Below, in pieces: positions 1 to 28,118 of a stretch of DNA of 28,118 bases. The notes beneath the pieces are model-generated. The model saw only the letters and a list, made by a program, of their open reading frames with translations. It searched no databases and was not told where the DNA came from. Each line of letters starts with the position of its first letter. The stretch's first letter is position 1. Where the stretch lies: the NCBI GenBank assembly GCA_027046625.1, contig JALTXX010000014.1:1-28118 (forward strand), in the 5' to 3' direction. The position numbers were made by a program, and so were the translations under genes. This DNA is from Candidatus Micrarchaeota archaeon (GTDB taxonomy: Archaea; Iainarchaeota; Iainarchaeia; JAADDC01).

Positions 1-4
1 GCAT

Positions 5-79
5 AGCGGGGTGGAGCAGCCTGGAGTGCTCGCCGGGCTCATAACCCGGAGGTCGGTGGTTCAAATCCACCCCCCGCTA
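5..79 (+). tRNA. tRNA-iMet (initiator, anticodon CAT)
   Basis: Cloverleaf AGCGGGG...CCCCGCT-A; anticodon CAT at 40-42; A1:U72 pair and GGG/CCC at the base of the anticodon stem (archaeal initiator hallmarks); GGTTCAAATCC T-arm; no encoded CCA. Confidence 0.97.
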
Positions 80-182
80 CTCTTTCTTTCTCCTCTGGGA
101 TCTCCCTTTGTTTAAAAACTCGGTTCACTCCCTGGTTCTGTCGGGGAGATGAATCTGAACCTGCCTCGCCTGGCCTCGCCAC
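39..182 (-). CDS. Putative N-terminal fragment of split integrase, Int(N), 47 aa
   Basis: GTG at 182 preceded by GAATAA-TTATAAA; reads MARPGEAGSDSSPRQNQGVNRVFKQREIPEEKERVAGGGFEPPTS through att, in the same phase relative to att as the integrase; stops at 39-41 inside the tRNA. Confidence 0.6.
   Translation of the reverse strand: MARPGEAGSDSSPRQNQGVNRVFKQREIPEEKERVAGGGFEPPTSGL
47..94. repeat. att site (left copy), 3' half of tRNA-iMet plus 15 nt downstream
   Basis: CGGAGGTCGGTGGTTCAAATCCACCCCCCGCTACTCTTTCTTTCTCCT is identical to 6986-7033 (48 bp; extends to 99/7038 with one mismatch). Confidence 0.97.
81..94 (+). terminator. Pyrimidine/T-rich tract after tRNA-iMet (likely terminator)
   Basis: TCTTTCTTTCTCCT directly after the tRNA 3' end; included in the att repeat. 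Confidence 0.45.
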
Positions 183-203
183 AGGAGAAATAACTCTTCC
201 TGG

Positions 204-216
204 TTTATAATTATTC
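204..216 (-). promoter_or_regulatory. BRE/TATA box upstream of Int(N)
   Basis: Minus strand GAATAA TTATAAA, about 22 nt before GTG at 182 (leaderless spacing). Confidence 0.55.
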
Positions 217-861
217 AGGGTGGTTCAGTTTGGATTTGAACCTGGCACATAAACTCAAATCTTCCAGCTCGAAGAACCCCTTGTAATCCACGATCTTTAT
301 ATTTGTCCTTTCTATCCCTAAATAGCCCTTTACCTTATCTATATTTTCTACAAAATCTTTCATACCTTGGTCCCTTGCCACTATATAAACTTCTTCTTTC
401 CTTTCTTGCTCCAAGACCAGAGCCGTTCCTATAACATAGAAGTCTGCGCTGTCCAACTGTACGGATCTCGATATGTTATCGTTAAGAAAGTTCTTTATCT
501 TCCTCTCAGCCACTGTTAATCCTACCTTTTTCTTCTTCTCGTGGAGGATGTTGTTTAGTTGGACCATCTTGCTAACAATTGCAAGAACCTTTGGGTCCTC
601 TTTGTCTCTCAGCAATCTCCACTCTTTCATGTACTTTACCCACTCGTAGGCCCTACTATCTCCATCGCTTATCGGTCCTTCCCTATTCCTTGAGCTGTAA
701 TAGTGGTTTTTCAGCTCTTCCCTCACCAATTCGTGGGAAAAGAACCTTCCATTTTTCATGAACTCCCTCTTGATAAAATCTGAGGCTTCGTTGCCTACCT
801 TTGGTGGTATTATCATCCCCAAGTCCCTCAGTCCGCTGGTATCCCAGACATAGATCCTCAC
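211..861 (-). CDS. PIN-domain protein (DUF4411-like), putative toxin/RNase
   Basis: PIN acidic motifs WDTS, VREEL, SADFYVIGTA, IVARD; GTG start overlaps the TAG stop of the upstream peptidase gene (TAGTG). Confidence 0.8.
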   Translation of the reverse strand: MRIYVWDTSGLRDLGMIIPPKVGNEASDFIKREFMKNGRFFSHELVREELKNHYYSSRNREGPISDGDSRAYEWVKYMKEWRLLRDKEDPKVLAIVSKMVQLNNILHEKKKKVGLTVAERKIKNFLNDNISRSVQLDSADFYVIGTALVLEQERKEEVYIVARDQGMKDFVENIDKVKGYLGIERTNIKIVDYKGFFELEDLSLCARFKSKLNHPE

Positions 862-1979
862 TATACCGTCCCCTCCAGCTTTTCTATCGTCTTTCCTCCA
901 ACGCCAAGGAGATTTTTCAATCTCAGTTCGTCGATCCGTCCCTTTCTGTAAAGATCTACGACTACCGCAACTGTTCTCTCGCCGAAGCTATTTATGGTAG
1001 ATCTTACCAAGTCTCTGGGTCCCTTCCTTTCTTCTTTCTTTTCTTCTATCTCTCCTACCTCCAATCCTGTTATTCCAAGCTTTCTTAATCTATAGAGAAG
1101 CACTGACATGCTGACCTTATACTTGGCCATCATCTTCTTCAGGAACTTCTTCTGATCTTTTGTCCCTCTTACCTTCTCTATCTCCTTATTTGTTTCCTCT
1201 GGAAGAAGGAAGTAGGCCGCAAATTCGTTGCACCACCTTTCTATCCTCCACTTTCTCTCCTCTTCATCTGGAACTTCGAGAAGATCGTCTTCATACACAT
1301 GTTCCCCAAGAAGGAGGTGTCCCAATTCATGACCTATGGTGAAAATAGTTCTTTGGATATGGGGATCTTTCCTGGCAATAATAACCCCTACACCGTATAC
1401 CTCATAGCTTATGCCGTCTATCTCCTCTGGTAGATCCCTTACTATGACTACCACTCCTCTCTCCCACAGCTTCTCCCTTAGAAAGTCTATCATATCCCTG
1501 AACTCCTTCATCTCATCTGTTTGTATCTTAAGGTCAAGGCCCAGCAAATTGCGTATTTCTCTTGCTACTTTCTTCGTCTCGTCCTCTAAACTAAACCGAG
1601 GGAGATTCATTTCTCCTATCACTCCCTCTTCTTTGAGAAGGAATACAAGGTCATTCGTCTCCATTATTACATCCAGCAAGTCTTCCTTTCTCTTCCTTTT
1701 CTTTTCCTTGCTCTTCTTCTCTCCTCGCCTCCTCCTGAAGTCTTTTATCATGAGAGGCTTGAGGTTTTCTTCGTTAAGGTCCATCAGCCTGATCATGGCA
1801 ATATTGAGTTTCTTTGAGATTGTCACCAGGGTGTTTGGGCTGATATATCCCCTCTTTATTCTCTCTATCTCGTCGCTTCGTATCCCGATTTCTCGTAGAC
1901 CCTCCTCTAACCCTTTTCCTCTCCTTTTCCCCACGAAGAAGGCAATCACCTTGGGGTTGACGGGTATCAATTCTTCCAT
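861..1979 (-). CDS. XRE-like HTH + ImmA/IrrE-family Zn metallopeptidase (putative antitoxin/sensor)
   Basis: HExxH motif FTIGHELGHLL followed by ERWCNEFAAYFLLP and KYKVS; N-terminal VNP...HTH-like region followed by DFRR. Confidence 0.9.
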   Translation of the reverse strand: MEELIPVNPKVIAFFVGKRRGKGLEEGLREIGIRSDEIERIKRGYISPNTLVTISKKLNIAMIRLMDLNEENLKPLMIKDFRRRRGEKKSKEKKRKRKEDLLDVIMETNDLVFLLKEEGVIGEMNLPRFSLEDETKKVAREIRNLLGLDLKIQTDEMKEFRDMIDFLREKLWERGVVVIVRDLPEEIDGISYEVYGVGVIIARKDPHIQRTIFTIGHELGHLLLGEHVYEDDLLEVPDEEERKWRIERWCNEFAAYFLLPEETNKEIEKVRGTKDQKKFLKKMMAKYKVSMSVLLYRLRKLGITGLEVGEIEEKKEERKGPRDLVRSTINSFGERTVAVVVDLYRKGRIDELRLKNLLGVGGKTIEKLEGTV

Positions 1980-2003
1980 CTCGATGAGTAATAAGGTAGT
2001 TTT

Positions 2004-2012
2004 CTTTATTAA
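2004..2012 (-). promoter_or_regulatory. TATA box for the peptidase-PIN operon
   Basis: Minus strand TTTAATAAA about 25 nt before ATG 1979; a near-identical box (CCATTTAATAAAG) lies at 4494-4506 upstream of the surface-protein gene. Confidence 0.5.
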
Positions 2013-3706
2013 AATGGAACGAAGGGGCCTGGCGAGGGATAAAATAATGGAGCTTTTATCTTTACTTCAAGGCCTTTTTCAGGCACATAGAACCCTGTTG
2101 ATCCTCTTTCAGACACATACCACGCATATACAAGGGCATGGGCAAGATCATCGCCAAGATCTTCGTTTAAACCATGGATTATAAATTTTCCACTCGGTGT
2201 TTGCTTTACACCAAGATTTAGAAGTTGGTGAATCAGTTTTGGGGCTTCTCTATAGGGAGGAAGGATGATCTTACCTGAGAGAAAAGCCTTTTTGAATTCT
2301 TTAAAAATGCGCGTCTTCTTTTCCAGGGAAGGGATTATCCTGAGTACCCTAAAACCTCTTTCTTCTAATTCTTCGGTCGGGGCCATACCAAGTCCTGCAT
2401 ACTCGCTCCCTACAGCTCTGAATCTGAATTTCCTGTCCAGCTCTTCTATCCTCCGAATCTGATGCTTAAAGCTCGTGTCGAGTATTTCTTCCAAATGTAC
2501 TACGCGGATCCTTCCCTCTTCTTTCTTCACCACAACAAGGGCCGTGGAATGGGATGTCCTTCCCCAGTCTATCCCAAGGTAAAATTCACCGTCCTTCAAG
2601 AAATCGGTCATCTTATAATCCTTGGTGGCCCTCCTGATCTCCTCCTCGCTAAGGAAATATGTAGAATCATCCACAAACTCGGCAAGTATTTCTCTTCTAA
2701 ACTCTATTTCCGTCATCTGCTTCCTGAACTCTCCTATCGTTTTCTCACTTACATATTTGTTTACCATTGTAGGATACTTAAGAACAGCGTACTCGCCTCC
2801 TGTAACGACCTGAAAGAACCTGTCCCGCGTACTTTTGGGTGTTGATATTGCTATGATTTTCCCTTCTCGTGAAGTGGCCACAAAAGGTATGACGACACTC
2901 CAAACCTCGTCTGGAATATAGGCTGCCTCCTCCAATATTACGATGTCTGCTCGTATTCCCCTAAGTAACTGCCCCCTATCCGTACAAGGAAAGGCTATAA
3001 TTTCGCTGTCATTCGTTAAAACGATCTTGTACTCGTTCTTTCGAGTAATTTTCTTTAATGAGTTTGCCAATATCCCAGATTTCACAATAAAGTTTATTAT
3101 TGTGTCAAAAAGGATCTTCGATTGACGGAGGGAAGGGCCTACTATAACTATCCTTATCCTTGGCGTCATGATCGCCTTTATAAGAGCATATAGAGCTACT
3201 GTGAAGGTCTTTCCGCTACCTCTACCCATTACAAGCGCGACCCGCTTCTTCTTTTCAAGTAAATCGAGTATTTCTCTCTGATACTCCTGAAGGTCTACCT
3301 TACAGACTTCCTCGGCAAAAAGTATCGGATCCTTTATCCATTTTCGTAGTTTCTCCTCCGTTATGTCTGTCTCTCCCCTTTCATCTTCTTGTCTACTTCC
3401 CTCACCCAATAATTCTGCTATACGCCTTGCTATATCAGTAGATCCTGTTCTTCTATCTATTTCTGGAGTTCGTTCTATGGACCTGGCTTGTCTAAGTTTA
3501 TATCTATAAACCACAAGCCGAATGGCAGTCTCGCTCTTTCCGAAGTATCTCGCAATCTCCTCATAACTCCTTCCTTCCTCTAAGAACTGTTTTATCTTAT
3601 CAATACGCTCTGGTGTCCAGAAAACCCTTCCCCTCGCCACATTAATAAATAACTGCTTGTTATCTATTAGTCCTCCCCTAAAAGAAACAAAAATTAAATG
3701 AAACAA
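2009..3706 (-). CDS. terL: Terminase large subunit (ATPase + RNase H-like nuclease) with N-terminal HTH; true start probably downstream (e.g. GTG 3640)
   Basis: Adenine-binding LQEYQ, Walker A MGRGSGKT, GPSLRQS, LRGIRAD, Walker B IVILEEAAY, coupling motif ISTP, FRREILAEF, nuclease GIDWG and GDDLAHAL; N-terminal WTPERIDKIKQF..GRSYEEIARYFGKSETAIR HTH. Confidence 0.9.
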   Translation of the reverse strand: MFHLIFVSFRGGLIDNKQLFINVARGRVFWTPERIDKIKQFLEEGRSYEEIARYFGKSETAIRLVVYRYKLRQARSIERTPEIDRRTGSTDIARRIAELLGEGSRQEDERGETDITEEKLRKWIKDPILFAEEVCKVDLQEYQREILDLLEKKKRVALVMGRGSGKTFTVALYALIKAIMTPRIRIVIVGPSLRQSKILFDTIINFIVKSGILANSLKKITRKNEYKIVLTNDSEIIAFPCTDRGQLLRGIRADIVILEEAAYIPDEVWSVVIPFVATSREGKIIAISTPKSTRDRFFQVVTGGEYAVLKYPTMVNKYVSEKTIGEFRKQMTEIEFRREILAEFVDDSTYFLSEEEIRRATKDYKMTDFLKDGEFYLGIDWGRTSHSTALVVVKKEEGRIRVVHLEEILDTSFKHQIRRIEELDRKFRFRAVGSEYAGLGMAPTEELEERGFRVLRIIPSLEKKTRIFKEFKKAFLSGKIILPPYREAPKLIHQLLNLGVKQTPSGKFIIHGLNEDLGDDLAHALVYAWYVSERGSTGFYVPEKGLEVKIKAPLFYPSPGPFVPF

Positions 3707-3722
3707 ATAAGTGAAACGCGCC

Positions 3723-4469
3723 TCACGAGACCCGCACCTTCCAGACTACTTCATCTCTCTGTTCAAAGGGGTTGGGATCCCATACAAACAGAATATCCTT
3801 CCCCCGTTGATCTCCATATTCTGTAACATCAAAGACTATGTAAGCTTCTGCTGAAGTTCCTGGAGCAAGTTTACTGATACTACTTTCTTTGGCATTCTTG
3901 TACTTTGCTTCACAGGACGACATCATAAACACAAAGCTCGGTGCACCAGGCTCTGGCTCAACAGTCTTTCCGTTAATTATTATGCTTGTATCCATATCGC
4001 CTATTATCCAGTTCTGGTATTCTGTACCTTTGTTTTCTGCTCCAACCTTTACAACGATGTAGTATTTCTTTTCGTTGGTAACAGAATTTACACATTCCTC
4101 AAATCTCGCGTTCTCTATCCACACACCTACACCGTCTTCCAAGACCCACTTTTTGTCAGACGAAAGTATACAGTCCTCGTCTATTAAGCCCGTACATCCA
4201 TCTGGACAAATACCGTCACTTGCTCCACATTCTGCCCTCGAACTCTGTGGTACCTCGTTATCCTGACCTTCAACGGTTTCTGCGTAAGATGAAGGCGCAT
4301 TTGATGTGGTTACCTGATTTTGTTCGGCAGAAAGAGTCTCTGCGTGTGATGTTGGCTTTTCTGGAGCCACCAAAGCCACCAGAATTGCCAACAAAATAAC
4401 AGCTCCTATTATTCCGATTATTATTCCAGCACCCAACTTCACTCCAGAGAGCAGAGACACCAACACCAC
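3723..4469 (-). CDS. Membrane-anchored surface protein, DUF4352-like beta-sandwich with Cys-rich linker
   Basis: N-terminal hydrophobic helix, low-complexity linker, CGASDGICPDGCTGLIDEDC, then YIVVKVGAENKG...KLAPGTSAEAYIVFDV pattern; GGAGGTG SD before the start. Confidence 0.7.
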   Translation of the reverse strand: MVLVSLLSGVKLGAGIIIGIIGAVILLAILVALVAPEKPTSHAETLSAEQNQVTTSNAPSSYAETVEGQDNEVPQSSRAECGASDGICPDGCTGLIDEDCILSSDKKWVLEDGVGVWIENARFEECVNSVTNEKKYYIVVKVGAENKGTEYQNWIIGDMDTSIIINGKTVEPEPGAPSFVFMMSSCEAKYKNAKESSISKLAPGTSAEAYIVFDVTEYGDQRGKDILFVWDPNPFEQRDEVVWKVRVS

Positions 4470-4584
4470 CTCCGATGAACATATAGTTCAAGACTTTATT
4501 AAATGGATATCACATCCTATAGTGAGATATATTTCACAAAAGTATTGCACAATATTTTAAGCAGATTAATTACAAGGATTATTT

Positions 4585-4833
4585 GTGCCGAGAACCATAC
4601 CAGACCTGGACGAACGAATTCTGGAACTTCTCGCAAAGGTAGACTGGCCAGTGACTACAGAGGAGGTAGCAAAAGCTCTGGGTGTGAGCTGGCAGACCGC
4701 ACATATCCATTTATTGAAGCTTGTAGCTGAAGGGAAGGTTAAGTACAAGAAGGTAGGAAGACAGAACCAATTCTGGTTAAGTGAAAAGTATAGGAAGGAG
4801 TTCAGTCACAGGAGAGAGGAAAGCTCTTTATGA
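4585..4833 (+). CDS. Small winged-HTH DNA-binding protein (element regulator or excisionase candidate)
   Basis: ILELL...TTEEVAKALGVSWQTAHIHLLKLVAEGKV..KKVGR..FW wHTH pattern; TTTTAA box about 24 nt upstream of GTG. Confidence 0.85.
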   Translation: MPRTIPDLDERILELLAKVDWPVTTEEVAKALGVSWQTAHIHLLKLVAEGKVKYKKVGRQNQFWLSEKYRKEFSHRREESSL

Positions 4834-6055
4834 CAGGACTCAGTTTCTGAGAAAAGAGCAGCTTTAGATAATTCACAGAGATCGTCTGGCCTAAATAGAT
4901 GGAGACGAAACCTAGTATGGTACGCAGAATATATTTGATGGGAAGAATACCCAGAACATCGAAGAACCTTTTATGATGAGTAAGAGATAGGGCGTTTACA
5001 AAGGCCCTGGAACAGAAAGAAACTTCGAGCTCTGGAACACCTTCAGATTTGTCTATGAAGATCTTGACAGGAGAGCCCAGAGGGTCGGTAGGATAAAGGG
5101 GAATTTGACCTGCTCCTGAGCGAGAGGTAGAGATATTGAAGAAATTTACTAGGGCGATTTCGATATTATGAGAGGCAGAGAAACGCACAGAGGGGTAAAA
5201 GGAGTGAGAAGAAGAACGAGTAGCTTGGTAGAGGAGGGAAGCTATCTTACCGAGAGATAAAGATATGAGATAGAAGACATCGTCGAGATGAAGAACGATC
5301 CGTTGGAGGGAGGAGGGAAGGTCGAGATCAGGATAGAGATGGACCCTAAAATAGATCTGGAAGGTTGTAACATAAGATTTATCCTTCTCCGACTTATGAG
5401 CGAGAATGTTGTGAGATTCGCGAATCTTTACATAAATACCATCAGGAAGAGTTAGCAGCCTTTCACGGTAAAGAACGATATTGTGGCCTTTAGAAGAGGT
5501 TTGTTGTTTTTGGATCGTAAAACCAATCCCAAGAAGCGTATCTACAACCTTTTCTACCCGTTTAGGATTTAGGTGGGCCCTAATAATAAAACTAAGATTG
5601 TGAAGCCTCATATATGGCTTCGTAGTAGGAAGAACAGCTCCAACTCCATCCGACATCTCCCCCAAACTAAGGAGGAGGGTATGGATATTGACCAATCTTT
5701 CGGCATCTACACGAACCATCCGAGAAGTGGAACCAATAAGGATACTCAAGCATCTCAGTAACTTCCAGAAACGATCTCTACTACTCTTGGATGTAAATAA
5801 AGACTTCAGACCTCTGAGATCCTTCTCTTTATCTATAACTTTTTCTGCTAATTTCCAGAAATAATCCGTCCTGATACTTATTATTTCCCGTCTAAGAGCA
5901 GTCTCCCTTAATCCTCTGGTATCACCAAACCAAGAGAGAGCAACCTTGTAAATCATACTAATATATAACTTTGCACGTTCTCTACTTAGGGACGTAGACC
6001 TTCTACAACTATCTATTATATCCATCTTCCCCAGAGATCGTTCCCATTGGACCAT
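4802..6055 (-). CDS. Orphan ~407-417 aa protein, candidate replication initiator (start may be ATG 6025)
   Basis: Long intact ORF overlapping the integrase 3' end; only unassigned large gene in the element; motif-like RLHN and FIDKSEGVPELE. Function inferred from context only. Confidence 0.5.
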   Translation of the reverse strand: MVQWERSLGKMDIIDSCRRSTSLSRERAKLYISMIYKVALSWFGDTRGLRETALRREIISIRTDYFWKLAEKVIDKEKDLRGLKSLFTSKSSRDRFWKLLRCLSILIGSTSRMVRVDAERLVNIHTLLLSLGEMSDGVGAVLPTTKPYMRLHNLSFIIRAHLNPKRVEKVVDTLLGIGFTIQKQQTSSKGHNIVLYRERLLTLPDGIYVKIRESHNILAHKSEKDKSYVTTFQIYFRVHLYPDLDLPSSLQRIVLHLDDVFYLISLSLGKIASLLYQATRSSSHSFYPSVRFSASHNIEIALVNFFNISTSRSGAGQIPLYPTDPLGSPVKIFIDKSEGVPELEVSFCSRAFVNALSLTHHKRFFDVLGILPIKYILRTILGFVSIYLGQTISVNYLKLLFSQKLSPVIKSFPLSCD

Positions 6056-6905
6056 ACAGAATATTGTGGTGATCTTGTATATTAGTCACGCCGTTGTTGA
6101 TAAACTTCATCTTTTGTATCAAACCCTTAATCTGTTCCTTCTTTGAAGAAAATCGTGAGAAAACATTATCAACGGCCGACCAAACAGTTTCCTTATCGGT
6201 AATATAGACATATTTTTCAAGTGATTTTATGGTTTTGTGGCCAGAAAATACCCGAAGAAGAAATACGTTTCCGTTGAATGCCTTCGCCATCATAGTTATT
6301 CCAGTCCTGCGTAGACTGTGGGTCCCCAGAACATAGAGGGGCTTCCCATTCTTGCTATAACCGTAGATCTTTACGAGTCCAGCCCTTTTAAGATAACGAT
6401 AAAACTTTGTTCGAGCAAAGTTATAGGTTATATGACCTTCTCCTTTGTCTCGCGGGAAGAGGTAGCCACCAGATAGCATTATTTTCTCTTTCCAACGAAG
6501 GATGTAGTCGTATAGTATCGGTATGAACTGCTTCGGGATCTTTTTCTCTACAACGCGTCTCGTTTTTCTTTCGTAAATTAAGACGGATTCCCTGTCTAAA
6601 TCAAGATTCTCAAGTTTTAGACCCACAACCTCTCCTATTCGAAGGGCCAAGTAAAGTTGCAAAGAGTACATCATGTAAAATCGCTCGTCGTCAATAACGG
6701 AAAAGAATCGTTCCAGTTCTTCAGGAGTAAATACCCTGTTAACACCATCGGAGAGTCTTTGCTTATTTTTCTCCCAACGCTCACGATAGATTTCTCTGTA
6801 TACTTTTGAGAGCTGCTTCATACGCTCGTGTGGAAGGTTCCAGAGAAACTCTTCCCATAGGGAGAGAAAATCTCGCCAGAGTATTTTAGTGTCGCCTATA
6901 AGCAC
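6009..6905 (-). CDS. int: Tyrosine recombinase/integrase (catalytic part; frame stays open upstream through att to 7049)
   Basis: LALRIGEVVGL (R), ERKT (K), HSLRRT (HxxR), SGHK, LEKY (Y); adjacent to the att repeat. Confidence 0.95.
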   Translation of the reverse strand: MLIGDTKILWRDFLSLWEEFLWNLPHERMKQLSKVYREIYRERWEKNKQRLSDGVNRVFTPEELERFFSVIDDERFYMMYSLQLYLALRIGEVVGLKLENLDLDRESVLIYERKTRRVVEKKIPKQFIPILYDYILRWKEKIMLSGGYLFPRDKGEGHITYNFARTKFYRYLKRAGLVKIYGYSKNGKPLYVLGTHSLRRTGITMMAKAFNGNVFLLRVFSGHKTIKSLEKYVYITDKETVWSAVDNVFSRFSSKKEQIKGLIQKMKFINNGVTNIQDHHNILYGPMGTISGEDGYNR

Positions 6906-6985
6906 ATACCCTTTACGGCCTATTCTCCTATATTGAATGCCAACGACTGGGACTGAACCAGAATGCTCTCCTTCTCTTCTCTCAA

Positions 6986-7033
6986 CGGAGGTCGGTGGTT
7001 CAAATCCACCCCCCGCTACTCTTTCTTTCTCCT
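6986..7033. repeat. att site (right copy), tRNA-iMet 3' fragment
   Basis: Identical to 47-94; lacks the 5' half of the tRNA, so it is not a tRNA gene. Confidence 0.97.
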
Positions 7034-7089
7034 TTGGGGTTTCTCTTTCTCACCTAAACTCCTTTTAAACCATCGGCCCATAGGGTAGC

Positions 7090-7617
7090 ATGGAAAGGGA
7101 GGTTCTTTCCCACCTCTATAATATCATAAGAGTTAGTTACTCTGACTACCCCTCCGTAAACGGTTTTCTGAGAGAGTTTGAACGAGAGCTTTGGAAAGCC
7201 GTAGATTCCAGAAATATACTAAAGTTTCTTACAAAGAATAAAATGGATGTGTTCGAGATCGGATCCATTAAAAGGATGGGCATACATCACAACGATAAAC
7301 TAATTCTTATCGAGCCAGGAGGCTTAGAGATAAAGTACACGGGGCTTGCAGAGGAGAACACCCCATACCTTAGAAATGAACACTCTACTAACGCTCTTCA
7401 CTTAGAAGGAGCAGCACACATCATCATAAGCGATAAGCATAATCACCTACATCTCCTGGAACTGTTTCCAAAGGATGGAAAGGTAGTATTTACTCCCCTT
7501 GTAGGAAAGGACACCATCCACCTAGAGAAGCCAAAGCCTATTCTTGCCCTTGTAAAGTATGGAGAACGGATTTATTCAGTAAAATTTCCTCATAAAGAAG
7601 CCAAACTACTGGTATGA
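7090..7617 (+). CDS. Hypothetical protein
   Basis: 175-aa ORF filling the gap between att and tRNA-Phe; TTTTAAA box about 20 nt upstream; no recognised motif. Confidence 0.7.
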   Translation: MEREVLSHLYNIIRVSYSDYPSVNGFLREFERELWKAVDSRNILKFLTKNKMDVFEIGSIKRMGIHHNDKLILIEPGGLEIKYTGLAEENTPYLRNEHSTNALHLEGAAHIIISDKHNHLHLLELFPKDGKVVFTPLVGKDTIHLEKPKPILALVKYGERIYSVKFPHKEAKLLV

Positions 7618-7691
7618 TGGGGCCGCGGGGATTCGAACCCCGGACACACCGGTCTTCAGCCGGTCGCTCTCCCGGGCTGAGCTACGGCCCC
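7618..7691 (-). tRNA. tRNA-Phe (GAA)
   Basis: Reverse complement GGGGCCGTAGCTCAGCCCGGGAGAGCGACCGGCTGAAGACCGGTGTGTCCGGGGTTCGAATCCCCGCGGCCCCA; anticodon at 7657-7655; TATATAAA about 26 nt upstream. Confidence 0.96.
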
Positions 7692-7718
7692 TCCAACATA
7701 CATGGAAAAGAAAAGTCT

Positions 7719-9623
7719 TTATATACGGAGGGAGTTGAAAGCCACTATTACTGTACTCAATGACATTATAAGGGCTGCTAGAGCAGGAGAAATAACAATA
7801 CCAGGTAATATACCCATAGCAGCAGGAATTGCAACAACATTATAGGATGCTGCCCAGAAAAGATTCTCCCACATCCTTCTTAAAGATTTTCTAGAAATGT
7901 ATATGAGTCTTGGTAGGGCAGAAATAGAGGATATAATTACATGAGCTGTATAAGCAGTTATTTCTGATCCTGTTGCAATTGCCACGCCTACATCAGCCTC
8001 TGCTAGTGCTGGTGCGTCATTAATACCGTCTCCTACCATCATAGTCTTTCCTCTTTTCTTAAACATCCTTACTATCTCCAGCTTTTCATGGGGCTTTACC
8101 TCAGCAAAATGACCATCAACCTTCAAATCCCTTGCATATTGCTCGGTAATCTCCTTCTTATCACCACTTATAATATATACTTCATAGCCCATATCCTTTA
8201 GACGGGCTACAATTTCTTTGGCATCATGGCGTATTACGTCCTTTAACTCTATATTTCCTACAACCTCCCCCTCTACAACTACATATATACCTGTATCGCT
8301 CTCAAGAGACCCAACATACACTTTCTTCCCCTCTACAACACCCTCTATTCCCTTCCCTGGTATAACCTTCACATCTCTGGCCTCGGGTATATCTAATCCT
8401 ATTTCCTCTGCCTTTTTGTAAATAGCTCTTCCTATAATGTGTTCTGAATACCTTTCCACTGCAGCTGCCAGCCTTAAACTCTTCTCATCATAACCTACAA
8501 CAACCGGCTTACCCTCCGTAAGTGTACCTGTCTTATCAAGTAGTATATACTTTACCTTAGGTGTCTCCTCCAAGGCTCTTCTATCCCTTAATACCACTCC
8601 GTCTCTTGCGAGTCTCGAGGTAGATATAGAAACTACCATAGGTATTGCAAGTCCTAACGCATGAGGACAAGAAATTACAAATACAGATATCATGCGCTCG
8701 ATTGCAAAAGTAAGGGATACTGGATACCATAGGATAAAGGAAATGATGCCAGCAGCCAACGAAACATAGAATAGCATACCTGCTGCCCTATCTGCAAGAT
8801 CTTGCACCTTTGTTCGGCTGGATAATGCCTCTTCAATGAGTTTTCTTACATGGTCTAAATAGGTATTACCAGAGGTGGCTTCTACCCTGACCTTGATTAC
8901 ACCATCAATATTCAGCTCTCCTCCTATTACTCTATCCCCTATCCTCCTAGTCTCCGGAATAGACTCACCCGTAACTATAGAAGCATCTACTCGCGTTTCT
9001 CCTTCCACAATAACACCATCCACCGGTATACGTTCTCCAACCTTAACTATCACCACATCCCCCACCCTCAAATTGTGGAGAGGTACATCTACCACCCTAT
9101 TACCCACAACTTTATGAGCGGTTGATGGAAGAAGATGCTGGAGTATGTTTAGCTCCTTCATAGCAGTAGATATGCTTTTTGCCTCTATCCAGTGGCCCAA
9201 CAACATTACAGTCACAAGGGTTGTAAGCTCCCAGAAAAAGTTTCCTCCAAACACTGAATAGATGAATGCAGATGTGATCGCAAAGGCTACCAATGTCATC
9301 ATACCGGGTCTTTTAGCTCTAATCTCCGATAGGGCACCTTCAAAGAAAGGCTTACCTCCGTAGAAGTATACAACAGATGAAAGGAGTGTTACCACTATCC
9401 ATTCAAATGGAATGTCCAGAATGTTTATTGGTCCAGAAAGTATCAGCACTGGTATTGTAAATATCAACGATACAAAGAAACGCTTCTTGAAGTCCTCTTC
9501 ATTGTGGTGGTGAGAGTGGTGAGAGTGATCGTGGTGGTGCTCTTTGTGTGGATGACAGTGTTCACACTCTTCCATATGTGATGTATGTTTCTCTGTATGC
9601 TCACAACAATGGTGGTGTTGCAT
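7719..9623 (-). CDS. copB: Copper-translocating P1B-type ATPase, CopB-like (P1B-3)
   Basis: His-rich N-terminus, TGES, CPHALGLAIP (CPH), DKTGTLT, SEH, GDGINDAPAL, YN and MSLSTVIV in the last helices; GGTGA SD. Confidence 0.93.
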   Translation of the reverse strand: MQHHHCCEHTEKHTSHMEECEHCHPHKEHHHDHSHHSHHHNEEDFKKRFFVSLIFTIPVLILSGPINILDIPFEWIVVTLLSSVVYFYGGKPFFEGALSEIRAKRPGMMTLVAFAITSAFIYSVFGGNFFWELTTLVTVMLLGHWIEAKSISTAMKELNILQHLLPSTAHKVVGNRVVDVPLHNLRVGDVVIVKVGERIPVDGVIVEGETRVDASIVTGESIPETRRIGDRVIGGELNIDGVIKVRVEATSGNTYLDHVRKLIEEALSSRTKVQDLADRAAGMLFYVSLAAGIISFILWYPVSLTFAIERMISVFVISCPHALGLAIPMVVSISTSRLARDGVVLRDRRALEETPKVKYILLDKTGTLTEGKPVVVGYDEKSLRLAAAVERYSEHIIGRAIYKKAEEIGLDIPEARDVKVIPGKGIEGVVEGKKVYVGSLESDTGIYVVVEGEVVGNIELKDVIRHDAKEIVARLKDMGYEVYIISGDKKEITEQYARDLKVDGHFAEVKPHEKLEIVRMFKKRGKTMMVGDGINDAPALAEADVGVAIATGSEITAYTAHVIISSISALPRLIYISRKSLRRMWENLFWAASYNVVAIPAAMGILPGIVISPALAALIMSLSTVIVAFNSLRI

Positions 9624-9632
9624 TCTATCACC

Positions 9633-9785
9633 TTACATAGATCTAGCCAGTTTTATTACACCCAGGAATACCAACAGTACAAGGCCTACCAATAGCAATG
9701 TAAATAGTATAGCATTTATACCAGCAAAACCAAACCCTAGGGTTTCCATACCACAGGCCACTCCATTCACCCCGTCAAACCACAT
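9633..9785 (-). CDS. Small 50-aa membrane protein, first gene of the copB transcript (absent from ORF track)
   Basis: MWFDGVNGVACGMETLGFGFAGINAILFTLLLVGLVLLVFLGVIKLARSM; TTATAAA about 23 nt upstream; stop is directly followed by the copB SD. Confidence 0.75.
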   Translation of the reverse strand: MWFDGVNGVACGMETLGFGFAGINAILFTLLLVGLVLLVFLGVIKLARSM

Positions 9786-9797
9786 GAGAAGATGGGG

Positions 9798-9830
9798 TTT
9801 TCAACCCTTTATAATACTATGTTTCAACCC
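9798..9830 (-). promoter_or_regulatory. copB-operon TATA box flanked by two putative operator repeats
   Basis: TTTCAACCC at 9799-9807 and 9822-9830 on either side of the minus-strand TTATAAA at 9808-9814. Confidence 0.5.
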
Positions 9831-10315
9831 AGTTTCAGTATCACAACATTTGTTATACCTCTTCTTCTACGCTCTATTATACCCTCTGCCTCAAGCCTAT
9901 CCAGCAGTCTACTAACCTTTGACTTAGAAAAGCTTGTTTTCTCTACAAGGTCGCTCTGAAAGGCTATACCTCCCTCCTTTTTTAGTATATCCACAATTTT
10001 TCTTTCGTCCTCGGACAAAGGTACGGTGTCTGCAACATAAATTCTTGTCTGAGGTGCTCTTCTATGGAGATACATCCCTATCAGAGTTAGTATGACACCA
10101 ATTGCCAGGGATAGTAAAAATACTAGGGGTATCTCTGTGTGGGGGCAAAAAGTGCTACACATGTCAGAGGAGCAAATGCTTCCCATCTCATACAATCTAT
10201 ATATAAAGAATGCTACCCCCAAAATCACCACCAATATACCAGACAGTACCAAAACACGTCCGCTTTCCTTGGTAATCTTCACCCTTCTATCTCTATAGAA
10301 TAGTGCTTTAACCAT
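9824..10315 (-). CDS. Membrane-bound transcriptional regulator (2 TM helices + C-terminal wHTH, COG2512-like)
   Basis: Two hydrophobic helices flanking CSSDMCSTFCPH; LSEDERKIVDILKKEGG..FQSDLVEKTSFSKSKVSRLLDRLEAEGIIERRRRGITNVV. Confidence 0.85.
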   Translation of the reverse strand: MVKALFYRDRRVKITKESGRVLVLSGILVVILGVAFFIYRLYEMGSICSSDMCSTFCPHTEIPLVFLLSLAIGVILTLIGMYLHRRAPQTRIYVADTVPLSEDERKIVDILKKEGGIAFQSDLVEKTSFSKSKVSRLLDRLEAEGIIERRRRGITNVVILKLG

Positions 10316-10337
10316 TATCCTATTCCATAATGGATGT

Positions 10338-10410
10338 GCGCCGGTAGTCTAGCCTGGTAGGACGTCGGCCTGCCACGCCGACGACCCGGGTTCGAATCCC
10401 GGCCGGCGCA
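10338..10410 (+). tRNA. tRNA-Gly (GCC)
   Basis: GCGCCGG...CCGGCGC-A acceptor stem; TCGGC-CTGCCAC-GCCGA anticodon arm (GCC at 10372-10374); GGTTCGAATCC. Confidence 0.96.
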
Positions 10411-10442
10411 TACTATTAAATCTATAGATCCCTGTTTTCTAT

Positions 10443-10952
10443 ATGGAAGAAGAGGATATTAGAAAAATTGTGAGGACTTCTACTACATTTAAGGAAGCGA
10501 AATACTTGATCCCGCGGGTATTCTATAATAAAAACTTGGAGTACCTCCAGGATAAGGTAGAAAAGATATTTCTGGAGGAGAAACTAGCTGATGTAGGTGA
10601 CGATACACACATTTCCGAGAGGGTGAACAGGAGAATGGGAGAGAACTTCTATGAGTATGTAAAGAGGGAGATGAGAAATATTCCATTCAGGTTTGTTGTG
10701 GATGATGAGGAGTTTAACAGTTTCATAAGGAGAAAAGCTAAGGACGAGAGAAACTTTAGACGTACCCTACGGAAGGTAGGAGGATTTAGAAGGGTGGGAG
10801 TTCATATGAGAACAAAGGAGGGAGAGGACATTTTTATGGTCATAAGGAAGTCAGCAGAGTCTCGGCCACAGGTTATATCTATCATAAAGGATAGTATAGG
10901 GGTGGCAGATATTGCAAGGTCCCGGTTGAAGAAGATCGTAGAGAGGTTTTAA
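10443..10952 (+). CDS. Hypothetical protein
   Basis: 169-aa charged ORF; TATTAAA box upstream; no recognised motif. Confidence 0.7.
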
Positions 10953-10984
10953 AATGTTCTCTTCCTTTCTCAATGGGGATAGAG

Positions 10985-11413
10985 ATGGCCACAGCATACG
11001 ACGTGCAGGGGGAAAAACTGGTGGAAGCCCTTGCAAAGGAACTTGAAGGTATAATAGAGATGCCAGATTGGGCAAGGTTTGTAAAAACTGGTGCACACAA
11101 GGAGAGGCTACCACAGCAGGACAACTGGTGGTACCTTAGGGCGGCATCCATCATGAGGAGGCTGTACCTTGATGGCCCTGTGGGTGTGGCAAGGCTGAGA
11201 ACCTACTACGGAGGAAGAAAGAATAGAGGTGTAAAACCAGAAAAGAGAAAGGATGCTGGAGGAAAGATAATAAGGACTATTCTTCAGCAGCTGGAGGAAA
11301 AAGGTCTTGTGAAGAAGGACAAGAGGGGCAGATCCCTCACGCCCAAAGGTGTTTCTCTTGTAGATAGGGTGGCCACCAAACTATCAATGGGGGATAAGAA
11401 GGATGGAAAATGA
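10985..11413 (+). CDS. rps19e: 30S ribosomal protein S19e
   Basis: [52 protein letters not shown]; start placed at MATAYDV. Confidence 0.97.
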
Positions 11414-11660
11414 AGAAGAAAGAAGATACGCCCTACTCCAATTGAAGGCCATGCTCAGAAGGGCTACTACAAAGGAAGCCTTTGAAAGGCTGGAAAGAGT
11501 TAAATATGCAAACCCTGAGCTGTATTCCAAGGCTGTACAGGCGGTGTTGTATGCCTACCAAACGGGTAACAGGGTGGTGGATGAGAACATGCTCATTAAG
11601 ATACTTGACAATCTGAGGGGTAAAAAGAAGGAGACGCGCATAAAGATATTGAGAAAATAG
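11403..11660 (+). CDS. PDCD5-like double-stranded DNA-binding protein
   Basis: [18 protein letters not shown]...[10 protein letters not shown]-type pattern and RIKILRK end; conserved position after rps19e. Confidence 0.85.
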
Positions 11661-11669
11661 GGTGATAGT

Positions 11670-11846
11670 ATGGCAAAGCACAAAGACCCCCTGATGAAAA
11701 AGCTCCTCTGGTCCCTTAGAAAGAAGCGTCTAAGGGCTCCGGTATGGACGTATCTCAAGGCCAGAAAGCGTATCCTCCCAAGGTTTGGAAAGGTTAGCTG
11801 GAGACAAACAGATCTTGGTAGAAGGGCTAGGAGGTTGATAGAGTGA
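11670..11846 (+). CDS. rpl39e: 50S ribosomal protein L39e (absent from ORF track)
   Basis: MAKHKDPLMKKLLWSLRKKRLRAPVWTYLKARKRILPRFGKVSWRQTDLGRRARRLIE; GGTGA SD; canonical position before rpl31e. Confidence 0.88.
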   Translation: MAKHKDPLMKKLLWSLRKKRLRAPVWTYLKARKRILPRFGKVSWRQTDLGRRARRLIE

Positions 11847-12094
11847 AAATACCCATAAAGTATGGATGGAAGGGTGGCAGAAGAGCCAAACAAGAAACCT
11901 ATATCAAATTCCTCAAACATTTTATTCAAAAAAAGGCAAAGGTAAAGGATGTGAAGATAGATGAAAAGCTAAATGTTCTTATATGGAGAGAGAAACCCAG
12001 AGTTATAGAGGTTAATATAGAGGTAAAGGATGAAACAGCATTCGTAAGACTGCCGGAGATGAAGGAGGATGCTGCGACTGGTAAAAACACCTAA
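11843..12094 (+). CDS. rpl31e: 50S ribosomal protein L31e
   Basis: VKIDEKLNVLIW..KPRVIEV; GTGA overlap with rpl39e; synteny. Confidence 0.88.
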   Translation: MKIPIKYGWKGGRRAKQETYIKFLKHFIQKKAKVKDVKIDEKLNVLIWREKPRVIEVNIEVKDETAFVRLPEMKEDAATGKNT

Positions 12095-12713
12095 TATAGG
12101 TATTTTTGTAATGTCTACCGATGAGGTTGCGCTTGTACCAGACACGCTAAAGGATCGAGATATAAAACATGTACAGGAGGTACTAGATGTCAACGTTATC
12201 CAGACAAGGATTGGGGGTAGCTCCTTAGTGGGAGTGTTCACTGTAGGGGTGGGGAAAAAGATAGTAGTACCATGGATCATAAAAGAGGAGGAGGTAAGAG
12301 CTTTAGAGAAAGAAGGACTGGAAGTACTTATATTGAAGGATAGGGTAACAGCCTTAGGAAATCTTATAGCATTAAATTCCAAGGGTGGAATAGTTTCCCG
12401 CTCCGTATCTGAAAGGGCAAAGAAGATTTTAGAGGAGTTCTTGAACATCCCTCTTCTCCATACAAACCTTTCAGATATAGAAGTGGTGGGAGCATCCATT
12501 GTAGCTACTGATAAGGGATTCATTGCCCATCCTTCTTTAGAGAAGGAAGAAAATAACATAGAAAAAGCGTTAAAGGTTAGAGGTACCTTTATAACAGTAA
12601 ACAAAGGGGATCCCTTTGTGAGAAATGGTATAGTAGCCAATAGAAAGGGAGCCCTTGTAGGAGGGGAGACTACTCCTGTAGAGCTCATGAAGATTGAGGA
12701 TGTGCTGGGGTGA
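12069..12713 (+). CDS. eif6: Translation initiation/anti-association factor aIF-6
   Basis: PNIGIF, TALGNLIALN, TVNKGDPFVRNGIVANRKGALVGGETTPVELMKIEDVL. Confidence 0.95.
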   Translation: MLRLVKTPNIGIFVMSTDEVALVPDTLKDRDIKHVQEVLDVNVIQTRIGGSSLVGVFTVGVGKKIVVPWIIKEEEVRALEKEGLEVLILKDRVTALGNLIALNSKGGIVSRSVSERAKKILEEFLNIPLLHTNLSDIEVVGASIVATDKGFIAHPSLEKEENNIEKALKVRGTFITVNKGDPFVRNGIVANRKGALVGGETTPVELMKIEDVLG

Positions 12714-12717
12714 TAGC

Positions 12718-12894
12718 ATGATGTTCAGAATAAAGGGGTATTTCAGAAAAGGTGGAAAAGTTGTTAGGTTTACTAAAACAGTAGAAGCTGATAGCGAAAA
12801 ACTTGCAAGGGAGAAACTACTCTCCCTTATAGGGTCAAATCATAAAGTGAAAAGAGCCTCCATCTATATAGAGGGGGTAGAAAAGGTTGAATAA
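12718..12894 (+). CDS. rpl18a: 50S ribosomal protein L18a/LX
   Basis: FTKTVEA.SEKLAREKLLSLIGSNHKVKRASIYIE; GGTGA SD supports start at 12718/12721. Confidence 0.93.
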   Translation: MMFRIKGYFRKGGKVVRFTKTVEADSEKLAREKLLSLIGSNHKVKRASIYIEGVEKVE

Positions 12895-13207
12895 GGATAT
12901 AATACAGAGAAGACAGATAGAACTCAGAAGACTCAGACAGGAGATAAGGAAGGGTTTGGAAGTAATAAGGGCTCTCAAGGAGGGGTCAGAGATTATAGTA
13001 TCCCTCGGAGGAGGCATATATGCAAAAGTAAAGAATGTTGAAGGATTGCTGGTAGATAGTGGCGTAGGTGTGTTATTTGAAAGAGACGTTAATAGTGTGG
13101 AGCGTAGATTGCAGGACTCTCTAAAAAGGTTGGAAGAAGAGTTAGAGACGCTACAGAGGGAAGGGAATAAAGATGAAGCTGATAGGGAAGATTCTGGAGA
13201 AGCTTAG
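12887..13207 (+). CDS. pfdA: Prefoldin alpha subunit (short)
   Basis: EIIVSLGGGIYAKVK...LLVDSGVGVLFER between coiled coils; synteny. Confidence 0.85.
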   Translation: MNKDIIQRRQIELRRLRQEIRKGLEVIRALKEGSEIIVSLGGGIYAKVKNVEGLLVDSGVGVLFERDVNSVERRLQDSLKRLEEELETLQREGNKDEADREDSGEA

Positions 13208-13919
13208 AGGAAAAAAGAGTATTGAAGAGCTAGAGATGGACCTCCTGGAGGCTCACGTACACCCAGACGTAATAGACCTTCTCAAGAAAGCAGAGGATCC
13301 CATTTCGTTCATTAAGGAAAGGCTAAGAGCAGCTCCTCTAGAAGGAAGGATAATTATGCTTGTAGGGATTAATGGGAGTGGAAAGACTACTACGGCTGTG
13401 AAGTTAGCACACTACTTTATAAATAAAGGATATCGCACTGCAATAGCAGCCTCTGACACCTTTAGAGCCGGAAGCATTGAACAGCTCGAAGAATGGAACA
13501 AAAGGGTTCCTTTTATCCTTTTTAAAAAGGGGTACGGGGCTGATCCCGCATCCGTGGCCTATGAAGCCGTACACTCTGATGCAGAGAAGATTATCATAGA
13601 CACTGCAGGTAGACAGGACACAAGAAAGGATCTTATAGAGGAGTTGAAAAAGATAAAACGCGTTTCCGGGGCTGACAAAACCATAATGGTGGTGGATGCA
13701 ACACAGGGTGTTTCTGTACTTGAACAGGTAAAACAGTTCCAGGAACACGTACCTATTGATGGATTTATAGTGGCAAAGTACGATATAGATAGCAAGGGCG
13801 GGGTTCCTCTAACTGTGGGAGTATACACAGGTTTACCCATCTTTTTTGTGGGCATAGGACAAAATCCTGATGGATTAGAACCGTTTGATCCAGATAAGTA
13901 TGTGAAAGAGTTGATATAA
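13173..13919 (+). CDS. ftsY: SRP receptor GTPase FtsY (compact)
   Basis: GINGSGKTTT, DTFRAGSIEQL, YGADPASVAY, DTAGR, KGG, GIGQ. Confidence 0.96.
   Translation: MKLIGKILEKLRGKKSIEELEMDLLEAHVHPDVIDLLKKAEDPISFIKERLRAAPLEGRIIMLVGINGSGKTTTAVKLAHYFINKGYRTAIAASDTFRAGSIEQLEEWNKRVPFILFKKGYGADPASVAYEAVHSDAEKIIIDTAGRQDTRKDLIEELKKIKRVSGADKTIMVVDATQGVSVLEQVKQFQEHVPIDGFIVAKYDIDSKGGVPLTVGVYTGLPIFFVGIGQNPDGLEPFDPDKYVKELI
13353..13408 (+). repeat. 56-bp tract identical between ftsY and srp54 (copy 1)
   Basis: ATTATGCTTGTAGGGATTAATGGGAGTGGAAAGACTACTACGGCTGTGAAGTTAGC, identical to 14211-14266. Confidence 0.95.
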
Positions 13920-13940
13920 ATACTTCCTCTCTTCATAGGT

Positions 13941-15128
13941 GTGATGTTAGAGAGGTTAAGGAATGTTTTTTCCCTGCTTGGAAGAAAGGGCGTGGAGGAT
14001 GCCATAAAGGAGCTTCAAAGAGCGCTTATACTGGCAGACGTAGATATAAAAATGGTAAAAGAGCTCACAGACAGTTTAAGAAAAGATATTCAGGAAGAGC
14101 TAAAGAAACATCCTGGTATCCCTCCCACAGAAATAGCCAAATACGCCATATATAATCACATTATAAATCTGTTGGATGTGGGAAGACCTCTCAAAATATC
14201 ACCCCAGACTATTATGCTTGTAGGGATTAATGGGAGTGGAAAGACTACTACGGCTGTGAAGTTAGCTTTCTGGTTCAAGAACAGAGGTATAAAGAGTTAT
14301 GTAATGAGCCTAGATACAGAGAGACCGGCCGCGAAAGAACAGCTAAAACAGTTGGCAGAGAAAGGAGGTATAGAGTATACAGAAGAGGTGAGAAATGATG
14401 GGGTAACCATTATTGATACCCCGGGTAGAACAGCTGCTGATGAAAAACTTCTTGAGGAACTAAGACATCTAAAGATGGACATTATGCCAGATAGAACATT
14501 TCTGGTAATACCTGCAGACATGGGAAGACTAGCCGGAGAGGAAGCAAGAAAGTTCCAAGACAGCATAGGCATAGACGGCATCATAATTACTAAGATGGAT
14601 GGAAGTGCAAAGGGAGGAGGTGCCTTGGTGGCCAGCAAAGAAGCTAATATACCTGTATATTTTATAGGAACGGGGGAGAAACTCCAAGACTTTGAACCGT
14701 TCGATGTTGAAAAATACGTAAAAAGGTTACTAGGTGTGCCAGACATAAAAACCATTCAGGAGATGGTTCCTCAGGAAACAAAGATACCGGAGCGTTTCGA
14801 TATAAACACATTCCACGAACAACTCATGCAAATGAGGGGTGCTGGTCCTCTAAACAAAATCCTTTCTGCACTGGGAATGAATGTACCTGTGGATGTACTG
14901 GAGGGAATGGAGGAGAAGATGAAAAGATACGATGCTATATACAAATCTATGACAAAGGAGGAGAGGGCAAATCCAGACATAATAAATGAAAGTAGGATTC
15001 GTAGAATTGCGAGAGGTTCTGGAACCTCTGAGGCAGATGTTAGACAGTTCTTAAGAGATTACAAGAGGGCTGAAAAGTTGTTTAAACGTCTAAAGAAGGG
15101 AAAAATAAGGGGGTTACCCAGGTTATGA
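13941..15128 (+). CDS. srp54: Signal recognition particle protein SRP54
   Basis: ELQRALILADV, RPAAKEQL, DTPGR, TKMDGSAKGGGAL, M-domain SMTKEER.NP.IINESRIRRIARGSG. Confidence 0.97.
   Translation: MMLERLRNVFSLLGRKGVEDAIKELQRALILADVDIKMVKELTDSLRKDIQEELKKHPGIPPTEIAKYAIYNHIINLLDVGRPLKISPQTIMLVGINGSGKTTTAVKLAFWFKNRGIKSYVMSLDTERPAAKEQLKQLAEKGGIEYTEEVRNDGVTIIDTPGRTAADEKLLEELRHLKMDIMPDRTFLVIPADMGRLAGEEARKFQDSIGIDGIIITKMDGSAKGGGALVASKEANIPVYFIGTGEKLQDFEPFDVEKYVKRLLGVPDIKTIQEMVPQETKIPERFDINTFHEQLMQMRGAGPLNKILSALGMNVPVDVLEGMEEKMKRYDAIYKSMTKEERANPDIINESRIRRIARGSGTSEADVRQFLRDYKRAEKLFKRLKKGKIRGLPRL
14211..14266 (+). repeat. 56-bp tract identical between ftsY and srp54 (copy 2)
   Basis: Identical to 13353-13408. 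Confidence 0.95.
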
Positions 15129-15643
15129 GAGTATTTCATCTCCTCACAAAGGCAGATATTCAACCCTTCCCCAAGAGCATAACAGAGGGGAGAATGGATG
15201 AGGTAGCGAGATTTATACATAATGCCCTCTTCCTCTCCCATTCCCTTAGAAGGGATGTTATAGCAAGGGTTACCTTCGTAGGTAAGGAAACATATACCCT
15301 TGAGATGAATTCTGCAAAAATAAAGGGGCTTCACCCGGATGAAGGCAGCATATTTGGGTACATAAGAAAGTGTTTTTCTCTTTTTTATGAGAACAAACCA
15401 TTACCTTCTGGTGTTAACATAAAAAATGGTTTTTACGGAGATATAGGCATTATACTGCACGAGGAAGGAGACAAAAGAGTACCCAATAAGTGTTACTTTT
15501 ACATAGGTGGACCTAATGGATACCCCTTTCTCCCCAAAGGAGAGATGATATCCTTAGGAGATGTAATATACACAGCCTCTCAGACAGTTACGATAGTCCA
15601 GTACCTGCTGGATGTGGGAATATGGAGAGGGAAAAACTGCTGA
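15125..15643 (+). CDS. trmY: tRNA (pseudouridine-54-N1)-methyltransferase, SPOUT family
   Basis: GRMDEVARFIHNALFLSHSLRRDV, LHPDEGS, ISLG; adjacent to pus10. Confidence 0.88.
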   Translation: MRVFHLLTKADIQPFPKSITEGRMDEVARFIHNALFLSHSLRRDVIARVTFVGKETYTLEMNSAKIKGLHPDEGSIFGYIRKCFSLFYENKPLPSGVNIKNGFYGDIGIILHEEGDKRVPNKCYFYIGGPNGYPFLPKGEMISLGDVIYTASQTVTIVQYLLDVGIWRGKNC

Positions 15644-16812
15644 AAGAGGTAGCCAAAAGGTATCCCATTTGTCCACACTGTGTGGGTAGACTATTTCCCA
15701 ATGAGGATGGAGAGACTGTATATGAGAGGGGTAAAAGGGTAATGGAAAGAGTGGGTATAAAGGAGCATAAAGAGTGCTACTTCTGCAGGGGGATATTTTA
15801 TAGGCTGGAGGAGATTGCAAAGAATGTTCCTGTGTACAACTATGAATTTCACACCTTCATAGTGGGTACCACTCTTGACAACGAGCTATCCGAAAGAGAG
15901 GAGATGCTATTGAACAGTGTGGGAGTTATTGAAGGTGTGGAGAGCATAAAGAAACACATTAACAGAGAGTTGGGCAAGGTGGTCTCTCGCATGTATGGTA
16001 AACAGTATAGCCCAGACCAGCCCCATGTAGAGATACACTTCCACACAGAGGATGAAAGTATCTCTATCCATCCCAGACCTGTGTACCTTTATGGGAGGTA
16101 TAGAAAGTTCCACCCTATGCCTCAAAGTAAATGGCCGTGCAGGTATTGTAAGGGGAAAGGATGTAAACACTGCGATTATACAGGAAGACAGTGGAAGGAG
16201 ACGGTAGAATACTATATGGCAGACATACTACTAGGGTTGTTTATGGGGAGAGATACAAAACTTCATGCCGCCGGAAGAGAGGATATTGATGCGAAAATGC
16301 TGGGAGGAGGCAGACCCTTTGTTATAGAAATCATAGAACCTAGGAAACGGTTTGTACCATTGGATTTTGTTCTAAGGGAGATAAATAGCCACGGGGAGGG
16401 TAAAATAGAGGTGCTATGCCTATTCCCCTCCTCCAAAAGGGAGGTAAGAGAGCTTAAAGAATCAGGATATAGAAAGGTTTACAGAGTACGCATCAGGTGT
16501 AAATCCTTGGAAAATATAGAGAATGCCTCTAAGTTAAGAGGGATTATCACACAACAAACTCCCACAAGAGTGTCACACAGAAGAGCTGACAAGGTCAGAA
16601 AGAGGAGGGTTTATAGCATTTCCTGGTATGTAGAGGATGATCACAGAGCAGTACTCACTATAGAGGCAGAGGAAGGGCTATACATAAAGGAGCTCATTAC
16701 AGGAGATGACGGAAGAACGTCACCCTCCCTCTCTGAGTTGATTGGGAGCCCTTGTATAGTGGAAGGGTTAGATATTATGGAAGTAAAGGGTGGTAGACCT
16801 TGTGGCAAATAA
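15622..16812 (+). CDS. pus10: tRNA pseudouridine 54/55 synthase Pus10
   Basis: N-terminal CxxC pairs, GRYRK, HAAGREDIDAKMLGGGRPF, QQTPTRVSHRRAD, GLYIKELITGDDGRTSPS. Confidence 0.96.
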   Translation: MEREKLLKEVAKRYPICPHCVGRLFPNEDGETVYERGKRVMERVGIKEHKECYFCRGIFYRLEEIAKNVPVYNYEFHTFIVGTTLDNELSEREEMLLNSVGVIEGVESIKKHINRELGKVVSRMYGKQYSPDQPHVEIHFHTEDESISIHPRPVYLYGRYRKFHPMPQSKWPCRYCKGKGCKHCDYTGRQWKETVEYYMADILLGLFMGRDTKLHAAGREDIDAKMLGGGRPFVIEIIEPRKRFVPLDFVLREINSHGEGKIEVLCLFPSSKREVRELKESGYRKVYRVRIRCKSLENIENASKLRGIITQQTPTRVSHRRADKVRKRRVYSISWYVEDDHRAVLTIEAEEGLYIKELITGDDGRTSPSLSELIGSPCIVEGLDIMEVKGGRPCGK

Positions 16813-17450
16813 TAACACTTATTGGGGGTATATGGGATGCGATTACAGGGGAGATTCCCGATTGGATTACCATACCTTCAGTAACGCTATCTATACTTTA
16901 TACATTGACATTCAACCAAACGTTGATAATACCGTTTCTCCTCTACGGATCTATTGGGTATCTTTTTTACAGATACGGAATAACTGGTGGTGGTGATGTG
17001 CTTCTTTTACTGTCAGTAATACCTTTTGCAGGGTGGGGTATAGGTATGATATTTATCTGGGCTATACTTTTGGCTACTCTTTTCTATGGTATATATTACA
17101 ACCTCAGATGGGGTATATTTTTTCCTCTTCTACCTCCTCTCCTATCCACATTATTGGCTTCTGCCCTACTACAAAGGAGGAGGGACATTTTTGTGAAGGA
17201 AGTTCCGGTAGAAGACCTTAGGCAGGAGGATGTGCTTGCAGAAATCCCAGAAGGGTGGAACAAAAGAGTTATAGAAAGTGGAGATAAGGAACTTTTGATT
17301 TCTAAGGGAATCAAAAGGGTAAGAGTGTACTATAACCTGCCTCGTTTGGGGCCCTTCATCTTTCTTGCATCGCTATTTCCTCTGGATCCAATCCAGCTCC
17401 TTCCACTGTTAACATATATCCCTCCCTACTGCCTTCTATCCTGTAGTTGA
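16800..17450 (+). CDS. A24-family prepilin/preflagellin peptidase
   Basis: WDAITGEIPD and GGGD catalytic motifs in a multi-TM protein; C-terminal LPRLGPFI. Confidence 0.85.
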   Translation: MWQIITLIGGIWDAITGEIPDWITIPSVTLSILYTLTFNQTLIIPFLLYGSIGYLFYRYGITGGGDVLLLLSVIPFAGWGIGMIFIWAILLATLFYGIYYNLRWGIFFPLLPPLLSTLLASALLQRRRDIFVKEVPVEDLRQEDVLAEIPEGWNKRVIESGDKELLISKGIKRVRVYYNLPRLGPFIFLASLFPLDPIQLLPLLTYIPPYCLLSCS

Positions 17451-18381
17451 TATCTGTAAACACCTGTATGATACGGAGATTGGTCCTCAGGTGGCCTGTA
17501 ACCTTTGGGAATAACAGTTTTGACACACCCTTGGATAGGGCAAGAAACGTTACTAGCTGATCTGCTGCATGACTATCAACCGGAAACTCTTTGTACATTT
17601 CAAATAATTCCTTCATATTGTGGGCAAACCCCTCTGGAGAATCTGAGGCCTTTAATACTCCAGATACACCATAAGCGTATCCTTCCTTCCATAAAGTTAT
17701 GGAGGCCCCCGAAGATAGGACATTATCATGCTGTTCCACCTCCACCTCTCCCAGTACACTGGCCATCCTCTTACATAGAGATGGCGAAACCTTACCACAC
17801 ACTAATATACCACCCATCTCCCCCCTCTCTTTTCTTGTAAGGTGCAGGGGACGGAGGGGATTTCCTATACTAGGAACCTCCAAAACCACTGATCCTCCTC
17901 CAACTGGCATAAATCCCCTTCTTAGAATGGCAAGGGATGGGGAAGATCCCATTCGATGAAGTGCTGGGAATATCACCCTCTTTATGTAGTCCACCGTGGG
18001 TGCCATGCCTACATCCGTTCCTCCTGTAATCTTTATCCTTGATATGCCTCCTGTAAAGAGAAGGGCTGGGAGTATAGCCTGAATTACCAAGGATACAGAG
18101 CCAGCGGTTCCCGTATTTACTGAGAGCGTAACAGGTCTTATGGTCCTTGGGTGAAAAACAATACTTTCTGAACCCACATAATTACCCCTTACCCTGGCAT
18201 TAGATATCCTTCTAAGCACTTCTAGACCCACCAAATGCTGTGGCCTAAGGCCTGGTTTTCTACGTTTCTTCCTTATGTTGTATATTTTAACCGGCTTCCT
18301 TAGTATTACGGACAGAGAAAGAGCGGTTCTTAGTATCTGGCCTCCACCTTCACCTAAGCTACCATCTATCTCTATCATCAT
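17356..18381 (-). CDS. rtcA: RNA 3'-terminal phosphate cyclase
   Basis: [55 protein letters not shown]. Confidence 0.95.
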
Positions 18382-19136
18382 TTCTCAATAGAGTGTATAA
18401 GCTTTGAAAAGGATGTTACTGTGCTTCTCACATCCCCCACATCCTCCACTATGGTACCTGTAACAATAATATCGGCGCCGGCCTCTATCCGTTCCTTGGC
18501 TACCTCTGGTGTTCTTATACCTCCTCCCACAATAAGATATGGAAAATCACCAATAGCCCTCTTTACAGCAGACACTATTTTAACATCTACAGGATAGGAT
18601 GCACCGGAGCCAGCCTCAAGATATACCATCTTAAATCCTATTAGTTTTGCCGCAAGAGCATATGTGGCTGCTATAGAAGGTTTTCTCCTTGGAAGAGGTC
18701 TTGCATCACCCACCCATCCTGCAGCCGTTTCATGTCCAGGTTCCGTAATGAGATAGGCTGTGGGTATAACCTCCAAGCCATATCTTAGTATGATGGGAGC
18801 TGAAAGAGCTTGAGCCCCCGTAATATAGTAGGGATTTCTTGAGTTTAGAAGGGAAATATAGAGTATGGCATCTGCGTACTTTGTTATACCAGATATATCT
18901 CCGGGAAAAAGCACTACAGGAATGTCAACCTCTTCTTTTATGCGTTTGACGGTGGAGTCTAGTAGTTCTCCTTGTACTCCTACGGTACCTCCTATAAATA
19001 TGAGATCTGCTCCTCCTTCTTCCACCTCCTTTGCTACTTTTGCTGCCTCCTCATAGCCTGTCTCGTCGGGATCTATAAGCACTACATATATAGGGTGTTC
19101 TTCGAGGAGGCTTTGGATGTAATTAAATATCTTCAT
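18378..19136 (-). CDS. Geranylgeranylglyceryl phosphate synthase
   Basis: [53 protein letters not shown]. Confidence 0.95.
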
Positions 19137-20065
19137 GCAAGCCCTACCTCCCTCAGTATCTTTTCGGTCTCATGCTTAGATGGCATATACTCGTTTAAAA
19201 TAGTGTACCTTTCCCTCAAATACGGTGCCATCCTAAGGGCTTTCAAAAACATCTTTACATCCATCCCCAAAGTTTTTAGAGACGGCAGAACTCCGTGATC
19301 TTCTAAAAAGCTTTTTATGGCCTCCCAGTCATTTCCCTGGAGGTAGGAGGTAAAAACGGACATTATGGCTACCTGTATACCATGTATGTTGGGCTTGAGC
19401 CCCATCCTATGCCTTATAATGTCTATTGCGTGGGAAAGTAGGTGTTCAGATCCTGAGGCAGGTCTGGAACTGCCAGCCAAAGCCATAGCCTTTCCACTAA
19501 GAATAAGCGCTTCTAGGAGTTTTTCCGTATTGTGTGGGCGGTTAGTAATGATTTTTAGGGCTTTCTTTTCCATTCTATAGGAGGTTTTGTGTATTTTATC
19601 ATAGCCCTTTTCCTCTGCCAGCTTCCAATCAAACAGAGAGGAGTATTTTGATAGTATGTCACCCATTCCGGCGACTTTGTATATAATGGGCGATGACTCT
19701 AATATATCCAAATCTACATAAACCTTTTCGGGAGGATTTCCAAAGAGAGACACACGCGTACCATTTTGGAAAAGAGATATGGACGGAGATGCTATCCCGT
19801 CAGAGGATGGTATAGTAGGGACTAGAATATATGGAACTTTCAATCTCTTGGACAGGTACTTTGCACTATCGAGGTTTTTTCCTCCTCCCACACCCACAAC
19901 TACGCCAGCCCTCTCCTTTATCCTGTCAAGATCTTCTATTCTTGTCGATCCATACACCTTCCTACCGTTTCCTAAGAAACGCTCTGTGTAGGGACCGATC
20001 ACATAGAGAGCTCTCTCTATATTCCTAACCTCCTCCAGCACCCCACGGCCCTTTACGATGTCCAC
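19133..20065 (-). CDS. egsA: sn-glycerol-1-phosphate dehydrogenase
   Basis: GVGGGKNLDSAKY, VPT..S.DGIASP, SSRPASGSEHLLSHA, HGIQV; next to GGGP synthase. Confidence 0.92.
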   Translation of the reverse strand: MDIVKGRGVLEEVRNIERALYVIGPYTERFLGNGRKVYGSTRIEDLDRIKERAGVVVGVGGGKNLDSAKYLSKRLKVPYILVPTIPSSDGIASPSISLFQNGTRVSLFGNPPEKVYVDLDILESSPIIYKVAGMGDILSKYSSLFDWKLAEEKGYDKIHKTSYRMEKKALKIITNRPHNTEKLLEALILSGKAMALAGSSRPASGSEHLLSHAIDIIRHRMGLKPNIHGIQVAIMSVFTSYLQGNDWEAIKSFLEDHGVLPSLKTLGMDVKMFLKALRMAPYLRERYTILNEYMPSKHETEKILREVGLA

Positions 20066-20113
20066 AACTCCCCTCTTAGTTGCCTTCCTTTAAAGGTATG
20101 CTTCCATAATTCG

Positions 20114-21427
20114 TCAATAATCTAATATGCTTTCCCCCTTTCGTCGTATAACCCTCTTGGAATAAAGCTTTAGTATATCCCGTATGGGATCCACATTCCA
20201 TCTCTCTCCCCACTCCTCAATAGGAGGTCTTTCAAGATTAACGGAACCTTCCAACACTCCTCCACACCTTACACACTTTCCAGATAGGGTTGATCTAGGA
20301 TACTCCTCCCCACAGGATGTACATTTATATTTTGAGGTATAATAGCTCTCCTTTTCCCTTAAAAACAATAGAAAAAGTTCTTTCAACGGTTTTGGATCTA
20401 TATCCAGCTTTTTATATAGGGAGACATATACGTCCAGTGTTCTTTCCATCGTATCTGGCGGAGGGATATCAGGAATTGGCTCGTAGGGAAAGTCTTTCCC
20501 TTCGCTAAGAGGGGCATAATCACCTCCATGCTCTGGGGTCACCGTTATTGTTATGGGATGTTTTGGGGCGCTCCAATACAGAGGTTTCCTAAGAGTTATC
20601 CATTTTCCTTCTATAGCTTCCAGCTTGAAGGAAAGGGCCTTTCCGTTGTCAATAATTAGCAGTTCATTCCCTAACAAATCTTGTCTGCCCTTAGGCATGG
20701 ATTTACCCGTATACTGCTCTAGATACCTATACACTCTCAGGAGATAGTCCGCAACAAAGGGAGGTATGGCATTCCTATCACCTGGCAGTATAACAGTTCT
20801 TACTCCTGATATACCATCTTCTGTGATTCCTACACCACTCTTTGCCCTATAATAGATCTTCTTTACATCCTCTTCTCCAGGAATAACACTTATCTCCCCT
20901 ACATGTCCCTCCTTCTCTATAAGAGGTCTTAAGAGCTCTTCCAGGATCCTCCTGTCTCCAGGAAATTTACCATGAACATCTTGGGGTAGTTCAATGAACT
21001 TTCTTCTTATTACCTCTATCTCCACTCCTGGTTTTGGAGGATCTTCCCCTCCCCACTCCCTAAATAATTCCTTCCAGTTTCTACGTTCCGCAATCTGAAT
21101 AGCATTAGGCACATGATATCCAAAGAAGGGTCCATAGATCTCCTCCCCCTCCCCCTTCTTATACAGGCTAACTAATTCCCTAAATTTACCCTCATCAAGG
21201 AAGTAGGGAGGTAAAGGCCTCTCTCCGTGAATGAGTAGTCCCCCTGCCTCCTTTGGGGGAGCCAGAGGGGATGATATTACCTGAAAAATCTCCCCATTCA
21301 CCTTTACAATATCACCCACACCTATTAACCCCTCAAACAATCTTAACAGGTCTGGGTTAAATGCAATAGTGCCAGGAGGAACATCAGGATGTCTTCCTAT
21401 CACCATCTTAGAGAGGACGATCTTCAT
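20114..21427 (-). CDS. polC: Highly reduced, apparently inactive DNA polymerase D large subunit (DP2) homolog
   Basis: Colinear DP2-like blocks (KKIYYRAKSGV...DG; ADYLLRVYRYLE; QDLLGNELLI; PLYWSAPK) and C-terminal Zn finger YKCTSCGEEYPRSTLSGKCVRCGG; no RRNCDGDED catalytic motif; only 437 aa. Confidence 0.75.
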   Translation of the reverse strand: MKIVLSKMVIGRHPDVPPGTIAFNPDLLRLFEGLIGVGDIVKVNGEIFQVISSPLAPPKEAGGLLIHGERPLPPYFLDEGKFRELVSLYKKGEGEEIYGPFFGYHVPNAIQIAERRNWKELFREWGGEDPPKPGVEIEVIRRKFIELPQDVHGKFPGDRRILEELLRPLIEKEGHVGEISVIPGEEDVKKIYYRAKSGVGITEDGISGVRTVILPGDRNAIPPFVADYLLRVYRYLEQYTGKSMPKGRQDLLGNELLIIDNGKALSFKLEAIEGKWITLRKPLYWSAPKHPITITVTPEHGGDYAPLSEGKDFPYEPIPDIPPPDTMERTLDVYVSLYKKLDIDPKPLKELFLLFLREKESYYTSKYKCTSCGEEYPRSTLSGKCVRCGGVLEGSVNLERPPIEEWGERWNVDPIRDILKLYSKRVIRRKGESILDY

Positions 21428-22569
21428 AGGGGTATCACCTTTCCTTCTTTTAGGTCTATAAGCATGGGCCCAGAAACTGGATATATGATACCATTGGAGA
21501 GAACCGAATGGGGAGATAGAATGATATTAGGTAGGCGTTCCATTATCCCATCCTTGATGGAAAGATATGGAATAGTACTTATGTCCGGTTGCACTAAACG
21601 GCTATAGGCCTGAGCTGCAACGCTCTTTCCACTCTCCTCATTATATAAGCCGTCATACACAAGTATTCTAATATCATCTACCCTCAGAATGGTAGGAGAA
21701 GGAATATTATGGACTGAGGGTAGATCTTTATCCAGGGGAGGAAAGGGTGGATACATGCGTACCGCGTCCCATCTATGGGGTGCGACATATACATTTTCCC
21801 TTTGAGATAGCAGCTCGTCTATTTCTGAATAGTTTGCATCCCTGAAAACATCAAGCACCCCTACAACTACTGTAATGTCTGAGGGAGGAAAATCTCTATC
21901 TTTGTACCTGTAAAAATGAGGTATAAATAGTATTCGCCTCTCACATCCCCTAAATCTTAACATAGATCCCGGAAAGGTTACACCCGTCAGTATTAGTTGA
22001 TTATTCTGCGGTTTTACCTGCAATCCGACCACCATATCCCTTCCCAGATACTCTGGCACGTTATTTGCCCTTATAACCTCTTGTTCCTCCTCAGTTTCCG
22101 CCAGTATGTAACCGTTCTTTATGGAAGTTATAAGAGCTGCTATGCGTTTTTCCTCCGTCCCTCTTTTTGCTCTTGAAAAAGTTGTATATGAAGCCCCTCC
22201 GGATCTAAACAAAAACTCCCTCAACGTCTCTAATCTGTTTATAAGCAGCTCTTTTCTCCTCCTTTCGTCTATGCTATCAACTAGATGTTCTTCATCAAAG
22301 AGGGGAGTAATCCTTACTCTTCCGCTACACTCTACCTCGGAGATGGTTATGGTGTGTTCCTCCTTTTCGCCTTCTATATCCTCCAAACGCACGATGGATA
22401 TTCCCTTTTCCCTCAATCTTTTCATGGTTATCTCGGGAGTCCTATCAGAGTATATAAAATAGTCTAATGCCTCTGGAGTTAGTATAAGTCCGTATTTTAG
22501 GGCTTTTTGGACTATCTCCCTCCTTATGTGTTGAAGTATGTCCACAAAAAGAAATAGGTAGAAAATCAT
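21424..22569 (-). CDS. polB: Degenerate DNA polymerase D small subunit (DP1) homolog, exonuclease motifs lost
   Basis: EIVQKALKYGLILTPEA N-terminus, OB-like DMVVGLQ region, APHRWDAVRMYPPFP (cf. PGNHDAVR..PQP), PSPTILRVDDIRILVYDG (cf. ...YHG), LPNIILSPHS (cf. GHVH); ATGA-coupled to the DP2-like gene. Confidence 0.78.
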   Translation of the reverse strand: MIFYLFLFVDILQHIRREIVQKALKYGLILTPEALDYFIYSDRTPEITMKRLREKGISIVRLEDIEGEKEEHTITISEVECSGRVRITPLFDEEHLVDSIDERRRKELLINRLETLREFLFRSGGASYTTFSRAKRGTEEKRIAALITSIKNGYILAETEEEQEVIRANNVPEYLGRDMVVGLQVKPQNNQLILTGVTFPGSMLRFRGCERRILFIPHFYRYKDRDFPPSDITVVVGVLDVFRDANYSEIDELLSQRENVYVAPHRWDAVRMYPPFPPLDKDLPSVHNIPSPTILRVDDIRILVYDGLYNEESGKSVAAQAYSRLVQPDISTIPYLSIKDGIMERLPNIILSPHSVLSNGIIYPVSGPMLIDLKEGKVIPL

Positions 22570-22829
22570 TTGAGGGATTCCTTATAGGCCTCGAGGGCAG
22601 ATATAAGGGACCATATTTGGGTGCGTGTATGCATAGGTATGTTCACATCGTTTGCTGCCTCGTCAAGGATATATATGGCCTGTGTGATGTTTACCACCTT
22701 GTCACCGTCTTCCTTTGTAACAAGGTGTTTTGCATCACTTATAGCGGATCTTATATTTCTAGGAACTGAAGTATCCTGCATAATTTCATCCATTAGGTTA
22801 AGAATCTCTTCGAGTTTTGCTTCTATCAT
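22566..22829 (-). CDS. UPF0147 family protein
   Basis: IMQDTSVPRNIR...LDEAANDVNIPMHTRTQIWSLISALE. Confidence 0.92.
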   Translation of the reverse strand: MIEAKLEEILNLMDEIMQDTSVPRNIRSAISDAKHLVTKEDGDKVVNITQAIYILDEAANDVNIPMHTRTQIWSLISALEAYKESLK

Positions 22830-23682
22830 GTTCTCCCCTCCTAAGATGTTCTTTTAATCTATCTATACCCTCTCCGGTTAGAGAGCTTACCACGAAGGGT
22901 GCCTTTACAGGCACCTCATCCCCTATAAGGTCTGCCTTGTTAACTACCAGTAGGATAGGTTTGTTCAATAGTTTCTTTAAACTATTGAGGAGGTTCTTCT
23001 GCATACGCTCATCCTGCAATGGATCCCACACAAAGAGTATTTCATCTGCTAAATGTTTCAGAGCAATAATAGCTAATTTCTCTTCCTTTTTCATTCTTTC
23101 TAAAGGCCTATCAAGTATTCCTGGTGTGTCTACAAGTTGAATCCCACCTAAAACTCCTACAAATAACTTCTTTGTAGTAAAAGGGTACCTTTCAATCCTT
23201 GCAGGAGCTCCCGTAAGTGCCTTGAGAAGGGAGGATTTTCCCGCATTTGGCAGCCCAGCTATAACAATAGTATACCTATAGGGAGAGAGCGGAAATCTCA
23301 TATTGAGAATAGTTTTGGCTCTCTTTACCCGTTTCACATCCTTCTCTATACTATCCAACACATCTCCTAATCTTCCTAGATATTCCCTAAGGGAGAAAGT
23401 TCCCCTTTTGTACTTTACAAGCATGTCATCCCGTATGGCTGCCAATACGGAGGATAAAGAGCTTATTCTCCCCAAGGATCGCTTAAGTTCGTCTATACTC
23501 ATTTCCGTTTCTAGCAGATCTCTCTGAACAGGCGATAGCTTATCAAGAGATGGGAGGCTCTTTACCATGCTGCTTAGTTCCGTCCAAAGAAGTCTATCTA
23601 TGGTTCTTATAAGCTTCTCCTTGTCTTTTCCCTGAGACAACCTTCTCGCCCTTTTAAGCACTCGCTGGAGTAAAAGCCTCAT
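22798..23682 (-). CDS. NOG1-like GTP-binding protein (OBG family)
   Basis: AGLPNAGKSS, YPFTTK, DTPGILDRP..M..EE, NKAD. Confidence 0.92.
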   Translation of the reverse strand: MRLLLQRVLKRARRLSQGKDKEKLIRTIDRLLWTELSSMVKSLPSLDKLSPVQRDLLETEMSIDELKRSLGRISSLSSVLAAIRDDMLVKYKRGTFSLREYLGRLGDVLDSIEKDVKRVKRAKTILNMRFPLSPYRYTIVIAGLPNAGKSSLLKALTGAPARIERYPFTTKKLFVGVLGGIQLVDTPGILDRPLERMKKEEKLAIIALKHLADEILFVWDPLQDERMQKNLLNSLKKLLNKPILLVVNKADLIGDEVPVKAPFVVSSLTGEGIDRLKEHLRRGEHDRSKTRRDS

Positions 23683-23715
23683 GCATATAAAACATTTTCA
23701 GTACATTTAAGAGGG

Positions 23716-24690
23716 ATGGATCTGGCAGAGATCTACAGGAAACACTACAAAAAACTCATGCTCATACCCATCCTTATACTCCCCCTATTCCTCCTTGGTT
23801 TGTCTCACCTGAAGCTCGGTATAGACTTCTCTGGAGGATTTTCTGTATCTGTGTCAAGTTCTACTCCCATAAACACAAAAACATTGGAGGAAACTCTGAA
23901 AAGAGAACTTAACGTCGTAGATATAACCATTATACCGCTTATAGATGGATATATAATTGAATTCTCCTATCCACCTCACATAGAAAGGATATACAGGCTC
24001 TTCAAGCAATACAAATCTGGAGACGGGCAAGCTAAGGCTAAACTCATAGAGATACTAGATACCAACGATATAGAGGTAGGTGTTAGCAGGCTTTTATCCT
24101 CATTCACAGCAAAAGTAGAGAGTATCATCAAGAGAGTAGATCCTAACGTAAAGGACATTACCATAAGGGAGGTTAGCCCTATAGTAGGACCTGATTTTTG
24201 GAATGCTATGATGTGGATCGCTTTCTGGGCTATAGTGCTGACACTACTAGTGGTAATTATCTATTTCAGACATCCTATACCCATTGCCATTATTATAGCC
24301 TCTACCATATTCGATGGACTAGCTATACTCTCCCTCATGGGAATCACCAACATACCACTTACCCTTGCAACCCTATCTATCGTGCTCATGATGGTAGCCT
24401 ACTCGATAGACACCGATATGGTAGCAAGCACCTACGTATTCAAGAGGAGGTTGGAAGAAGGGATATACAGGGGTGCAGAGAGGGCCTTCAAGACCGGCAT
24501 TACTATGAGCATCACCACCCTTGCAAGCATGATAATCGTATATATTGTAGGGTTGCTAACAGCAAACATCACAGTGCTTCGCATTGCCAACGTAATGATA
24601 TACGGATTGGTGGCAGATATTATCATTACATGGACGTTCAACACTCCTCTGTTAATATGGGTAGGTGAGAGATATGCTAAGAAACATTAG
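23716..24690 (+). CDS. secF: Protein-export membrane protein SecF
   Basis: LGIDFSGG, VSPIVG, AYSIDTD, KTGITMSITT, GLVADIIITWTFN. Confidence 0.92.
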   Translation: MDLAEIYRKHYKKLMLIPILILPLFLLGLSHLKLGIDFSGGFSVSVSSSTPINTKTLEETLKRELNVVDITIIPLIDGYIIEFSYPPHIERIYRLFKQYKSGDGQAKAKLIEILDTNDIEVGVSRLLSSFTAKVESIIKRVDPNVKDITIREVSPIVGPDFWNAMMWIAFWAIVLTLLVVIIYFRHPIPIAIIIASTIFDGLAILSLMGITNIPLTLATLSIVLMMVAYSIDTDMVASTYVFKRRLEEGIYRGAERAFKTGITMSITTLASMIIVYIVGLLTANITVLRIANVMIYGLVADIIITWTFNTPLLIWVGERYAKKH

Positions 24691-26143
24691 AATACTGATA
24701 CTGGTGCTATCCCTTGCAATAGCTGCTGGTTTCATTCTATTTAAGGGTATAAAGCTTGGTACAGACTTTACAGGAGGAACCGTGCTTATGTTTAAGTTTG
24801 ATAGGCCTCTATCCGAAGAGGAGATGTCGAAAGCTGTCACAACACTTGAGAAAAGGGTAAACTGGACAGGCCTCCTTGATGTAAGCATAAGACCTTGGGG
24901 AAATGAGTATGTATACATCAGAATTGGCGATGTGGATCCAGAAACAGTAAATTACATCAAGGAGGTAATACTCAGACAGGGATTGTTTGAGGTAGTCGTA
25001 ATGGGAGATGTAGCCCTTACGGGAGATCAAATCATCCTAAGAGGGGATTATACCCTTGTACCTGATCATATAAGGGGAGGGTGGAGGTGGAGCGTACCCT
25101 TCATTCTGAAGGATGTAGGTGCCAAACAGTTCTTTTCCACCCTGAGAAAATACTGTACGGTCTCTTACTGTCCAGATACATACTTCTTCATAGACAGACC
25201 TACAGGAGCTGCTATTTTCATAGATAAAAATCTACTAGAAAGGGAAGTCAACGAATTTGAAGTAAACATAGAGGAGCTGTCACTAAACGCAGGCGTTAAG
25301 ATATATGTAGATAAAGTTCCTGATACAAATACTCTCATCATTACAACACCCTACCTTAGGGATCTCGTTGAAGGAAACAATGTACGAGTAATCCCGGTAA
25401 ATGAGGGTAGAAGCTGGCTCTGGGATGCAACAGGACTTAGATCCATCGTGGGGGTGGATCCCGCCCTCAGAGCTGATATTATAAATGGCGTTACAAACAT
25501 AACTACCCTCTCCATATCTGGATGGGCACCTACCAAGGAGGAAGCCCAAAGAAGGATAGATGAAATAGTTCTCATCCTCTCATCGGGATCTCTCCCAGCT
25601 GGGTTATCCCTCGTATCTCAGCAGCAAATTCCCCCAACCTATGGTGAAAGATCATTCGTTGTGTTCATGGGGGCACTCCTTGCAGCCATGATAGTGGTAG
25701 CCATCATAATCTCTCTAAGGTACAGAGCTCCTTATATCTCCATTCCCATCATTATAACCATTATATCGGAGATCATTTTGGTGCTTGGGTTTGCCGCCGC
25801 AATAGAGTGGAGGCTTGATGTTCCCTCCATGGTGGGCCTTATAGCTGCAGTGGGGTCTGGTGTAGACGACCAGATCATTATTACAGACGAGCTATTAAGA
25901 AAGAGGAGGGAAGAGGAGGAAGAGATTTCACTTATCAGTAAAATAAAGAGGGCCTTCTTTGTAGTATTTGCATCAGCATCTGCGTTGGGAGCGGTAATGA
26001 TACCTATCTGGTTTTCTGGCATCACCTCACTTGTAGGGTTTGCCATAACTACACTGGCAGGTATTTTAATGGGTGTGCTCATTACTAGGCCCGCGTATGC
26101 AGAAATGCTAAAGTACCTCCTTACCCGAAGAGAAGCACCTTAA
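24674..26143 (+). CDS. secD: Protein-export membrane protein SecD
   Basis: LGTDFTGG, LSSGSLP, VGSGVDDQIIITDE, GFAITT, GVLITRPAY; GGTGA SD favours ATG 24674. Confidence 0.93.
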   Translation: MLRNIRILILVLSLAIAAGFILFKGIKLGTDFTGGTVLMFKFDRPLSEEEMSKAVTTLEKRVNWTGLLDVSIRPWGNEYVYIRIGDVDPETVNYIKEVILRQGLFEVVVMGDVALTGDQIILRGDYTLVPDHIRGGWRWSVPFILKDVGAKQFFSTLRKYCTVSYCPDTYFFIDRPTGAAIFIDKNLLEREVNEFEVNIEELSLNAGVKIYVDKVPDTNTLIITTPYLRDLVEGNNVRVIPVNEGRSWLWDATGLRSIVGVDPALRADIINGVTNITTLSISGWAPTKEEAQRRIDEIVLILSSGSLPAGLSLVSQQQIPPTYGERSFVVFMGALLAAMIVVAIIISLRYRAPYISIPIIITIISEIILVLGFAAAIEWRLDVPSMVGLIAAVGSGVDDQIIITDELLRKRREEEEEISLISKIKRAFFVVFASASALGAVMIPIWFSGITSLVGFAITTLAGILMGVLITRPAYAEMLKYLLTRREAP

Positions 26144-26765
26144 TGATTCCTATTCTGGGAACCACAAAGAAGGGCGTTCCAAGTATCTGCTTCTCAGATA
26201 CTAAAAACGGGTATACGCACCTTCCCAACACACAGTCCTGATCTGCGGTGGGGTTTGTTTCATCATTATCTCCCTTTGTAATAAAGAGATACTCATCTTT
26301 AGCCCTGATCTTCAATATTACCCTATGAATAATATCCCTTCCCCTAATATCATCGTAGTAAACAACAATGGGTCCCCTATCGGGACTCAAAACCACACCA
26401 TTCACCTCAATGTACTTTAGGTGTAAACCCTCCCTCACAAAGCGAATGTTTAGATCGGCCGGTGTTACCCTATAGTTAAGGGAGGAGTTCACCTCTACCT
26501 CTTTTACCTCCACAGTGGTCGGGTCTATACCCCTTATGAATACCACATCCCCTGGATAGAGTATAGGCTCCATAGAAGAGGAAGCAACAATAATTATGGG
26601 TCTGGGAGTATTCAGTATTATAGAAAGGACGAGATACAGTGCACTCATAAATATAATTGCAAACAGTATGTCTGCCACCAATTTTATAGGTCCTCCCACT
26701 CCTACATACTTATTCCACCAACGGTCAAAATAGTAGAAAGGGTCCAATCGCTTCAGATCCACCAT
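26121..26765 (-). CDS. sec11: Signal peptidase I (Sec11/S26)
   Basis: SSSMEPILYPGD, IIHRV, TKGDN; N-terminal TM. Confidence 0.93.
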   Translation of the reverse strand: MVDLKRLDPFYYFDRWWNKYVGVGGPIKLVADILFAIIFMSALYLVLSIILNTPRPIIIVASSSMEPILYPGDVVFIRGIDPTTVEVKEVEVNSSLNYRVTPADLNIRFVREGLHLKYIEVNGVVLSPDRGPIVVYYDDIRGRDIIHRVILKIRAKDEYLFITKGDNDETNPTADQDCVLGRCVYPFLVSEKQILGTPFFVVPRIGIIKVLLFG

Positions 26766-27268
26766 CTAAATCCCCTCCCTATGAGATGTGCTATCCGTAC
26801 AGGTTCTGGTATTTTAGAGGATATTGTATACATTTCTAGGACTTTTTCCACATCTGTTTTGCTTATTCCATACCAGGAAGCGTATATTTTTCCTATTCTT
26901 TCGAAACTTATCCTTAAATTTTCTATAAATGAAGGATTATAACGTTTGATTGCTTTCTCCACCCTTTCTATCCTTGGAGGTTGATCCAAAACCGCCATTA
27001 CAGGCGTATTGTACCTCTCATAGAAGTAGGGAAGGGATACCACCATGGAACCTCCAAAGATGGTCCCATAAAGGATGGCTATCCCCTTAAACCTTGATAG
27101 TATTCTATCAAACCCTTCATATATGTCACTTCCATCAACTTCAATAGTGGTTATGCGTATCTCATCCACAACGGGTCCCTTCATTATAACCCCTATCAGA
27201 GGGGCGTTCTTATCCCTTCCCCTTCTAAAAAATCCATCATCTATACCAACTACTCTACCCTTTTTCAT
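26753..27268 (-). CDS. DUF99 family protein (endonuclease V-like fold)
   Basis: VVGIDDGFF, IEVDGSD, IPEPVRIAHLIG. Confidence 0.88.
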   Translation of the reverse strand: MKKGRVVGIDDGFFRRGRDKNAPLIGVIMKGPVVDEIRITTIEVDGSDIYEGFDRILSRFKGIAILYGTIFGGSMVVSLPYFYERYNTPVMAVLDQPPRIERVEKAIKRYNPSFIENLRISFERIGKIYASWYGISKTDVEKVLEMYTISSKIPEPVRIAHLIGRGFRWWI

Positions 27269-27537
27269 TGTAGAGATGATAGAAGCGCTTCTTTAAGTGC
27301 CTTTACATCAGCCTTTGCCTTCTTTACACTTTCTAGTAAAATTTCCTTTGGGGAACCCTCCTTCACCACAAAATATACCAGGGCCGTCTCTTTTAGGGGA
27401 TGCTCCTTCTTGAAAGCTGCTGATTCAACCCTTTCGTCCATGTTAAGGTACTTTGAAATCAATGAAGCTAGGGTAAGGTTCTTCACCTCCACCTCCATGG
27501 ATCTCTCATCCTCTCGCAAAACTTTCATCACCATCAC
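27265..27537 (-). CDS. rpoL: DNA-directed RNA polymerase subunit L (Rpo11); start possibly ATG 27528
   Basis: TLASLI..YL..DERVESAAFKKEHPL; canonical position after csl4. Confidence 0.9.
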   Translation of the reverse strand: MMVMKVLREDERSMEVEVKNLTLASLISKYLNMDERVESAAFKKEHPLKETALVYFVVKEGSPKEILLESVKKAKADVKALKEALLSSLQ

Positions 27538-28097
27538 CTCGGCAGCTTGGGATCACCATAATCCTGTGCCACCTTCCTTTTAAAACTCCTTCTACAGCGG
27601 GGACAGTATAGATCTGCTCCCCTTCTTACAAGGGGGGTTCTGTCATATTTGCAATAAGCCTTTATTACACCCAGTTCCCTTCCTATAGTGGTCAGCTGAG
27701 GGTAAAATCTCTTTACAATGCGTTTTACTCTCGCTCTAACCCAATCTCCCACCTCAAATTCTTGGTATATATCTTCCACAAATTCTTTTCTAATATCAGA
27801 GATGTGAATAGCCCCGATAGGAGATGGAGGCATAAGTCGGTAGTGTCTTGTGTGGTACGGATAAAGACTTACAAGTACCAACTGATCTAGTATCTGGAAC
27901 ACTTTTCCGTATACAATGGATCCCTCCTTATTTATACCGGGAATCTTCATGGGTGGAGATATACTAACCGTTCTTTCGATTGTATTAAACTTTGGTTCTC
28001 CTAGAAACTTAGAATATACGCTATCGTCCTCCACATAAACCCCAAGGGATGGAGCAAATTCCTCTATTTCACACACTTTCTCTCCTGGTGTTTTCAT
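27534..28097 (-). CDS. csl4: Exosome complex RNA-binding protein Csl4
   Basis: PGEKVCEIEEF, S1 domain IHISDI...GDWVRARV, LGVIKAYC..DR...CPRC...RKVA.DYG Zn ribbon. Confidence 0.94.
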   Translation of the reverse strand: MKTPGEKVCEIEEFAPSLGVYVEDDSVYSKFLGEPKFNTIERTVSISPPMKIPGINKEGSIVYGKVFQILDQLVLVSLYPYHTRHYRLMPPSPIGAIHISDIRKEFVEDIYQEFEVGDWVRARVKRIVKRFYPQLTTIGRELGVIKAYCKYDRTPLVRRGADLYCPRCRRSFKRKVAQDYGDPKLPR

Positions 28098-28118
28098 ACA
28101 CTATCAGCCCTCTGCCAT

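Follow-up and report, generated by a model that had tools for sequence, protein, structure and literature searches.

A tRNA-Met-inserted element of an Iainarchaeota archaeon with a fused HTH-terminase as its sole virion-related gene: a candidate satellite of head-tailed viruses

Results

A mobile element of 6,939 bp (~6.9 kb), inserted at a tRNA-Met gene, was found in the 652 kb (0.65 Mb) genome of an Iainarchaeota (DPANN) archaeon from a hydrothermal vent, and the sole virion-related gene it carries codes for a large terminase (TerL) with an N-terminal helix-turn-helix (HTH) domain. It is an intact element with defined borders and shows recent mobility. Along with some ten comparable elements of related archaea it qualifies as a good satellite candidate for archaeal head-tailed viruses, and we give a probability of roughly 0.5 to the reading that it is a virus satellite bringing its own fused terminase. 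The window is the whole stretch of DNA that was analysed (contig C14, 28,118 nt). The features of the element and its borders are as follows.

5..80, + strand: tRNA-Met (CAT), the integration target, intact at attL (ARAGORN; Rfam tRNA, 61.1 bits)
47..94, no strand: attL core, a 48 nt perfect direct repeat
211..861, - strand: orf216, orphan; 1 nt overlap between its start and the stop of orf372
861..1979, - strand: orf372, XRE-type HTH plus M78 (ImmA/IrrE-like) metallopeptidase with HELGH (PF06114, 3.5e-14; phrog_2439, 6.5e-36)
2009..3640, - strand: HTH-TerL (Pfam, PHROG and PDB matches, alignment); the ORF is open up to 3706
3723..4469, - strand: orf248 (phrog_806, 2.5e-6 over residues 131-217)
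4470..4584, no strand: divergent, AT-rich intergenic region (ORF map; GC 0.30 in 4501-4600)
4585..4833, + strand: 82 aa winged-helix (wHTH) protein (FaeA, 5.1e-8; HTH_24, 7.2e-6)
4802..6055, - strand: orf417, orphan, no real relative found
6009..6905, - strand: tyrosine integrase (PF00589, phrog_1, catalytic residues)
6986..7033, no strand: attR core, identical in sequence to attL
7034..7086, no strand: right chromosomal flank, which also directly follows the tRNA-Met at the end of contig C10

Element borders and the empty site

The two direct repeats are identical at 48/48 nt and their start-to-start spacing is 6939, while a looser similarity extends to 63 nt (94%). Since the tRNA-Met spans 5-80, the att core consists of the last 34 nt of the tRNA, in its 3' half, and 14 nt beyond it. 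The integrase matches PF00589 (1.4e-13, 51.4 bits; cut-off 27.1) and phrog_1 (2.4e-26), and is the only PF00589 match in the genome. Aligned with the integrases of four relatives, it shows R89, K114, H196, R199 and Y232 as invariant residues. The gene stops 80 nt short of attR, is not split by the att site and so remains whole after integration, and both its catalytic residues and its uninterrupted frame are those of a tyrosine recombinase. A preliminary description of this DNA had reported perfect 48 bp repeats, an intact integrase and a 6939 bp unit, all of which were borne out.

The window begins at the end of contig C14, so the left flank lies outside it; this flank was located on contig C10 of the same assembly. 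The end of C10 consists of the left flank, the whole tRNA-Met, the core and then the sequence of window positions 7034-7086 (C10:15331-15383, 100% over 53 nt), which is the empty attB whose recovery had been proposed as a check. The C10 tail is 100% identical to window 6986-7086 over 101 nt, and shows one mismatch to window 1-99. Because the empty site was assembled, the insertion is polymorphic, that is, the element is missing from part of the population, and its presence in the same population indicates recent mobility. The other proposed check, for the circle junction, came out negative, as no attP was seen in the contig data. Unitig depth was 6-13 for the element and 14-18 for the flank, showing no excess for the element and at most a weak hint of mobility.

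The HTH-terminase

The TerL most likely starts at the GTG at 3640, giving a protein of 543 aa (P0001) made up of an HTH at the N-terminus (roughly residues 8-60), a linker, a terminase ATPase and an RNase H-like nuclease. Both of the latter domains were recognised: Terminase_6N at 2.3e-11 (44.2 bits, cut-off 22) and Terminase_6C at 4e-6 (27.3 bits, cut-off 22.6), with phrog_2 at 6.8e-48. Searches of the PDB matched the ATPase to that of P74-26 TerL (1.6e-9) and to T4 gp17 (5.8e-8), and the nuclease to 5tge (7.9e-5) and 5m1f. The motifs are Walker A GRGSGKT, Walker B VILEE and nuclease acids D358, E413 and D497-D498. In an alignment of 14 TerLs, K144 (Walker A), the catalytic E238, D358 and D497-D498 are invariant, and E413 lines up with Asp in the other TerLs. 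The protein is a genuine and complete TerL and, judging by these matches and motifs, looks active. Its Walker B is E-E, the first acid being Glu, whereas that of TerL is usually D-E, an observation that speaks against the satellite reading. An intact homologue with 87% identity (P0002, on a 3.3 kb contig) and P0033, on a 30 kb contig, are its two closest relatives.

In the TerL tree, a clade of 13 of the 40 rows (SH-aLRT 96) unites the window family, capsid-less relatives and TerLs from viral contigs, so that the window TerL groups with those of head-tailed viruses in the phylogeny that the preliminary description had called for. The viral contigs of this clade encode portal, capsid, protease and tail proteins, and their TerLs have a similar N-terminal extension with no separate small-terminase (TerS) gene in front; the linkers of these extensions align with each other (hhalign 74%, E 2.8e-5). 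In IMG/VR the window element was absent by exact 38-mer, and no full-length HTH-TerL of the window family was found; this absence also weighs against a satellite.

Other genes of the element

All seven ORFs of the element are open in the ORF map, and besides the integrase and HTH-TerL they comprise the HTH-M78 protein, the small wHTH protein, a membrane protein and two orphans. The wHTH protein has weak matches to excisionases (TIGR01764, 2.6e-4; phrog_4691, 6.6e-3), and we infer that it is a regulator or an excisionase-like recombination directionality factor. Between its gene and the orf248-TerL operon lies the divergent region 4470-4584, which is likely a control region. The product of orf248, plausibly a surface protein, has a predicted layout of a hydrophobic N-terminal membrane anchor, a Ser/Thr/Gln-rich linker, a Cys-rich stretch and a beta-rich C-terminal domain; a Wzz match covers the hydrophobic N-terminus only and is under the cut-off.

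The product of orf372 matched 14 RmrA models of PADLOC (best 2.5e-17) and capP (5.5e-18), as well as the NCBIfam spr1629 repressor/antitoxin family at 6.4e-16, which is under that family's cut-off. It may be an RmrA-like antitoxin or a switch-type regulator, and an ImmA/ImmR-like induction switch would fit equally well. Its neighbour orf216 has no family in Pfam, PHROG, PADLOC or NCBIfam, and a search of 5.8 billion proteins returned only itself. An ESM language model gives weak leads to PIN clusters (0.89-0.90), its N-terminus carries VWDTSGL, which we take to be a PIN-type motif, and its AlphaFold (AF2) model is unusable (pLDDT 40). The earlier assignment of orf216 as a PIN protein therefore keeps the weak leads but gains neither a family match nor a usable model; it is possible that orf216 codes for a PIN-like nuclease and the toxin partner of orf372. 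The defence module claimed earlier is present in so far as the two genes, going by their sequences, resemble a toxin-antitoxin defence pair of RmrA-like type (the RmrA/RmrT pair being presumably the one named RosmerTA). Pairs of that type combine an antitoxin made of an HTH and an M78 zinc peptidase with a variable toxin encoded beside it.

The model of orf417 has a pLDDT of 45 and was called unfolded, although residues 150-245 form a confident beta-sheet/helix domain (74-85 at residues 160-200). Weak leads to Phage_CRI and Rep_trans (both 0.90; recognition 1457) make it, on these leads only, a candidate replication protein. Its codon score of -0.045 is the lowest of the element, and its 3' third (4802-5215) lies on the pyrimidine-rich strand with doubtful coding quality. 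For these reasons and its unfolded model, an absence of debris is not fully safe for 4834-5450; of the earlier statement that there is no pseudogene debris, the seven open frames stand and this stretch is less certain. No replication gene was recognisable within the window, and no pac or cos site, no clear iterons and no Rfam family other than the tRNA-Met were identified in the element. The lack of a recognised replication gene and of pac or cos, like that of a circle junction or depth excess, counts against a satellite.

Searches for virion genes

Pfam and PHROG scans detected no capsid or portal in the element, and none was found in the 652 kb genome with PF05065, PF04860, a phylum capsid profile, a portal profile and two portal proteins, which upholds the claim of a large terminase without either. 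As a positive control, the same PHROG scans detect the portal (1.2e-51) and capsid (5.8e-62) of an Iainarchaeota provirus. The element thus lacks the HK97-fold major capsid protein and portal of a Caudoviricetes provirus, and has the features of a satellite, namely an integrated, att-bounded island with its own integrase and no virion structural genes. A hidden HK97 or portal fold had been suggested as something to look for; Foldseek with the poor orf417 model gave only helix-grip-like matches (TM 0.17), and neither fold.

It is highly improbable that the element is a complete minimal virus with unrecognisable capsid proteins, in which orf417 and/or orf248 would code for novel structural proteins. 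Both lack an assigned function and the quality of the orf417 model is too low to rule out a fold, but a virus would require as a minimum a portal and a capsid protein, usually along with a protease or scaffold, for which 6.9 kb is too small. The Foldseek result and the success of the same PHROG scans with viruses of the phylum argue against it as well. We know of no TerL motor that occurs other than alongside portal and HK97-type capsids.

Related elements in the phylum

TerL is present in 12 of 215 genomes of the phylum, and only two of the 12 have portal and capsid genes beside it. In the other ten it lies in small islands, most of which also hold an integrase, and searches of these ten genomes found neither capsid nor portal; capsid-less terminase elements and true proviruses thus stand at 10 versus 2 in Iainarchaeota. 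Among the 54 neighbour proteins of the five closest loci are integrases, wHTH regulators, a D5 primase-helicase, a toxin and restriction-like genes, and none of those listed belongs to a head or tail family. Att-bounded capsid-less units measure 7-13 kb, and att-bounded relatives include L015 (12.7 kb, tRNA-Ser), where a D5 primase-helicase adjoins TerL, and L018 (tRNA-Arg). In L118 and L028 an integrase is directly upstream of HTH-TerL, beside host genes. Independent elements with integrase and HTH-TerL and without virion genes therefore exist, whereas the preliminary description had named their absence as a ground for refutation. The HTH-TerL family in cellular genomes is never accompanied by capsid genes.

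TerL of the relatives is under strong purifying selection, with a dN/dS of 0.087 for the pair L017-L018; in the remaining 14 pairs synonymous sites are saturated (pN 0.15-0.25). In the closest capsid-less relatives Walker A reads GKD and Walker B reads N-E, which is unusual for a motor yet strongly conserved, and in L030 the HTH and ATPase parts are in different frames; both observations speak against the satellite reading.

A decaying provirus remnant, in which structural genes were deleted and TerL, integrase and att survive by chance, is an improbable explanation. The viral descent of TerL in the tree, the true proviruses of the phylum, the two orphan ORFs, the frameshifted L030, and the orf417 3' third with the purine-rich stretch 4834-5450, which could be debris, are all in keeping with it. 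Set against these are the perfect att repeats and intact integrase, the seven of seven open ORFs, the empty site with the recent mobility it indicates, the capsid-less state that recurs in 10 of 12 TerL-bearing genomes, with att-bounded units among them, the purifying selection on TerL there, and the consistent lack of capsid genes with the HTH-TerL family. The preliminary description had named relaxed selection on terL and derivation from a full provirus by a single internal deletion as grounds for refutation; where it was measured, in the relatives, selection on TerL is purifying, and among relatives with an available gene neighbourhood no full provirus from which the element derives was seen. 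Its refuting conditions thus mostly turn out in its favour.

Defence-type cargo (HicA, Mrr-SNF2-HNH, DUF4238) abounds around related TerLs, and at the window locus the RmrA-like/toxin pair adjoins TerL. These features would suit an integrative plasmid-like element or a defence island whose TerL-like enzyme does something other than package the element: it might sabotage an invading head-tailed virus, either by blocking the portal or by cleaving the concatemers of that virus, or it might process the element's own replication intermediates. The conserved, non-canonical GKD/N-E motifs of the related group and the lack of a helper in the host family point the same way. We consider this alternative unlikely, as the window TerL keeps a canonical Walker A motif, the catalytic Glu and the residues of the nuclease, and clusters with TerLs of real viruses, and PADLOC gives it no model beyond faint helicase-like matches (2.8e-4). 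Moreover, helper interference and self-packaging are not mutually exclusive in known satellites.

Discussion

The satellite reading accounts for an intact, mobile, TerL-only element of recurring design; its excision circle was not seen, and the mechanism outlined here is what we infer. The integrase, perhaps with the 82 aa wHTH protein, would excise the element as a circle, with the HTH-M78 protein as a switch sensing infection or stress, and the element would multiply, possibly through orf417. The fused HTH-TerL would work as a one-protein terminase, its HTH part recognising the element's own DNA, its nuclease cutting concatemers and its motor docking on the portal of procapsids from a co-infecting head-tailed helper virus. 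Because a capsid-size remodelling gene is absent, several 6.9 kb units would be packed per head. The orf372-orf216 pair may serve as cargo of toxin-antitoxin or abortive-infection type.

Other observations weigh against the satellite reading. No helper is known, and none is apparent in the host genome or, from TerL, capsid and portal matches (none found), in the 13 other genomes of the host family. A foreign TerL must also match the portal of the helper, and at 6.9 kb the element falls far short of normal head capacity.

Among bacterial systems, PICIs/SaPIs and PICMIs are similarly small, att-bounded islands (~7-20 kb) with an integrase, regulators, their own packaging-specificity function, often defence cargo, and no structural genes. 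PICIs carry TerS or none and use the helper's TerL, whereas the window element supplies the complete enzyme in the form of an HTH-TerL fusion, has an archaeal host and shows no recognised primase or replication module. Besides TerS and TerL, cf-PICIs have genes for capsid, portal and further head proteins, and tails are all that they take; none of these head genes is in the window element, and seven ORFs in 6.9 kb leave no space for that set. To our knowledge, no satellite has TerL as its only virion-related gene, which is a further point against the satellite reading. According to the available parts of the respective reports, cf-PICIs encode their own TerL, as the window element does (bioRxiv 10.1101/2022.09.08.507074), and there are PICMIs that, also like it, have no capsid-remodelling genes (PMC10803314).

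Small archaeal elements proposed to use helper particles are pSSVx/pSSVi, SRCEs and NMV2S, and none of them is a tRNA-integrated TerL-only island. Unlike the window element, pSSVx/pSSVi and SRCEs are satellites of spindle-shaped viruses with plasmid replication modules and AAA+ ATPases. In the accessible text of a 2025 preprint, no archaeal satellites had been described earlier apart from two elements of spindle-shaped viruses; it adds further spindle-virus satellites, and the haloarchaeal and nanohaloarchaeal SRCEs carry only part of the morphogenetic module, a capsid protein or an ATPase (10.1101/2025.02.15.638363). A 2026 preprint proposes one putative Asgard satellite, NMV2S, linked to a siphovirus, and a terminase is not mentioned in the accessible part (10.64898/2026.08.12.739948). 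The HK97 'twilight-zone' elements, as presented in the available portion of their description, are very small, integrase-bearing possible satellites with a partial head-tailed toolkit; they have capsid and scaffold genes but lack terminase and portal, the reverse of the window element, which has a terminase and no capsid (PMC13669383). The Iainarchaeota proviruses L019 and L020 and the viral contigs L043 and L045 have TerLs homologous to the window TerL (25-28% identity), and the latter two share its N-terminal extension and clade, but all four have the portal, capsid, protease and tail genes beside TerL that the window element lacks. No published description of a TerL-only, tRNA-integrated layout was found in the literature, in line with the earlier remark that no described archaeal satellite of such a layout was known to its author.

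A broader proposal, which we hold tentatively and at somewhat less than even odds, is that a widespread and so far undescribed class of head-tailed-virus satellites lives in DPANN archaea, whose with a self-sufficient one-protein terminase (TerS-like HTH plus TerL) as the single virion-related gene, by which these satellites seize the helper's empty procapsids, the window element being an active, polymorphic member. Since the empty site was assembled, excision and transfer are directly testable in existing vent metagenomes, and further members can be sought by a simple rule: integrase and HTH-TerL between att sites, with portal and capsid genes absent. If the proposal is true, such an element would provide a natural one-protein terminase for biochemistry, and bringing a complete packaging enzyme alone would represent a novel mode of parasitism on head-tailed viruses. 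In DPANN archaea, themselves dependent on host cells, it would add one more level of parasitism.

Organization of the integrated element

The window is 28,118 nt long and begins contig C14 (45,342 nt); the host assembly comprises 18 contigs and 652,019 nt (94% completeness, about 44% GC). The tRNA-Met gene was found by a tRNA search and by Rfam, and seven open reading frames lie between the att repeats.

Features of the element (window coordinates)
5-80, tRNA-Met
47-109 and 6986-7048, direct repeat, 94% identity over 63 nt, spacing 6,939 nt
47-94 and 6986-7033, perfect 48-nt core of the direct repeat
211-861, minus strand, orf216, orphan
861-1979, minus strand, orf372, HTH and M78 peptidase
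2009-3706, minus strand, large terminase (TerL); GTG at 3640 is the likely start, giving 543 aa
3723-4469, minus strand, orf248, membrane-anchored protein
4585-4833, plus strand, winged-helix protein (wHTH), 82 aa
4802-6055, minus strand, orf417, orphan
6009-6905, minus strand, integrase (PF00589, 1.4e-13)

The integrase is the sole PF00589 match across the host genome, and residues R89, K114, H196, R199 and Y232 are invariant in an alignment with the integrases of four relatives. Apart from two tRNAs, Rfam detected no RNA families in window 1-7700, and a repeat search gave no convincing iterons. Near the insertion site are genes for tRNA-Phe (7618-7691) and tRNA-Gly (10337-10411), and adjoining it is a 634-aa ORF (7719-9623) that, named from its sequence, is P-type ATPase-like with a His-rich N-terminus.

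The preliminary description was correct in its repeats, integrase and set of ORFs, with two caveats: its assignment of orf216 to the PIN family is a weak lead, and orf417 is poorly supported over its 3' third. For orf216, the PIN lead consists only of language-model scores of 0.89-0.90; there were no family matches in Pfam, PHROG, PADLOC or NCBIfam, no relatives in a protein homologue search, and the AF2 model (pLDDT 40) was unusable. The overlapping orf372 joins an XRE-HTH and an M78 peptidase bearing an HELGH motif in one protein, and matches phrog_2439 (6.5e-36), 14 PADLOC RmrA models (best 2.5e-17) and capP. Together, orf372 and orf216 resemble a toxin-antitoxin or abortive-infection pair, and an ImmA-like induction switch would be an equally good fit for orf372.

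Word-index and exhaustive HMMER searches with orf417 (5.8 billion clustered proteins; 1.84 billion representatives) returned only the query itself; two extra matches were repeat proteins and were judged spurious. Its AF2 model is poor overall (pLDDT below 40 at residues 281-417) with one confident beta-sheet/helix domain. A hidden HK97 or portal fold had been suggested as something to look for, and a Foldseek search with this poor model, the only one searched, found neither, giving only generic helix-grip-like matches (TM 0.17). Weak ESM leads point to rolling-circle Rep families. The codon score of orf417 (-0.045) is the lowest in the element, and its 3' third lies on the pyrimidine-rich strand, the plus strand being 57-72% purine across 4600-5450, so that this third is doubtful as coding sequence. 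A plus-strand gene beneath it was ruled out, as all three plus frames are full of stops. The stretch 4834-5450, antisense to this weakly supported third, could be non-coding, perhaps an origin or packaging site. It holds a 36-nt imperfect repeat (5206-5241 and 5285-5320).

The large terminase

Both terminase domains of the window TerL exceed the Pfam cut-offs, and the protein matches phrog_2 (6.8e-48). Among solved structures it matches the ATPase domain of phage P74-26 TerL, T4 gp17, and two TerL nuclease domains (5tge, 5m1f). Fourteen aligned TerLs all share K144 of Walker A, the catalytic E238 and the nuclease residues D358 and D497-D498; E413 is matched by an Asp in the other proteins. Walker B reads E-E instead of D-E. 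Residues ~8-60 form an HTH with weak matches to GcrA and sigma-70 region 4. IMG/VR held no full-length relative of this HTH-TerL family.

An unoccupied attachment site

A second copy of the 53 nt that follow attR (window 7034-7086) terminates contig C10 in the same assembly, where the order is left chromosomal flank, whole tRNA-Met, 48-nt core and window 7034-7086. Over 101 nt this tail equals window 6986-7086 at every position, and its sole mismatch to window 1-99 is the first base past the core. An unoccupied attB has exactly this sequence, and barring an assembler jump over the 48-nt repeat, the tail could not be derived from the occupied site alone. Some members of the sampled population are therefore without the element. 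Unitig depths in sequencing run X1 (6-13 for the element, 14-18 for the right flank) are a weak hint in the same direction.

Of the two junctions expected if the element excises as a circle, the empty attB is thus assembled, and attP was not seen in the assembly contigs or the Logan contigs of runs X1-X3. The latter, with none placed from X3, break at the att core and show neither an empty-site nor a circle joint at the right coordinates; a 'skip' joint (1152 to 7618) has only 22 nt on one side and was judged spurious. The runs containing the element are hydrothermal vent metagenomes. Run X2, from a second sample of that study, has pieces of it as well, at low depth and free of differences. 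IMG/VR contained no exact 38-mer of the element. Searching 13 family relatives with the right flank gave matches almost entirely to tRNA-like sequence, which left no syntenic empty site readable in them. The rest of the host genome contains no spacer-like match to the element, including a CRISPR-like array flagged by a crude repeat scan near the end of contig C3 (~72,500-73,500).

Virion genes in the host genome and phylum

The host genome carries one TerL, and searches with PF05065, PF04860, a capsid profile, a portal profile and two portal proteins found no capsid or portal in it. At E <= 1e-5, TerL is present in 12 of 215 genomes of the Iainarchaeota, the host's phylum and a DPANN lineage; the host's family includes 13 further genomes, all without a match. 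These 12 genomes were sorted into four groups (the window family and groups A, B and C). The capsid profile matched two of the 215 genomes, both of them group B, and the portal profile matched seven. Three of these seven matches are strong, two of them in the group B genomes and the third, a partial portal, in a genome where TerL was not matched; the other four are short (37-56 aa). None of the ten capsid-less TerL genomes matched the portal profile.

Related elements

Groups of TerL relatives
Window family: the window TerL (P0001, also on a 92-kb contig), P0002 (87% identity, on a 3.3-kb contig) and P0003/P0033 (43%; P0033 on a 30-kb contig); context seen only for locus L118, a P0003-type copy
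Group A: six genomes (L014-L018, L028), HTH-TerL of ~520 aa
Group B: two genomes (L019, L020), TerL without HTH, then portal (phrog_18178, 1.2e-51) and capsid (phrog_24667, 5.8e-62)
Group C: three genomes (L021-L023), 160-aa protein and TerL, each locus also having an integrase within a few kb

Group B, by its gene content, represents true proviruses and served as the positive control for recognizing portal and capsid genes. In both, a portal and a minor-head or morphogenesis domain are fused in one ~760-aa protein (L019:5564-7849 and L020:11571-13862).

Group A TerLs share 66-91% identity over six taxonomic families and ~32% with the window TerL. Their neighbours (54 proteins from five loci) were assessed from the best 25 of 52 Pfam and the best 25 of 32 PHROG families, which include no head, portal or tail family; the other seven PHROG matches are weaker than 8e-5 if the order is by member count, then E-value. 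Among the matches listed are integrases (at least three), wHTH regulators, 23S-IVS/Avd-like proteins (at least three), a D5 primase-helicase, HicA, an Mrr-SNF2-HNH protein, a radical SAM enzyme and DUF4238. The Mrr-SNF2-HNH fusion, the radical SAM enzyme (which is B12-binding) and the DUF4238 protein are cargo beside the TerLs (L016:12257-14857, L017:7583-9205 and L018:9828-10805), and this cargo varies between loci whose TerLs are 76-91% identical.

Boundaries are visible at several group A loci. L015 is a 12,663 nt unit bounded by a 31-nt repeat at tRNA-Ser, L017 has copies of a 26-nt repeat 11,356 nt apart, and L018 has several att copies at tRNA-Arg. There (L018:3111-12197), the 3' end of the tRNA gene is repeated at 3111, 3130, 10878, 11390 and 12171, which suggests a ~7.7 kb element followed by two short att-bounded remnants, one site having been reused. 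The public title of L029, which shares its contig with L018, is 'Chloroflexi bacterium' while the genome collection places it in the window's archaeal phylum, likely a labelling or binning conflict. At L028 the integrase is directly upstream of TerL, and in the nanohaloarchaeal L030 an integrase fragment is followed by wHTH and TerL, with the HTH and ATPase parts in separate frames. L118, the single locus found in a JGI metagenome search, has a 437-aa integrase between the HTH-TerL and a host gene that, from its sequence, we take to be GatA-like.

In group C, the 160-aa protein overlaps a 414-aa TerL (L021:7536-9228, L022:9852-11544, L023:9611-11303), with the integrase 4-6 kb distant. The 160-aa protein has no family match and is a possible small terminase. 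Among the 44 neighbouring proteins are integrases and transposases, together with a single weak match to a 'virion structural protein' (5.7e-5) and no capsid or portal; group C looks like another capsid-less terminase island.

Selection and ancestry of TerL

The L017-L018 TerL pair gave a dN/dS of 0.087; in the remaining 14 group A pairs synonymous sites are saturated (pS 0.76-0.88) and pN is 0.15-0.25. From these values, TerL is kept by selection in capsid-less elements, and the relaxed selection on terL that would have spoken against the satellite proposal is not seen, as far as group A pairs go. The TerLs of L014-L018, L028 and L030 (e.g. L017:6084-7640) all have GKD rather than GKT/S in Walker A and N-E rather than D-E in Walker B. 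This pair of changes, in a protein under strong purifying selection, may be a compensated change at the metal site. A TerL with a non-packaging role, such as interference with viruses, is a less likely alternative reading, and these unusual group A ATPase motifs are a weakness of the satellite reading.

The large terminase had been recommended for phylogenetic analysis, and a quick maximum-likelihood tree of 40 TerLs (SH-aLRT support only, midpoint root) groups the window TerL with those of viral contigs. The clade of 13 (support 96) comprises the window family, group A, L030, and three TerLs from Thermoplasmata-binned or IMG/VR contigs (L032, L043 and L045). L043 has a portal gene immediately 3' of TerL, and L045 encodes a head protease, capsid protein, minor tail protein and tape-measure-like protein; their TerLs are 534-558 aa long with an HTH-like N-terminus. 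Neither L043 nor L045 has a small ORF ahead of TerL. Between the viral-contig TerLs and those of the DPANN elements, the linker of the extension can be aligned over 47 columns (hhalign 74%, E 2.8e-5), though not the HTH itself. We infer that the N-terminal extension stands in for a small terminase subunit.

As originally claimed, the element appears intact and not a decayed deletion. That it is a decaying remnant is improbable: it is intact, it is polymorphic in the population, and the same design recurs under selection in relatives.

A candidate satellite with its own terminase

Full-text literature searches retrieved no account of TerL-only integrative elements, and none of archaeal head-tailed virus satellites built in this way. 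According to the available text of 10.1101/2025.02.15.638363, only pSSVi and pSSVx were known before the spindle-virus satellites it describes, and the accessible part of 10.64898/2026.08.12.739948 presents a putative Asgard satellite and mentions no terminase for it. The small elements of PMC13669383 are, in the text available, capsid-only, and so are the mirror case of the window element, which has TerL and no capsid.

The element cannot be an autonomous head-tailed virus. Further weaknesses of the satellite reading are that no helper or particle evidence was found, that no replication gene was recognised in the element, and that a foreign TerL must fit the helper's portal. A satellite supplying its own complete terminase nevertheless fits best, with a probability of roughly one half. 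The helper would then provide procapsids and tails, and several element units would be packed into each head.
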